Made by a program: the position numbers and the translations under genes. From an uncultured delta proteobacterium (GTDB taxonomy: Bacteria; Desulfobacterota; Binatia; UBA9968): a stretch of DNA of 64,000 nucleotides. Location: NCBI GenBank assembly GCA_963847445.1, contig CAWJZV010000014.1, forward strand, positions 1-64,000. Direction: 5' to 3'. The notes under the pieces were generated by a model. It was given only the letters and a program-made list of their open reading frames with translations, made no database searches and had not been told where the DNA came from. Of the stretch, positions 1 to 64,000 are shown one piece after another. How positions within the stretch are numbered: the first letter of the stretch is position 1; each line of letters starts with the position of its first letter.

Positions 1-66
1 CTCGCGATAAATCCGGCTTTGGTGATCGTGACAATCGCCAATTCTATCGCATCGAGCAGCAGCGGA

Positions 67-429
67 TCACCCGGTCGGAAATCCGTGCGTCGATATGTCC
101 ATGTTGTTTCCGTCTGGATCGGTGCCGCGCAGATCGGCGAAGGACCGCTTGCCGGCACGCGAGCCGGGCTTCGGCAATCCCCAATGCTCGAATCGCCCGA
201 GCAGCTTCTCTGCCTCGTTCGGATCGACGTCGAAGCCGATATGGTTGAGGCCGCTGGGCTTTCCTTCGGCGCGGTTCGGTATCAGCGTCAGATTGAAATA
301 TCCATCGCTCAGATAGATCGCCTCGCCCTTTGGATTGGGCACGCGCCGCATGTCAAAAACCTGCTCGTAGTAGCGCGCCAACCGTTCCGGATCGAGCGAG
401 ACGATTGTCAATCGACGAAGCTTCGGCAT
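67..429 (-). CDS. VOC (glyoxalase/bleomycin resistance) family protein
   Basis: ORF motifs LARYYEQVF, GLNHIGF, DPDGNNMDI; start placed at MPKLRR, which has AAGGAGGGG upstream. Confidence 0.8.
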   Translation of the reverse strand: MPKLRRLTIVSLDPERLARYYEQVFDMRRVPNPKGEAIYLSDGYFNLTLIPNRAEGKPSGLNHIGFDVDPNEAEKLLGRFEHWGLPKPGSRAGKRSFADLRGTDPDGNNMDISTHGFPTG

Positions 430-661
430 GTCCCCTCCTTCCCTGTTGACCATCGCTAGGCCGCCGTCGCCGATCACTATCGGCCATGGCCCATGGTTAC
501 GTCAACTCCGAAGGTTCCGGTCTTGCTGCCAAAAGCTGCGGCCTTCGCTAGAGCAATGCGACGAAATCTTCTACCGTTAACCGAGACAAATTTAGCGGCA
601 GATTGAAAAGTCAGTCAGGCAAGAGGAACACAAGTTGAGGGCCGCGGCAGGCGACCAGGCT

Positions 662-1592
662 CTACGGCTGCGCGCCCGGCTCGCCGGCGTAGCCCTCGCG
701 ACGCGCAGGAGTGGATTCTATTTCCCGGAGAAATGCCGCCACCGCGCTCCAAAACTCCTGGCGCCGCTCGATGCCGTAATGGCGCGCGCCCGTCAAAGTC
801 ACGGTTCGCTGCGGTCCGCCCCAGGCGCGCGCCAGCGCCGCGCCGTTCTCCATCGGGGTCACGTCGTCGTTCTCGGCGAGCACGAAGAGCGCGGGGACAT
901 TGACCTTCGGCGCGATCGTCGCCGCATCATAGCGGCCGTTGAGCAGGAAGCTCACCGGCAGCCAGGGATATCGTTCCTGACCGAGGGCGCTAAAACTGTC
1001 GAAAGGCGTCGCCAGGATTGCGCCGCGAACCTTGCGCGCTTGCGCCAAAGCCACCGAAAAATAGCTGCCCAGGCTCCTGCCGAACACGACGATGTTCGAT
1101 GATTCAACGTCGGGCCGCGCCGCGGCATAGTCGAAGACAAATTTGCGTGTCTTCGAGCAACACGCGCTCGGAAGATTCGCCTTCGGAAAGTCCGAAGCCC
1201 CGATAATTGATAAACAGCCAACCCCAGTGTTCCGGTTTCTCGCCTTGATCGATCAGCCAGGACGTCTCCCGGCGCACGCCGCCGAAGACGATCACCAGCG
1301 GAAACCGGCCGCTCACCGGGCTGATCTTGGGACGCTTGAGCCAGCCGTGCAGCGTAACGCCGTCGGCGGCTTTGAGGCGCACTTCCTCTAAACCGCCGTC
1401 AGGCGACGCGATCGCGCTTAGATACGCCGGGTCGGCGGTTCGCGGGCGGAAGAGAAAGCGCTGCTCGATCGGTTCGAAGATAGAGTTGCAGCCGCCGGCG
1501 AATGGCGCCAAGATCGCCAGGATCGCCAACAGAAATGGCAGCCGGACTCGACTGGGCTTGGCGGATACCTCGATTGTTGGCTGGTCGTTCAT
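662..1592 (-). CDS. Alpha/beta hydrolase (BEM46/ABHD-like), split by one frameshift near 1130
   Basis: N-part has a hydrophobic segment, DGVTLHGW and NYRGFGLSEG; C-part has GRSLG nucleophile elbow, ENDD and GARH. Confidence 0.8.
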
Positions 1593-1617
1593 AAGCCTCT
1601 CTCTTAGTCTGGACAAA

Positions 1618-1740
1618 ATAAACAAGCCATTTCGCGTACCGGGTATTAACCCCGGACGCGACCAAAGGGGATGCTGGGCCCCCTTTGGATTGCCCATTTG
1701 ATGGTGCCCGCAGCAAGCTGCGAGCAAATGTTTAGATTAA
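1618..1740. mobile_element. Triple-hairpin non-coding element, diverged copy A
   Basis: Homologous to 1936-2058 and 61846-61967; stems TCGCGT..ACGCGA, CCAAAGGGG..CCCCTTTGG, CGCAGC-AA-GCTGCG. Confidence 0.75.
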
Positions 1741-1935
1741 AGCAACCTCCACAAACGTCAATCCGCGGCGGAGCCGAAGAATCTGCTTTGCCAAAAACTG
1801 CTGCGAATGCGAGAAACTTCGCAGCTTTTAGTTCAGCCCGGGGACTCGCGCTAAATTCTATTAACGTGGCAATACTCTCCTGCCAGCGCGCTCGCATGCT
1901 ATTAGACGGAGTCAGAGGCGGATGGGTTCACTCAA

Positions 1936-2058
1936 ATCAACCGGGTATTTCGCGATCGGGGTATGAACCCCGCTCGCGACCAAAGGGGATGTTCAACCCC
2001 CTTTGGAAACCCCAGCAATTTTGTCCCCGCAGCAAGCTGCGGGGAATATTAGATTTAA
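1936..2058. mobile_element. Triple-hairpin non-coding element, copy B (IS200/IS605-like MITE/PATE candidate)
   Basis: Differs from copy C by 4 substitutions and 1 indel; contains the CCCCGCAGCAAGCTGCGGGG palindrome. Confidence 0.8.
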
Positions 2059-2455
2059 ATCTTGACGCCTCTTAGTGTGCGCATTCGGTCCGAGAACTGC
2101 TGCCAAGAGACCCTAACAAACCCAATGACTAACACCTCAAGAAGTCCAAAATCATTGGGATTGCTTGACCGCTCTTGGTTATAACCGCACACCCTCTTCG
2201 ATTCGTTAAATGTCGGTTATTTTGCGCAGTCGAAACAACGTGGAAACAGTGCCCGCATGTGATCATATATAAATAGATCCTCGGCTGGCAACCAACCGTC
2301 AATCGGTAGGTCGGCAAAATTTGAGCAGCTAGTGTATTTAGCATCTCCGGGACTAACAACTGCACGTGTCGCTGTCATTCCCAAACTAGGGCTGCGCTGT
2401 TCGCCTGTCATCGGCCTTGCTTAGCAGCCATGCTTGGCGATATGAGTTGAGAAAT

Positions 2456-4045
2456 ATGCAACAACGATTACCGAAGGGATCAAATATGGCTGCAATAGCT
2501 CTTGGCATGGTCATGTTCTGGTTCGGCGTAGTGGCACCGCTCCACGCCGCCAAGTTCTACTGCTCATCCGGCAACGTGACTTGCCTGATTGCCGCCATTA
2601 ACAAGGCTAATGGACGGCCGGGGGAGCACACGATTAACCTCAAGCCGGGGATCTACACTCTTCAGACAGCATATGACCCGGTCACCCGCAGCGGGTTGCC
2701 GTCGATTAGCAGTGCGATACAGATACAGGCAACTGCTGATGATCCTCCCACTGTAATTGAGCGAAGTCCTGTCGCAGGGTTGTTTCGCATTTTTCATGTA
2801 TCTCTCAGCGGCCGATTGAGCCTCAAGGGAGTGACAGTGGCAAGGGGTTCCACTGGGGGTGGTGGCACGGCAATTCTCAACCTTGGGGTCACGACGCTTC
2901 AGGATAGCGTTGTCACAAATTCAGATGGGGACGGCGGGGGAGCGATAAAGAACTTAGGTACGTTGAACGTGTTTAGAACTCTTATCGCAGATAATAGCGT
3001 GGGCCATGAGGGCGGAGGTATACGCAATGAGGGAAATGCCCATGTGGAGAATAGCACTATCGCCCACAACTCAAGCTCAGACGGGGGCGGTATCGAGAAC
3101 ACAGGATCTCTCGTTGTGAAGAATAGTGCGATCATTTTTAACTCCACAGATTGTTGCCAGCCAGGCGGCGGCATTCTCAATCTCGGGGGCTCTGTCCAGA
3201 TCGTTAACAGTACCATCGCCAAAAATTTTGCCGGCGGAGGTGGAGGGGCCGTAGCGAATTTCAACGGCCAAGTCTCCATTACCAACAGCACGATTAGGGA
3301 GAACCAGGCCCCCCGCTTTTTTGGTGTTGGCGGCGGTATTTGGAATGATGGCGGCACCCTACAACTCCAGAACACTATTGTTGCGGGGAACACCGTCGCT
3401 ACCGACGACTCTTTGGGCGGCGGCCCGGACTGTTTTGGGACCATCACCAGCCTTGGGAATAATCTTCTTGGTGACATCAGCGGTTGCGACATAAACCTTC
3501 AGCCAAGCGATATGATCGGAGATCCCGGCTTAGGTTCTCTGGTCGGCGCCGGCGAAGAGGACTCACCGGGTAGTGCCCATTTTCCGGTCTTGGCCGGGAG
3601 TGCAGTCATCGGCAAGGGAAATCCAAATGCTTGTCTGCAAAATGATCAGCTGGGACATCTCCGTGCCGGCACCTGCGATATAGGGGCGGTTGAGTTTGGC
3701 GGATTGGTTGCCATCGACATCAGGCCAAAGAATGATGCCAATAGAATAAATCCTAACAGCAACAAAGATATAATTGTGGCAATTTTCAGTCTCAATGGCT
3801 TTGACGCCACCACTGTAGACGCGACTACTGTCTTATTTGGGCGCACTGGTATTGAGGCTAGGCCGGCACAGGCTACTTTGAAGGATGTAAACAGGGACGG
3901 GCTTGTCGATCTGCTGCTGTCGTTTGACGCGGACATAACGGGAATACAATGCGGAGACACCCAGGCCGTATTGACAGGAGAAACCAATGCGGGGCTGCCT
4001 GTTAGGGGGTTTGACTCTATTACGGTGGGCGGATGTAAAAAGTAG
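2456..4045 (+). CDS. Secreted parallel beta-helix repeat protein with choice-of-anchor Q-like region and a C-terminal DxNxDG domain
   Basis: Signal peptide; repeated GGGIxN motifs; DQLG..CDIGAVE; C-terminal IDIRP..INP..DVNRDGLVDL; start may instead be 2486. Confidence 0.8.
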   Translation: MQQRLPKGSNMAAIALGMVMFWFGVVAPLHAAKFYCSSGNVTCLIAAINKANGRPGEHTINLKPGIYTLQTAYDPVTRSGLPSISSAIQIQATADDPPTVIERSPVAGLFRIFHVSLSGRLSLKGVTVARGSTGGGGTAILNLGVTTLQDSVVTNSDGDGGGAIKNLGTLNVFRTLIADNSVGHEGGGIRNEGNAHVENSTIAHNSSSDGGGIENTGSLVVKNSAIIFNSTDCCQPGGGILNLGGSVQIVNSTIAKNFAGGGGGAVANFNGQVSITNSTIRENQAPRFFGVGGGIWNDGGTLQLQNTIVAGNTVATDDSLGGGPDCFGTITSLGNNLLGDISGCDINLQPSDMIGDPGLGSLVGAGEEDSPGSAHFPVLAGSAVIGKGNPNACLQNDQLGHLRAGTCDIGAVEFGGLVAIDIRPKNDANRINPNSNKDIIVAIFSLNGFDATTVDATTVLFGRTGIEARPAQATLKDVNRDGLVDLLLSFDADITGIQCGDTQAVLTGETNAGLPVRGFDSITVGGCKK

Positions 4046-4384
4046 GCGCCGCACACTAGACTGGTAGCGACGGTCCACATCGGCCGCCATTTTTGTTTCA
4101 GCTCACAATCGGCGCTATGAATTGGCGACGCTCAAGGGCATAACGAGGGCTCATTGCCACCTCAACACCTACACGGACACCATTTAATCGATTACCGTCG
4201 GGAGCACCACTGATTTCAGCACTTTATATTCGCCTGGTTTGGTTTTGATTTGATCCAGCTGCATCGCGATCTCGGCCAACAATCCACAGCTGCCATGAGC
4301 GCCTCTTTTAGCTCGGGGCTGACCGGATAGTGCGCCGGTTGCAACAATGCCAGCTCAACGAAGCGCGGCGATAAGACTACCTTC

Positions 4385-5590
4385 ATGCTTCTGAGCACCA
4401 CCTTCCGCGCCTTTCGTCACCGCGACTATTTGATCTACTGGCTCGGCCTATTTTTCGGCCATACCGGCACGCTGATCCAAACCACCGCGCAAACTTGGCT
4501 GATATTTCAACTCACCGAATCGCCTTTTTACTTGGGGCTGGAAGGACTCTGCCTCGGCCTGCCACGGGTGCTGTTTTCCGCCTTTGGCGGCGCCGTGGTC
4601 GACCGCACCGACCGCAAGACCATTTTTGTCCTAACCCAAACTTCCTTCGTCGCGATGGCGCTGTTTCTCGGCGTGATGCAACATTTCGCTCTGATTCAGG
4701 TGTGGCATCTCCTGTTGGTTTCGGCGCTCACCGGCTTGCTGGTTTCCTTCGAGCAGCCGGTGCGCCAGTCGATCCTGCATCATCTCGTGCCGCGCGATGA
4801 CTTGCCCAACGCGGTCACGCTTTATCAAATGGTCTTTAACGGCTCGATGTTGTTCGGACCCTCCATCGGCGGTCTGCTGATCCCGCTGATCGATACCAAA
4901 GGCTGCTTCTTTGTCGCCACCATCGGGAATCTGCTGGTGTTGGTCACGATATTTCTCATCCACATACCTGCTATCGAACCGGCAGCCGGCAAGACCAGTC
5001 TCACTCGCGATATGATCGAGGGGCTGAGGCTCGCATGGAACACGCCGATGTTTCTCGCACTCTTCACGGTCCTCGCCGTCGTCAGCTTTTGCACCAAGCC
5101 TTACACCCAGTTCATGCCGGTGTTTGCGCAGACGATCTTGAATGTCGGCGCCCCCGGTCTCGGCATGTTGCTCATGGCGCCCGGCGCCGGCGCGATCTTG
5201 GGCGGGCTGACACTCGCCTCGGTGCGCCGCTTCCCCAGGCCGGCGCGGCTGCTGTTTGGCCTCGCCGCCGGCTTCGGGGTCTCGATCGCCCTATTCGCCA
5301 CTTCGCGCAGCTTTCCATTGTCGCTGGTGTTCCTGTTTATCGCCGGCGGCTTCCAAACGACATTCCTGTCGGCGGTCGCCACGCTTTTGCAATTCCACAC
5401 CAACGAGCATAACCGCGGCCGCATCATGTCGATGTTCGGTTTGATCAATCGCGGCCTCGGCCCCATGGGCAGCTTCCCCTTCGGCCTGATCGCCACCTGG
5501 ATCGGCGCGCCTTGGACGGTGGCGATTTGCGGCGTGGCTCACCGTCAGCTTGGTCGGCTATGTGGTCAATTTCGCGCAAAGCGGAGCTGA
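4385..5590 (+). CDS. MFS transporter (MFS_3/H+ antiporter-like); extreme C-terminus probably frameshifted
   Basis: FRAFRHRDY start, GGAVVDRTDRK motif, about 12 hydrophobic segments. Confidence 0.85.
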   Translation: MLLSTTFRAFRHRDYLIYWLGLFFGHTGTLIQTTAQTWLIFQLTESPFYLGLEGLCLGLPRVLFSAFGGAVVDRTDRKTIFVLTQTSFVAMALFLGVMQHFALIQVWHLLLVSALTGLLVSFEQPVRQSILHHLVPRDDLPNAVTLYQMVFNGSMLFGPSIGGLLIPLIDTKGCFFVATIGNLLVLVTIFLIHIPAIEPAAGKTSLTRDMIEGLRLAWNTPMFLALFTVLAVVSFCTKPYTQFMPVFAQTILNVGAPGLGMLLMAPGAGAILGGLTLASVRRFPRPARLLFGLAAGFGVSIALFATSRSFPLSLVFLFIAGGFQTTFLSAVATLLQFHTNEHNRGRIMSMFGLINRGLGPMGSFPFGLIATWIGAPWTVAICGVAHRQLGRLCGQFRAKRS

Positions 5591-5838
5591 CGCGCACGCC
5601 AAAGCTATCGGCGAAGCGTATGATGAAATTGGAAATGCAACGCCAAACGAAATGACGTTTCGAAGCGCGGAATTTGTTGGGCTCGCGACCGGAGCCATTC
5701 AGATGACGCACGCAAAGAAACTAACCGCAATCGCGTCCAATGGCAGGCATCGGATTTAGCGTAGCGTATTAAACCGGCTTGCCGCCTCTTGGCATATCGA
5801 TGGTGAATGAGGGTGAGCGTAAGCTGGCGAAACTTGGA

Positions 5839-6175
5839 CTAACGTTTGTTCTCGGCGAGCTGGCGCTTCCAACCGAGGGTGCGGGCCTTGGCGCCAACCT
5901 CTTCGGCTTCGGCGATCATGCCCTTCTGCTGATAGAAGATCGACAAGCTGGTGTAGGCGAGTTCATCTTCCGGCGCCGCCGCGATCAAGCGTTTCGCGAC
6001 CTCGATGGCTTGATCGACTTTCTCTTGGTGCGCGTAGGTCATCGCCAACGCATGCAACGCGTCGGCGTAATTAGGATCTTCATCGAGGGCACGAAGATAG
6101 GCGGCGACGGCATCGTCCAGGCGGTCTTCAGCGAAATGCTCCATTCCCTGGTTGTAGTAATTCTTCTTTATTCAC
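5839..6175 (-). CDS. Small TPR protein
   Basis: TPR pattern AVAAYLRALDEDPNYADALHALA; the likely GTG start at 6175 needs one indel correction. Confidence 0.8.
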
Positions 6176-6215
6176 GGGCGCGATCCGTTGAGCGATTGAC
6201 TATCAAGTTTGCTTA

Positions 6216-7331
6216 TTAAGGCGCGGCGGGCGGCGGTACCGGCGCGGGCCGGCATTGTTGCAGCAAGACTTTTTTGAGCATGGTTGGATTGACCGGTTTT
6301 TTGAAGATCACACCCTGCAGCCCTTCGAGGCAACTGCGCTTGATGATGTGGTCTTTGTCATAATTGAATGCCGTCATCAAGACTACAGGAAGCTCGGGCG
6401 TGTTTTTCTTGACGGTTTGATAGAGCTCGTAACCATCCATGTCGGGCATGACGACATCGCTCAACACGACATCGAAACGACGCCGCCCCAACCACTCCAT
6501 GGCGTAGACACCGGAAGCCGCGGTCTCGATGCAGCAGCGCTCCGACTCCAACAGCTGCTTGAGCGACTGGCAGATACTCGCGTCATCGTCGACCACCAAG
6601 ACGTTGAGACCGCTCAAAGGAAAGCGCGCGTCGGGCGCCGGCCGGACGCAGGGTTTCTCGCTAGCCGCGGCATCGACATGGAGGTCGGTCATCATCTTGC
6701 CGTCGAGATATTCCGTGGTGCCGTACTCGCCCTCTTCGGCCATTTTGGCCATGCGCGTCGTGATGTCTTGCATCTTGCGCACCTGGGACGCCACCGATTC
6801 GAGGCGGTCCGACTCGACGATATAATCCTCGTCGCTGGCGACGCGCTCGACATATTTCTTCATCAACTCGGTCTGATTGACCAGGACTTCCAAACAATTA
6901 TTGATCTCGTGGGACAGCCCGACGGCGATCTCGGCCAGGGTTACTAAACGGTCGCGCCGGCGGATCTCGCGAATATCCTTGGCAAAGCCGATGGAGCCGA
7001 TTTCCCGCCCCTGATCGTCGTAAATGATCGAAGCGGAAATCGCCACGGGCATCTGCTCGCCGCGCTTGGTTTTGAAAACCGTTTCGAAGTTTCGCACGCG
7101 GCCCTTGCCTTCGCCCTCGTCGGCACGCATTGCCTTCATGACTTTGCGCGCCTCTTCCGAGTTAGGATAAATCTCCAGAACGTTTTTGCCTAAGACTTCG
7201 TCGTAGGAAAAACCCAGATTCTGCCGCGCGCCGTCGTTGTAGTAAATAATCGTGCCGGACTTGTCGACCGAAATGATGATGTCAGGAGAACTCTCAACGA
7301 GCTTCTGAAAGTATTGAACCGGCAGGGCCAT
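6216..7331 (-). CDS. PAS + HisKA + receiver domain protein lacking HATPase
   Basis: PAS (ESSPDIII..YND), H-box LSHEINN, REC (VLVVDDD, SDVVMPDMDG, KKP). Confidence 0.85.
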   Translation of the reverse strand: MALPVQYFQKLVESSPDIIISVDKSGTIIYYNDGARQNLGFSYDEVLGKNVLEIYPNSEEARKVMKAMRADEGEGKGRVRNFETVFKTKRGEQMPVAISASIIYDDQGREIGSIGFAKDIREIRRRDRLVTLAEIAVGLSHEINNCLEVLVNQTELMKKYVERVASDEDYIVESDRLESVASQVRKMQDITTRMAKMAEEGEYGTTEYLDGKMMTDLHVDAAASEKPCVRPAPDARFPLSGLNVLVVDDDASICQSLKQLLESERCCIETAASGVYAMEWLGRRRFDVVLSDVVMPDMDGYELYQTVKKNTPELPVVLMTAFNYDKDHIIKRSCLEGLQGVIFKKPVNPTMLKKVLLQQCRPAPVPPPAAP

Positions 7332-7446
7332 AGGATCAGGATGTTAAGTTGCATGATAAGTCGAACGGCGTTATCAATGCAAGAGCCTGTAGAGACAACT
7401 GCTGTTCACGCCACTATTCTCCGCCTGACTAATTATCGCCGAGTGC

Positions 7447-9289
7447 ATGCAACCGACCAAAGATACCCGTCAGCTTAATTGGTTTCTCGCCTGGGCGGTG
7501 GTGTTTTGCGACATCGGCACCTCGGTTTACTATGTCCCGGGCCTGCTCTACGGCCATGTCAAAGACGCGACTCCGTTCTTTGTCCTACTGACCACCGGCG
7601 GTTTCATCCTGCTGGCGCTGAAGTACATCGAGATCAGCTGGCGCAATCCCGAAGGCGGCGGCGTCGTCACGATCACGACCAAAGCTTTCGGCCCCATGTG
7701 GGGCTGCTTAGGCGGCATGCTGATCACCGTGGACTATTTCCTCACCACGGCGATCTCGTCGGTCTCCGGCTTTCAATACATCGGCAGCGCGTTTCCGGCC
7801 ATCGACGGCCATATCATGCTGCTGGCCTGCGTCGGCGTCGCCGTCCTGGCACTGCTCAACGTCATCGGTATCCGCGAAAGCGCCGGGGTCGCCCTGGTGA
7901 TGGCCTGCGCATCCTTCGTCGTCAATATGGTCGTCATCGCCATCGCCGTCATCGACCATGACCGCCGACCAATGGAGCACCGTGCTCAGCCGGCTCGGCA
8001 CCGGCAACAATATCTCGACCTATCAACTATTCGTCGGCTTCTCTTCGGCTTGGCTCGCCTTCTCGGGGCTGGAAAGCATCAGCCAACTGAGTCCGTCCAT
8101 GCGTCTGCCGCTGCGCCGGACCACGCGCTGGGCCATGGCCGCGGTCATCGTCACCATGGTGGTCACTTCCCCGGTGCTAACGGCGCTGTCGATCGGTCTA
8201 CTGCCGGAACATTTCAAAGCCGCCGAAAGCGAAAGGTTTATTTCAGAGCTCGGCAGGATTACCGGCGGGCTGGGCGTCAAGCTCGCGGTGGTGTTCACGG
8301 CGTCGAGCTTGCTGCTGTTCGCCGCCAACACGGCGATCATTGGCTCCTACCATGTCTTTCTTGCCCTGGTGAATAGCGAGTTTCTACCCAAGATTATCTC
8401 TTTGCGCAGCAAGACTTTTAACACGCCGCATATCGCCATCGGCATTGCCACGGTCGTTCCCGCTTTGGTCATACTGGCCAGCGCAGGGCGACATGAAAAT
8501 ATTGGGCGACATGTATGCGTTTGGATTATTGGGAGCCTTCGTGTTCTCGTCGTTAAGCTTGGACGTCGATTCGCTGGAACTTGGGTCGGCGCGACCTGGG
8601 CTTTTGGATCGGCGTTTTTACCACCGTCAATGGTCATGGTCGCTTGGGGAGTCAATCTCGTCGAAAAGCAATTGGCAACGGTTTTCGGCGGCGGCGTCAC
8701 GCTCATCGGCATGTTGATCGCCGTCGGCGTCCGACGCTCATGGTTCGTCGATGCCTTGACCAAGATCCCGCTGATCCAGCGCCTGCAAGCGCGCGCCTAT
8801 CGGGCGTCGGAAGGTTTGGTCGAAGACGAACTCAGAGGGTTGGTCACCCTCGCCGAAGCGGTCGAAGTCAAAGCGCTCTATCCATCGACGACGCTATTGG
8901 CGATCCGCGACGAAAGCCCGCGGCTTATTCAAGAGGGCATCACGCGGGCCAAAGGCAAAGGCGAATTGGCGATCTACTGCATATATGTCGAAGAGTGGCC
9001 AGGCCTGTTCGCCGGCAACACTCCCCACGCGCCCAACGAAGAGGGCGTCAAAACTCTCCGTGCCACGCTCCAAGCCGTGCGCGAGAAAAATATCGAAATC
9101 ATTCCGATCTGGACCGTCGCTCACAACGCGGCCGATGCCATCGCCAACGCCGCTAAAGCCCTCGATGTCGACACCGTCTTCATCGGCGCCTCGCGCCGCT
9201 CGGCGTTCTATCACATGCTGCGCGGCCACGTGATCAAAGGGTTGATGAAGAAACTGCCGAGAGACTGCCACTTGATGATCTGTAATTGA
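7447..9289 (+). CDS. APC-family permease with C-terminal universal stress protein (USP)-like domain; frameshifted
   Basis: DIGTSVYY, PEGGGV, AFSGLESISQ, multiple TM segments; C-terminal VFIGASRR..LRGHV USP motif. Confidence 0.85.
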
Positions 9290-9394
9290 CCTGACCTCAG
9301 TTAAAGCTGAGGTCAGGTCATCCTGAGCGAACGCGAAGGATCTCGACTTAGCAAGCACTGAGGTGAATTCGTCCTGAGCGAACCGAAGGATCTC
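9287..9394. repeat. Hairpin followed by two direct copies of a CGTC-type REP-like unit (TCCTGAGCGAAC..GAAGGATCTC)
   Basis: TGACCTGACCTCAG..CTGAGGTCAGGTCA stem; unit copies at 9321-9344 and 9372-9394. Confidence 0.7.
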
Positions 9395-9400
9395 AAATCA

Positions 9401-10312
9401 ATGAAGCGATTCTTCTACTCTTCATTCATCCTCCTGTTCTCGTTACTAGCCGCGATTGCTGATGCCGACTTTACCGGCAAAGGACATGTGCATACGCTCT
9501 CGGAGACCAAGCAGGTCTTCTTGAATCCGGACTGTCACGCCACCGACAGCTGCGATCTCAAAAGATTCACGCTGTCGAAGGTGGTGAACGAGATTTGGTT
9601 CAGCGATAACCCCGACTATCCCACCTACGGCAACGGCGTGATTATGGAATATGAGACCGACTCGGTGGCCGCGCTGGAGAAATACGCCATCGTTCAATTC
9701 AAGAAAGGCTGCGTTTTTGAAACCGCAAAGACCAGCGAAGGCAAGATCCGCCGGATCTTCACCGACACGGTGGCGAGTTTCGGCGAGCAGGTGTTGTTTT
9801 GCTTTCGCCAATGGGTGATCGACTCCCAGGACAGCGATCCCGCCTACAACAGCGATCCTGACTACGGCAGATTTTACTTTTTGCGGTGGAACAAACCGGG
9901 CTCCTACGACAACCGGACACAGAAATATTACGGCGCGGTGAAACCGCAAGCGCCGGTCGTCTACATGTCTGACTATCCCGCCGGTGCGTTCATCGCCGGC
10001 AGCGGCATCAGAAACGTCGCCCTGGAGTTCAAGACCTGTATCTATAAGGCAGTCGACGTTCCGTCGGTGACACGACGAGAAGAAATAGACTTCGCCAAGC
10101 CGATCAACTGCTTTGAGTGGCAAAACGTTTATGTCTACGATTTTGCAAAGGCAAAGTTCCAGACTGATTTGGCGAGCGCTCCCAGGTGGGAGGAAGCAAC
10201 CCCACCCGTCAATAACTACCGATTGGTGCTTGCCGTTGGATTGTTGATCGCACTCGCGATGGTCATTTTCCCACGCTTAGGCAAGCTTCGCGGCCGACAA
10301 ACCGGCCGCTAA
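9401..10312 (+). CDS. Hypothetical exported protein with C-terminal membrane anchor
   Basis: Signal peptide; C-terminal hydrophobic helix followed by a basic tail. Confidence 0.75.
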   Translation: MKRFFYSSFILLFSLLAAIADADFTGKGHVHTLSETKQVFLNPDCHATDSCDLKRFTLSKVVNEIWFSDNPDYPTYGNGVIMEYETDSVAALEKYAIVQFKKGCVFETAKTSEGKIRRIFTDTVASFGEQVLFCFRQWVIDSQDSDPAYNSDPDYGRFYFLRWNKPGSYDNRTQKYYGAVKPQAPVVYMSDYPAGAFIAGSGIRNVALEFKTCIYKAVDVPSVTRREEIDFAKPINCFEWQNVYVYDFAKAKFQTDLASAPRWEEATPPVNNYRLVLAVGLLIALAMVIFPRLGKLRGRQTGR

Positions 10313-10386
10313 CGGCAATTCGTCGGCGCCATCCCTGCGCTCATATGGTTGCGCACCACTGGAGCGTATTCGGATACCGCGGCTGG

Positions 10387-11457
10387 CTACTCCTGAGTCA
10401 TCTTTCGCAGCGCGTCCCGCACCGGCCCGGTGGCGGCGCGGAATACGGCGGCATTGACTTTTGCCGCGTCCTCTCCGACAAAACTCACCAATTGGAAGCG
10501 CAAGACGCGTTCCGACTCCGCTTTGAACTCGGGGTTATCGAACGTGTCGCGAAAACCTTTGCGCAGGATCTCGACAGCCGCAACCGGCGTCTTGGGAGGG
10601 GCGACGACGAACCTGCCCATGCTGCGTACCGCGCCGGAAATCTTAAAGGCCTCGCCAATAGGCCCCGAGGGCTCGGTTTTTTTGACCGCTCTAAAGAACT
10701 CCTTGAACGTTGGCAGGTCGGCGCGCGGATCGCGAACGATATCTCCCTCGGGTCCGGCCAAACCGTCCTGATAGAGAGGCACGACAGTCCCTTCTCGTGC
10801 CATCATTGCGCCGCCCATGGTATATCCGGTGAGACCCTCAGAGGTGTAATTGATTTCGCCGCGTTGAACCGCGAGCCGCAGGTCGGCCTCACCCGCGTAG
10901 CCGGTCACATAACGGTAGGGCACGCCCAGCAGATCCAGCGCCATGCGCAGCGCCAGATCTTTGTTGCTCTCGCGGGTGAAACCTCCGATGACGATCGGTT
11001 TTGTCGGTTTGAGAATTTCCGCGGCGCCTTTCACCCCGGTATCGGCTCGAATGTAAACCACCGAAGTCTCGCCCACCCCGGCGATCATCGGCATGTTGTT
11101 GAGATCGAAGCGGACGCCCGAGCCGCCGAGAATCTGCGGCAAATAACCGCCGGAGAAAACACCGACGGTCAGTCCATCGGGATTGGCGACTTCGTAAACA
11201 TAGTTGGCGCCGACATTGCCCCCGCCGCCAGGCATGTTCTGAACCACGACCGTCGGGTTTCCGGCAATAAGCTTGGGCAGGTATCTGGCGGTGAGCCTGG
11301 CAACCACATCCGTAGCGCCTCCGGCAGGGTAGTTTACCAGCAATCGAAGGGTCTTCCCTTTATAGAACGGCTCCTGGGCAAGCACCGATTGGCTTGCCAT
11401 GCACAAGCCGAGGCCAATGACTATGGTCAAAAAATAGCAACAGCTTTTACCAGCCAT
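10387..11457 (-). CDS. Bug/TctC tripartite tricarboxylate transporter substrate-binding protein
   Basis: FYKGKTLRLLV, PAGGATD, NMPGGGG, PDGLT motifs. Confidence 0.9.
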   Translation of the reverse strand: MAGKSCCYFLTIVIGLGLCMASQSVLAQEPFYKGKTLRLLVNYPAGGATDVVARLTARYLPKLIAGNPTVVVQNMPGGGGNVGANYVYEVANPDGLTVGVFSGGYLPQILGGSGVRFDLNNMPMIAGVGETSVVYIRADTGVKGAAEILKPTKPIVIGGFTRESNKDLALRMALDLLGVPYRYVTGYAGEADLRLAVQRGEINYTSEGLTGYTMGGAMMAREGTVVPLYQDGLAGPEGDIVRDPRADLPTFKEFFRAVKKTEPSGPIGEAFKISGAVRSMGRFVVAPPKTPVAAVEILRKGFRDTFDNPEFKAESERVLRFQLVSFVGEDAAKVNAAVFRAATGPVRDALRKMTQE

Positions 11458-11540
11458 TTTATTTTCTCCTTTTTAGCCAGCCGCGAGGTTTAATGGCAAC
11501 AAGTTACCAAGCCTATCTTTCCGCAGGCGGCCGGAAGGCT

Positions 11541-11953
11541 CCACCACAGAGGCCTAGCGCGACATAGCCGCAACCAAATGGGAAAGATTTTTCACCACGA
11601 AGGACCTAACGCGGCACAGCCGCAACCGAATCTCGGAATATCTGCCGCAAAGACTTCATGTCCAATCGGTACTACTAGACGTGGAAATTAACGCGCGCTT
11701 AAAACCGCGGAAATCCATGGCCTCGTTTGCCGGGAACACTAGAACCTGGGATCTTTGCCTCTTCGCAAGAGGCGTAAGCTCGCAAAGGTCAGAGAATAAG
11801 ATCGTAAATATCTTGCAAGAATCTATCCTCGCACGCGTATTTTGCGACCTTGGCGGAGTCGATCTTTGGGTATTGCAGAGACCGAAATTGCACGAAGTTT
11901 CAGCAATAGTAGTACGAGTCACGAAACGGTCTGCTCGTGACCTTCGTGGTGAG
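11541..11953. mobile_element. Multiply nested repeat/MITE cluster (CACGAAG-type repeat containing element E)
   Basis: Two CCTARCGCGRCAYAGCCGCAACC ends (11553, 11605), right end AATAGTAG at 11912, closing CCTTCGTGGTGA. Confidence 0.75.
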
Positions 11954-11991
11954 TTCCGCCGGATAAACGACTAACAGCATGAGAGACTCCA

Positions 11992-13153
11992 CTAGGGCGC
12001 GCCGAAACATTTAGTCGCGTTGTCCCAGAGCATTTTCCCCATGACCTGCTCTCCCAAAGATTTCCACGCCAGCACCTTGTTCGTGGACTCGGGAAAGCGC
12101 GACTCCGCGTGCGGGTAATCGGACGAATACATTAACACGCCGTCGCCGAGGAAGTCGGTGACCATGCGCGCCATCTTCTCGCCTTCGTGGATCACCACGC
12201 TGGCGAAGAAGCGCCCACTGGTCATGTATTCGCTGGGTTTGCGAGCGAGATATTCCGGCAGCGCGTAAGCCATGTATTCGCATTGATCGTCCATCCGCGC
12301 GGCCCAGAACGGCAGCCAGCCAAAGCCAGACTCGAGGATGCAGTAGCGAATGTTCGGATACCGATCCATGATCCCGGCACCGAAGAATGCAGTGATTGCC
12401 CGCATCGCACCCCACGGATGCGACGCCGTCCGGCCGATGAACGGGTTGTCCCACAGATCGCGGTAGCCGGGATAGCCGGCGGTGAAACTATGATGCGCCA
12501 CGCACAGCCCGGCGTCATTGGCCGCGGCCCAGATCGGCTCCAAGTCCGGATGGTCGATGGGAACGCCCTCTGCCAAATTGGGATGGATGCCCGCGGCCCA
12601 GGGCGCCCGCGCCCAGGTTTTGATTTCTTGCACGGAATCAATGATCGCTCGGCTGCTGACGACGATGAGAGACTTCAGACGATGCGGCTGCTTAGCGCAG
12701 AAGTCATCGGTAAAGCGGTGGTTGGCCCGGATAAAACCGATCTCAATCTCGACCTCGTCCGTGGCCGGCGGCAGTCCGGGCAGCATGAGCTGAACGTCCA
12801 CGCCCTCCTCGTCCATGTCCCGGATGCGCGCGTCAGCGTCATGATCCGACCCGCCGGGCGTCGGAAAACGGCTCCCCATGAACTTCGGGAAGTGCGGCTC
12901 GACATGCGACCCGCGGTCCCGCTTCGCCAAGAATACGCAGCTGCTCACGCCAGCCGCTTCTTTTCTTGAACTGGTAACGGTGGCGATACGGCGGTTCGAG
13001 AATCTCGCCGGCCCAGCCAGTGCGAAACGGCACCTTGCAGCTCGCCCACTCCGGCAGCCGCTGGCGCATGGCCGCATCGAAGTAGGGTTCCAGAGTTTCG
13101 GCCAAAGGATTGAGGTGGGTGTCCGAATCATAAATCTTAAAACCGTCGCGCAT
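11992..13153 (-). CDS. Amidohydrolase_2 family protein, frameshifted
   Basis: DSDTH N-terminal motif, DMDEEGVDVQ, LESGFGW, SSDYPH. Confidence 0.85.
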
Positions 13154-13330
13154 GGGAAATCCTTCCTTGCGTGCCGTAGCAACGACTGTGAAGCCATCCA
13201 TAACACGACCAGCGGCGCTGGTGAACATTTAGTCGTGATCCCAGCGGAACGACGGGAACAACAATTTCGGCATTCCTCGAGACTATGGCTGGCTTTCAAA
13301 GGCTTGAATGGTTGGAACATTTTGAACGAA

Positions 13331-13504
13331 ATGAACTATCCCACAGCAAGCTACGGGGATCGAAGCAACGCACTTCGGATGAAACTGTAGGGTGGGTAGA
13401 GGTGCAAAGCGCCGATACCCACCGTTCGGAATGATGGGTATCGCTAACGCTCCACCCATCCTACGTCGGACTCAAAGCGCACCAAGCTGCGGGGAATCAA
13501 CCCC
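13331..13504. mobile_element. IS200/IS605-like MITE remnant with an internal GTAG-type REP doublet (13387-13464)
   Basis: Ends ATGAACTATCCCACAGCAAGCTACGGGG and CAAGCTGCGGGGAAT; internal GTAGGGTGG..CCATCCTAC inverted pair. Confidence 0.65.
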
Positions 13505-13570
13505 AGCGATTGGAAACACGATTCACGAGGTATTGCATGTGGCCTTCTTGCTCGGCGCCGTTTGTCTTGC

Positions 13571-14591
13571 CTACAGTCCGTGGCGCTTTTTCGCTTCGGC
13601 GACGAAGCCGGTTTCTTCGAGCGTCTTGACGAAATTACCATTGATGATCTGGTGAATATCCAACTGGCCGACTCGAGGAGTCACTCGGGCAACATACTTT
13701 TGAATATTTTTCCAAGCCTCCGGATCGGGAGCGACATCGAGGGAAGACACCGTGCGTAGTGCGTTGTAAGAGGTCTCGGCGTCCTGGTCTGTGCTCAGTC
13801 GGAGATGCTTCTTGAGCACGTCCATGACCTCGCGTTTGTTGCGCGGGCTTTGAATAAACACCACGCCCTCGACCATGCCTTTTACCAAGCGCATGATCAG
13901 GTCCGGCGAATTGGCGATCCGGTCGCTGCGCGTACAGATTCCCACGCCTTGATAAGGAACCTTCAGCTCCGTGGTATTCGCTAGGGAGCGCAGCCCGGCC
14001 CGTTTTGCCACCGCGGCTGAAGCCTGGGTGATCACCGCCGCGTCGATGTTCGAGGCGAGCAGGGCTTGGAGAATCGTCGGTTCGTCGCCGATCACGCGCA
14101 TCTGCAATTTGTGCTTGTCGGCATCGACGCCGAGCCGATCCAAAACGATCATCGTTTGCAACCAGAAGCCGCCGCCGATGCTCTGCACGCCGAAGATTTT
14201 CTCCCGCAGGGCGGCAAGCGAGTCGATTTCCGGTCGCACGATCAGCTCCCGCGCGATCTTGTTGAAGGGACTGGCGACGCAGCCGAGCTTTGCTCCTCCG
14301 GAGACGCCGCTGATGACCGAAGAAACCGCGGGCCAAAAGGCCTGGACATCTCCCGCCATCACAGCCGTTAGGCTGATCTGGCCGTTGCGCACCTGGAGCA
14401 TGTTGACGTCGAGGCTGTATCTCCTGAAAATGCCCTTGTCCACGGCGACCCACATGGGACCGACGGTCTCATTATGACCTCCGTAGGAGATCAGCAGCTT
14501 GTCCTGAGCCGGCAGCTGCCGAGAGCATCGCCAGCGTCACCAATAGAAAAACGCTGGCGTAAATTATCCAGTGCTTGCCTGTGAAATGCAC
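13571..14591 (-). CDS. NMT1/SsuA/THI5-like ABC substrate-binding protein; signal region frameshifted
   Basis: PMWVAVDKGIFRRY, SLAALREKIFGV; GGAGG before the GTG at 14591. Confidence 0.8.
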
Positions 14592-14843
14592 GTTTACCTC
14601 CAAAAAATCAGGCTATTCTTAGATTCGTTCCGCGCCCCGCCTGGCGGGCGCAACGTACCGCCAATTCCGCACATCTACGCCCTGTGCAGCTTCCCAGTCC
14701 GTTTTTCCGAACGGTCTTTGCCGGATTCTTGTTTTATCGCTTCGTTTCCGTCAGCGACCAGGCTCATCATTGACAACCTTTCGACGTTTCGAGAATTCCC
14801 GAAACGTGGACAGCTCCTCGTCTGAATCTTAGCATTTAAACAT

Positions 14844-14885
14844 TTGAACGGAGCGAAGCGGTTGAACGATTGGAACGGCTTGAAC
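14844..14885. repeat. TTGAAC periodic repeat array
   Basis: The 25-mer TTGAACGGAGCGAAGCGGTTGAACG is identical to the reverse complement of 53198-53222. Confidence 0.8.
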
Positions 14886-15353
14886 TGGCCGCTCCTTCGA
14901 TATCCCGAACCACGAGCACTCACACGGTCGTGTGATTCGTCCTCGTGGAATTCTCGGCACGACGGCCTTCTACCATAGCGCGCCGCGGCGCTTCAATCGA
15001 AAAGTTGCTGTCCCTTTTCTTACCTTGCTCTCTTTTCTCCCCTTGTGCCAGCTAATCTTTCGCGCTACACGCTACCAACGAGGATGATTCAGAAAACAGC
15101 GGGCGTACACCACGCCGTCGTAATGGTACGGTCGTCATCGAAAACGTCAGCTGCGACCGGTGCTTGTCCTGGCCGGATTCTGCGGCCACGGGCGGGGCAG
15201 AACTGACCCATGAGGTTTGAGTTCAATGAGCGCCAAGGGGTTATTGCAATCGTTGCAAATGCCACCAAGACGGTTTAACGCGTAGATCGTGTGGAACGTC
15301 TTTGAGGAGCTATGAGGTGACCGGTGGGTTTATCAGATCACACTGGAGGCAGA

Positions 15354-16397
15354 ATGCAAAAGATTAACGTGCTCGCCGCTGTCGCGTTCCTAAGCCTGTT
15401 TATCGGCTCGCCGCACGGGCTTCAAGCGCAATCGAATTTCTATCGGGACAAAACGATCACGATAATTGTCGGCACGGTGCCCGGCGGGCTCTACGACCTC
15501 TGGGGGCGTCTGTTTAGCCGAATCATGGGCAAATACATTCCAGGCAACCCCGGCATGGTGGTGCGGAATATGCCGGGCGGCGGTTCCATGATCGCGGCCA
15601 ACTATTTGTCCGGTGTGGCCAAACCCGACGGCCTCACCATCGGCATGTTTCAAACGCATATGTACCTCCAGCAATTGGTGCGGCAACCCGAGGTCAAGTT
15701 TGACGTGCTTAAGTTCAACTGGCTCGGCTCGCAGGAGAAAGGCACGATGGTGCTTTACATCCGCGGCGACTCGCCGTACCGATCCATCGACGAAATCATC
15801 AAAGCCAAGGAGCCGCCGAAATGCGGCGCCACCGGATTGTCGGATCAAACCACGTTATTCACCCGTCTGTTGGAAGAAACCATCGGCGCGCGTTTCACCC
15901 GCGTCCTCGGCTACCAAGGCGGCAGCGAAGTCGATCTCGCCATGGAAAGAGGCGAGATCATTTGTCGGGCGACGCGCGTCACGGTTCACTTTAGCCGGGA
16001 GCCGTTTATCAGTTGGGACAAAAAGGGCTTCGACCGGCATCTGGTTCAAGCCGGCGACAAGCGCGATCCGCGGCTGCCGGACACGCCGACGATTTTGGAA
16101 CTGATGGATAAATATAAAACCTCGGAAGTCGGCCGGCGCTTCGCGCGCGTGATTCTGGCTGGCGACGAGTTGGGCCGGCCCATGGTGGCGCCGCCGGGAG
16201 TCCCCCTGGAACGGGTGAAGATTCTGCGCGAAGCCTATAACAAAGCCCTGAAGGATCCCGAGTTACTGGACGAGGTCAAAAGGTCGAGACTCGACATGGA
16301 ACCCATCACCGGTCAGGAACTCGAAGTGCTTTATAAGGAATTGATGGACCAGCCCCGGGCCGTCGTGGATTTGGTAAAAAAGCTCGAATCGAATTAA
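15354..16397 (+). CDS. Bug/TctC substrate-binding protein
   Basis: FYRDKTITIIVG, PGGLYD, NMPGGGS, KPDGLT. Confidence 0.9.
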   Translation: MQKINVLAAVAFLSLFIGSPHGLQAQSNFYRDKTITIIVGTVPGGLYDLWGRLFSRIMGKYIPGNPGMVVRNMPGGGSMIAANYLSGVAKPDGLTIGMFQTHMYLQQLVRQPEVKFDVLKFNWLGSQEKGTMVLYIRGDSPYRSIDEIIKAKEPPKCGATGLSDQTTLFTRLLEETIGARFTRVLGYQGGSEVDLAMERGEIICRATRVTVHFSREPFISWDKKGFDRHLVQAGDKRDPRLPDTPTILELMDKYKTSEVGRRFARVILAGDELGRPMVAPPGVPLERVKILREAYNKALKDPELLDEVKRSRLDMEPITGQELEVLYKELMDQPRAVVDLVKKLESN

Positions 16398-16570
16398 CCG
16401 CAGACCGGAAGAGTTTTATGGATCGCGGTTCGACCATCCAACTATCTTTTCGTCATCGGGTCGAAGCGCGCCTTATCTCAGCATTTTCGATAGTTTTCTC
16501 CGAGGCGATTTGCCGGATGCTGTCTGGCGAATTCTCGGGTTCAACAGTTCAAGGACGGATTCGAATAGAA

Positions 16571-16644
16571 ATGCCACGTTTCCGGAATTCCGGAAACATG
16601 GCATTAACGGCAATCAGCCTGAGGCGCCGATCCGGCACCTCAGG
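16571..16644. terminator. Two adjacent palindromes between convergent genes; possible bidirectional terminator
   Basis: 34-bp near-perfect palindrome at 16571-16604 and hairpin CCTGAGG..CCTCAGG. Confidence 0.5.
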
Positions 16645-16673
16645 TCTGACTAGGATCTGGGGAAATCTCGCGG

Positions 16674-17231
16674 CTATTTAGGATCGACGGCTAGTTGGGA
16701 AAGCTTCAGCGCGACGCCGAGCGTCAAAGGATTATCGCCGGTGCTGAGAGCCGTGCCCAATCTTTCGATCTCCCACGATGAGACCTTTTCTAACTTGACC
16801 TCTTCTTTCGCGGCGGCCTGCAACTTATCGGCCTGAGGCAGTTTGATCAGGTATTTGACGTTGTTGCCGTCGCTTAGCGTCACCGAGAGCACCATCTGTT
16901 TGCCCTCTTCGGTGGCCAATGTTTGCAGCCCGGCGATGCGCGTCGAGAGGCTCGTCTTATTCACGGTATCGGTGTAGAGCCAGATGAAGGCGCCGATAAA
17001 GGCAACCATCACCAACCAAGCATACTGGCCGACCCGTTTCTGGCGCGTTACCGACCGGCTTCTCTGGAGCTCGAAGAATTTTCGGTAAGACTCCTTTTCC
17101 GCCGTGAGTTTCTTGACCGGATCTTGTTCGGTCGAACTCGGCGGTTGATTGAAACCGAGGTCCATGCTGTTCAATATCAAACCCAGGATCACCAAACCCA
17201 AGGGAATGGCGACCAATAATATAGGATGCAT
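16674..17231 (-). CDS. Hypothetical membrane protein with 2 TM segments
   Basis: Two hydrophobic helices; AAGGAG upstream of ATG. Confidence 0.7.
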   Translation of the reverse strand: MHPILLVAIPLGLVILGLILNSMDLGFNQPPSSTEQDPVKKLTAEKESYRKFFELQRSRSVTRQKRVGQYAWLVMVAFIGAFIWLYTDTVNKTSLSTRIAGLQTLATEEGKQMVLSVTLSDGNNVKYLIKLPQADKLQAAAKEEVKLEKVSSWEIERLGTALSTGDNPLTLGVALKLSQLAVDPK

Positions 17232-17588
17232 TAAACTCTCCTTTTCAGGCTCCGATAGCCTGTCGATCTTGGAAGAGGAAGGGGACAGAACCGGGGAAGA
17301 ACATTCGCCGTCGAACCGGAACCGAAGTCCGTGTCACCGCTGTCTAGGTGGCCCGGCCTTCTACCTCTTGCGCGCCATTACAGATCTCGAAAATCCTATA
17401 GGTCTTTCAACCTATCTCAGTTAACCTAACCTGACTTGGGAAAGATTGCTGTCCAATATTGGACAACCTTGAAAAGAATAAAAGACCGGGTCTCGGCGTG
17501 CTGAGAAAGAATGGATGCGGATAATGGCGGCAGGCCAGAGCGCCGGTTCGAAGGTTCAACCGGCGCGACACCGCGGCCACGATGCGCT

Positions 17589-18290
17589 TTACAGCACCCC
17601 TCCTGCACTCACCTTAGCCGACTGCTCGATCAACTGATGCGCCTCTTCCTTGCCCAAGTAGCGGTCGATGGCGGCGTGGCCGGCGTAGAGGAACGGTGTG
17701 ACGCTGAGGGCGACGATCAATTTGAAGGAATAGTTGGATGCGGCCACGGTGAGGAATTCCGAAGTCTTTATTTTGCCCGGCAGCCAGAAGGCGATGCCGA
17801 TGATGACGATGCTGTCGATCAATTGGGAGACCACGGTGGAGCCGGTGGCGCGCATCCAGAGGTATTTCCCGCCGGTTTTATGGCGCACCAGCCAGAAGAT
17901 AAAGACATCGACCAGTTGGCTGAGCGCGAAAGCGATGACGCTGCCGACGATGATCCACAACGACTGGCCGAACACGCCTTGGAACTGCGCGTCGGTGACC
18001 GGCGAAAACGAGGCGGCGGGCACTTGCATGGCCAGAAACAGGATGACGAAGGCGTAAACGATCAGGCCGATGGTCATGAAGGTCAGCCGCCTGACCCCTT
18101 CCCGGCCAAAGTATTCGTTGATCAGATCGGTGGCGATGAACACCACCGGCCAGGGAATCACGCCGATGCTCAAGGTAAATGGACCGAAGGTAAAGAGCTT
18201 GCCGCCGGTCAGTTCGCCGAGGATCGCGTTGGTGACAAAGAAGCCGGCCAGCGCCAGGTAGACAATATCCCTGCGGCTTTGAGTTCCCAT
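17589..18290 (-). CDS. yhhQ: Queuosine precursor transporter (YhhQ/DUF165)
   Basis: TDLINEYFG, GSVIAFALSQLVDV, RATGSTVVSQLIDS. Confidence 0.85.
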   Translation of the reverse strand: MGTQSRRDIVYLALAGFFVTNAILGELTGGKLFTFGPFTLSIGVIPWPVVFIATDLINEYFGREGVRRLTFMTIGLIVYAFVILFLAMQVPAASFSPVTDAQFQGVFGQSLWIIVGSVIAFALSQLVDVFIFWLVRHKTGGKYLWMRATGSTVVSQLIDSIVIIGIAFWLPGKIKTSEFLTVAASNYSFKLIVALSVTPFLYAGHAAIDRYLGKEEAHQLIEQSAKVSAGGVL

Positions 18291-18331
18291 CTTGGATTAT
18301 CCCGTTGTCCGATCGACAGCTCGCGCCCAGG

Positions 18332-19342
18332 CTATTTCATGCCGAGATTTTTCAGAAAACCTGACTTGGTCAAGGCTTCGACAAAAGAATTATCGTAGAA
18401 CTCTTTGGGATCGGCGTTTTTCACTTTGGGAAACTCTTTTTCATCGATGTACTCGAATTGGCCGCGGATCGCTTCGGGCCGCACCGCCAGGCTCATGGCC
18501 CAGTAGGGCGCGAATGCATCGTAGGTGCCGTCGATGGTCGGCGCGTCGTCGATCTTGGCGTATTTGCCGATGGCTTTTTTCGCCACCGCGGGCTCCTGGC
18601 GCGACAACACCACGCCTTCGGCGATCGCTTTCAAGAAGGCATACACGGTGTTGGGATTATTTCTTAGATATTTTTCCGTGGCGCCGTAGGTCACTTGGAA
18701 CGCCGGGATATTCAGTTTGCCGATGTCGACCAGCAAATTGAGCCCCGACTCTTTGGCCTTGATGGTATTGGGCGCCGACAGCGTGCCGGCGGCGGTCTTG
18801 CCGCCGAGGATCGAACTCAAGATCGCCGGCACCGACTGCACGTACAGGATCTGCACGTCCTTGTCCGGCACCAGGCCATTTTTTTTCAGCGCTTCGCGGG
18901 TGGCGGTATCGAGGGCGGCGCGCGGCGTGCTCGCCGCCACGGCTTTGCCTTTTAGGTCTTGGATGGTTTTGATTTCCTTGGCGCCCCAGATCTGAAACAC
19001 CAACTGCTGGATGGTGCCGCCGAAATATTTCACCTGGCCGCCGTGCAAGCGCGCGTTGATCAGATCCGGCCCGTTGGTGTAAAAGTCCGCCTCCTCGGCG
19101 ATCACCGCCTGCGCCGACACCTGCGGCGTGAGCAATTGCAAGGTGGCGTTCAAGCCATACTTCTTGAACAACCCCGCTTCATAGGCCACCCAGATCGGCG
19201 TGAACGCGCCGCTCGGCTGCGCGTAGGTGACCACGACATCCGACTTTTCCGGCTTACCGCCAGGCTCGGCGGCGCGGGCAAGTTGAGTCGACATAAGCGC
19301 TAAACAAGTGCTAAATATTATCGCGTTTAGAAATTTCATCAC
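18332..19342 (-). CDS. NMT1/SsuA/THI5-like ABC substrate-binding protein
   Basis: Signal peptide; PIWVAYEAGLFKKYGL; DLKGKAV; YDNSFV. Confidence 0.85.
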   Translation of the reverse strand: MMKFLNAIIFSTCLALMSTQLARAAEPGGKPEKSDVVVTYAQPSGAFTPIWVAYEAGLFKKYGLNATLQLLTPQVSAQAVIAEEADFYTNGPDLINARLHGGQVKYFGGTIQQLVFQIWGAKEIKTIQDLKGKAVAASTPRAALDTATREALKKNGLVPDKDVQILYVQSVPAILSSILGGKTAAGTLSAPNTIKAKESGLNLLVDIGKLNIPAFQVTYGATEKYLRNNPNTVYAFLKAIAEGVVLSRQEPAVAKKAIGKYAKIDDAPTIDGTYDAFAPYWAMSLAVRPEAIRGQFEYIDEKEFPKVKNADPKEFYDNSFVEALTKSGFLKNLGMK

Positions 19343-19409
19343 TGCCCTCGCCTATTTTGAATTTTCCAAAACTAACCCCTAGCCACCTGACTCACTAGCC
19401 ACTCTGTCC

Positions 19410-21137
19410 CTATTTCGCCAACCGCATATCGGCGATCTTCAACTCGACGCTGGTGTTGCCATTCCATTGGTTTTCGGCCAACCGGTAGGCCACGTCAATG
19501 CTCTCACCGGGCCGTCCAGGGTATTCATCGCCGACGCCGAAAATCACGCCGCTGACCATTTTGCCCGCCTGGCGCAAACGGAAGCGCACGCCGGCGGAAA
19601 ATACCTTGCGCTCGCAGACTTCGGCGTCAAACGTCGCGAACACCGGTTCCGGATTGCCGACGCCAAAGGGCTGCATGACTTCCAGTTCGCGCATCAAGGG
19701 CAAAGTTAACTGCGAGAAATCCAACTGCGCGTCGATTTCCAACAGCGGCGACAGTTGTTCGGCGGAGAGAGTTCGGCGCGCCGCCTGCTCGAACGCTTCG
19801 GCGAACGGCGCCAACTGCTCCGGCCGGATCGACAAGCCGCCGGCGAACTCATGGCCGCCGAATTTATCCAAATGATCGGCGCAGGCGTGAAACGCCTCGA
19901 CCATATGAAAGCCGCGGATGCTGCGCGCCGAGCCTTTGCCGACGCCGTCATTGAAACCGATCACCACCGTCGGGCGGTAGAAGCGCTCGACCACCCGCGA
20001 CGCGACGATGCCGAGCACACCGGGGTGCCAACCTTCGCCGGCCAACACCAGCGAGTGGCGGTCGCCGGCGGCAATCGCCGCTTCGGCCTGCGCCAGGGCA
20101 TGCTGCTGCACTGCCGCTTCGATGGCTGCGCCGTTCGAGATTATGCTCCTCCAACTCTTGAGCGATGCGCTGGGCGGTTTCAGCGGAATCGGTAGTCAAG
20201 CAGCTCGACGACTTTGATGCCGTAGTCCACCCTGCCGGCGGCATTGATGCGCGGCCCCAAGCGAAAGCCCACTTGCCCGGCGCTGACATCGCCGTCGGAA
20301 TCCCGGCGACTTTTTTGAGCGCAACCACGCCGGGCCTAGTCGAAATCCCCAACTCGGCGAGGCCGCGCTTGATCAACGTCCGGTTGACGCCCCTGAGCGG
20401 CACCATGTCGGCGATGGTGCCAAGCGTGACGATGTCGAGAAAATGGCGGATATCGGGAGCGGCGCCGTGCTTGAACCAGCCCGCTTCGCGCAACTTGGCG
20501 CGCAAGCCGATCACCAAGTAGAAAGCCAGCCCGGCGGCGCACATGCCTTTGTCGGGAAACGGCAGTCCTTGCGATGCGGATTCACCACCGCCACCGCCGG
20601 CGGCAGCACTTCGGGCGGTTGATGATGATCGACGACGACTAGATCGAGACCGAAGCCATTCGCGGCGGCAACTTCTTTGGCGTTGGAGATGCCGCAGTCG
20701 ACGGTGATCACCAAGCCGGCGCCGCGCTTCTTGAGCGCTTCAGACCTTCGACGTTGAGACCGTACCCCTCTTCGATGCGATGCGGCACATGGTAGATCGG
20801 CTTGGCGCCGATCTCGCGCAAGAACGACACCAGCACCGACGCCCCGGTGGTGCCGTCGACATCGTAATCGCCCCAGATGCCGATCTGTTCATTGTTGCGT
20901 CACGGCATCGACGATGCGATCCACCGCCGCGTCCATATCCGCCATTTCGAAGGGCGACGGCAGATCCGAACGTAAACTCGATGACAGGTAGCAGCGGGTC
21001 GCGTCGTTGTCGGTAAAGCCGCGCAAGGTCAGGATGCGCGCGATCAGCGGCGAAAGCTTAAGTTCTTCGGCGAAACGCTTGACCGTCGCTTCGTCGCTCG
21101 GTTTCAAGCGCCAACGCTTGGCAAGATCATGCGGCAT
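19410..21137 (-). CDS. recJ: ssDNA-specific exonuclease RecJ, several indels
   Basis: GDYDVDG, ITVDCG, DHH, GTIADMVPL, GSARS and FGGH motifs spread over frames. Confidence 0.9.
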
Positions 21138-21170
21138 GGAGAGTTACGAGATCAAAAAGAGAAACCGATC

Positions 21171-21302
21171 TCACCACGAAGTCATGAGCGCACGAAGAGA
21201 CACGAAATGGTTTGTACTCGAACATGATTCTCGAATGTCATTCCCGCACGCGGAATTCAGGTTGATCTGCGCAATCAGCCTGGATCCCGCTTGCGTGGTG
21301 AC
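21171..21302. repeat. Empty CACGAAG-type repeat plus CGTC-type (GTCATTCCCGC..) inverted repeat
   Basis: TCACCACGAAG..CACGAAGAGACACGAA; GTCATTCCCGCACGCGGAATTC..GGATCCCGCTTGCGTGGTGAC. Confidence 0.6.
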
Positions 21303-21379
21303 GGAGCAGGCTCTTCCGATATCTTCATGACTTGAGGTGCGAAGCTGACATTCGGAAAATTAATGTTTCGACTTCGGCT

Positions 21380-22307
21380 CTACTCTCTTGAAACGACTTC
21401 TCCCACAACAGAATGACCGGGCTGGCGATGAAGATGGTCGAGTAGACGCCGGAGACAAAGCCGACTAAAAGAGCGAAGGCGAAGGGCCGGATCACCGCGC
21501 CGCCGAGCAGGTAAAGCGCCAACAAGACCAGTAATGCCGTGCCGGTGGTCAGTATCGTCCGGCTCAGGGTCTCGTTTAATGCTGGTATTGATGATATTTT
21601 CCAAACTTTCGCGCCGGATCTTGCGCAGGTTCTCGCGGATACGATCGCAGATAACCACCGTGTCGTTGACCGAGAAACCGACGATGGTCAGCAACGCCGC
21701 GACCACGGTCAGATCGAATTCGTAGTTGGCCAGCATCAAGGCGCCGACGGTCACCAACACGTCGTGGATCAAAGCGATCACCGCGCCCAGGCCGAAATGC
21801 AGACCGAACTTCGCACCGAACGCCGAGGCGAAGCGAATCCAGATATACACGCCCATCATCACCGTGGCGGCGATCACCGAAACCGTGCCGCGCCAGCGCA
21901 GATCCTCGCCGATCTTCGGTCCGACATATTCGACCCGGCGGATCTCGAATTTATCGGCGCCGAACTTTGCCGTTAGCGCCTTTTTCATCTGATCGCCCAG
22001 CGCGGCGATCTCGAGCCCGACCTTTTCGACGCGGACGAGAAATTCGAAAGCGCCTTCCTGGCCAAATTCTTGAATTGTGCTGCCGCCCAGATCGATCGTC
22101 TCCAAGGCTTGGCGGATATCCGGGATCGTCGTCGCGCTGTTGAAATTTCAACTGCACCATCGTGCCGCCGGCGAAGTCGACGCCCAGATTCGGCCCCTTG
22201 ACGAAGAGAAAGGCGAGCACCACCAGGTTCACGACCGTCGAAGCGATCAGGGCGATTTTTCGATAACGAGTAAACGGAATCTTACTGCCAGGCTTGATGA
22301 GTTCCAT
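21380..22307 (-). CDS. secF: Protein translocase subunit SecF, frameshifted
   Basis: GVDFAGG, VGPKIG, GFSVNDTVVICDRIREN, GVYSTIFIA. Confidence 0.92.
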
Positions 22308-22315
22308 TGCTTCCC

Positions 22316-23945
22316 TTAGATGCTGATGCGCTCCAGTCGGCGCGCGCCGATGCGATAGTCGTAGTAGATACGGGTCAAATAGACCGCCGTGATCACGGTC
22401 GTCAGGATGCCGATGCACAGCGTCACGGCGAAGCCTTTGATCGGCCCGGTGCCGAACTGAAAGAGAATCACCCCCGAAAGAAACGTCGTGATGTTGGAGT
22501 CCAAGATCGCCGGCAGGGCATTTTGATACCCGGCTTCGATGGCCGAACGCACTGCCCGGCCGGCGCGAATTTCCTCGCGTATGCGTTCGTTGATGAGCAC
22601 GTTGGCATCCACAGCCATGCCGAGGGTCAAGACAATTCCGGCGATGCCCGGCAGCGTCAGTACCGCTTGGAAACCGGCGAGGATGGCAGCCATGAACAAG
22701 ACGTTGAAGACCAGCGCCACGTCAGCGACCAAGCCGGCGCCTTTGTAGTAAGCGACCATGAACAGGATCACCAACGCGCCGCCGACGACAAACGAAGTGA
22801 GGCCCTGAGTGATCGAGTCGCGCCCCAATGATGGCCCGACGGTGCGTTCTTCGACGATCTCCACCGGCGCCGGCAGCGCGCCGGCGCGCAGAACGATCGA
22901 TAGATCGCGCGCTTCTTTGATGTCGAAGCTGCCGGTGATCGAGGCCCGGCCGCCGCCGATGCGCTCTTGGATCACCGGCGCCGAGTAGACATTGTTGTCG
23001 AGCACGATGGCCATGCGCCGCTTCACGTTAGCCGCGGTGATCTGTTCGAAAAGCCGCCCGCCCTGGTCGTTGAGAATGAGTTCGACATAGGGGCCTTGTA
23101 GCTGCTCGCCGGGACGCACCCGCGCGTCTTGAATATATTCGCCGGTCATCAGCGTGCGCGCTTCCAGGACATAGGGAACTTTCGCCGGGCTCGCACCGGC
23201 GACGCCTTTACCGACCTGGCCGAAGAGCACCTGCGCGCCCTGGCGGCGCGCCGCTCTTGACCGCATCTTCCGGATTGACGTTGTCGTCGACCAGCTTGAA
23301 CTCCAAAAGCGCGGTCTTGCCGATGATATCCTTGGCCCGCTGCGGGTCTTGGATGCCGGGAAGTTGGACGAGAATATTGTTGATCCCCTGGCGCTGAATC
23401 ACCGGCTCGCTGACGCCGAACTGGTCGATGCGGTTGCGGATGGTTTCGAGCGATTGATCGACGATATAGTCGCGCAACGCGCGAGTCTCTTCCCGGTTAA
23501 GCGTCATGACGAAATCGGTCCCGGTGGCGCTCGTCTGCGGCGTCTTGGCCTCGGACAAGTTGGCGAAGTCGGCCTTGAGGATGCTGCGCACCCGGTCGAC
23601 GCTCACGGTCGCCACTTTGATCTGCAGCTGCGTGCCTTCGACGCGCTCCACCGATACCCCCGAAATTCCCTTGTCGCGAATACTGGTGGTGAGATCACTC
23701 TTCAAACGCTCCATGTGATTCTCGATCGCTTTGTCGAGCTTCACTTCGAGCACCAGATGGCTGCCGCCTTGCAGATCGAGGCCCAGATGAATCGCATCCG
23801 ATGGCAAGAAATCAGGCCACCAGTTGGGCATTTCGGTCTTGCCGGTACTATCTTTTTTGCCGAGAAAGTTAGGCGCGAGAAAGAGCACCGACAACAGAGC
23901 TAGAACCGAGAAGATAATCACTCGGGTAAGAACACCCCGTCGCAT
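22316..23945 (-). CDS. secD: Protein translocase subunit SecD, frameshifted
   Basis: LGLDLQGG, RIDQFGVSEP, LRAGALPAP, GMAVDANVLINERIREE. Confidence 0.95.
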
Positions 23946-23949
23946 TCGA

Positions 23950-24285
23950 TTATTCCTTTCCGTCTTTGGCTGATGCCTTGTCGGCGGTAATAACGGCAGA
24001 GATCTGCGGACGATTCACGCGGATACGCACGTTCGGCGCAACTTCGAGGGTCACCACCTGATCTTTGATTTCGGTCACCTTACCGTAAATTCCCCCGGAG
24101 GTCATCACCTCGTCGTTTCTTTTTATCTTATTGAGCATCTCCTGGTGCTCTTTCTGCTTCTTCTGCTGCGGCCGAAACACCATGAAATACATGATGACGA
24201 GAATAATGATGAACGGGAATATCGTCATCAACGGTCCCGGTCCGGCAGCGCCCGGCGCCGCCTGCGCGTAAGCAAAATCGACCAT
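23950..24285 (-). CDS. yajC: Preprotein translocase subunit YajC
   Basis: YFMVFRPQQKK, DEVMTSGGIYG; located between tgt and secD. Confidence 0.95.
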   Translation of the reverse strand: MVDFAYAQAAPGAAGPGPLMTIFPFIIILVIMYFMVFRPQQKKQKEHQEMLNKIKRNDEVMTSGGIYGKVTEIKDQVVTLEVAPNVRIRVNRPQISAVITADKASAKDGKE

Positions 24286-24307
24286 GATTCCTCCTCCAAG
24301 GGTTTTC

Positions 24308-25422
<1,115 letters not shown>

Positions 25423-25428
25423 CAACCT

Positions 25429-25573
25429 ATTTTGGATTTTGGAATTTCGTCCGCGGGGGCGCTTTTGGATTGGGGGACTGCTGAATCGCCATCGCAGCAA
25501 TGCTTGCGATATTGCGTCCGAATCCGACAATCCAAAATCCAAAAGCGGCCGCGCAGATCGAAAATCCAAAATT
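25429..25573. repeat. Inverted heptamer arrays (TTTTGGA..AATCCAAAATCCAAAA) between queA and tgt
   Basis: Directly visible short-period repeats in opposite orientations. Confidence 0.65.
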
Positions 25574-26614
25574 TCATAAGATGAGCATCGCGTCGCCGTA
25601 ACTATAAAATCGATACTGCCGCTCGATCGCTTCGCGATAAGCACGCCTTACCAGGTCGAGACCGGCGAATGCGGCGACGAGAATCAGCGGTGTCGAACCG
25701 GGCAGATGAAAGTTGGTGATCAGGGCATCGAGTACGCGAAACCGTCGCCGGGGCGCACGTACAGCCTGGCGATGCCCTCGTCGGCGACCAGCTCGCCCTT
25801 CTGCAAAGCGATCCATTCCAACGTGCGCGTGCTGGTCGAACCGACGGCGACAACTCTTTTCCCGTTCAGCTTGGTGCGAGTTGATTTTCTCCGCGCTGGC
25901 TGCGCTGAGCGAGTAGCGCTCCCCTTCCATGCGATGATTTTCAATTTCCGCCGCGCGCACCGGCTGAAAAGTGCCCGGCCCGACATGCAGGGTCAACAAG
26001 GTGTGATCGATGCCCTGGGCACCAAGCTCGGCCAGTAGCTCCGGGGTGAAATGAAATCCCGCCGTGGGCGCGGCGACAGCACCGCGGTTGGCCGCGTAGA
26101 CGGTCTGATAACGCTCGCGGTCGAGGGACTCGGAATCGCGGCTGCGCCGCACATAGGGCGGCAACGGCGGCTCGCCAAGCGCGTCCAATTGTTCGTCGAA
26201 GTCACCGTCGTGATGGAACTCCAGACCGAATCGGCCGCGCCCGAGATCGCCGATCACTTCCGCCGTCATGTTGGCACCGAAGCGCAACAGACTACCTACC
26301 TGCGGCTTCTTGGCGGCGTCGGCCATGGCGATCCACAAGCTCCGGCCATCGTCGGGGAAACGCTCAATCAGCAGAACTTCGACTTTACCGCCGCTGTCCT
26401 TGGTCCCGAGCAAACGCGCCGGAAAGACCTTGGTGTCGTTGAGCACCAGAAGATCGCCGGCATCGAGAAAGCTGCCAAGCTCGGCAAACACGCTATGAAT
26501 GATTTCGCCGGTGGCGCGGCGTATGACCAACAACCGAGAGCCCGTGCGCTCCCGGCTGGGAAACGCCGCGATCAACGACTCGGGCAACTGGTAATCGAAT
26601 TCTTTGAGATCCAT
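25574..26614 (-). CDS. queA: SAM:tRNA ribosyltransferase-isomerase QueA; short internal out-of-frame stretch
   Basis: [45 protein letters not shown]. Confidence 0.95.
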
Positions 26615-26660
26615 CTAGGCCGATAAAATAGTTTCTTGCAGATCTATTGCAAATAAAGTT

Positions 26661-26963
26661 TTCACCACGAAGGACACGAAGAGCACGAAGTTCGGAATTT
26701 TGGTTATCCGAATCCTTCGTGTCCTTCGTACTACTATGCCTCGAAACTTACGCGGTTTGGGCAAATTTTCTGGTAACGGGAATACTAGAACATGGGATTG
26801 ACTCTCGCAAAGGCGCAAAGCTCGCCAAGTTCGGAGAGAAGAGATGAACTATCTTGAAGAATTTATTCACCGTTATTTTCCGACCTTTGCGGCCTTTGCG
26901 TCTTTGCGAGAGATATTCCGAGTTTCGGTTGCGGCTGTGTCGCGCTATGATCTTCGTGGTGAA
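26661..26963. mobile_element. TTCACCACGAAG inverted-repeat unit carrying element E (26731-26949, minus orientation)
   Basis: Outer TTCACCACGAAG..CTTCGTGGTGAA; inner sequence homologous to 41096-41347. Confidence 0.8.
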
Positions 26964-27011
26964 CAAAACCGTCTCAACAGCCCGCCTGATTCACACAAGA
27001 GCCGGAAGACA

Positions 27012-27045
27012 ATAAAATGAGGGCACGGCATGCCGTGCCCTCATT
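27012..27045 (-). terminator. REP-like hairpin or terminator downstream of the slipin gene
   Basis: AATGAGGGCACGGCATGCCGTGCCCTCATT palindrome, followed by T-rich sequence on the minus strand. Confidence 0.6.
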
Positions 27046-27083
27046 GAGATCGGCAGGACAGGTCAGTCTAATCTAGATTGCTC

Positions 27084-27839
27084 TTACGATTGATCCTTCT
27101 TCAAGAACGGCGTCAACAGATCGATAGGTATGGGGAAGATCGTCGTCGAATTTTTCTCCGAGGCGATTTCGACCAGACTCTGAAGATAACGCAACTGCAA
27201 CGCCATCGGTTGCAGAGCCATGACTCCGGCGGCGTCGGCGAGCTTTTGCGAAGCCTGGTATTCACCCTCGGCGTGGATGACTTTGGCGCGCCGTTCACGC
27301 TCGGCCTCGGCCTGCTTCGCCATGGCGCGCTGCATTTCCTGCGGCAAATCGATATGCTTCAGCTCAACCAGCACGACCTTGATTCCCCAGGGATCGGTCT
27401 GCTTATCCAAGATGTCTTGAATGCGGCTGTTGATCTTTTCCCGCTCGGACAGGAGTTCGTCTAGTTCGCCCTGGCCGCAGACACTGCGCAACGTCACCTG
27501 GGCGAGCTGAGAGGTGGCGAAAAGATAATTCTCCACCTCTCGAACCGCCAGATTGGGATCGATGACCCTAAAATAAAGCACCGCGTTGACCTTCACCGAA
27601 ACGTTATCGCGGGTGATCACGTCCTGCGGCGGGATATCCATGGTCACCGTGCGCAGATCCATCTTGACCATCTTTTCGATGCCCGGAATGATGTAAACCA
27701 TCCCTGGACCGCGCGAGCCGACCATGCGGCCGAGGCGGAACACCACACCGCGCTCATACTCTTTGAGAATCTTGATGCCACTGACCAGCGCCGCCACCGC
27801 AATGACGAGAAACGTCGCTACCGGTCCGAATCCAAACAT
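27084..27839 (-). CDS. Slipin/SPFH (stomatin-like) protein
   Basis: [37 protein letters not shown]. Confidence 0.92.
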
Positions 27840-27878
27840 GGATACCTCCTGTTGTCAGTAATCGTCTAACTCGCCGCC

Positions 27879-29174
27879 CTAAACCTGACGCACCATTAAA
27901 ATCATCCCGTCGTAGCCGATCACTTCGACCTTGGCGCCCACTTCGATCGGCGTATCCGCCCGGGCGTTCCAATATTCGCCATGGACGAAAATCTTGCCTG
28001 CCGGCGTGAGCTCGGCTCTGACTTCGCCGATCTTGCCGATCAAACTTGCCATGCCCATGGTCGGCTTGGCCTGCTGGGTGCGAAATACCAAATAGCTCAA
28101 ACCAAGCATGATCGCCCCCACCGTGGCCACCGCCGTGAAGACGATCGCTCGATCGACGATCAGATCCGAGCTTTCGGTATCGAACAAGAGCAGCGAACCC
28201 ATGGCGAGGGCAATGATGCCGCCGATGCCCAAAACCCCGAAGCTCGGCAAAAACATTTCACCGACAAGCAGCGCGATGCCCAGCGCGATCAGCGCGAGAC
28301 CGGTGTAGTTAAGCGGCAGAAGTTGAAACGATGCCAGCGCCAGTAACAAACAAATCGCCCCGGCCACGCCTGGGAAAATCACCCCGGGATGGGAAAACTC
28401 CATATACAATCCGAGCAGGCCCGCCATCATCAGCAGATAAGCGATGTTGGGATCGGCCAGGATATTCAACACCTTCTGCTTCAGGCTCATGTCATGGCGC
28501 TGCACTTTCGCGCCTTTGAGCGCCAGCACCTGGAGCTTGCCGTCGAGATCGACCTTGCGGCCATCGGCTTGCTTGAGCAAATCGTCAATGTCTTTGGCGA
28601 CGATGTCGATGACATTTTTCTTGAGCGCATCGCTCTCGGTGATCGCCACGCTTTTGCGCACCGCTTGGATCGCCCACTCGGCGTTGCGGCCGCGCTTCTG
28701 CGCGATGGTCTCGCTGAACGATGCCGTGAAATTCTCGATCTTCTCGCCCATCACGCCTTTGACTTCCTGGCCGCCGCCGGCCACCGGATGGGCCGCGCCG
28801 ATGTTGGTGCCGGGCGCCATCGCCGCCACATGGGCGGCCAGCGTGATAAACACTCCCGCCGAGCCGGCGCCGGCGCCGCTCGGACCGACCCAGACCATGA
28901 CCGGCACCTGCGCGCCGAGCATTTCCTTGACGATAGTGCGGGTCGAAGTGAGCAGCCCACCGGGGGTGTCGAGCTGAATGATCAGCGCCCGCGCGCCATT
29001 TTGCTTCGCCCGGGCGATGCCTTCGCGGATGAAATCATCCACCGCCGGATTGATGCTGCCGTCGATGGCGATCAAATCGACATGGGGCGCCGCCGCGTCC
29101 TTGGACTGCGCCAACACGCCCGCGCCCATGGCGACTAGGCCAATGAATAGAATTGCTTTAAGCGTCTTCACCAC
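27879..29174 (-). CDS. nfeD: NfeD family membrane-bound ClpP-class serine protease
   Basis: [27 protein letters not shown]-terminal GEYWNA; adjacent to slipin. Confidence 0.9.
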
Positions 29175-29922
29175 GCATCTCTTTGATTACCAGTTTAATA
29201 TCTTCCCACACCAGCTTTTTGTCCGCCGGGTTGCGCAGCAAGTAAGCCGGGTGGAACGTCGGCATGAGCTTGATGCCGTGGTAGCTGGCCCAAGTGCCGC
29301 GCAGTTTGCCGATCGGCGCTTTGCTATTGAGTAGCGTTTGCACGGCGAATTTGCCCAGACCGACGATGATTTGCGGCCGGACGATATCGATCTGCTTTTT
29401 TAGGAACGGCTCGCAGGCAGCGACTTCGTCCGGCTCGGGATTGCGGTTCTCCGGCGGCCGGCATTTGACCACGTTGCAAATGTAAACATCTTCGCGCTTG
29501 AGCCCCATGCCCTTGGTGATGATGTCGGTCAACAGCTGTCCGGCCCGGCCGACGAACGGTTCGCCTTGAAGATCTTCGTCGCGGCCCGGCCCTTCGCCGA
29601 CAAACATCAGCTTGGCGCGGGGATTGCCGACGCCAAAAACGATATGGGTCCGCCCTGAACAAAGCTTACAGCGCTGGCAATCGCCGATGGCCGCGCGCAA
29701 CTCTGCCAAACTCCCGGCTCCCAGGGCAACGCTGTAATCGGCAAGCATGTCTACCTCTGTACCCGCCATGACGCTCGGTTCTCGAACTGCATTCGAGTTT
29801 TTCTGTGCAGCCGGCGATTGTTTAGGCAAGTAACGAAGCCCACTGCGCTGGCGGCGCTCGAGATGGCGCTTGAGCGTGGTGGTTAACGCGGCCAATTCTT
29901 CGGCGTCGCTCGGCTCGGACAT
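29158..29922 (-). CDS. Family 4 uracil-DNA glycosylase with 4Fe-4S motif
   Basis: [26 protein letters not shown]. Confidence 0.92.
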
Positions 29923-30247
29923 CAGCGCGATCCTTTCACCGCCGGATCGTACCACCCGACACCGGCGCGAAGCAATACGAAGTTAGCTCAATGATTGAAC
30001 AATCTGTCGCCGACTCGCTTCGGCGATAGCGGAATCCGGAATCGATGCGCTGATTGGCATTGTTTGGTCGAAGCGAGAACGACTTTCAGGAGATGGGATA
30101 TAACGGGGGTCGAAATTCACCCGACGGCCGCCGGAGAGCGGATCGCGAAACTCATTTTCGATGGCCTGGGTTGGCAGTTTGGTCGCGGTTAACAGTGTCA
30201 GATCGGCAATCAGGAAAACGACGAAATATTTTGCCGGCCTGCCGAGC

Positions 30248-31453
30248 TCAACGGCGGTTTTTGAGGGCGAGGTAATGATCGTAGATGCGGTCCGCCAACT
30301 CATCTTTACTCATCAGCGGCAGCGTCTGCGACGCGCCGGTGCGGTCGAGAATAGTCGCAATGTTGGTGTCGCCGTCAAACCCGCTGCCGGCTTCGGCAAC
30401 ATTGTTGGCGACGATCATGTCGAGATTTTTTTCGCGCAGCTTCTTGGCGGCGTTGGCGGTCAGATCTTCGGTCTCAGCGGCAAAGCCGATCAACACTTTG
30501 CCATCTTTGTTCTGGCCAAGCTCTTTGACGATATCGGGATTGGGTTCCAGGCGCAGCTCGATGGGGCCTTTGCCGCGCTTGATCTTCCGATCCGCCGTCA
30601 CCACCGGCCGGTAATCAGCTACTGCCGCCGCCATCACCACCGCCGTCGCCGTGGCGAACTCTTTAACCACGGCGTCACGCATGTCGGCGGCCGTGACCAC
30701 AGGAATCAGGCGAACGCCGGCAGGACAGTCCAGCGCGGTGGGTCCACTCACCAGCACCACCTCTGCACCCCGCCGTGCCGCCGCCCGTGCCAGCGCATAA
30801 CCCATCTTTCCGGAAGACCGGTTTGACAGGTAGCGCACCGGATCGAGGGGCTCGCGATTGGGCCCAGCGGTGATCAACAGCCGCTCACCCACCAAGTCCT
30901 TTTTTCCGAGCAAGCGCTCGACCTCGTCGGCAATCTTTTCCGGATCGGGCAGCCGGCCCTTGCCTTCGTAGCCGCAAGCGAGAAAACCTTCGGCCGGCTC
31001 TAAAATATGGTAACCGACCCGGCCGAGCTTGCGCAGATTCTCCTGCAGGATCGGATTCTCATACATATGGATATTCATCGCCGGCGCGATCAACACCGGC
31101 GCCTGAGTCGCCATGATCACCGTCGTCAAAAGATCGTCGGCGATGCCGTTGGCGATCTTGCCGATGATGTTGGCCGTCGCCGGCGCAACCACGAACAGAT
31201 CGGCCGAGTCGGCTAAATTGATATGGCCGATTTCAGACTCCTGCGTGAGGTTGAAGGTTTCCGTAGCCACAGGATGGCCGGAAAGGGTTTGAAAGGTCAG
31301 CGCTGTGACAAATTCCAGGGCGCCGCGGGTCATGATCACCTGAACGCGGAGACCGGCCTTGACGAGTAAACGCACCAGCTCTACCGCCTTGTAGCAGGCG
31401 ATGCCGCCGGTCACCCCAAGCACCACGGTTTTCGGTTTGTCGATTTCCGCCAC
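30248..31453 (-). CDS. coaBC: Phosphopantothenoylcysteine decarboxylase/synthase CoaBC
   Basis: GVTGGIACYK, APAMN, LACG, NRSSGKMG, AAVADY, GFAAET. Confidence 0.95.
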   Translation of the reverse strand: MAEIDKPKTVVLGVTGGIACYKAVELVRLLVKAGLRVQVIMTRGALEFVTALTFQTLSGHPVATETFNLTQESEIGHINLADSADLFVVAPATANIIGKIANGIADDLLTTVIMATQAPVLIAPAMNIHMYENPILQENLRKLGRVGYHILEPAEGFLACGYEGKGRLPDPEKIADEVERLLGKKDLVGERLLITAGPNREPLDPVRYLSNRSSGKMGYALARAAARRGAEVVLVSGPTALDCPAGVRLIPVVTAADMRDAVVKEFATATAVVMAAAVADYRPVVTADRKIKRGKGPIELRLEPNPDIVKELGQNKDGKVLIGFAAETEDLTANAAKKLREKNLDMIVANNVAEAGSGFDGDTNIATILDRTGASQTLPLMSKDELADRIYDHYLALKNRR

Positions 31454-31790
31454 AGCGACAAACTAGCCGATTCAACTAATTGCTGCAAACTTTTACCTAG
31501 CCAGGCCAAAAGCGACTCGGCTGCCCGACAGTGTAACCAAGTTTACAGTGTTGCGACTTTTAGGCACCCGCGGTTGTCACAGCATCGTCAGCGTCAGACT
31601 GTTTCTTTGTCTCTAATTCCCTCTATTTGCTCGCGGCGGCGTTGGAACAGAGAGTCGATCGCTGGCATGATTTTGGCTCATATAACTGCATTCGGTAGAA
31701 GCGCAATTCACGATATGATAATCACTGTGTTTAACTTGACCGTTTACTGTAGCTTCATATTTGAAATCCATCTGGGACAAGGAGAAGGGG

Positions 31791-32630
31791 ATGTATAAAT
31801 CATATTGCCGGTGGTTATTGAAAATGTGGATGGCTGGCGCGCTCGCCAGTTCGATTGGCCTGCTGGCTATGCCCGGCGGGACCGCACAGGCAGAGGAGAT
31901 TGCCGCTACGTCGGAATCCGCCGACAATCCAGAAGTGATCGTCGCGCTGGCTGCCGACGCCGGCGCCATCGGCGTGGAGATGGCCACCCAACCGACCATG
32001 ACAGCCGCCGCCGCTGGGGATGACTTCGATCAGGACCCTTGGGAAGGCTTCAACGAAAAGATGTTCAACTTCAATCGGGAGATCCTCGATCGCTTTCTGT
32101 TGAAGCCGATCGCCACCGGCTGGGACTTTGTTTTTCCTGACATGGTACAACGCGGATTTCGCAACATGTTCGACAACCTCGACGTCGTCCGCCGAGTGGT
32201 CAATAATACCCTGCAATTGAAGCTTGCCGGCGCCGGCATCGAGCTGGTGCGATTTACCGTCAATAGTACGGTTGGGGTCGCGGGCTTTTTCGACATTGCA
32301 AAGGATGCCTTCGGCATCGAACAGAAAGACGAAGACACCGGCCAGACCTTCGGCGTCTGGGGCATGGGACCGGGTCCCTATCTAGTTCTGCCGCTTCTGC
32401 CGCCGCTGAACGTTCGTGACGGCATCGGTTATGCCTTCGACGCGGCGATGTTCCCACCGTCTTACTTTATCCCCTGGTGGGGCTCCCTCGCAGGCACTGT
32501 TACCGAGACGGTCAACGAGCGCTCACTCAATCTCGACCGCTTCGAGCGGGTGGCGGAAACCACAGTTGACCTCTACGGCGCCGTGCGTAACGCCTACTTG
32601 CAACGGCGCGCTGCCGCGATCAAGCAATAG
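31791..32630 (+). CDS. mlaA: VacJ/MlaA family protein
   Basis: DPWEGFN, RFTVNSTVG, EDTGQTFGVWG, GPYLVLP, RNAYLQRR. Confidence 0.88.
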   Translation: MYKSYCRWLLKMWMAGALASSIGLLAMPGGTAQAEEIAATSESADNPEVIVALAADAGAIGVEMATQPTMTAAAAGDDFDQDPWEGFNEKMFNFNREILDRFLLKPIATGWDFVFPDMVQRGFRNMFDNLDVVRRVVNNTLQLKLAGAGIELVRFTVNSTVGVAGFFDIAKDAFGIEQKDEDTGQTFGVWGMGPGPYLVLPLLPPLNVRDGIGYAFDAAMFPPSYFIPWWGSLAGTVTETVNERSLNLDRFERVAETTVDLYGAVRNAYLQRRAAAIKQ

Positions 32631-32652
32631 CTATTCGCCTACGGTTCGGAAT

Positions 32653-32693
32653 CAACGCGGAAGATCGGCAACGGTCTTCCGCGTTGCTGTTTT
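32653..32693 (+). terminator. Rho-independent terminator candidate
   Basis: CAACGCGGAAGA..TCTTCCGCGTTG stem followed by TGTTTT. Confidence 0.55.
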
Positions 32694-32856
32694 AGGGGAA
32701 TGCCGCGCGGCAATCTCCTGTCACCTGGGGTTGCCAGTACCCGCGAGTTCAAATCCGCGCACTTTCGCGGTAGTACACTATTAATTCAGGCGCAAAGATT
32801 GTACGGATTGGACCAATCGACCAGTGCAAACTTAGTCAAGCTTAGAGGACACATCG

Positions 32857-33691
32857 ATGCCCATCGCCAGTCTTCCCACAGGCACAGAGCTTTACTATGA
32901 AACCCACGGCGCTGGCGCTGCGCTACTGCTTTTTCCATCGACGGCGTTTTCCGGCGAGGTCTGGAAACCCTACCAAGTGCCGGCACTATCGCCGGCCATG
33001 CAGCTGATTCTCCACGATCCCCGCGGCTGTCCGCGCACCAGAGTCAGCCAGCAAGTCTATACCATCGAGCAGATGGCCAACGATGCGGTGGCCCTGCTCG
33101 ACCATCTAGATATTCCTTCAGCTCACCTGCTCGGCCATTCCATGGGCGGCCGGGTCGCCCTGACCCTGGCGCTGAATTTTCCCGGGCGGGTGAAGAGCCT
33201 GATCATGGCCGCCAGCGGCTCGGGCCTGGTCACTCGCCCCGGCCCGGACTGCATTCCCGGCTTGCCCCATTGGCTCGTGCTCGGCTTGGTCGAGAAAGGT
33301 TTCGAGAAACTTCTTGCGCGACGAATACTGCGAGTCGGAAGTATTTTTCACCAAGGAGTTTCGCACAGCTCATCCGGATCGCATCGAAGATTTCTTCAAG
33401 CTCGCACGCGCGACCCACGCCAACCTGTCCGAATATATCCACTTGAGCATCGCCCGCCACAACTGGGAAGCCACGCACCGTTTAGGCGACGTGCGCGTTC
33501 CGACCCTGGTGCTGATCGGCACCAACGACAAAGCGCGCAGCAACCATCTGCTACAAGCTGAAGCATTGAAAAACAGAATTCCCGGCGCCGAACTCAAAGT
33601 ACTCAAAGGCCAGTCCCACGGCTTCTTCTGGCAAGCGCCGGAAGAAACCAACCAGGTGATTCTCGACTGGGTAAGACGACACACGGCTTAA
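32857..33691 (+). CDS. Alpha/beta hydrolase, frameshift near 33315
   Basis: DPRG, GHSMGG, PTLVLIGTND, SHGFFW. Confidence 0.85.
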
Positions 33692-33720
33692 TCTGGGTGG
33701 ACTCAAACGACTTCAGAATC

Positions 33721-33808
33721 CGTCATGCGGCGCAGGTCCGGCATCCAGACTCGTTCAGGTTTCGGCTTATCATAAGAAGCCTAGACTCCCGCGTCCGCGG
33801 GAATTGAC
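33721..33808. repeat. CGTC-type REP-like inverted pair
   Basis: CGTCATGCGGCG..CATCCAG and CTAGACTCCCGCG..GGGAATTGAC. Confidence 0.5.
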
Positions 33809-33875
33809 CTACGAGCAACTCAAAGTAGACATCGCTCGTCTCACTACGTTAAAAGGTCGCCCTGGAGAAACTCTC

Positions 33876-34772
33876 ATGCCCTACTGTTATCCGCCCGATC
33901 CCAACACGCGCAAACCCAAGTTCACGCCGCCGCCCAACTCCTGCGACACGCACTTTCATGTCTTCGGGCCCCCCGAAGTGTTTCCGTTCGTCTCGACCCA
34001 TGAGTACACGCCGCCGGCGGCGCCGTTGGAACACTATCAAAAAATGCTCGCGGTGATCGGCGTCGAGCGCGCCGTCGTCGTCCAACCGAGCGTGCACGGC
34101 CTCGACAACTCGGCGACTCTCGACGCGATCAAGAACTCCCACGGCAAATTCCGCGGCGTCGGCCGCATCGACGACAAGACACCGGAGGATGAACTCCAAC
34201 GTTTACATGACGGGGGCATCCGCGGCGTGAGATTCAATCTGCTCGACCGGCCGCGCGGCAACGTTAGACTTGACGTGCTCGACCGCTGCATCGAGAAAAT
34301 TGCTGACCTCCGCTGGTCTCTCGACCTGCACATCGACATGAAAAACCTCCTCGAGCAAGAAAACCGTATTCGAACCTCGCCGATTCCAGTGATCATCGAT
34401 CATATCGCAAGAGTGAAACCCGCCGAAGGATTGCAGCAGGCAGGGTTTCAGCTGTTGCTCGAATTGATGAAACTCAAACATGTCTGGACCAAAGTCAGCG
34501 GCGCCGATAAAATTTGCGAGACCATGGTGCATTCTTATTACGGCCTGCCCTTCGTCGAGGTGATTCCCTACGCCCAGGCGGTGATAGCCGTCGCGCCCGA
34601 CCGCGTCATCTGGGGCACCGATTGGCCGCACTCGAATAATTTCGCGCCCGGCCACACGCCCAACGACGGCGACTTGGTGGATTTGCTCGCGGCATTTGCT
34701 CCCGATGAGCGGTCAGACACAAGATCCTTGTCGACAATCCCGCCGCATTGTATGGTTTCAATTGATTTTTAA
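33876..34772 (+). CDS. Amidohydrolase of the LigI (2-pyrone-4,6-dicarboxylate lactonase)-like family; C-terminus shifted
   Basis: CDTHFHVFGP, VQPSVHG, GIRGVRFN, IDHI, WGTDWPH. Confidence 0.85.
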   Translation: MPYCYPPDPNTRKPKFTPPPNSCDTHFHVFGPPEVFPFVSTHEYTPPAAPLEHYQKMLAVIGVERAVVVQPSVHGLDNSATLDAIKNSHGKFRGVGRIDDKTPEDELQRLHDGGIRGVRFNLLDRPRGNVRLDVLDRCIEKIADLRWSLDLHIDMKNLLEQENRIRTSPIPVIIDHIARVKPAEGLQQAGFQLLLELMKLKHVWTKVSGADKICETMVHSYYGLPFVEVIPYAQAVIAVAPDRVIWGTDWPHSNNFAPGHTPNDGDLVDLLAAFAPDERSDTRSLSTIPPHCMVSIDF

Positions 34773-34792
34773 ATTCGGAGGAGGAATCCACT

Positions 34793-35212
34793 GTGATCAA
34801 GATGACCGACGAGATGAAACAACGGGTCGACAAAGCATTTGAAGAAAAGAAATACTGCGTCTGGGCGACCACGTCGGACGACGGCTTTCCCGACATGAGC
34901 TTTCGCGGCAGCACGTTTGTTTTCGACGATGAGCATATCGCCTTCTGGGACCGCTCTTTCGGCGCCAGCACGACCAATCTGGAAAGCAGCCCGCAGGTCT
35001 GCATGCTTTTCTATGACAAAGAAAACCGCTTGGGTTGGCGCTTCTACGGCACGGCAACGGTCCACAAGGACGGCGACATCCGCCAACAGATCATGCGCCG
35101 CACGGTCAAAGGCGAACTCGACAAGGACCCCGAGCGCAAAGGTTACGGCGTGCTCGTGCGGATCGACAAAATTCGCGGCTACAGCGGCTTCAACGTGGTG
35201 CAGGAGCGGTAG
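34793..35212 (+). CDS. Pyridoxamine 5'-phosphate oxidase-like split-barrel protein
   Basis: ATTSDDGFP, NLESSPQV, RFYGTA. Confidence 0.8.
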   Translation: MIKMTDEMKQRVDKAFEEKKYCVWATTSDDGFPDMSFRGSTFVFDDEHIAFWDRSFGASTTNLESSPQVCMLFYDKENRLGWRFYGTATVHKDGDIRQQIMRRTVKGELDKDPERKGYGVLVRIDKIRGYSGFNVVQER

Positions 35213-35238
35213 CCGGCGGCAAGGCTGTCTGATCGCAA

Positions 35239-36229
35239 ATGACAAGTCGCAGATTTCACAGTCGGAACTCGTGTCGGTTTATCTTAATCGCCGCGATCGC
35301 AACCTGCTTCTGCCTCGGCTCCCCGAGCCACGCCGCTGAGCGCATCCGCATCGCGGTGTCGAATCCCAACATGCCCAATCTCACCTCGCAAATGGCACTC
35401 AAGCGCGGTTTCTTCAAGGATGAAAATCTCGACGCCGAGATCATCCGCATGAATCCCAACGTCGCGATCACGGCGCTGGCCACCGGCGACGTTGACTACT
35501 GCCAACTCTTCGGCGCCGTGGTCGGCGGCGCGGTTTCCGGCCTGCCGGTGCGGATCGTCGCCGGATTTCTCGACAACTGGCCGATGACGCTGATCGCCCA
35601 ACCGGAGATCAAAACGCTCAAGGATCTCAAAGGCAAAACCCTCGGCATCAGCAGCTTCGGCGCCACTCCCGATGTCGCCGCCCGCATGATGATCAAACAG
35701 GCCGGCATCGATAGCGACAAGGAAATCAAAATCCTCGCCCTCGGCTCCGACGCCGCGCGCATGACCGCGCTGATGCAGCGCATCGTCGACGTCGTCGTCA
35801 TGTCGCCGCCCGCCGACACCCAGCTGGAGAAACAAGGCTACAAAATCTTGGCGCGGGCCTACGAACTATTCAATTTCCCCTACCTCGGTCTCGGCACCCA
35901 TCTGCGCAAAATCAAAGAGAAGCCGCAGGAGATTCGCCGCGCCATCAAAGCGACGGTAAAAGCGAATCGCTTCATCCGCGACAATCGCGACGAGTCCGCG
36001 CGCACGCTGATCGCCTGGGGCAAGGTCGAACGCGAATTCGCCTACGCCTCCTACGACGCGCTGCGAGTGTTGTTCAACAGCGACGGCGCCGTGCCCGAAG
36101 ACGGCTTGAAGCTGGTCATCGACCAAGCCCGCCGCAACGCCAAAGTACCCGTGAAGTCGCGCCAACGATGTGGCGGACTAACGTTCCTGCGCGAAGCGCA
36201 GGCGGAGTTGGGAGATCAAGGCGCGGTAG
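35239..36229 (+). CDS. NMT1/SsuA-like ABC substrate-binding protein; true stop obscured by an indel
   Basis: Signal peptide, KRGFFKDENLD, DLKGKTLG; ORF track reads through into the next gene. Confidence 0.8.
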
Positions 36230-36290
36230 TGAACGGAGCGCGAGCCCAACGAATTGAACGTCTTGAACGGTTTGAACGACTTGAACAAAT
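36230..36290. repeat. TTGAAC array immediately before an RBS
   Basis: TTGAACGTCTTGAACGGTTTGAACGACTTGAAC followed by CAGGAG. Confidence 0.75.
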
Positions 36291-36303
36291 TCAGGAGCCC
36301 ACC

Positions 36304-37240
36304 ATGATTATCGACTGGCATGCCCATGTTTATCCGCCCGAGTTGGCGAAAGAGCGGCGCTGGGGCGGCGCGTCGCCGCTGACCATTGAAAACCTGCTCG
36401 AAGCCCATGAAAAGGCCGGCATCGAGCGCTGTGTCGTCAGCAACACGATTCATTACTTGAAAGACAAAACCGCCGACGAATCGCTCGCGTTCCTGCGCCG
36501 CTGGAACGAATACGGCGCGGAGATTCAGCAGAAGTATAAAGACCGCATTATCGTTTTCACCAGCACGATGCCCTGCGGCGGCGCGCCGTTCAACAAAGAA
36601 CTAGAGCGAGCCGTCACCGAATACGGCCTGCATGGCGTGCTGATCAACTCCAGCCACCAGCATGCCTATCCCGACGATGACGAAGCCAAGCCGTTTTTCG
36701 AGTTGGTCTCGAGTCTCGGCATTCCGATGATGATGCACGCGCCGTCGGTCGGTTACGGCGAAGAGCGCATGCGCGACTACCGGCTGGCGTCGAGCGTCGG
36801 CCGGCCCTTCGACGAGTGCTTGAGCATCGCGCGCATGATCGTCCGCGGCGTCTTCGAGCGCCACCCCAACTTGAAATTCGTCGGCTGCCATCTGGGCGGC
36901 GGCATCTGCGACGTCATCGGCCGCATGGACTACGCCTACGAGCTAGGCGATCAAGCCTCGGGGCTGGGCAGCTACGAACCGATGTTGATCACGAAGAAGC
37001 CCAGCGAGTATTTGAAAACCATTCACATGGACACGGTGGCCTACCACCCGCCGGCGGTGATGTGCGCCTATCAAACCGTCGGCGCCAAACAATTGCTCTT
37101 CGGCAGCGACGCGCCGCCGCTCTTGCCGCTGCTGCCGCGCGCCAAGCAGATCATCGAAGAGCTGCCGATCAGCGGCGCCGAGCGCGAAGCGATCTTCAGC
37201 GGCAATGCCTTGCGTTTGCTCGGCCGCTCGCGCCGCATAG
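36304..37240 (+). CDS. Amidohydrolase_2 (ACMSD/LigW-like); end approximate
   Basis: IIDWHAH, MHAP, CHLGGG, FGSD, GNALRL; own RBS AGGAG. Confidence 0.85.
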
Positions 37241-37300
37241 CACGGTTGACGTTTGGCCGGGACCGCGTTAAGGAAGTCGGAAATCTTTCAAGGAACCACC

Positions 37301-37585
37301 ATGGCCCATGCTCAAGCCTCGCAGGGCGCTTGAAAGCCTTGCTGCGTTATATTGACAGTCACCATCGTGACCGTCGCTCCAGCACATTCGCCGGCGACCC
37401 AAAGCTTTCGCGAACTGCTCGACCGTAGCGAAAAGGAGCGCAAAGGACTAATATTTTACGTCAAGGGCCAGACGATCCCCGGGGTTGTCGGCAAAATGGG
37501 CGCCGATACCGTGGAGGTGCGCAATCAGACCTATGGCTGCATCGTCAGTCGTCTCGAGAGCATCGATGCGGTGGCGATCAACTAA
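37301..37585 (+). CDS. Small hypothetical protein, probably exported; N-terminus disrupted
   Basis: Protein-like C-part KGLIFYVKGQ..EVRNQTYG..IDAVAIN. Confidence 0.5.
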
Positions 37586-37619
37586 GCAAACTATTACTAT
37601 TGAGGCACAAGGAGAACAC

Positions 37620-37895
37620 ATGGCCGGATTATCCTACGACGATCTGATCGAACCGACGATCGTCAAACAAGTATCGAAAAGCGTCGCCTACTGCCGCTGC
37701 ACTCGCAGCAAGAATCTGCCGTTCTGCGACGGCTCCCACGAGGGCACCAATATGCAACCGGCAATCATCGAGCTGGCCAGCCCGGAGACCATCGCCATCT
37801 GCCGCTGCTGGAGATCCAAAGACCATCCCTACTGCGACGGCACCCACGGCCGGTTGGTAAAACCGAAAGAACGCCCACCGAGAAATCACGGCTAA
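37620..37895 (+). CDS. Tandem CDGSH iron-sulfur domain protein (NEET/MiNT-like)
   Basis: CRCTRSKNLPFCDGSH and CRCWRSKDHPYCDGTH. Confidence 0.9.
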   Translation: MAGLSYDDLIEPTIVKQVSKSVAYCRCTRSKNLPFCDGSHEGTNMQPAIIELASPETIAICRCWRSKDHPYCDGTHGRLVKPKERPPRNHG

Positions 37896-37990
37896 TCATG
37901 GGGGTGACCGATTGAACTCTTGAACCAAGAAGGTCAAATTGAACGATTGGAACTTTTAGAACGACTGGCACAAAACTGAGGAGGTTATTT

Positions 37991-38379
37991 ATGGTTGAAA
38001 TGAAAAATTTAGTTAAAGAGGCCGACGCCCACCCGGAGATTGGCCATTTGAGTCTGTGGCGCACCGACTTGGCCTACTACTGGGTGATCAACTGCGAGCC
38101 CGGACTGCAAGACGACATGCACTATCACGACAACGACGATCATATCTTCATGGTGCGTCGAAGGCGAGTGCACCGTGCGCACGCCGCACAAAGAGTTCGT
38201 CTTGAAGCAGTTCGACACGGTGCTGCTGCAAGTCCGGCGAGTCCTATCAACTATGCAATCCCGGCACGGGCCGGATGCTACTACTGGGCGCCGGCAATAG
38301 CCATGTCGACGGCAAGCCGCGCACCCGCGTGCCGAAGATTCCCAGCCACACGCCGATCAAAGAACCGATCGTCGCGTAG
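37991..38379 (+). CDS. Cupin domain protein, frameshifted
   Basis: MHYHDNDDHIFMV followed by EGECTV in the shifted frame; GAGGAGG RBS. Confidence 0.8.
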
Positions 38380-38436
38380 GCGGTATTGTCGCAACCCAGA
38401 TATGCGTTGAACAAATCCGAGTATTGGTTCGGATGC

Positions 38437-38537
38437 TCCCCCTTTGGAAAAGGGGGGAAGGGGGGATTTTCTTCAGCGGACTTTCTCCCGCGCAAAGACC
38501 GAAATCCCCCTCAGTGCCGCCTTTTTCAAAGGGGGAA
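38437..38537. repeat. Pair of CCCCCTTT..AAAGGGGG palindromic repeats
   Basis: TCCCCCTTTGGAAAAGGGGGGAAGGGGGGATTT and AAATCCCCC..CCTTTTTCAAAGGGGGA. Confidence 0.7.
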
Positions 38538-38570
38538 GTACCGTCCACAAGACAGACAACCAATCAGATC

Positions 38571-38610
38571 AAAAAAAACCGGCAGTGCATGAACTCATGC
38601 ACTGCCGGTT
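38571..38610 (-). terminator. Rho-independent terminator of the Tim44-domain gene
   Basis: AACCGGCAGTGCATGA..TCATGCACTGCCGGTT stem with a T8 tract on the minus strand. Confidence 0.8.
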
Positions 38611-38635
38611 GTAACTGGTATAGTGTCTAATCGAC

Positions 38636-39629
38636 TTACGCCTGCTGCACCGCGGTCAGCTTCCAGCCGTTGGGTCCAACCGGGCGGCTGAATGTCCAAA
38701 ATTCCTCGAACTCCACCGGCTCGCTGTCGCTGCCGACGACCACATTGCCGCTCTTTTCGTCGACGGTGAAATCGAGCAGGTTGGCATGCAAGCGCACGGT
38801 GATAAAGTCCTCGCCATTCTCGGTCCACACTTCGGTGATCTCGCTCTCGCGCAGGGCTATGTTGTCCATGCGGTTGTTCTGGCCGCGCAGTTTGAGCTGT
38901 GCCATCTCTTCTTCCCAGGTTTTCATCAGTTCGCCGCCGCACAGCGTGCGCAGCGTCGTAATATCCTGCTTGTTCCACGCGCCCTGGATTTTGAAAAAAT
39001 TATCCTGAGCGGTTTTAAGAAACTTGTTGGCATCGAAGCTCGGGTCCATCATGGTCAACGAGCGATAGTCGGCGCCGTTGAACGGCAGCGGCTCCTGCAC
39101 TGGCGGATTGTTGGAGTAGCCGCGGTGTCGGCGCCTGGTAGGACGTGTCTTGATACTGCATTGAGCCGTCGTCGGTCGCCAGCGCTGGCGTTCTGGACGA
39201 TTTGTATTTCCGGTAAAGAAAATACGCCAAGCCGCCGAACAGAAGAATCTCCAACATGCCGAATCCACTGCCGCCCATACCGCCGCCCATACCACCGAAA
39301 CCGCTGGCACCAGCCAGGCCCGAGAACAGCATCGAGCCTAAAAAGCCGCCGAGCACCGCCGTACCCAGACCGCGCATCAAACCGCCCGATTGCGGCATCA
39401 TCGGCGACGATTGCCGCGCCTGTTGTTGCTGGACGGCATCTTGTTTTTGTGGCGATGTCGGAGTCGTCGAGCGACTCGGCGACTGGTAGCTGCGCGAACC
39501 GCGGAAACCGCCGGAACGACCACCGCCGGCGCGCGCATCGGCCAAAGTTTCAAGTGCAATTTGGCTCAGCGCGAAGGCCGCAAAAAGCCCCACCCCCATG
39601 ACAAAAAATTTACGATTGCTTTTCGACAT
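38636..39629 (-). CDS. Tim44 domain-containing protein, frameshifted
   Basis: ARAGGGRSGGFRGSRS, Gly-rich TM region, DPSFD..F..IQGAW, FEEFWTFSR..WKLTAVQQ. Confidence 0.88.
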
Positions 39630-39804
39630 AGATTTAGTTCCTCCTAAGGAATTTCGATCTCAGTGCCGGAAGTGTAACCATGCCAAGAAATCGAGTCAAT
39701 GCACTATTTTTAATAATTCCGAGGCCACAAAGCGCTTCAGAGATCAGCTAGGACGCCGGGGTTGTCGTTGCCTTTCTCGCCCCTTTGTGGCACTTGAGCA
39801 AACC

Positions 39805-41045
39805 ATGGCTGAACCCAAGTGGTACCAAGAACTGACGACCTACCAGTGGCGCGTACTCGTCTGCGCCTGCTTCGGCTGGGCGCTCGACATCATGGACGGC
39901 TATCTCTACGCGATCATTCTATTCCCGGCCATGAGCGATTTGCTCGGCACGAGCGAGGCAGCGGTTATCGGCTGGTACGGCGGCATCGTGCTGAGCATCT
40001 TCATGATCGGTTGGGCGCTGGGCGGGCTGATCTTCGGACCCATCGCCGACCGTTACGGCCGCGCCAAGACCATGGCGATCACGATCTTGATCTACGCCAC
40101 TTTCACCGGACTATGCGGCATCGCCGGTAGCTGGTGGGAATTGGCGATCTTCCGATTCCTCACCGGCTTGGGCATCGGCGGCGAATGGGCCGCCGGCGCA
40201 GCATTAATCGCCGAGAGTTTCCCGGAAAAATCGCGCGCCAAAGCCGCCGGCATCATGCAAGCCTCCGGCGGCATCGGCTTCTTTCTCGCCACCGCGCTTT
40301 ATCTTGTCATCGGCCCCTACGGCTGGCGCTGGGTATTTGCCCTCGGCGTTTTGCCCGCCATCGTCGCCTTTTACGTTCGTCACTCGCTGGAAGAACCGGT
40401 GCGCTGGACCAAAGCCAAACAGACGGGCAATCCCTACCCGGCTCTATTCGCTCCCGGAGTGCGCCGCGACTTGCTGGTCGGCACCGGCCTCGCGGTGGTC
40501 GCGACCTTCGGCTATCAAGGCGCGGTGCAATGGGTGCCGAGCTGGATCGCCGCCATGCTCCACGCCCAAGGCACCCGGGCGGTGATCCCACAGGTAAGCT
40601 TGATCACGACGACGCTCACGACCGGCGGCATCATCGGCTGTCTATGCATGCCGTTCATCGCCGAGCGCTGGGGCAGAAAAGGCGCGTTGTTCATCTATTT
40701 CCTCGGCGCCCTGCTCAGCGTGCCGACAACGTTCCTGTTCGCCAAGGAGTTCAGCCACGCCGTGATCGCTTCGCCGGTGATGGGCTTTTTCGCCGCCGGC
40801 GTGACCACCGCCTTCGCGATCTACTTTCCCGAACTGTTTCCCACCAAGATCCGCGCCACCGCGCAAGGCTTTTGCTTCAACTTCGCGCGCTTCTTCTCCG
40901 CCGCCGGCCCGCTGCTCGCCGGCGTGCTCACATCCGCCCACGGCTCCTTCGCGCCGGCCATCGCCACCATCGGGTCGATCTATGTCGTCGGCTTGTTCGT
41001 CTTATTTTCGCCCGTGAAACCAAAGGCCAAGCGTTGCCGGACTGA
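39805..41045 (+). CDS. MFS transporter (aromatic acid/sialate-like)
   Basis: GWALDIMD, ADRYGR, GIGGEW, PELFPTKIRAT; C-terminal RETKG lies in the shifted frame. Confidence 0.88.
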
Positions 41046-41082
41046 AACATCGGGCTGTTGAGAATTGGTTTTGAAAATACTA

Positions 41083-41362
41083 TTCACCACGAAGGCCTAG
41101 CGCGGCAAAGCCGCAACCGAAACTCGGAATATCTCCGCAAAAGCGCTAAGCTCGCAAAGGTGACGGGCCTATGCTCGTCATCCCGAGCGGACGTGAGGGA
41201 TCTGAAGCAGATTTCTCCCTGCGGTCGAAATGACATCAACTCCGAACTTGGCGTGCTTTACGTCTTGGCGGGAGTCAATCCCCTCTTCGGGTATCCCAGA
41301 TCACGCCTAAATTTTGCGCGAGCCGCGCAAATTGTTAACAATACTAGCACGAAGGACACGAA
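41083..41362. mobile_element. Element E (41096-41347) inserted in a TTCACCACGAAGG repeat, with an internal CGTC-type REP pair
   Basis: CACGAAGG directly repeated on both sides; left end CCTAGCGCGGCAAAGCCGCAACC, right end AATACTAG. Confidence 0.8.
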
Positions 41363-41477
41363 CAATACGAAAACCTGAATAATCTCCGCATTCCCATTGC
41401 GTAACTATCATGGTTAGTTTCCACTCCGAACACTGAACTTTTGAACCTTGAACCCTTGAACGAAGGAGTCGACGCCG

Positions 41478-41996
41478 ATGTTCTCCATGCCGATCGTCAA
41501 TCTCGCAGAAATCTCGCAGCAACTTGCAGAGAGCGGCAAGCGTGTCCGAGTTTTGTGGCAACACGACGACACTCTCGCCTTCGTCGCCCGCGGCCGCGAA
41601 TACCGCAGCGAGTTTCACATCAACCCGAGCGACGAAACCATGCACATGATCAAAGGCGAGATGCGCTTGCATTACCGCACGCCCGGAAGGAAAAGAAGAA
41701 GTCGCCGTGATCGCCGAAGGCGCGATGATCTACACCCCCGCCGGCACGCCGCACTCGCCGCGCTTCCCGCCCGACGCCTTCGCGTTGATCTCAGAAAGAA
41801 AACGCCGCCCCGGCGAGATCGACCGATTTCACTGGTATTGCCAAAAATGCGACAACTTGCTGCACGAAGAAAGTTCGTCGTACACGACTACGCCCAAGAC
41901 CCGGTGTCGAAAGCGTACCAGCGATTTTTCGAGAGTGTGGAATTCAGAACCTGCAAGCAGTGCGGCGAGGTCATGCCGGCGCCGGATGCGCTTTGA
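41478..41996 (+). CDS. nbaC: 3-hydroxyanthranilate 3,4-dioxygenase-like cupin with rubredoxin-like Cys site; internal compensating indels
   Basis: FHINPSDE, TPHSPR, WYCQKC, RTCKQCG. Confidence 0.85.
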   Translation: MFSMPIVNLAEISQQLAESGKRVRVLWQHDDTLAFVARGREYRSEFHINPSDETMHMIKGEMRLHYRTPGRKRRSRRDRRRRDDLHPRRHAALAALPARRLRVDLRKKTPPRRDRPISLVLPKMRQLAARRKFVVHDYAQDPVSKAYQRFFESVEFRTCKQCGEVMPAPDAL

Positions 41997-42125
41997 TCGC
42001 CTCCATGAATCATATTCATGCGACTTGATCGGGAAAAACCCGTTCTGACAGGGAATCGGCCTTCCGTAGCCAAGTGCGAATAATCGATCCACAGAACTGG
42101 CAGGGTCGCCCCGAGCACATCGCAG

Positions 42126-43355
42126 TCAGCTGTTCCAAAGGCTCGCCATCGGCAGAGCCCACAGTTTGTCGCCGAAGGGGAGCCGTTGCTCCCCGGTGTA
42201 CAGAACAACACCGGTGCGGAAACGCCGTCCCAGTTGATCGCGCAATCCCTGCAACCCGGCGAAATCACCGGAGCTCACCGTCGCGGAGCATTTGACTTCC
42301 ACGCCGGCAACGGTGCCGTCGGTCTTTTCGACGATCAGATCGACCTCCGCACCCGCGGCGGTTCGATAGTGATACAGCGAAACCCGTTCCTCGCTCCAAG
42401 ACGCTTGCTTGAGCAGCTCCGTGGCAACAAAACTCTCGACGATTCTGCCCAACAAAGATGGGTCCTGTTGAAACCGAGCACCGTCGGCGCCCAATAAATG
42501 ACACGCGAGTCCACTATCGGCGACATGAAGCTTGGGGGCTTTGACTAGACGCTTGCCTAAATTGACAGACCACGCCGGCAATCGTTGGATGAGGAACAGC
42601 GCCTCGAGCAACACCAGGTACCGCGTCAACGTTGAGTGCGGCAAGCGTGCATCGCGGCCGATATCGGACATATTGAATAATCCGCTGCTACGCGCCGCGA
42701 GGAGCTGTAAAAGATTCGGCAGCGCGTGCAGCGCATCGACCCGCGCCAGATCGCGCACGTCTCGCTGCAACAATGTCGAAATATAAGATGCGAACCAGGC
42801 TGAGCGCCTTGACGGTTCCCCGCGCTCGAGGGCCTGCGGGTAACCGCCGCGCACCACCCGCTCGACGACAGTCATACCGGGTCCCTTCGGTTTCCCTTTG
42901 CTGATGTCGTCAACAAACAAACGGCGAATGAATGATTCCGATACCCCCACCAGCTCCCCGCAGGAAAATGGGAACAGCGGTACGATCTCCATGCGCCCGG
43001 CGAGAGACTCGGACAGACGCGGCAAAATCATCACATTAGCCGAACCCGTCAAGATAAATCGGCCCGGCCGGCGATTTCGATCGACGGCAAGTTTGATCGC
43101 CGGGAAAAGTTCCGGCGCCTTTTGAATTTCGTCCAACACGACCGGCCCGGTCAAAGCGCGAACGAAACCGGCCGGATCGCTCCGCGCCGACGCCAGCGTC
43201 GCCACATCGTCGAACGTGTAGTACGCCGCATCGCGAGTAGCCGCGAGAGCCTGGACTAGCGTGGTCTTGCCGGTCTGTCGCGCCCCGCTTAGCAACACGA
43301 CTGGGGTATCGGCTAGGGCAGCCTCTAGACGTCTTTGAATATTTCGCCGTATCAT
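42126..43355 (-). CDS. AAA ATPase with DUF4143 and C-terminal PD-(D/E)XK-like domain
   Basis: GARQTGKT, LDEIQ, LTGSA, ESLAGR, EVDLIVE..VEVK. Confidence 0.9.
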   Translation of the reverse strand: MIRRNIQRRLEAALADTPVVLLSGARQTGKTTLVQALAATRDAAYYTFDDVATLASARSDPAGFVRALTGPVVLDEIQKAPELFPAIKLAVDRNRRPGRFILTGSANVMILPRLSESLAGRMEIVPLFPFSCGELVGVSESFIRRLFVDDISKGKPKGPGMTVVERVVRGGYPQALERGEPSRRSAWFASYISTLLQRDVRDLARVDALHALPNLLQLLAARSSGLFNMSDIGRDARLPHSTLTRYLVLLEALFLIQRLPAWSVNLGKRLVKAPKLHVADSGLACHLLGADGARFQQDPSLLGRIVESFVATELLKQASWSEERVSLYHYRTAAGAEVDLIVEKTDGTVAGVEVKCSATVSSGDFAGLQGLRDQLGRRFRTGVVLYTGEQRLPFGDKLWALPMASLWNS

Positions 43356-43424
43356 GGTGACATTTTCCCCACAATCTGGGGAGTTTGCAAGCGACCTCAA
43401 ACCGCTAGAGCAAGCCCATCCTCA

Positions 43425-43690
43425 TGGGCGCGACGAACGCGACCCCGACGGCAAGCTCCATCGCGGCATTTCCCGTCCAACGCCTTCGACTTGATCTCAA
43501 AAAGAAGGCGCCGCCCCGGCGAGATCGACCGCTTTCACTGGTACTGCCCGAAGTGCGACACGTTACTGCACGAAGAGGGATTTGTCGTAAGCGACTAAGC
43601 CGAAGACTCGGTGTCGAAAGCCTACCAGCGATTTATCGAGAGTGTGGAATTCAGAACCTGCAAGCAGTGCGGCGAGGTTATGGCGGCCAT
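43425..43690 (+). pseudogene. Decayed duplicate of the nbaC 3' half
   Basis: Aligns to about 41718-41980; TAC changed to an in-frame TAA; no 5' half. Confidence 0.85.
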
Positions 43691-43733
43691 ATTGGTTTAT
43701 ACCGAATTGTTGGCGTGTCAGCCTCACCGTTAT

Positions 43734-44013
43734 TCATTTACCGCCGTCGCGTGTTATCGCGCGCACAACTTTGAGCACCGTCGAAAACTCTGGGTTGCCG
43801 TCGGGCGACAAGGCTTTCTAAAGGCTCTCGCGGCCGAGGCCGGTTTTTCTCGCAATGGCGCTCATGTCTTGTGCCCGTGCGATGTCACCCAAAGCAGCGG
43901 CGATCAGCGCTGGATCGCCGTCTTCAAGCGCCGCTTCTTAAGTACGCCGCCATATCCTCTTCCGACTCCAAATATTCCGCCGGGTCCCAACGCTTAGTTT
44001 TAACTTTTGCCAC
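43734..44013 (-). pseudogene. Addiction module antidote (HI1420-type HTH antitoxin) pseudogene
   Basis: Manual translation WDPAEYLESEED..GDPALIAAALGDIARA..GLGRESL*KALSPDGNPEFSTVLKV, with an in-frame TAG and indels. Confidence 0.8.
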
Positions 44014-44153
44014 CGCAATCTCCTAGAATTCCCAGGGCATTATTACTACTCTGTGGATATCGTGGCAATCCGTCCGAACTTTGAACTTTTGAACCTTGAA
44101 CCCTTGAACCGCGTTCAACATTTAACATCCACGGTATGATTGATATTCAAAAA

Positions 44154-45068
44154 TTATTGACGCTGCATCTCCATGATGAAGTCTTTGAGCCCTGCTTCAA
44201 CATCGAACTTCGGCTCATAGCCCAACTCAGCCCGCGCCCGCGAAATATCCAATGCCGGCCGCGGCCGTGAGGAGACTTCGCGCGTAAAGCGCACGTCGCC
44301 GAGAACTTTTTGCAGGCCACGTTGGATATCCCCGATCGTCGCGGCGACGCCGGTGCCGAGATTATAAGCTTGATGCGGCAAGCTTGCCGCGTGAGTGATC
44401 AAGCGCAGGCCGTGGGCGATATCCTTCGCGTAGACGAAATCGTTGGCATCGGCGATTCCCGGCCCCATCGGCGCAGGCTTGCCAGACAGCGCCGCTTGCA
44501 ACATCGCATACATGTCCATGCCGACGTTGCCGCCGCCCGTGTAAGGGCCGTAGCCGTAAACCGATGCGAAACGCGGCAGGGCGAGCTCAAACTTATAAGT
44601 TGCTGCGTAGGCGGTTAGAACTTCCTCGCAAGCCGCCTTGCCGCCTTGATAGACCCGCGCGCCGCCGTCGCGCCGCGCCTCTTCGTGAATCGGCACCGGC
44701 GGATCGGTGAGATCGTAAACCCCTTGGCTGCTGGCGTGAATCAATCGGCGCACACCGGTCAAGCGCACCGCCTCGGCGACATTTAACGTACCGATGAGAT
44801 TCACTTGAAAGCCGAAATACGGTGTCCGGTTACCCTGCAATCCGGCGCTATGAAACACCACTTCGGCGCGCGTGCGCTGCATCGCCTCGATCAGCGCCGG
44901 CAGCTCGCGAATATCGCCGCGAATAATCGGCAGCTCCCGCCCCAAGACTTTTTGCAAGTAAGGCAGATTCGGCTGCAAGTCGAAAAAGGTCACCTCATCG
45001 CCACGCTCGACCAACTCTTTCGCCGTGTAAGCACCAATCAAACCACAACCGGTAATCAACACTCGCAT
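44154..45068 (-). CDS. NAD-dependent epimerase/dehydratase
   Basis: VLITGCGLIG, VNLIGT, YQGGK. Confidence 0.88.
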   Translation of the reverse strand: MRVLITGCGLIGAYTAKELVERGDEVTFFDLQPNLPYLQKVLGRELPIIRGDIRELPALIEAMQRTRAEVVFHSAGLQGNRTPYFGFQVNLIGTLNVAEAVRLTGVRRLIHASSQGVYDLTDPPVPIHEEARRDGGARVYQGGKAACEEVLTAYAATYKFELALPRFASVYGYGPYTGGGNVGMDMYAMLQAALSGKPAPMGPGIADANDFVYAKDIAHGLRLITHAASLPHQAYNLGTGVAATIGDIQRGLQKVLGDVRFTREVSSRPRPALDISRARAELGYEPKFDVEAGLKDFIMEMQRQ

Positions 45069-45092
45069 GACTATCCCCTTTCGAAATCTGGG

Positions 45093-45176
45093 AAGGGCGA
45101 CCGCCGGTCGCCCCTACGTTGAACCGGTCTGTCCGAAACGTTTGAACCTTTGAACGGCTTGAACGTTTTGAACTGG
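45093..45176. repeat. GTAG-type REP followed by a TTGAAC array
   Basis: GGGCGACCGCCGGTCGCCCCTAC; TTGAACCTTTGAACGGCTTGAACGTTTTGAAC. Confidence 0.7.
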
Positions 45177-45177
45177 T

Positions 45178-46164
45178 TCAGATGTTCAATTCTTTAGATC
45201 GATCATACTCATGCCGTCCGCCCGCAGCCGCGCCCAGCGGAAAGATCCGCTCGATCTGCGCCAACTCTTCCACGGTCAACGAAATGTCCGCCGCCGCCGC
45301 GTTAGCTTCAAGATTGGCGATCTTATACGTGCCGGGAATCGGCACGAAGAAATCGCCCTGATGAAGAATCCACGCCAGCGCCAACTGCGCCGCCGTGCAT
45401 TTCTTCACGCTCGCTATCGCTTCCAGTTGTTTGAGCAGACTCGCGTTGTGTTGAAAATTCCCGGCGTGGAAGCGCGGCCCGCGCCGCTTGGCTTCCTTCT
45501 CACCGAGCTCGGCGAAGTCGTTCCACTTGCCGCTCAAGAATCCTCGTCCCAACGCATAGTAGGCGACATAACCGATGCCCAATTCGCGGCAAACCGGAAT
45601 GGTGTTGCTTTCGTAATCGCGCGTCCACAGGGAATATTCGCTCTGCACCGCCGTGATCGGATGCACCGCATTGGCGCGCCGCAGGGTTTCGGGTCCGGCC
45701 TCGCTCAAGCCGAGCTGGCGCACTTTGCCTTGCTCGACCAGCCGCCTCATCGCGCCGACGGTATCTTCAATCGGCACTTTCGGATCGACGCGATGAAGAT
45801 AATACAAATCGAGGTAGTCGGTTTGCAGCCGGCGCAACGAGTTGTCGCACGCCCACGCCACATACTCCGGCTTGCCTTCGACTTCTCTGCCTTCCGCCCA
45901 AGGCTGGCCGCGCAGATTGCCGAATTTGCTGGTCAGCACAACCGAGCCGCGCCGGCCCTTCAACACCTTGGCGAGGATCTCTTCATTGTTGCCGTTGTTG
46001 TGATCGGCGGTGTCAATGAAGTTCATGCCGATTTCGATGGCGCGATCGAGCACGGCGATCGCCTGGCGCTCGTCGGCGTCGCTCAGCTTGCCTTGAAACG
46101 GCGGACAGCCATAGCCGATGGCGGAAACTTTCAAACGATTCTTGCCGAGATAACGGTATTGCAT
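45178..46164 (-). CDS. Aldo/keto reductase
   Basis: VSAIGYGC, IDTAD, SLRRLQTDYLDLYYLHRVD, GLSEA, PIPGT. Confidence 0.92.
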   Translation of the reverse strand: MQYRYLGKNRLKVSAIGYGCPPFQGKLSDADERQAIAVLDRAIEIGMNFIDTADHNNGNNEEILAKVLKGRRGSVVLTSKFGNLRGQPWAEGREVEGKPEYVAWACDNSLRRLQTDYLDLYYLHRVDPKVPIEDTVGAMRRLVEQGKVRQLGLSEAGPETLRRANAVHPITAVQSEYSLWTRDYESNTIPVCRELGIGYVAYYALGRGFLSGKWNDFAELGEKEAKRRGPRFHAGNFQHNASLLKQLEAIASVKKCTAAQLALAWILHQGDFFVPIPGTYKIANLEANAAAADISLTVEELAQIERIFPLGAAAGGRHEYDRSKELNI

Positions 46165-46286
46165 GTGAGAGAACCTCCGAGCCGAGATAATGGTCCACAA
46201 GGATGTGAAAATTCAAGTTGCAACAACGCGATTTTCTGCTATCTATCGCGCAGCGCTGTATCCCACTCGGCGCCAGGGGAGGCCGG

Positions 46287-47309
46287 ATGAAGAACAAATC
46301 ATTACTGTGCTCATTGCTGTTGTCGTTCGGACTTTCGTTTACCGCCCAAGCCAAGGCACAAGAATCTTTCTTCAAAGGTAAAACCATCCGCGTCGTCGTT
46401 GGCGGCTCCGCTGGCGGCGGCTACGACACCTACACCCGGGTGATCTCGCGCCATATGGGCAAACATATCCCCGGCAATCCGACGTTCGTCGTCGACAACA
46501 TGCCCGGCGCCGGCAGCATCATCGCGGCCAACCATGTTTACAAGGTTTCCCGCCCCGACGGCCTCACCATGTGCCATCCGGTCGGCGGTATCATTTTGCA
46601 GAATGTATTGGGCAAAGCCGGTATCGAGTTCGACTCGCGGAAGTTTCACTACGTCGGCGCGCCGGCCCAAGACACTCTGTCGGTTGGCGTGGTCAAATCA
46701 GCCGGCATCGCCAGCATGGAGCAGTGGATCGCCAACAAGACGCCGGTCAAGTTCGGCGGCATCGGCCCCGGCACCGGCACCGACGATGTCGCCAAAGTGT
46801 TGCGCTACGCACTCGGCCTGCCGATTCAATTGGTCACCGGTTACAAAGGCACCGCAGACATCCGGCTGGCCGTGCAAAGCGGCGAGATGCAGGGGGTGGT
46901 GAATTCCTGGGAGTCGTTCAAATCGACCTGGTCCAAAGAGATCGAGACCGGATCAGTGAACGTCCTCCTCGTCACCATCCCCAAGCGCCATCCCGAACTC
47001 CCCAACGTGCCGTCCATCAGTGAGTATGTGAAGGCTGACGAAGCAAAGAAGATCGTCCAGGTCGCGGTTTACGATTACGGCGCCACCGCGCGGCCATACT
47101 TGCTGCCGCCTAACACTCCGAAAGAGCGCGTACAAATCCTGCGCAAGGCCTTGGCCGCGACGTTCAAAGATCCCGATTTCTTAGCCGACGCCCAGCGCGC
47201 CCGCCTGGATCTGAACCCGCTTAGCGGCGACGAGATGCAGGAGGCTGTCGAGCGTTTGTGGAAACTCGACAAACCGTTGGTGGAGAAGCTGAAGGAGATA
47301 CTGAAATAA
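46287..47309 (+). CDS. Bug/TctC substrate-binding protein
   Basis: FFKGKTIRVVVG, AGGGYD, NMPGAGS. Confidence 0.9.
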   Translation: MKNKSLLCSLLLSFGLSFTAQAKAQESFFKGKTIRVVVGGSAGGGYDTYTRVISRHMGKHIPGNPTFVVDNMPGAGSIIAANHVYKVSRPDGLTMCHPVGGIILQNVLGKAGIEFDSRKFHYVGAPAQDTLSVGVVKSAGIASMEQWIANKTPVKFGGIGPGTGTDDVAKVLRYALGLPIQLVTGYKGTADIRLAVQSGEMQGVVNSWESFKSTWSKEIETGSVNVLLVTIPKRHPELPNVPSISEYVKADEAKKIVQVAVYDYGATARPYLLPPNTPKERVQILRKALAATFKDPDFLADAQRARLDLNPLSGDEMQEAVERLWKLDKPLVEKLKEILK

Positions 47310-47330
47310 ATCGTCAGTCCGGTTACCTCC

Positions 47331-47966
47331 ATGTCCGATGGCTTCTTGAAATCGCTCACCGACAAAATCGCCCCGGCCCACACCGCCCTGCTGGTCGTCG
47401 ACGTCCAGAATGATTTTTGCCACGAAGACGGCTACGTCGCCAAGCAAGGGCTGAGCGTCGCGCCCGCCCAGGCGATCGTTGCCAATCTCACTCGTCTGAT
47501 CGCCGCCGCGCGCGAAACGAACGTCCCGGTGATCTTCGTGCAAGCGATTTACGACGACAAGTATCTCGCCGGACCATTCCTTGAGCACTTCAGCAAGGCC
47601 CGCGTGGCGCTGGCCCGCTGCGCCGAAGGCACTTGGGGCGCCGATTTTTACGGCGTCAAGCCGCTAGCAAGTGACCTGAGAATCGTCAAGTACCGTTACA
47701 GCCCGTTCGTCGGCACCGACATCGACGCGCTATTGAAGGAACGCAGCGTCAAGACACTGGTCATCACCGGCGTCACCACCAACGTCTGCGTTGAGTGCAC
47801 CGCCCGCGACGGCTTCATGCGCGACTACTACATCGTCCTGCCGTCGGACTGCGCCGCCAGCTACGACCGCGACTCCCACGACGCCGCGGTGAAAAACATC
47901 GCCCGCCACTTCGGCATGGTAACAGAGTCGAATGAGGTTATTCGTCTGTGGCACCGAGCAAAATGA
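47331..47966 (+). CDS. Isochorismatase-family cysteine hydrolase (RutB-like)
   Basis: ALLVVDVQNDF, KYRYS, GVTTNVCVE. Confidence 0.9.
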   Translation: MSDGFLKSLTDKIAPAHTALLVVDVQNDFCHEDGYVAKQGLSVAPAQAIVANLTRLIAAARETNVPVIFVQAIYDDKYLAGPFLEHFSKARVALARCAEGTWGADFYGVKPLASDLRIVKYRYSPFVGTDIDALLKERSVKTLVITGVTTNVCVECTARDGFMRDYYIVLPSDCAASYDRDSHDAAVKNIARHFGMVTESNEVIRLWHRAK

Positions 47967-48025
47967 TCGGTGGCAATCTTACCCCCCTCGCCCATTCCTG
48001 GGATGGTAGGGCACGCAATTAAATC

Positions 48026-48062
48026 ACCCCTCATCCTAACCTTCTCCCACAAGGGGAGAAGG
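48026..48062. repeat. Palindromic repeat CCCCTCATCCTAACCTTCTCCC..GGGAGAAGG
   Basis: Visible stem CCTTCTCCC-ACAAG-GGGAGAAGG. Confidence 0.6.
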
Positions 48063-48234
48063 AACGAAAATCTCGATTTTGAATTTGGCGCCTTCTCTTT
48101 TGTTTGGGACATGCTTTGAGAGATAACCCGTTTCCCCGGGAGAGCCACGACGAATCACATTGCGCCGAACTGCGAAAGTTTGTTAATACTCGCTCGAGAC
48201 TCTTGATATTGAACTCTGCGGGAGTAACAACCCC

Positions 48235-48957
48235 ATGCCCCAAGATAACGAACATCGCGGCCGCGTCGCCGTCATCACCGGAGGCAGCGGCGGTATCGGT
48301 GGCGCGATCGCGACACGTTTAACCGCCGAAGGCGCCATCGTCCATATCCTCGATGTAAAATCAGGCGCTGACAATTTGCGCTTTCATGCCGTCGATGTCG
48401 GCGACGAAGCTTCAGTCAATCGAATATTCGACGCCATCGGCGCCGAGCATGGCGCCATCGATTATTTGATCTGCTGCGCCGGCATCTACCGGCCGCAACC
48501 CTTTCTCGAACTCAGCCTCGACGCTTGGCGCCAGACGCTGCAAATTAATTTAACCGGCATGTTTCTCTGCTGCCGCGCCGCGCTCAAATACATGATGCCG
48601 CGCCAGTTCGGCCGCGTCGTTCTCTTCTCCTCCATGGCCGCGCGCACCGGCGGCAAGAATGTCGCCCACTACGCCGCGTCCAAAGGCGGCATACTCGGCC
48701 TCGCCCGCGCCCTCGCCGTCGAAGCCGCCGCCGACAACATCCGCGTCAACGCGATCTCGCCGGTGATCACCGATACCGCGATGCCGCGCGCCGTGGTGTC
48801 GGACGAATACATGCAGTCGCGCAAGAACCATATCCCGCTCGGCCGCATCGGCGACGTCCAGGACATGGTCGAAGCCTGTTTATTTTTATTGAGCGATGAC
48901 AGCTCCTACATCGTCGGCCAAGATCTGCGCGTCAACGGAGGGTCGACTTTATGGTGA
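48235..48957 (+). CDS. SDR family oxidoreductase
   Basis: TGGSGGIG, YAASK, VNAISP. Confidence 0.9.
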   Translation: MPQDNEHRGRVAVITGGSGGIGGAIATRLTAEGAIVHILDVKSGADNLRFHAVDVGDEASVNRIFDAIGAEHGAIDYLICCAGIYRPQPFLELSLDAWRQTLQINLTGMFLCCRAALKYMMPRQFGRVVLFSSMAARTGGKNVAHYAASKGGILGLARALAVEAAADNIRVNAISPVITDTAMPRAVVSDEYMQSRKNHIPLGRIGDVQDMVEACLFLLSDDSSYIVGQDLRVNGGSTLW

Positions 48958-49709
48958 TGCCCAACTCGCGCGTCACCGTCATCACCGGCGGCGGCAGCGG
49001 CATGGGACGGGCGACCGCACTGCGGTTGGCGCGCAATGGCGATCAAGTCTGCATTTGCGATCTGAATGCCGACGCGGTCAACGCCACGGCCGAGCTGATT
49101 CGCGCCGAGGCGGGCAGTGTATTTAGCGGCGTTGTCGACGTGCGCGAGCAAGCGCAAGTCATCGCGTGGATTGCCCAGGTGATTGAGAAATACGGCCAGA
49201 TCGATTGCCTGTTCAGCAACGCCGGCGTCAACGCCCGCGCCAAGGTCGCCAACATGACGCTGGCACAGTGGTCGCTGCTCATCGACACCCATGTCACCGG
49301 GACTTTCAATTTCTGCCAAGCGGTGCTGCGCCACATGGTGCCGAGACAAGCCGGCGCCATCGTCATCACCTCTTCGGATTTCGCCATTATTGGCGTGGCT
49401 AATGCCGCCAACTACTGCGCCGCCAAGACCGCGCTTTATTCGTTAACCAAATCGCTGGCGCTGGAATTCGCGCCGCATATTCGCGTCAACGCCATCGGCC
49501 CCGGCCCCATCGACACGCCGCTCTTGCGCGCCAATCGCACCCAAGAAGAGTTCGAAACCGCCCGGCGCACATTCGAGGGTCGCTTGCCGATAAAAAGATT
49601 AGGTCAACCGGAGGAAGTCGCCGCCGTGGTGGATTTCCTGCTCAGCGACCGCGCGTCGTTTATCACCGGCCAATTGCTCCAACCCAACGGCGGCCAAGTG
49701 ATGTGGTAA
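48951..49709 (+). CDS. SDR family oxidoreductase
   Basis: TGGGSGMG, SNAG, YCAAK, VNAIGPG. Confidence 0.9.
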   Translation: MVMPNSRVTVITGGGSGMGRATALRLARNGDQVCICDLNADAVNATAELIRAEAGSVFSGVVDVREQAQVIAWIAQVIEKYGQIDCLFSNAGVNARAKVANMTLAQWSLLIDTHVTGTFNFCQAVLRHMVPRQAGAIVITSSDFAIIGVANAANYCAAKTALYSLTKSLALEFAPHIRVNAIGPGPIDTPLLRANRTQEEFETARRTFEGRLPIKRLGQPEEVAAVVDFLLSDRASFITGQLLQPNGGQVMW

Positions 49710-49853
49710 GGAAGAGGGCGGAGGTCGACCACCGGTCGCCCCTACGACTCGCGAATCTATTTTGACGTCTTTTGCGTTCTTTGCGGCCACATTCTCCGAA
49801 TCCGAATTTTCTATGTGATCTTTGTGCCCTTTGTGGTTAATCATCCGACATCT

Positions 49854-51322
49854 TTACTTCAGCAGATAGCCGAACATCTCTCTCGCCTTGCGCACCACTT
49901 CCTGGCCCGGCGCGTTCACCTTGGGGAACTTGTCGCCCCACTCGAAGGGGCGGGTGGCGTCGATGATCATGCGCGAATTGGTAAAGTCGCGGATCTTTCT
50001 CTGGTCCGGCGTCAAGCGCGGATCGGCGGGCGTGCTGCGCATGCGCTTGACGATCTCGACGGAAGTTTCCGGATCGTAGCGCGACAAGGTCGCCCACATG
50101 AGCTGGTCGAAATTGGACACATCGATATCGTCGTCGACGACGATGACCATCTTCAAGCCGTAGACGCTGGAGCCGCAGCTCGACGCCAGGGTCGCCACTT
50201 GTTTGGCGTGGCCGGGATAGCGCTGCTTGATCGCCAGCGCCACCAGCATGCGCGACGCGCCGATCTCGTGCGGCCACACTTGCGTCACATCGGGGACGCC
50301 GGCGCTGCGCAGTTCGTTCTTGAGCATCGCCGAGCGCATGATCGCGCGGTAGCGCGCCATCTCGTCCGAGCCGCCGCCGATGGGCGGCACGCCGAGAATG
50401 ATCGGATCGTTGCGGTGATAGATCGCCTCGATTTCGAGCACCGGCTGCGCGCTCTCGTCCGAAGCGTAGTAGCCGGTCCACTCGCCGAAGGGCCCTTCGA
50501 ACTTGCGGTTGTCGTTATTGAGAAAGCCTTCGAAAACGATTTCCGAGTTGGCCGGAAACGGCAGACCGGTGATCTTGCCGCGCACCACTTCCACCGGCTT
50601 GCGGCGCATGCCGCCGACCACGTCGTACTCGCACACGCCGTAGGGATGTTCGGTGCCGGCCATGAAGAAAAACAGCGGATCGCCGCCCAACACCAGCGCG
50701 ATCGGCATGCGCTCGCCTTTGCGAAAATATTTCTGCCGGTGCATGTAGCCATGCTTGCCCGGGCACCATGAGCAAGCTGACGGTTTTCTTGTCTTGAATC
50801 ATCGCGCGGTAGCAGCCGGCGTTGATCCATTTCTCGTCCGGGTCCATGGTCACGGAATAACAGCCGGTGCCGATGTAGCGGCCGCCGTCGTCGCGATGCC
50901 ATACCGGCGTCGGGAATTTTTCGATATCGATGTCGTCTTTCTTGACGATGTTCTCGAACACCGGCCCGTTGTCGACAAACACCGGCGCCAGATGCTTCGC
51001 GTTGGTTTGATAGTGCGCGAAGTAAGCGTCGCTCAACTCTTGCTTGGTCAAGCCCTGGGGAAAACCGAAAGTCATGGCGCGCCGCTTGCCGGCAAAGGCA
51101 GTTGACGATCACGCGAAAGCCCTGCGGGCAGCCCGGCACATCGTCAAAGATCACCGCCGGCCCGTCGTCGGGCGGCACCACCACGTCGGTCGCCAACCCG
51201 ATCTCCTCCTGCCACGACGCGCCGCGCACGGTTTTGAGTTCGCCCAACTTCTCCGCCTCCGCCATCCACTCGCGCAGGTCGGTAAAAGCGATATGCGGTT
51301 GAATCTTTGAACTGTCGAACAT
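49854..51322 (-). CDS. UbiD family decarboxylase, two frameshifts
   Basis: DLREW, DGGRYIGT, GCYR, EGPFGEWTGY, VVDDDID, IIDATRP. Confidence 0.9.
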
Positions 51323-51452
51323 GGTCACCCCCGGGATCAGTGCAACGTCTTAGTCGTACCATATCGCCAAGAATCGTGTGTACTGTCAACTCCAAGGATC
51401 CGCCGCTGCAAAGGATCTTGCCTCTGAACCAAGGCCGTGCAAAGTTAACCCT

Positions 51453-52073
51453 ATGAAGATGGCAAATGATTTGCCGATATCGCGGCGCGGATTTCTGACC
51501 GCATCTCTAGTCGTGTCCGACGTCTTATTTAATCGGCTAGCGGGCAGCCTGGATGCCGTGGCGGCAACGGTCGGGATGGAGCCAACGCCGGCTTGCGCCG
51601 ATACCGACGACATCACGCCGCCGCAAACCGCGGGACCTTTCTACAAGCCGCGCTCGCCGGAACGAAAATCATTGCTTGAACCGGGCATCCAAGGGAGCAA
51701 AATCATTCTTGCAGGCACTGTTCGCTCGACCAAGTGCAAGCCGGTTCAAGGCGCCCTCGTTGACTTTTGGCAAGCCGACGGGAGCGGAGCGTACGACAAC
51801 GCCGGTTACAGGCTGCGCGGCCACCAGTTTGCCGACGGAGCCGGCAGATACCGCCTCGAGACCGTCGTGCCGGGCGTCTATCCCGGACGCACGCGTCATT
51901 TCCACGTGCGAGTCCAGGCGCCCAATCGCCCGGCTCTCACCACGCAACTCTACTTTCCCGGCGAGCCGGAAAACAAAAGAGACTTCATCTTCAATGCCAA
52001 ACTCGTCGTCGCCCTCGGCGGCTCAGCCGGCGCCAAGACCGCCAACTTCGACTTCGTATTGGATCTCGGCTAG
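51453..52073 (+). CDS. Intradiol ring-cleavage dioxygenase-like protein with twin-arginine signal
   Basis: SRRGFL, GPFY, WQADGSGAY, LRG, YPGRTRHFH. Confidence 0.85.
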   Translation: MKMANDLPISRRGFLTASLVVSDVLFNRLAGSLDAVAATVGMEPTPACADTDDITPPQTAGPFYKPRSPERKSLLEPGIQGSKIILAGTVRSTKCKPVQGALVDFWQADGSGAYDNAGYRLRGHQFADGAGRYRLETVVPGVYPGRTRHFHVRVQAPNRPALTTQLYFPGEPENKRDFIFNAKLVVALGGSAGAKTANFDFVLDLG

Positions 52074-52332
52074 AGCGTAATTAGCGATCAAGAAGAATCA
52101 ATCGAGCACCGACGTTTCTATAAACAAGACACCTCAGTCCGTGTTGGATGACGCAGGGTCGCGGCTGCTGGCGCTGCGCGCCGCAGCTGATGCTGGGCGT
52201 TGACCTCACCAAAGTGCCTTTAGATAACTCCCACTTTCAAACATCGGCCCGCACAATCAAAAATATTCCGCTCAAAAGCTATTGCAAGCAATCGCGATTC
52301 TGTTCACATTCCGCATTCGTCTCGAACGAATC

Positions 52333-53161
52333 TTAATGTCGATCCACCCATTCCCGGATGATCCGATTGGTCTCCTCCGGCTTGTGCCAGAAGAAGCCGT
52401 GACCGCAGCCGTCGATGACTTTCATCTCGGCGCCTTTGATGTTGTCGCGCAGGTGTTCGGTCGTGACCACATGGTTGCCGGTGTCGGCGTCGACTTTGTC
52501 CTCGCTGCCGACGATACACAGCGTCGGGGTGATAATTTTTGACAAGTATTCGCCGGTCTCATGGCGGTTGCGCGCGATCACATGCTCCAAGTAGGGCTCG
52601 ATTTTTGGCGCATTATCCCAAAAGGTTTTGAATAGCTCGGTCAGCACTTCCGGATGGGCTTTGACGAACGCCTCGGGGAAAAAGAACTTGCTCTGGAAGT
52701 GATGCCACATATGCTCTTTGTAGCCGCGCGTGATCAAACTCTCGGTGGCATTGACGGTCAAGCCGCGCGGATAGTCGGGCAAGTCCCATGGAACCCGAAC
52801 CGGACGCCGCCTGGATCATGCTGCGCACCCGTGTCGGATGATCGATGGCCATCCACTGGCACACCCGCCCGCCCATGGAGTGGCCGATGATATGCGCTGG
52901 CTCGCTGACGCCGATAGCGTCGAACAAATTGATCGCGTCCTGGGCAAACTGCCGGGTCGAGTACGGCCCCTTGGGTGCATCGGATTTGCCGACGCCGCGA
53001 TGATCGTAGACGATCACCCGGTAGCGATCGGCGAGCGCCGCCACCTGCTGCAACTTCCACGGCGCCCCCGGCCAGCCGGTGCCCGAGACGAATAGAAACG
53101 GCACGCCGCTGCCGAAGGATTCGTAGTGCAGTTTTACATCGCCTGCTTGTGCGTAGGGCAT
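52333..53161 (-). CDS. Alpha/beta hydrolase, frameshifted
   Basis: YDHRGVGKSD, GHSMGG, GSED, GHGFFW; paralog of the 32857 gene. Confidence 0.85.
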
Positions 53162-53179
53162 ATTGGTCGCTTCGCTCCT

Positions 53180-53345
53180 GGTTCAAATCGTTCAAGCCGT
53201 TCAACCGCTTCGCTCCGTTCAAGCCGTGGCCAGCTGTGCGGCTGTTCACGGTTCAAGGCTTCAAAGTTCAACGTGATCGGAGTTTCGGGATTGGAGTTTG
53301 GGTTTCGAGTTAAACCCGAAACACGCAACCCCAAACTCGAAACCT
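53180..53345. repeat. GTTCAA array plus inverted AACCCGA/AACTCGA heptamer arrays
   Basis: Directly visible short-period repeats. Confidence 0.7.
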
Positions 53346-53706
53346 ATTCCAATCGATAAAACCGTCGCGCGTTCTCGCCGCTGTCAAACCGGCGATTTTG
53401 ACAAGACGCCGTGATACACCATGCCGGTAAACGGCGATCATCAGTTGAATGTCGGCGCAGGATTCGAAGGAGAGCGAGGAACTATGTTAAAGCACAACCG
53501 CAGCCTTTGCGGCGATCGCACAGTTGCTGAGCGCGTTACCATGGCCACCATGGCAGCGGCAAGCAGCCAGCGAACTCGACCACCATCCGCATCGCCCACA
53601 ACGGCTACTCCAGCGAGATGGCGTCGATTAATAATTTTTGCACAGGATTACCCTCCGACAAACGTTTCAATAACAAGCGCATTTCCGCGGCGATTTCCTG
53701 CTCGCC

Positions 53707-54702
53707 CTACGGAATAAACATGACTTCGATAAATTTGAGCGCCTCCTTGGGAAAAATCCCGAGCTCGACGCTTTCTCGCAAATAACGTTTCTCGATATCG
53801 AGATTGGCTTTGTCCGGCCAGGAAAAATCTTTCGGCAGAAAGAACTGTTTAGTGCGCGGCCAGCCGATCTTCAGTTCGTCCTCAGTTTCCAAACCGAACA
53901 ATCGCTTGGCATGTTTGCGAAAATGGACCTCGTCGTCTTGCACGCCCTTGATCATCTCGCTCCAGGCCGCCCGGATCTTCGGCATCAGTGCGGCGTTCTT
54001 GGCAGCCCATGATTCTGACGTGCCGAGCCAGCCGAGCAGTTTGACTTTGGTGTTGAGGATCCGGTTCAACTCATCGCGCGGCGTCACCAGCACGCGATAT
54101 TTGCCGGTGGCGAGCAGCTTTGAGGCATGAGCCTCCCATGTGTAGCCGGCTTCGACTTCGCCCCGCTCGAGCGTTGCGCTGATTCCCGGGGCGCCGAGTT
54201 TCTTCAATTGGAAGAATTTTTCGATCTGAATACCGTCCTTTTTCATCATGTAATCGAAGTTGTTGTAAGCCGACGTCACTTCGGGCGGCATGGCGAACGG
54301 TTTGTCCTTCAAATCTTTGAGATTTTTGTAAGGCGCGTCTTTGCGCACGAGTATCGAGTTGTGCGGCGTTTGATAGGGACTGATTAAGCGCAGCGCGATA
54401 TCGCTCAAATTGGCCCGCACCGCCGACTCTGCGGTCGAGATGCCCAAATGCACGGTGCCGAAAGCGACCAGCTTTTCGGCCTCCGCGAGTGCCGCCCAGC
54501 GCGGCTTGACGATAAAGCCATGCTTGCGGTCGATGCCCTTGTCCATCAAGTACTGCCCGCCTAGACCGAACATGCCGTCTTCCGGTAGCGCGACTTCGAG
54601 GGTCGGCAGCTCCGAGGCTTGCCCAGCCACGGAAATTTCCGCAAACGCCGCCGTCAGCGCAAGCGCGCACACCGACGCAATAATCGAGTTAAGCCTTCTC
54701 AT
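53707..54702 (-). CDS. NMT1/SsuA-like ABC substrate-binding protein
   Basis: Signal peptide, ILVRKDAPYKNLKDLKDK, LERGEVEA..WE. Confidence 0.85.
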   Translation of the reverse strand: MRRLNSIIASVCALALTAAFAEISVAGQASELPTLEVALPEDGMFGLGGQYLMDKGIDRKHGFIVKPRWAALAEAEKLVAFGTVHLGISTAESAVRANLSDIALRLISPYQTPHNSILVRKDAPYKNLKDLKDKPFAMPPEVTSAYNNFDYMMKKDGIQIEKFFQLKKLGAPGISATLERGEVEAGYTWEAHASKLLATGKYRVLVTPRDELNRILNTKVKLLGWLGTSESWAAKNAALMPKIRAAWSEMIKGVQDDEVHFRKHAKRLFGLETEDELKIGWPRTKQFFLPKDFSWPDKANLDIEKRYLRESVELGIFPKEALKFIEVMFIP

Positions 54703-55481
54703 GATAAGACCTCGTCTTTTTCAATTAGTTTGAGGACAATGCTCAACAACTGTTTTTTGAACCGAATGAACTGGACGTCGTCGACGTCGCGCAGGCCCGG
54801 CGGCAAGGGGTTTTCGAGGATCTCGACGATGCGCGCCGGCCGCGCTCGGAGAATCACGATGCGGTCGCCCATGTAGGCGGCTTCTTCGACATCGTGGGTC
54901 ACCATCACCGTGGTCTGCTTCAAACGGGCACAGATGGCGAGCGACTCTTCGCGCAGACGGCGCGCGGTCAATTGATCGAGTTTGCTGAACGGCTCGTCCA
55001 TCAGCAGCACTTCCGGTTCGATCACCAGACCGCGCGCCAGGCCGACACGCTGGCGCATGCCGCCGGAAAGATAGAGTGGGAACTGATTGCGGAACTCGGC
55101 CAGACCGACCAGGCTCAGATACTTGTCCAGGCGCTCCGGCCACTGTGCTGGCGGAATACTCATGCCTTTCAGAGCAAAGGTCAAATTCTGTTCGACACTC
55201 TTCCAGTTGAGCAAGCGCGCGTCCTGAAACACGTAGCCGAGCAGCGCCGCGCTTCGCGCCGACGCGTTGCCGTTGCCGATCACTTCAATCTTGCCCTGAT
55301 CGAGTCTTTCGAGACCGGAAATGGCGTTGAGCAGCGTCGATTTGCCGCAGCCCGACGGACCCAAGAGACAGGTAATACCGAACTCTTTGGTGTCGAAGGA
55401 AACCTTGTCGAGCACCAACATGTCCGAGCCGTCTTCGCGGGAGAAATATTTGACGGCATTTTCGACGTGAACGTAGGCCAT
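54699..55481 (-). CDS. ABC transporter ATP-binding protein (SsuB/TauB-like)
   Basis: GPSGCGKST, LSGGMRQR, LLMDEPF, VTHD. Confidence 0.92.
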   Translation of the reverse strand: MAYVHVENAVKYFSREDGSDMLVLDKVSFDTKEFGITCLLGPSGCGKSTLLNAISGLERLDQGKIEVIGNGNASARSAALLGYVFQDARLLNWKSVEQNLTFALKGMSIPPAQWPERLDKYLSLVGLAEFRNQFPLYLSGGMRQRVGLARGLVIEPEVLLMDEPFSKLDQLTARRLREESLAICARLKQTTVMVTHDVEEAAYMGDRIVILRARPARIVEILENPLPPGLRDVDDVQFIRFKKQLLSIVLKLIEKDEVLS

Positions 55482-55649
55482 CGTCTTATTCGTTCAAACC
55501 GTTCAACCACTCCGTTCCGTTCGCTCAAAACCGAAACGGTGGATGCAAGGATATGCGAGATCGAGCAAGATGACATCGCGAAAGGCTGGGCGATAACGTG
55601 CTGGTCAATTTTCTCGAAATGGATATTGACTATACTCACATCGGCATGA

Positions 55650-56010
55650 TCGCCCGCGACGGCAGTGTAGGCGCTAATCTCCGACAAGCCGAAGAACATG
55701 ATCGCCATCACCGCCCAAACCAACCCCGGCATGGTGAGTCCGAGAATCACCGGCGGCTCGAAGAAGCTTTCCAGGTTCGTCACTGTGCCCATCAGGACGC
55801 CAAGCGGAGATGGCGACATTCATGGCGACGTGGAATCCGACACCGATACGGCGCAAGGTTGCGCCCATCCAGAAAAGAATTGGCGGTAAAGACGAGCGAA
55901 ATCACTTCGGAAAAAGTCGCCGACGGCGAGCGGCATCGAGACTTGGCGGAAAGAAAACTGTCTGATCCGTCAGACGGCGATCATCGCCAGGATGACCGGC
56001 CGCGTAAAAG
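55650..56010 (-). pseudogene. Truncated ABC permease (SsuC-like) remnant; limits approximate
   Basis: ATLRRIGVGF..LGVLMG..GLTMPGLVW..FGLSE fragments; C-terminal half missing. Confidence 0.65.
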
Positions 56011-56274
56011 AAAGGTCATCGAAGCCGCCATGTCTTTGCGGCGCCCGGCGCGGTGCCGAAAGATGCGTACGTCCGCCGCAGCGCCGACTCGCGCCGAGAA
56101 CCAGGGACTTTTCTTCCCGTGCCATGATGTAGGGGAATCTATGGTTAATGGGTTTTTCTGTCAATAAGGATTCGGCCGGGAGCCCAGCGGCTAACGCTTG
56201 ATGAGCGAGGCGGAGATCGGTTAATGTCGCCGCTCGACGAAACTGGAGTGCTGGAGTAATGGAGTACTGGGTTT

Positions 56275-57297
56275 ATGAAGAAATCGCTTAGCAAGTTATT
56301 GGTCCTATCTGTCCTATCGGTCTCATTCCTAAGGGCTGCTTCCGCCCAGGACCAGTTCTTCAAAGGCAAGACCGTGCGCGTCATCGTGCCGTTCTCCGCC
56401 GGCGGCGGCTACGATATCTATTCACGCATCATGGGCCGGCACATGGGCAAATACATTCCCGGCAATCCGGTGTTCGTCGTCGACAATATGACCGGCGCCG
56501 GCGGGTTGATCGGCGTCAACCATGTCTACAAAGTCGCCAAGCCCGACGGCCTGACCATGGCGACGCCCATCGGCACGATGTTCGTCGATCAACTGATCGG
56601 CAAACCGGGCATCGAGTTCGACGGCAGGAGATTCGAGTACATCGGCGCGCCGGCGCAGGACACCCAACTGCTCATCGTCCATAAGCGCACCGGGTTAAAA
56701 AGCGTCGAGCAGTGGCTCGCCCACCCGACGCCGGTAAAATTCGGCAGCACCGGCCCCGGCTCGGCCAACGAATCGATCCCGAAGATCGCCAAGGAAGCGC
56801 TCAACCTGCCGCTCCAAGTAGTTTCCGGCTACAAAGGCAGCTCGGTGATCCGCTTGGCATTCAACAGCGGCGAAGTCGACGGCGTCGCCAACGCCTGGGA
56901 ATCGATGGTTTCCACTTGGCCGCAGGAAACTCAGAACGGCGACGCCGTAGTCTTGCTGCAAGCCGCCGGCAAGCGCCATGCCGATCTACCCAACGTGCCG
57001 CTGGTCATCGACTACGCCAGGACGGACATGGCGAAAAAATTGGTGCAAGGCGTGATCAACAACTTCGGCGCCACCGCCCGTCCCTACGTCGTCACCCCGG
57101 GCACGCCGAAAGCGCGGGTCGAGATGTTGCGCAAAGCCTTCATGGACACCATGCGCGATCCCGAGTTCGGCGCCGAGTTGAAACGCGCCAAACTCGATTT
57201 GAACCCGCTCGACGGTGCCACCCTCGATCGCAACGTCCGCGAACTATTCGCCCTCGACAAAGCGCTGATCCCCAAGCTGACTGAGATTCTCAAATAA
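56275..57297 (+). CDS. Bug/TctC substrate-binding protein, paralog of the 46287 gene
   Basis: FFKGKTVRVIVP, AGGGYD, KPDGLT, GATARPY. Confidence 0.9.
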   Translation: MKKSLSKLLVLSVLSVSFLRAASAQDQFFKGKTVRVIVPFSAGGGYDIYSRIMGRHMGKYIPGNPVFVVDNMTGAGGLIGVNHVYKVAKPDGLTMATPIGTMFVDQLIGKPGIEFDGRRFEYIGAPAQDTQLLIVHKRTGLKSVEQWLAHPTPVKFGSTGPGSANESIPKIAKEALNLPLQVVSGYKGSSVIRLAFNSGEVDGVANAWESMVSTWPQETQNGDAVVLLQAAGKRHADLPNVPLVIDYARTDMAKKLVQGVINNFGATARPYVVTPGTPKARVEMLRKAFMDTMRDPEFGAELKRAKLDLNPLDGATLDRNVRELFALDKALIPKLTEILK

Positions 57298-57375
57298 TCG
57301 AGCATCTTGTCGGCGGTTCGAGCGCGGCGATGACTTGAGCCCGGCCGGTCAACCCAATCAGATGGAGGAGTTACC

Positions 57376-58527
57376 ATGAAAAAACTCTCCCCGATCCTGA
57401 TCCTGCTGGTTCTTCTATTCACGGGCTGCGGGCAGTTCGCCGGGCTCCCGTCGTTGATTCCGCGCGAAATCTTGTTTGCCAACCCTGCCAAAAAAGACCC
57501 ACAAATCTCCCCTGACGGCAAACATCTTTCCTATTTGGCGCCGGACAATAACAATCGGCGCGATCTGAGCGATGGCCATTGGATCGTGTCATTCGAGAGC
57601 GACCTTGGATCGACGCATCACTTTGTTTATGACCGCGCGACGAAATCCGCCAATTTCCTGTTCAGCGAACAACCGCAACTCGACCGGGCCAGGCTCGCGG
57701 CGATGCAGCCGATAAAAATTCCCGCGCGCGATGGCCTGGAAATTCACGGCTACCTGACGCTCCCTGCCGGTAGCGACGGCAAGAATCTCCCGACGGTCCT
57801 CTATGTCCACGGCGGCCCCTGGCTGCGCGACCGCTGGGGTTTTCATAACACCATCCAGTGGCTCGCCAACCGCGGCTACGCGGTGCTCCAAGTCAATTAC
57901 CGCGGCTCCAGCGGCTACGGCAGAAAATTTTTGCATGCAAGTTACAAAGAGTGGGGCGGCAAGATGCACGACGATCTGATCGACGGCGTCAACTGGCTTG
58001 TCCAACACGGCGTCGCCGATCCGCGCCGAGTCGGCATCATGGGCGGCTCCTATGGCGGCTACGCGGCGCTGGTCGGCCTGACGTTGACACCCGATGTTTT
58101 CGCCGCTGCGGTGAGCAGCGTCGGCATCAGCGATTTGATCTTCCACTACAATAACTATCCACCCTACTGGTCCCTCGGCAAACCGATTTTTCGCGTCCGC
58201 GTCGGCGACCCTGACAAAGAAGCGGATCTGTTAAAATCCCGCTCGCCGTTGTTTCACGTCGACAAAGCCAAGGCACCCGTCTTAATTGCCCATGGCACCA
58301 ACGACGCTCGGGTCGTGGCCGCGCAAAGCGAACAGATGGTCACCGCGCTACGCCAAGCCAATAAGCCGGTGGAATATTATGTATTTCCGGACGAAGGCCA
58401 TCGCCAATGGCGTCCCGAAAACAAATTTCACTACTATTCGCGAGTCGAGGAATTCCTCGCCAAGCATCTCGGCGGCCGCTTCGAACCCGCTGGCGAAATA
58501 TCCGGCCATTCGGCGATCGCCAAGTGA
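57376..58527 (+). CDS. S9 (prolyl oligopeptidase family) lipoprotein with an apparent in-frame internal deletion
   Basis: LLFTGC lipobox, ISPDG, HGGP, GGSYGG, GTNDARV, DEGH. Confidence 0.85.
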   Translation: MKKLSPILILLVLLFTGCGQFAGLPSLIPREILFANPAKKDPQISPDGKHLSYLAPDNNNRRDLSDGHWIVSFESDLGSTHHFVYDRATKSANFLFSEQPQLDRARLAAMQPIKIPARDGLEIHGYLTLPAGSDGKNLPTVLYVHGGPWLRDRWGFHNTIQWLANRGYAVLQVNYRGSSGYGRKFLHASYKEWGGKMHDDLIDGVNWLVQHGVADPRRVGIMGGSYGGYAALVGLTLTPDVFAAAVSSVGISDLIFHYNNYPPYWSLGKPIFRVRVGDPDKEADLLKSRSPLFHVDKAKAPVLIAHGTNDARVVAAQSEQMVTALRQANKPVEYYVFPDEGHRQWRPENKFHYYSRVEEFLAKHLGGRFEPAGEISGHSAIAK

Positions 58528-58603
58528 CACCACAGGGTATGTTGACCGGGAGGACACGTCTGGTGGTATGGCTTCGAATCCCTTCCAGGACAGGAGCCCC
58601 CCA

Positions 58604-59677
58604 ATGATCGTCGATGCCGATGCCCACGTAGTCGAAACCGAGCAGACTTGGAGCTATATGGATGGCTCCGACAAGAAATTTCGCCCGCAGCTTTTCAGCT
58701 CGGCGGACAATCCCAACATGCAGTATTGGTTCTGCGAAGGTAAATCGGTGGGCTTCCGGCCGCCGACGCTGACCGAGCAAGAGCTGATCGCGTTGTCGAA
58801 GGAAACCGGCCGCCAACTCAACACCGCCGCGGGGGCGCGCGAACTGCGCGACGTCGAGCTGCGCCTAGCGCACATGGACAAGCTCGGCATCGACGTCCAG
58901 GTGTTGTTCAATACCATGTGGATCGCCCGGGTCGCTGACAAACCCGAGGTCGAGATCGCGCTGTGCAGTTCGTGGAACCGTTGGATGGCCGACATGTGGA
59001 AGGCCGGTAAGAATCGCCTGCGTTATTCCTGCGTCGTTCCGGCGATGACGGTCAGCGAGGCGGTGCAGCAGATGCGCTTCGCCAAGGACAACGGTGCGGT
59101 CGCCGTCAGCCTGCGGCCCTTCGAAAACGACCGCCATCTCGTCGATCCCTATTTTTATCCGATCTACGAAGAGGCGATTCGGCTCGATCTCGCCATCGCC
59201 GTCCACATCGCCAACGGCAGCCCGGCGCTGATGGATCAGTTCAAACCGCGCTACGACAAGATGGGCGGCTTCGCCCAGTTCCGCGTGCCGACGGTGATCA
59301 CTTGCCTGTCGGTGATGATGAGCGAACTGCCGAAAACGTTTCCCAAACTGCGCTGGAGCTTCGTCGAAGCGTCAGCGCAGTGGGTTCCCTGGGTGGTCAA
59401 AGAAGCTACTCGAAGAAGCGGCAGCAAAGGCTTTCCCAAATTGCCGTTTAAGGATTTCAATATTTACGTCACCACGGAAACCAACGACGACTTCGACTTC
59501 GTCCTGCGCTACGCCGGCGAAGACAACGTCGTCATCGGCACCGACTACGGCCACACCGACGCGTCCAGTGAAGTAGACGCCATCGATATTTTCCGAGCGA
59601 ATAGCGAAGTCACCGACCCGGTAAAGAAAAAAATCCTCGACGACAACCCGCGCCGGCTGTATGGGATTCAAGATTAG
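58604..59677 (+). CDS. Amidohydrolase_2 family protein
   Basis: VDADAHVVE, MDKLGIDVQV, GTDYGH, DNPRRLY. Confidence 0.9.
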   Translation: MIVDADAHVVETEQTWSYMDGSDKKFRPQLFSSADNPNMQYWFCEGKSVGFRPPTLTEQELIALSKETGRQLNTAAGARELRDVELRLAHMDKLGIDVQVLFNTMWIARVADKPEVEIALCSSWNRWMADMWKAGKNRLRYSCVVPAMTVSEAVQQMRFAKDNGAVAVSLRPFENDRHLVDPYFYPIYEEAIRLDLAIAVHIANGSPALMDQFKPRYDKMGGFAQFRVPTVITCLSVMMSELPKTFPKLRWSFVEASAQWVPWVVKEATRRSGSKGFPKLPFKDFNIYVTTETNDDFDFVLRYAGEDNVVIGTDYGHTDASSEVDAIDIFRANSEVTDPVKKKILDDNPRRLYGIQD

Positions 59678-59866
59678 AATGGCCGCAAAGTACGCATAGT
59701 ACGCAAAAGGGAATCAGTGGGGGACTGTGGTTGCCTTCTGCTACGACTGAGACCAGGAGTGGCTGGAGATAATTTGACATAGAGTCAGCAGTAAAGGAAT
59801 TTGGATTCGTAGGGGCGGGTTTTAAACCCGCCCTTTTTTGCGCCCTTTGCGTGCTATGCGGCCAAT
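59678..59866. repeat. GGCCGCAAAG inverted-repeat pair with an internal GTAG-type REP (59809-59834)
   Basis: TGGCCGCAAAGTACGCA..TGCGTGCTATGCGGCCA; GTAGGGGCGGGTTTTAAACCCGCCC. Confidence 0.7.
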
Positions 59867-60003
59867 CCTAGGATTAACTAGACATTCATCCTGCAGACCA
59901 CAGGTTAGAGGCGAGGCCTATCCGCGCACTATCGAACTTTCGCACTTCGGAGTTTCGTAAAATGGGTCGAGCGCAGCGATACCCATCATTCGCATCATCA
60001 ACA

Positions 60004-60375
60004 TCACCGCCGCACCTGCGACAACGCCTTCCGCATCGGCAAGATTTCGCGGGTCAATGGATTGAGCATGAAACCGAGAGTTTCCAGCGTAACAGCACCA
60101 AGCAAGGCGCCGTCGCCTGCTTCGCCGAGAACGACCGGAGACGTAGCAGCCTCGCCGCGAATCTCGAATCGGCACTCGGATACGCCGCGCGTGATGGCGG
60201 TGCCGTCGGCGAGCGTAAACTCGACCTCGCGTTCCGGTTTGAGCCGCAGCGCTCGCCAGTCTTTCTCCGGCAGCACCGAATAGATCGCGCCCGAGTCGAC
60301 AAGAAAGCGCACGTCGCGGCTAGGTCCTCGGCCTTCAGACTTCCGCAAACGCGCATGGACGTAGGTCAGTCCCAT
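60004..60375 (-). CDS. Clan AA (retropepsin-like) aspartic protease
   Basis: MGLTYV, FLVDSGA, LADG, LLGAVTLE. Confidence 0.88.
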   Translation of the reverse strand: MGLTYVHARLRKSEGRGPSRDVRFLVDSGAIYSVLPEKDWRALRLKPEREVEFTLADGTAITRGVSECRFEIRGEAATSPVVLGEAGDGALLGAVTLETLGFMLNPLTREILPMRKALSQVRR

Positions 60376-60558
60376 GCAGCTAAAAGTATAGTAGCAGTTT
60401 CCCGCGGTCAACTGTGCCATGGACCGCAGACAGTATCGATGGGTTGAGCAGAGCGATACCATCGACTGAATTACAGTGACTCAACTCAAATTCCCATGTC
60501 CAATTTATCGCGTCTAAGCAAGTTCGCCCTCGTTGAAATACGCTGCTGCCATACGGCA

Positions 60559-61835
60559 TCAGTCTTTTCGCCAGGTAAAGGTCACCGCATGATCCTTGTA
60601 TGGACGCAGGTCGAGGGTTCGCGTTCCGACAGGCGTATGAACTCCCAACATTTTGGCTTTCCAGTACGTGACCTTGAGGAGCCGAGGACCTATCGTCGTG
60701 CACTTGAGTCCATCACTTTTTTGTCCCGCCAGGGTTGGCTCCCGTTCGTTGAGACCGATTCCCTTCCACCAACCGCTGCTCGTCTGAACTTGCAGACACA
60801 CCTTGACGCGACCGGACGCGCCGTCGATAGCAGCGCTTCTTATTTCGATCTGATCTGCCCTGTCATCGGTTGTGACGGTTAGCTTCAGTGGCTTCGGCAA
60901 CGGCTTTTTTTCCGGCGGCGGCTTTCGCCGTTTGCTGAGTACCCCGATAGGCGATCTCGCCACGCGGATCGAGCAGCAGATGTCGCCGGGTTGTGATCGA
61001 GATCGACCACAAATGGCGTGTCGCCGCCGGCATTGATGATCTGGTTGCCGGTGCGCGTGAGTGTAATCTCAACCGTACCAATTCGCTGATAGTCCGAGGC
61101 GACACGGACTTTCAATCGGTCTATTTTCGCAACCGTAACCGCAATATCGCTTCGGCTGCTGCCCTTGGAATCTGCAATCACGTCGCCATGATAATTACCA
61201 ATGACAAGATCGGCCAGCTCACCGACCTGTTCAGGCGGCTTTATGCCCTCGTTCGATTTGCTCTCTGAACGCTTGCTTGTCTCGGAGCTATCGATTTGCG
61301 ATCCCGGCGACGAAGTTTGCCATGACCGCAGCGCAAAGGCGAAAAGACCTGCGACGATCACGACGCCGACAATCGCAGGCCATAGCCACGAAGGCTTCCC
61401 GTTTGACTTCGATTCTTTAGGTGATGTCGGTAGACGCGGTGCGGCACTGCCCATCGTGGCCGCGATGCCTTCACACAAGGCGTGAAAGCCACCGTGGGAT
61501 GAATCACCGTCCCAACCGATCAGATCGGCGGTTTGCTTGCGGCGAAACTCCAGCGGCAGCTTCACGTTATCGATCAATGCCGGCACCAGGACACGGCGCT
61601 CCGACGCGGCAGACGCTTCATTCTTGACCCACTCGGATTCAACCGAATGGATCGACCATAGGACAACCACACTCTTGGCAGTTTCCAACTCACGCTCAAT
61701 CACTTGATCGAAAGCCTGGCCGGCGACGATCTTGCGATCCCACCACACCGACCAACCGCGCTCGCCCAGTGCGCTTGCCAGTTTGGCCGCGCGATCGCGA
61801 TCTTCACTGGCGTAGCTGATAAACACATCGGCCAT
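60559..61835 (-). CDS. TIR domain - TM helix - extracytoplasmic domains protein; probably one gene with two indels near 60980 and 60925
   Basis: DVFISYA, GWSVWWD, SEWVKNE; TM WLWPAIVGVVIVAGLFAFAL; removing 2 bases gives one 424-aa ORF. Confidence 0.75.
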
Positions 61836-61845
61836 GGATTACCTC

Positions 61846-61967
61846 ATCAACCGGCATTTCGCGATCGGGGTATGAACCCCGCTCGCGACCAAAGGGGATG
61901 TTCAACTCCCTTTGGAAACCCCAGCAATTTTGTGCCCGCAGCAAGCTGCGGGGAATATTAGATTCAA
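61846..61967. mobile_element. Triple-hairpin non-coding element, copy C
   Basis: Near-identical to 1936-2058; ends 10 nt from the TIR start codon. Confidence 0.8.
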
Positions 61968-62023
61968 GTCGCTTACCCAGCTTAGGTTTCGTTCGCAGCA
62001 AAAGGTACCGGTACTTCGAAAGC

Positions 62024-62410
62024 TCAAATGACCTTGGCCCCTCGATCGACGAGCAGCTGACGCAGCACCGACCGATGGCAGCGCGCTTCATCTTCGCAGT
62101 AGCAGCCAACCGAAAAGTTCGTCTGTTGTGATAGCACCGCGAGCAAATCAATCACTCTGCTATTCTCCGCTTTAGCCATTTCATTGCGATAGCGCTTTAC
62201 GAAAGCCGCCCACTGGCGCTCATCTTCAGCGCGCAGCGCCAGCTTGACCGTCTCCGGCGCGGGCGACAGATTCGGCAACCAGACATCGTACCAATTGCCC
62301 GACGAGAATTTCGACTTGGGAACGCCGCGCGGCGGACGGCGCACGGTGCCGATACGCAGGCCTTCATTGGGAGATCTGTCACTGCCGAGACGGACGATGC
62401 GGATAGCCAT
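62024..62410 (-). CDS. DUF488 family protein
   Basis: VRRPPRGV, WLPNLSP, CYCEDEARCHRSVL. Confidence 0.88.
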   Translation of the reverse strand: MAIRIVRLGSDRSPNEGLRIGTVRRPPRGVPKSKFSSGNWYDVWLPNLSPAPETVKLALRAEDERQWAAFVKRYRNEMAKAENSRVIDLLAVLSQQTNFSVGCYCEDEARCHRSVLRQLLVDRGAKVI

Positions 62411-62564
62411 TTGTTCTCGACTTTCGCGCCGGCAAAAGATGCACTGTCATGCGCGGCTCAATATAGCGCAAACCTGGCGCCCATGAGTAACGCTATTTGA
62501 CATGCGGAGCCGGCTAATTAATAGTCAGCCAAGCCGAAATCATCGCATCAAGGATAGCGCCAGC

Positions 62565-63935
62565 ATGCCCAAAGACCTGCGCAGTTTCATCGCCGAGCTC
62601 GAAGCCAAACATCCCGAAGAAGTCGCACGGGTGACGAAATCCATCTCGCCGCGCTACGAGATCACGGCGTTGCTGACGCAATTGGAAAAGGCCAAACGGT
62701 TTCCGCTGCTCTACTGCGAAAAGGTCGACGGCGGCGATGCGCCGGTGGTGATCAACGCCCAGGCGAGCCGCAAGCTGATGGCGCTGGCGCTGGAGTGTCA
62801 GCCGGAAGAATTGGCGGCGAAGTTCACCGAGCGCCAGGGCAAACCGATTGCGCCGGTGGAAGTTAGCGACGCGCCGGCGCAGGAAGTCGTCAAGCTTGGC
62901 GATGATATCGATCTGGCCAAAGTGCCGCTGCTCACTCACTACGATGTCAACGCCGCGCCCTACGTCACCGCCGGCATCGTCGTCGCGCCCGATCCCGACA
63001 CCGGCGTGCGCAATACCAGCTACAACCGGCTGATGATGGCGGGCAAGCGCGAGCTGCGCATCTTCATGGCCATCGGCCGCCATCTTTGGACGCTGCACAA
63101 CAAGATGGAGCAGCGCAACCAAGCGCTGCCCATCGCCATCGTCGTCGGCGTCCATCCGCTGTTTTCTCTCGGCGCCCAAGCGTTCACGCCGTCGACGGAT
63201 GACGAATACGCGGTCATCGGCGGCATGATGAACGAACCGTTGCGTGTCGTGAAAGCCAAGACCGTGCCCGTGCTCGTGCCCGCCGACGCGGAGCTGATCA
63301 TCGAAGGCAAGATTTTGCCGAATGTGCGCCGCGAAGAAGGCCCCTTCGGCGAGTTCACCGGCCACGCGGTGTCGAAGGACGAACGCCCGGTGATCGAAGT
63401 GACCGCGATCACCCACCGCAAGAATTATATTTTCCAGGACGTCCACGCCGGCTACACCGAGCATAAGCTGATGGGCGCGGTGCCGCGCGAAGCGGCGCTC
63501 ATCCGCGCCGTGCGCCAGACCGTGCCGACAGTGAAAAACGTCTGCATGCCGGTGTCGGGCAACTGCCGCTTTCACGCCTATATTTCAATTGCCAAGCGCG
63601 GCCCCGGCCAGGCGAAGAACGCCATCTGCGCCGCCTTCGCCGCCGACATGCTGCTCAAACATGTCGTCATCGTCGACGATGACATCGATGTCTTCGATGA
63701 AGAACAAGTGCTCTGGGCGGTGTCGAACCGCTTTCAAGCCGACAAAGATTTGGTCGTCATCGCCAACGCCCAGGGCAGCGAGCTCGATCCCTCCGCCGGC
63801 CCCGGCGGCGTCAACGCCAAGATGGGGCTGGACGCGACCAAGCCGCTCACCGGTTTTGCGCCGGAACTGCGCGTCCCCGATGAAATAATGCGGAAGATTA
63901 GACTGGAAGATTTCTTGCCGACTTCGAAGAAGTAA
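62565..63935 (+). CDS. UbiD family decarboxylase
   Basis: KDLRSFI, SYNRL, EGPFGEFTG, VDDDID, LDPS, DATKP. Confidence 0.92.
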   Translation: MPKDLRSFIAELEAKHPEEVARVTKSISPRYEITALLTQLEKAKRFPLLYCEKVDGGDAPVVINAQASRKLMALALECQPEELAAKFTERQGKPIAPVEVSDAPAQEVVKLGDDIDLAKVPLLTHYDVNAAPYVTAGIVVAPDPDTGVRNTSYNRLMMAGKRELRIFMAIGRHLWTLHNKMEQRNQALPIAIVVGVHPLFSLGAQAFTPSTDDEYAVIGGMMNEPLRVVKAKTVPVLVPADAELIIEGKILPNVRREEGPFGEFTGHAVSKDERPVIEVTAITHRKNYIFQDVHAGYTEHKLMGAVPREAALIRAVRQTVPTVKNVCMPVSGNCRFHAYISIAKRGPGQAKNAICAAFAADMLLKHVVIVDDDIDVFDEEQVLWAVSNRFQADKDLVVIANAQGSELDPSAGPGGVNAKMGLDATKPLTGFAPELRVPDEIMRKIRLEDFLPTSKK

Positions 63936-63936
63936 G

Positions 63937-64000
63937 GAGTGAAGGGTGAGGGGTGAGGCGATCGGACCGAACTCCTGACCCTTCACCCCTGACCCCTTAC
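63937..64000. repeat. Inverted GTGAGGG/CCCTCAC-type heptamer arrays, cut by the window edge
   Basis: GTGAAGGGTGAGGGGTGAGG..CCTGACCCTTCACCCCTGACCCCTTAC. Confidence 0.6.

What the first reader, a model, noticed from the sequence alone, without database searches (positions are those of the whole stretch)
41083..41362. Repeat-targeting non-autonomous element E with an exact 8-bp target duplication and asymmetric ends
Seen: TTCAC-CACGAAGG-[CCTAGCGCGGCAAAGCCGCAACC..AATACTAG]-CACGAAGG-ACACGAA, compared with the empty repeat TTCACCACGAAGGACACGAAG at 26661. E has a GCGGC-AAA-GCCGC hairpin at one end, only a CTAG-sized terminal symmetry, an internal CGCAAAG inverted pair, and here a CGTC-type REP pair as cargo. 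The same junction occurs at three loci. No transposase is in the window. Inference: a mobile element that specifically targets another repeat family; its enzyme and targeting mechanism (protein- or RNA-directed) are unknown. This is my best candidate for an undescribed system.
Basis: partly seen in the sequence, partly recalled or inferred. Interest (0 to 1): 0.75.

Follow-up and report, generated by a model that had tools for sequence, protein, structure and literature searches.

The report
Hairpin-ended mobile element nested in repeats
This stretch is one copy of a gene-less mobile DNA element that lands at a fixed spot inside another family of repeats without duplicating its target, and the enzyme that moves it has not been found.

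Summary
The sequence is there as described, and E (about 41097-41347) is real. It is one of about 50 copies in this genome of a gene-less family that I call P..T.

- **Ends:** the left end P is CTAGCGCGGCAnAGCCGCAACC with a small hairpin. The right end T is the hairpin TTTGCGCnAGCnGCGCAAA plus a roughly 17-nt tail ending ..TAGTAGT.
- **Position:** copies lie in one orientation after the first unit of tandem-array hairpins with an 8-9 bp period. The unit types are CACGAAG, CGCAAAG, CACAAAG and CACAGAG.
- **Independent insertion:** two copies that are 97.5% identical sit in arrays of different unit types.
- **The 8-bp "target duplication" is not one:** it is two neighbouring array units. 25 of 32 copies have no flanking repeat, and the window copy is the only one with an 8-mer.
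- **The "empty" repeat at 26661 is not empty:** it is the intact arm of a hairpin whose other arm carries another copy.
- **No autonomous version found:** none turned up in this genome, in 72 related genome loci or in 80 metagenome pieces.
- **Enzyme unknown:** my best guess is a REP-type Y1 (HUH) transposase acting in trans. An IS110-type enzyme is the main rival, because a second gene-less family derived from an IS110 element hits the same arrays.

This is a new variant of a known kind: a site-specific element that targets palindromic repeats.

The parts
41083..41096 (+). Left flank: foot TTCAC, the first array unit CACGAAGG, then C. This is the target, not part of E.
   Evidence: nearly all left ends are preceded by foot + C-R-C..AG-NN-C. 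In metagenome pieces the base before CTAG is C in 71 of 81 sites.
41097..41118 (+). Left end P: CTAG tag plus the hairpin GCGGC-AAA-GCCGC (41102-41114), then AACC.
   Evidence: 4 sites in the window, none in shuffles; 108 nhmmer hits in the genome; hairpin in the minimum-energy and centroid folds.
41119..41131 (+). Linker GAAACTCGGAATA between P and the inner array hairpin.
   Evidence: conserved as GAAACTCGGAATATCTC in the E-type copies.
41132..41160 (+). Left arm of the inner hairpin, made of CGCAAAG-type units.
   Evidence: It is complementary to 41242-41274.
41177..41234 (+). Cargo in the loop: a CGTC-tagged hairpin, GTCATCCCGAGCGGACGTGAGGGATC..GATTTCTCCCTGCGGTCGAAATGAC.
   Evidence: other copies hold a different 48-nt cargo here; 412 arms of this type in the genome at up to 3 mismatches.
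41242..41274 (+). Right arm of the inner hairpin (CTTTGCG-type units, degenerate).
41275..41312 (+). Conserved spacer TCAATCCC..GGTATCCC..AAA in front of the right-end hairpin.
   Evidence: alignable in the full copies printed there; partial matches to query 181-303.
41313..41331 (+). Right-end hairpin T: TTTGCGCG-AGC-CGCGCAAA.
   Evidence: 75 nhmmer hits, 51 paired with a P; in both folds.
41332..41347 (+). Right tail TTGTTAACAATACTAG. The family consensus is ..ATAGTAGT, whose last T lines up with C at 41348.
   Evidence: Tail type goes with target type.
41348..41374 (+). Right flank: the rest of the target array, CACGAAGGA CACGAACAA TACGAAAAC. There is no inverted arm at this locus.
26730..26948 (-). 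A second copy of E with a different loop cargo, inside one arm of a CACGAAG hairpin.
   Evidence: Metagenome contigs leave the window sequence just after 26729 in four runs (11, 6, 15 and 7 loose ends).
26661..26729 (+). The intact arm, loop and inner part of the host hairpin. Its outer closing unit is at 26949-26965.
11553..11627 (+). Two more left ends, nested: CACAGAG-type unit | P | linker | CACGAAG foot | P.

Best explanation
**What E is (shown).** E is one copy of a family of gene-less mobile elements (P..T, about 130-400 bp) with two unlike, hairpin-bearing ends.
- The elements insert in one orientation, without duplicating the target.
- The insertion point is right after the first unit (plus one C) of tandem-array hairpins with an 8-9 bp period. 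Several unit types are used.
- The inside of each element is itself an array hairpin of another unit type, whose loop can hold further cargo. This produces nested structures.

**How it moves (inferred).** The enzyme acts in trans. I commit to a REP-associated Y1 (HUH) tyrosine transposase, of the RAYT or TIRYT type, that recognises the tagged hairpins at the two ends. These are CTAG + hairpin on one strand and (A/C)(T/C)AG + hairpin on the other, as in a REP doublet (REPIN).

**What is shown and what is inferred.** The ends, the position, the orientation, the lack of duplication, the independent insertions, the lineage-specific copy numbers and the absence of an autonomous copy in the data searched are shown. 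The enzyme class and the single-strand chemistry are inferred.

**Odds.** About 0.75 that this is a trans-mobilised, site-specific element that makes no target duplication. About 0.35 that the enzyme is a Y1.
For: **Family and ends**
- 46 T ends have a P end 111-374 nt upstream on the same strand, and none lies between 375 and 9116 nt.
- With nhmmer, 51 of 75 T hits pair within 450 nt and none between 450 and 6000 nt.

**Position and orientation**
- By a strict pattern, 36 of 60 P hits follow exactly one array unit. Of the other 24, read by eye, 18 have a degenerate unit or were mis-registered by my script, 1 follows a second unit and 5 have none.
- All abutting units face the same way.

**Same array type on both sides**
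- 32 of 35 classifiable copies. No label shuffle out of 100,000 reached this. The types were assigned by eye.

**Independent insertion**
- The C16:59667 and C23:105999 elements are 97.5% identical, but one lies in a CACAAAG array and the other in a CACGAAG array. Their flanks are 57-64% identical.

**No target duplication**
-.

**Lineage-specific expansion**
- T counts are 0-38 in 31 genomes of the genus. The nearest relatives, G004 and G014, have 3 each. A reversed control pattern gives 0 everywhere.

**For a Y1 enzyme**
- The hairpin ends are tagged like REPs (REP definition in PMC6006769 and PMC3733652, passages read).
- The genome holds a canonical RAYT flanked by its own REPs. It also holds two long Y1 proteins with a C-terminal HTH domain. 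One scores 88.3 bits against a cut-off of 80 for the REP tyrosine transposase model.
- Other transposases are few.
- All 6 genomes of the genus with no long-Y1 match have 0 T.
Against: - None of the Y1 genes examined is flanked by P or T. This covers 3 in this genome and 22 gene copies in 19 loci of relatives.
- Element orientation shows no link with the sign of the GC skew (Fisher p 0.2-1.0). IS200/IS605-type single-strand transposition would be expected to show one (recalled).
- G015 and G018 have 24 and 13 long-Y1 matches but only 2 and 1 T.
- The tag is CTAG, not GT[AG]G, and the two end hairpins differ from each other.
- No filled-versus-empty pair at one orthologous site could be obtained. 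The intergenic regions of the nearest relative do not align, and the public runs hold only short contigs of relatives.
- Copies are related, so the statistics overstate independence.
Confidence: 0.7

Rival explanations
1. P..T elements are deletion derivatives of an IS110/IS1111-type insertion sequence. A DEDD recombinase moves them in trans, guided by a bridge or seeker RNA that reads the array unit.
For: - A second gene-less family, X, sits in the same arrays one step away. In this genome 35 copies of 152-267 bp all follow (T)TCACCACGAAG.
- X has the ends of an IS110-type element with a 424-aa DEDD gene. That element is found in G005 (an unpublished genome), in G009 (78% amino-acid identity) and in G024 (88%, cut by the contig end).
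- IS110 elements that target REPs are in print (PMC1525189 abstract; PMC11187229 and PMC11208160, search listings only).
- Unlike ends, no duplication, one orientation and no replication-strand bias all fit.
- The right tail goes with the target type. In this genome TAG-type tails abut 19 CACGAAG/CACAAAG units and 0 CGCAAAG units, while TGC-type tails abut 1 and 4. That would suit recognition by base pairing.
Against: - None of the 27 IS110-type loci scanned has P or T at its ends.
- This genome has only one broken IS110 gene.
- No P..T pair spaced more than 450 nt encloses a transposase, in this genome, in 72 genome loci or in 80 metagenome pieces.
- No shared core dinucleotide is visible at the two junctions.
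- The tail association has exceptions in other genomes: 4 TAG-type tails abut CGCAAAG units.
Confidence: 0.25
2. There is no transposition of E as a unit. The pattern is a mosaic of short repeat modules, like BIMEs, built by recombination, slippage and concerted evolution of the arrays around old insertions.
For: - BLAST hits to E are mostly partial, and different parts recur on their own.
- P hits outnumber T hits, 108 to 75.
- T occurs without P in some genomes.
- Arrays are clearly dynamic: 8- and 9-bp spacings occur and unit numbers vary.
- No empty orthologous site was recovered.
Against: - The ends are fixed to the base in copies with unrelated flanks.
- One subfamily at 97.5% identity lies in two array types.
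- The position and orientation are strict.
- Copy number runs 0-38 among congeners, with only 3 in each of the nearest relatives G004 and G014.
Confidence: 0.12
3. One reading: a MITE-like element moved by a cut-and-paste (DDE-type) transposase that makes an 8-bp target duplication.
For: An exact CACGAAGG lies on both sides of the window copy.
Against: - There are no terminal inverted repeats beyond 3-4 nt.
- 25 of 32 copies have no flanking repeat, and only the window copy has 8 nt.
- The variable two bases of the unit differ between the left and right flank in most copies.
- The undisturbed array CACGAAGG-CACGAAGG is common.
- Insertion is in one orientation only.
Confidence: 0.03

Closest known systems
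REP / REPIN / BIME repeats with RAYT and TIRYT Y1 transposases (PMC6006769 and PMC3733652, passages read; PMC5581495, search listing only)
   Same: - Short intergenic hairpins with a 4-nt tag at the foot, often in inverted pairs.
- No gene inside; they are moved in trans, if at all, by a Y1 enzyme encoded elsewhere.
- Copy number is lineage-specific.
- REP dimers inserted within other palindromes are reported (PMC3733652).
- This genome encodes a RAYT and two TIRYT-like Y1 proteins. In relatives the multi-copy members of that family carry flanking repeats, GGGGTCAGAC.., that fit the published TIR consensus GGGG[AT][CG]A[CG].
   Different: - The tag is CTAG, not GT[AG]G or CGTC.
- The two end hairpins are unlike each other and lie 110-370 nt apart, with an array hairpin between them.
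- Insertion is off-centre, after the first unit of the host array.
- No Y1 gene here is flanked by P or T.
IS110/IS1111-family elements that target REPs or other repeats, such as ISPpu9 and ISPpu10 (PMC1525189, abstract read; PMC11187229 and PMC11208160, search listings only)
   Same: - Orientation-specific insertion at one position of a repeated palindrome, with no target duplication and unlike ends.
- A family of this kind (X) hits the same arrays in this genus.
   Different: E has no transposase and no recognisable bridge-RNA region. No IS110 locus with P and T ends was found.
IS200/IS605 elements and their gene-less derivatives, PATEs (PMC10055086, passages read; PMC3119063, search listing only)
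   Same: Subterminal hairpins at unlike ends, no terminal inverted repeats, no duplication, insertion next to a short specific motif, and trans mobilisation of gene-less copies.
   Different: - The two hairpins are in inverted rather than direct orientation, and they differ in sequence.
- There is no replication-strand bias.
- No TnpB match was found in the genome, and no IS200-type tnpA is flanked by these ends.

Membership tests
MITE of a DDE insertion sequence | Terminal inverted repeats of about 15-30 bp | tested here: not met
   The ends CTAGCGCGG.. and ..ATAGTAGT share at most 3-4 complementary bases. The MITE definition is from PMC3733652 (passage read).
MITE of a DDE insertion sequence | Target-site duplication of fixed length at most copies | tested here: not met
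   25 of 32 copies have none, and only the window copy has 8 nt.
IS200/IS605-derived PATE | Subterminal hairpins at both ends, no inverted repeats, no duplication | tested here: met
IS200/IS605-derived PATE | An autonomous relative with the same ends that carries tnpA (and tnpB) | tested here: not met
   No P..T pair more than 450 nt apart encloses such a gene. No TnpB match was found. The Y1 genes lack P and T flanks. Only the data held here were searched.
IS200/IS605-derived PATE | Orientation bias with respect to replication (insertion into the lagging-strand template; recalled) | tested here: not met
   No association with the sign of the GC skew at 10, 25 or 50 kb (p 0.2-1.0). The skew sign is only a rough proxy on contigs.
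REP / REPIN (RAYT-mobilised) | GT[AG]G (or CGTC) tag 0-2 nt from the foot of a G+C-rich hairpin | tested here: inconclusive
   A tag-plus-hairpin layout is present, but the tag is CTAG/CCAG/ATAG/TTAG. The definition is from PMC6006769 (passage read).
REP / REPIN (RAYT-mobilised) | The same repeat flanks a RAYT gene in the genome | tested here: not met
   The RAYT on C39 is flanked by a different REP, GTAGGATGTGGTGAGC... The long Y1 genes are flanked by GGGGTCAGAC-type repeats.
IS110/IS1111-derived gene-less element | Ends identical to those of an element that encodes a DEDD transposase | tested here: not met
   The 27 IS110-type loci scanned gave no P or T at their ends. This feature is met for the neighbouring X family, not for E.
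IS110/IS1111-derived gene-less element | Site- and orientation-specific insertion without duplication | tested here: met
BIME-like mosaic (no unit mobility) | Modules recombine freely and no fixed outer boundaries are shared by copies in unrelated flanks | tested here: not met
   The boundaries are fixed to the base in copies whose flanks are 45-78% identical.

The most novel reading that the evidence does not exclude
The 22-nt left end P is the handle of a widespread class of gene-less elements that crosses taxa. Each element carries its own fast-changing array hairpin with an 8-9 bp period.

Each element homes into the first unit of other arrays. The site would be read partly by base pairing with the element's own tail, since tail type goes with target type. 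It would also be read partly by an enzyme that recognises 9-bp periodic DNA. One candidate is a Y1 transposase whose C-terminal domain resembles the part of DnaA that binds 9-bp boxes.

That would make this a self-nesting, retargetable, hairpin-into-hairpin system with no described counterpart.
Probability: 0.15. Interest if true: 0.75.

Novelty: new variant of a known kind. Interest (0 to 1): 0.5.

Why it matters
How gene-less palindromic repeats spread, and what the long Y1 (TIRYT) proteins do, are open questions in the papers read here (PMC3733652 and PMC6006769, passages).

This family offers clean material for those questions:
- ends defined to the base;
- a fixed insertion point in a simple periodic target;
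- several target types, with matching tail variants;
- large copy-number differences between sister species;
- a second, IS110-derived family that uses the same target, which serves as a built-in comparison.

An exact left end also occurs in metagenome contig pieces of 35-71% G+C. The class may therefore be common in uncultured soil and sediment bacteria, where such repeats break assemblies and create spurious genes.

It is not a new principle. Site-specific insertion into palindromic repeats is known.

Tried and rejected
**Steps that led nowhere**
- **Rfam.** No family reached its gathering score in the whole window. Only two chance-level matches (E 2.3 and 4.8) fell on 40950-41500.
- **Orthologous empty site.**
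  - The gene pair around E is conserved in relatives. Seven have a 97-125 bp spacer; in the four printed it holds a GGAGTnnTGGAGT hairpin. Six have an extra MFS gene.
  - I fetched 400 kb of the nearest relative (G004, about 88-90% identical in genes). Its intergenic regions opposite the three window loci do not align.
- **Public reads.** No run holds more than 0.16 of the sampled words. Laying four runs gave only short contigs of relatives and of other repeat copies. No contig bridges the E locus, so neither presence nor absence of an empty site can be read from it.
- **Autonomous copy.**
  - None was found in this genome or in 72 loci of genome contigs. The one 2802-nt spacing there encloses ordinary genes.
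  - None was found in 80 metagenome pieces.
  - Viral contigs gave no match.
- **Contig ends.** They share no common multi-copy element.
- **Arm symmetry as a duplication test.** Counting units in each arm by eye on the copies gave mixed results, so I dropped it.
- **NN distributions of the array units.** Not decisive on their own.
- **Correlation of T counts with long-Y1 or IS110 counts across 31 congeners.** Weak and inconsistent, and kin are not independent.
- **Papers.**
  - 'Binatia' + 'repeat' listed nothing on such repeats among the 10 shown of 14.
  - The motif strings occur only as cloning primers among the 10 shown of 72, and the two array strings have no occurrence at all.
  - Supplementary files were not opened. 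Those of PMC6006769 and PMC3733652 may list similar repeats.
- **My first position script** was mis-registered and is replaced.

**Not run.** Complex prediction, structure prediction and the protein searches were not used.

Full report
**What is at the coordinates.**
- The window reads TTCAC-CACGAAGG-C-[CTAGCGCGGCAAAGCCGCAACC ...
- It lies in a 432-nt spacer between an MFS transporter gene and a small gene with no Pfam match.
- Folded as single-stranded DNA, the piece shows the small left hairpin (GCGGC/GCCGC) and a right hairpin (TTTGCGCG/CGCGCAAA). Both appear in the minimum-energy and the centroid structure, with z = -2.73.
- Between the two hairpins lie:
  - an inverted pair of CGCAAAG-type arrays;
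  - in their loop, a CGTC-tagged hairpin of a type with 412 arms in the genome.
- No Rfam family matches.

**E is a member of a large family.**
- The window is the first 64 kb of contig C14 of a 7.19-Mb assembly of 48 contigs with 57.6% G+C.
- BLAST of the E region against the genome gives 214 alignments. Most are partial, so the parts also recur on their own.
- Two end modules define the family.
  - P, the left end, is CTAGCGCGGCAnAGCCGCAACC.
  - T, the right end, is AAATTTGCGCnAGCnGCGCAAA plus about 17 nt ending ..TAGTAGT.
- By pattern, 46 T have a P 111-374 nt upstream on the same strand, and none lies between 375 and 9116 nt.
- With profile searches there are 108 P and 75 T. Of the T hits, 51 are paired within 450 nt, none at 450-6000 nt, and 24 are unpaired or far.
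- The size classes are about 130-145, 165-205, 220-235 and 255-395 nt.
- E belongs to the 232-nt class (measured from inside the left end to the end of the right hairpin).

**Where the copies sit.**
- Almost every P is preceded by a foot (TTCAC, TTAGC, TTAAC ...), one unit of the form C-A/G-C-x-x-A-G, two variable bases and a C.
- A strict pattern finds this in 36 of 60 good P hits. I read the other 24 by eye:
  - 18 have a degenerate unit or were mis-registered by my script, the window copy among them;
  - 1 follows a second unit;
  - 5 have no unit.
- On the other side, the T tail runs straight into the rest of the same kind of array. ..TAGTAGT|ACGAAG.. follows a CACGAAG unit..TTGCAGT|GCAAAG.. 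follows a CGCAAAG unit, and ..TAGTAGT|ACAAAG.. follows a CACAAAG unit. One copy lies in a CACAGAG array.
- By my reading, the type agrees on both sides in 32 of 35 classifiable copies. No label shuffle out of 100,000 reached this. Copies are related, so that figure overstates independence.
- The host arrays usually go on to a loop and an inverted arm. So the element sits off-centre in one arm of a hairpin.
- The inside of an element is an array hairpin of another type. Elements in CACGAAG arrays carry CGCAAAG arrays and the reverse, and nesting three deep occurs at 11553-11627 in the window.

**The 8-bp repeat is not a target duplication.**
- The flanks are units of a tandem array, so a direct repeat across any insertion is expected.
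- CACCACGAAGG is followed directly by CACGAAGG at 48 of 516 sites without E. With a strict foot, 45 arrays have 8-bp spacing of the first two units and 33 have 9-bp spacing.
- Taking E out of the window copy leaves exactly the common form TTCACCACGAAGG-CACGAAGGACACGAA.
- In the family, the junction is unit1-NN-C | CTAG...TAGT | A-CGAAG. That is the undisturbed array cut between the C and the A of the second unit.
- Of 32 copies, 25 have no abutting direct repeat, 5 have 7 nt, 1 has 10 nt, and only the window copy has 8 nt. It has 8 because its last base is C where most copies have T.
- The two variable bases differ between the left and right unit in most copies.
- The "empty" repeat at 26661 is the intact arm of a hairpin whose other arm holds a copy of E at 26730-26948 on the minus strand.
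- Contigs of other repeat copies in four metagenome runs leave the window sequence just after 26729. This supports that boundary.

**Evidence that the unit moves.**
- Element pairs 90-97.5% identical over at least 90% of their length have flanks 45-78% identical. One pair with near-identical flanks looks like a duplicated or redundantly assembled segment.
- The best case is C16:59667 against C23:105999. Identity runs from CTAGCG to ..TAGTAGTAC and stops there, and the two copies lie in arrays of different types.
- In the genus, counts of the right-end motif at up to 1 mismatch run from 0 to 38 in 31 genomes: 32 here, 38, 29, 25 and 16 in four others, and 3, 3 and 7 in the three nearest relatives. 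The reversed control pattern is at 0 throughout. The count of 16 is from G005, an unpublished genome.
- What I could not get is one site seen both filled and empty. The nearest relative's intergenic regions do not align, and the public runs hold only short contigs of relatives.

**Search for the enzyme.**
- No P..T pair encloses a gene in this genome.
- None does in 72 loci of related genomes. Spacings there are 114-381 nt, and the single 2802-nt case encloses ordinary genes.
- None does in 80 metagenome pieces, where spacings are 132-442 nt.
- The record titles of the related genomes name Candidatus Binatia and 'Deltaproteobacteria bacterium' assemblies.
- The genome is poor in transposases:
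  - Y1: three genes and one remnant;
  - IS110: one broken gene;
  - Y2: one gene and one faint match;
  - TnpB: none;
  - rve: five matches;
  - DDE_Tnp_1: three matches;
  - integrase: seven matches.
  - None of these lies on C14.
- The 175-aa Y1 on C39 is a canonical RAYT (190.8 bits) flanked by its own REPs.
- The 307-aa and 275-aa Y1 proteins carry a C-terminal HTH domain that resembles the DnaA C-terminus.
  - The first passes the RAYT model (88.3 bits against a cut-off of 80).
  - The family has 0-24 matches per genome in the genus.
  - Its multi-copy members are about 1.0-kb units bounded by GGGGTCAGACTTCTA inverted repeats.
  - That fits the published subclass 2.1, the 'TIRYT' proteins, with TIR consensus GGGG[AT][CG]A[CG] (PMC6006769 and PMC3733652, passages read).
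- None of these genes has P or T beside it.
- Element orientation is unrelated to the sign of the GC skew.

**A second family in the same target.**
- While checking IS110 genes I found a complete IS110-type element with a 424-aa DEDD gene in G005 (unpublished). Relatives occur in G009 (78%) and G024 (88%, cut by the contig end).
- It begins TGATTCATGATCTTACGC.. right after CCACCACGAAG and ends ..AAATTTTCGAAGGAGG in front of further CACGAAG units.
- This genome has 35 gene-less copies of it (X, 152-267 bp). All sit after (T)TCACCACGAAG.
- So the arrays are a shared landing site for two unrelated gene-less families, and for X the enzyme class is evident.
- This raises the odds that an IS110-type, RNA-guided enzyme also moves P..T.
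- The link between tail type and target type points the same way, although it has exceptions. In this genome the counts are 19:0 against 1:4, and in other genomes 15:4 against 0:3.
- Against it, none of the 27 IS110-type loci scanned carries P or T at its ends.

**Spread.**
- An exact left end occurs at 81 sites in 80 metagenome contig pieces.
- Those pieces have 34.6-70.7% G+C, with a median of 57.6%.
- The base before CTAG is C in 71 of 81 sites.
- What follows P is an array hairpin of many different unit sequences.
- I did not place these contigs taxonomically.

**Verdict.**
- The target duplication and the "empty site" do not hold.
- The kind is known: site-specific insertion into palindromic repeats, REP doublets, IS110 elements in REPs, and REP dimers inside other palindromes.
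- This family, its periodic target, its self-nesting and its missing enzyme are, as far as my searches reach, not in print.
- I file it as a new variant of a known kind. The Y1 (REP-type) enzyme is my committed but weakly supported mechanism, and IS110-type recombination is the main rival.

Noticed in passing
G000 outside the window, for example C24:92931 and C15:186203; L135 (G005:C323, an unpublished genome); L134 and L156 (G009:C456): A gene-less family, X, has 35 copies of 152-267 bp in this genome. Its ends are TGAWTCATGAKCTTACGC.. and ..TATTTTCGAAGGAG, and every copy sits after the foot (T)TCACCACGAAG of the CACGAAG arrays. The same ends bound a complete IS110-type element with a 424-aa DEDD gene in three relatives.
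   Followed up: partly
G000:C2:49258-50178 (L013); L112-L117 in G015, G018, G043 and G012: A long Y1 protein (TIRYT-like, with a DnaA C-terminus-like HTH) has 0-24 matches per genome in the genus. Its multi-copy members are about 1.0-kb units bounded by the inverted repeat GGGGTCAGACTTCTA, with short tandem repeats just outside. The nearest relative, G004, has a copy broken by a stop codon.
   Followed up: partly
G000:C39:625-1152 of L016: A canonical 175-aa RAYT is flanked on both sides by inverted REPs of the GTAGGATGTGGTGAGC.. type. That motif occurs 37 times in the genome.
   Followed up: partly
window 41046-41477 against L009-L012 and L002-L006: At the same gene junction, seven relatives have a 97-125 bp spacer; in the four printed it holds a different array hairpin (GGAGTnnTGGAGT units). 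The six nearest relatives have an extra MFS_3 transporter gene on the opposite strand that this genome lacks.
   Followed up: partly
L131, L132, L133, L136 (G003, G017, G024, G012): Another IS110-type element, with a conserved GAGACTTTCTATGAGGCTTGTCAAG.. near one end, lies beside a CCTCCCCCGCG..CGCGGGGGAG hairpin. Repeat-targeting IS110 elements seem to be common in this genus.
   Followed up: no
metagenome pieces L157-L236: An exact left end P precedes array hairpins of very different unit sequences (GGTTCAGGG, AATCCCAAA, TTTTCGATT, CACGGATTT, CACGAATnn ...). The contig pieces have 35-71% G+C.
   Followed up: partly
G000 C1 (minus-strand offset 4408) and C30 (minus-strand offset 626824): Two P..T copies are 98.7% identical and have 89-100% identical flanks. 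This is a segmental duplication or redundant contigs; the assembly's stated contamination is 6.9%.
   Followed up: no
G000 genome-wide: Several GTAG-tagged hairpin families are abundant: GTAGGGGCGGGTTTGAAACCCGCCC 89 times, GTAGGGGCGTATGGCATACGCCC 49 times, and CGTC-tagged GTCATCCCGAGCGGA arms 412 times. They often sit in the loops of the array hairpins.
   Followed up: no
L048, L060, L070 (other MAG loci): In some relatives the right end T occurs without a recognisable P. A GTAG-tagged hairpin (GTAGGGTGCGCTTCGCGCACC) stands where P would be.
   Followed up: no
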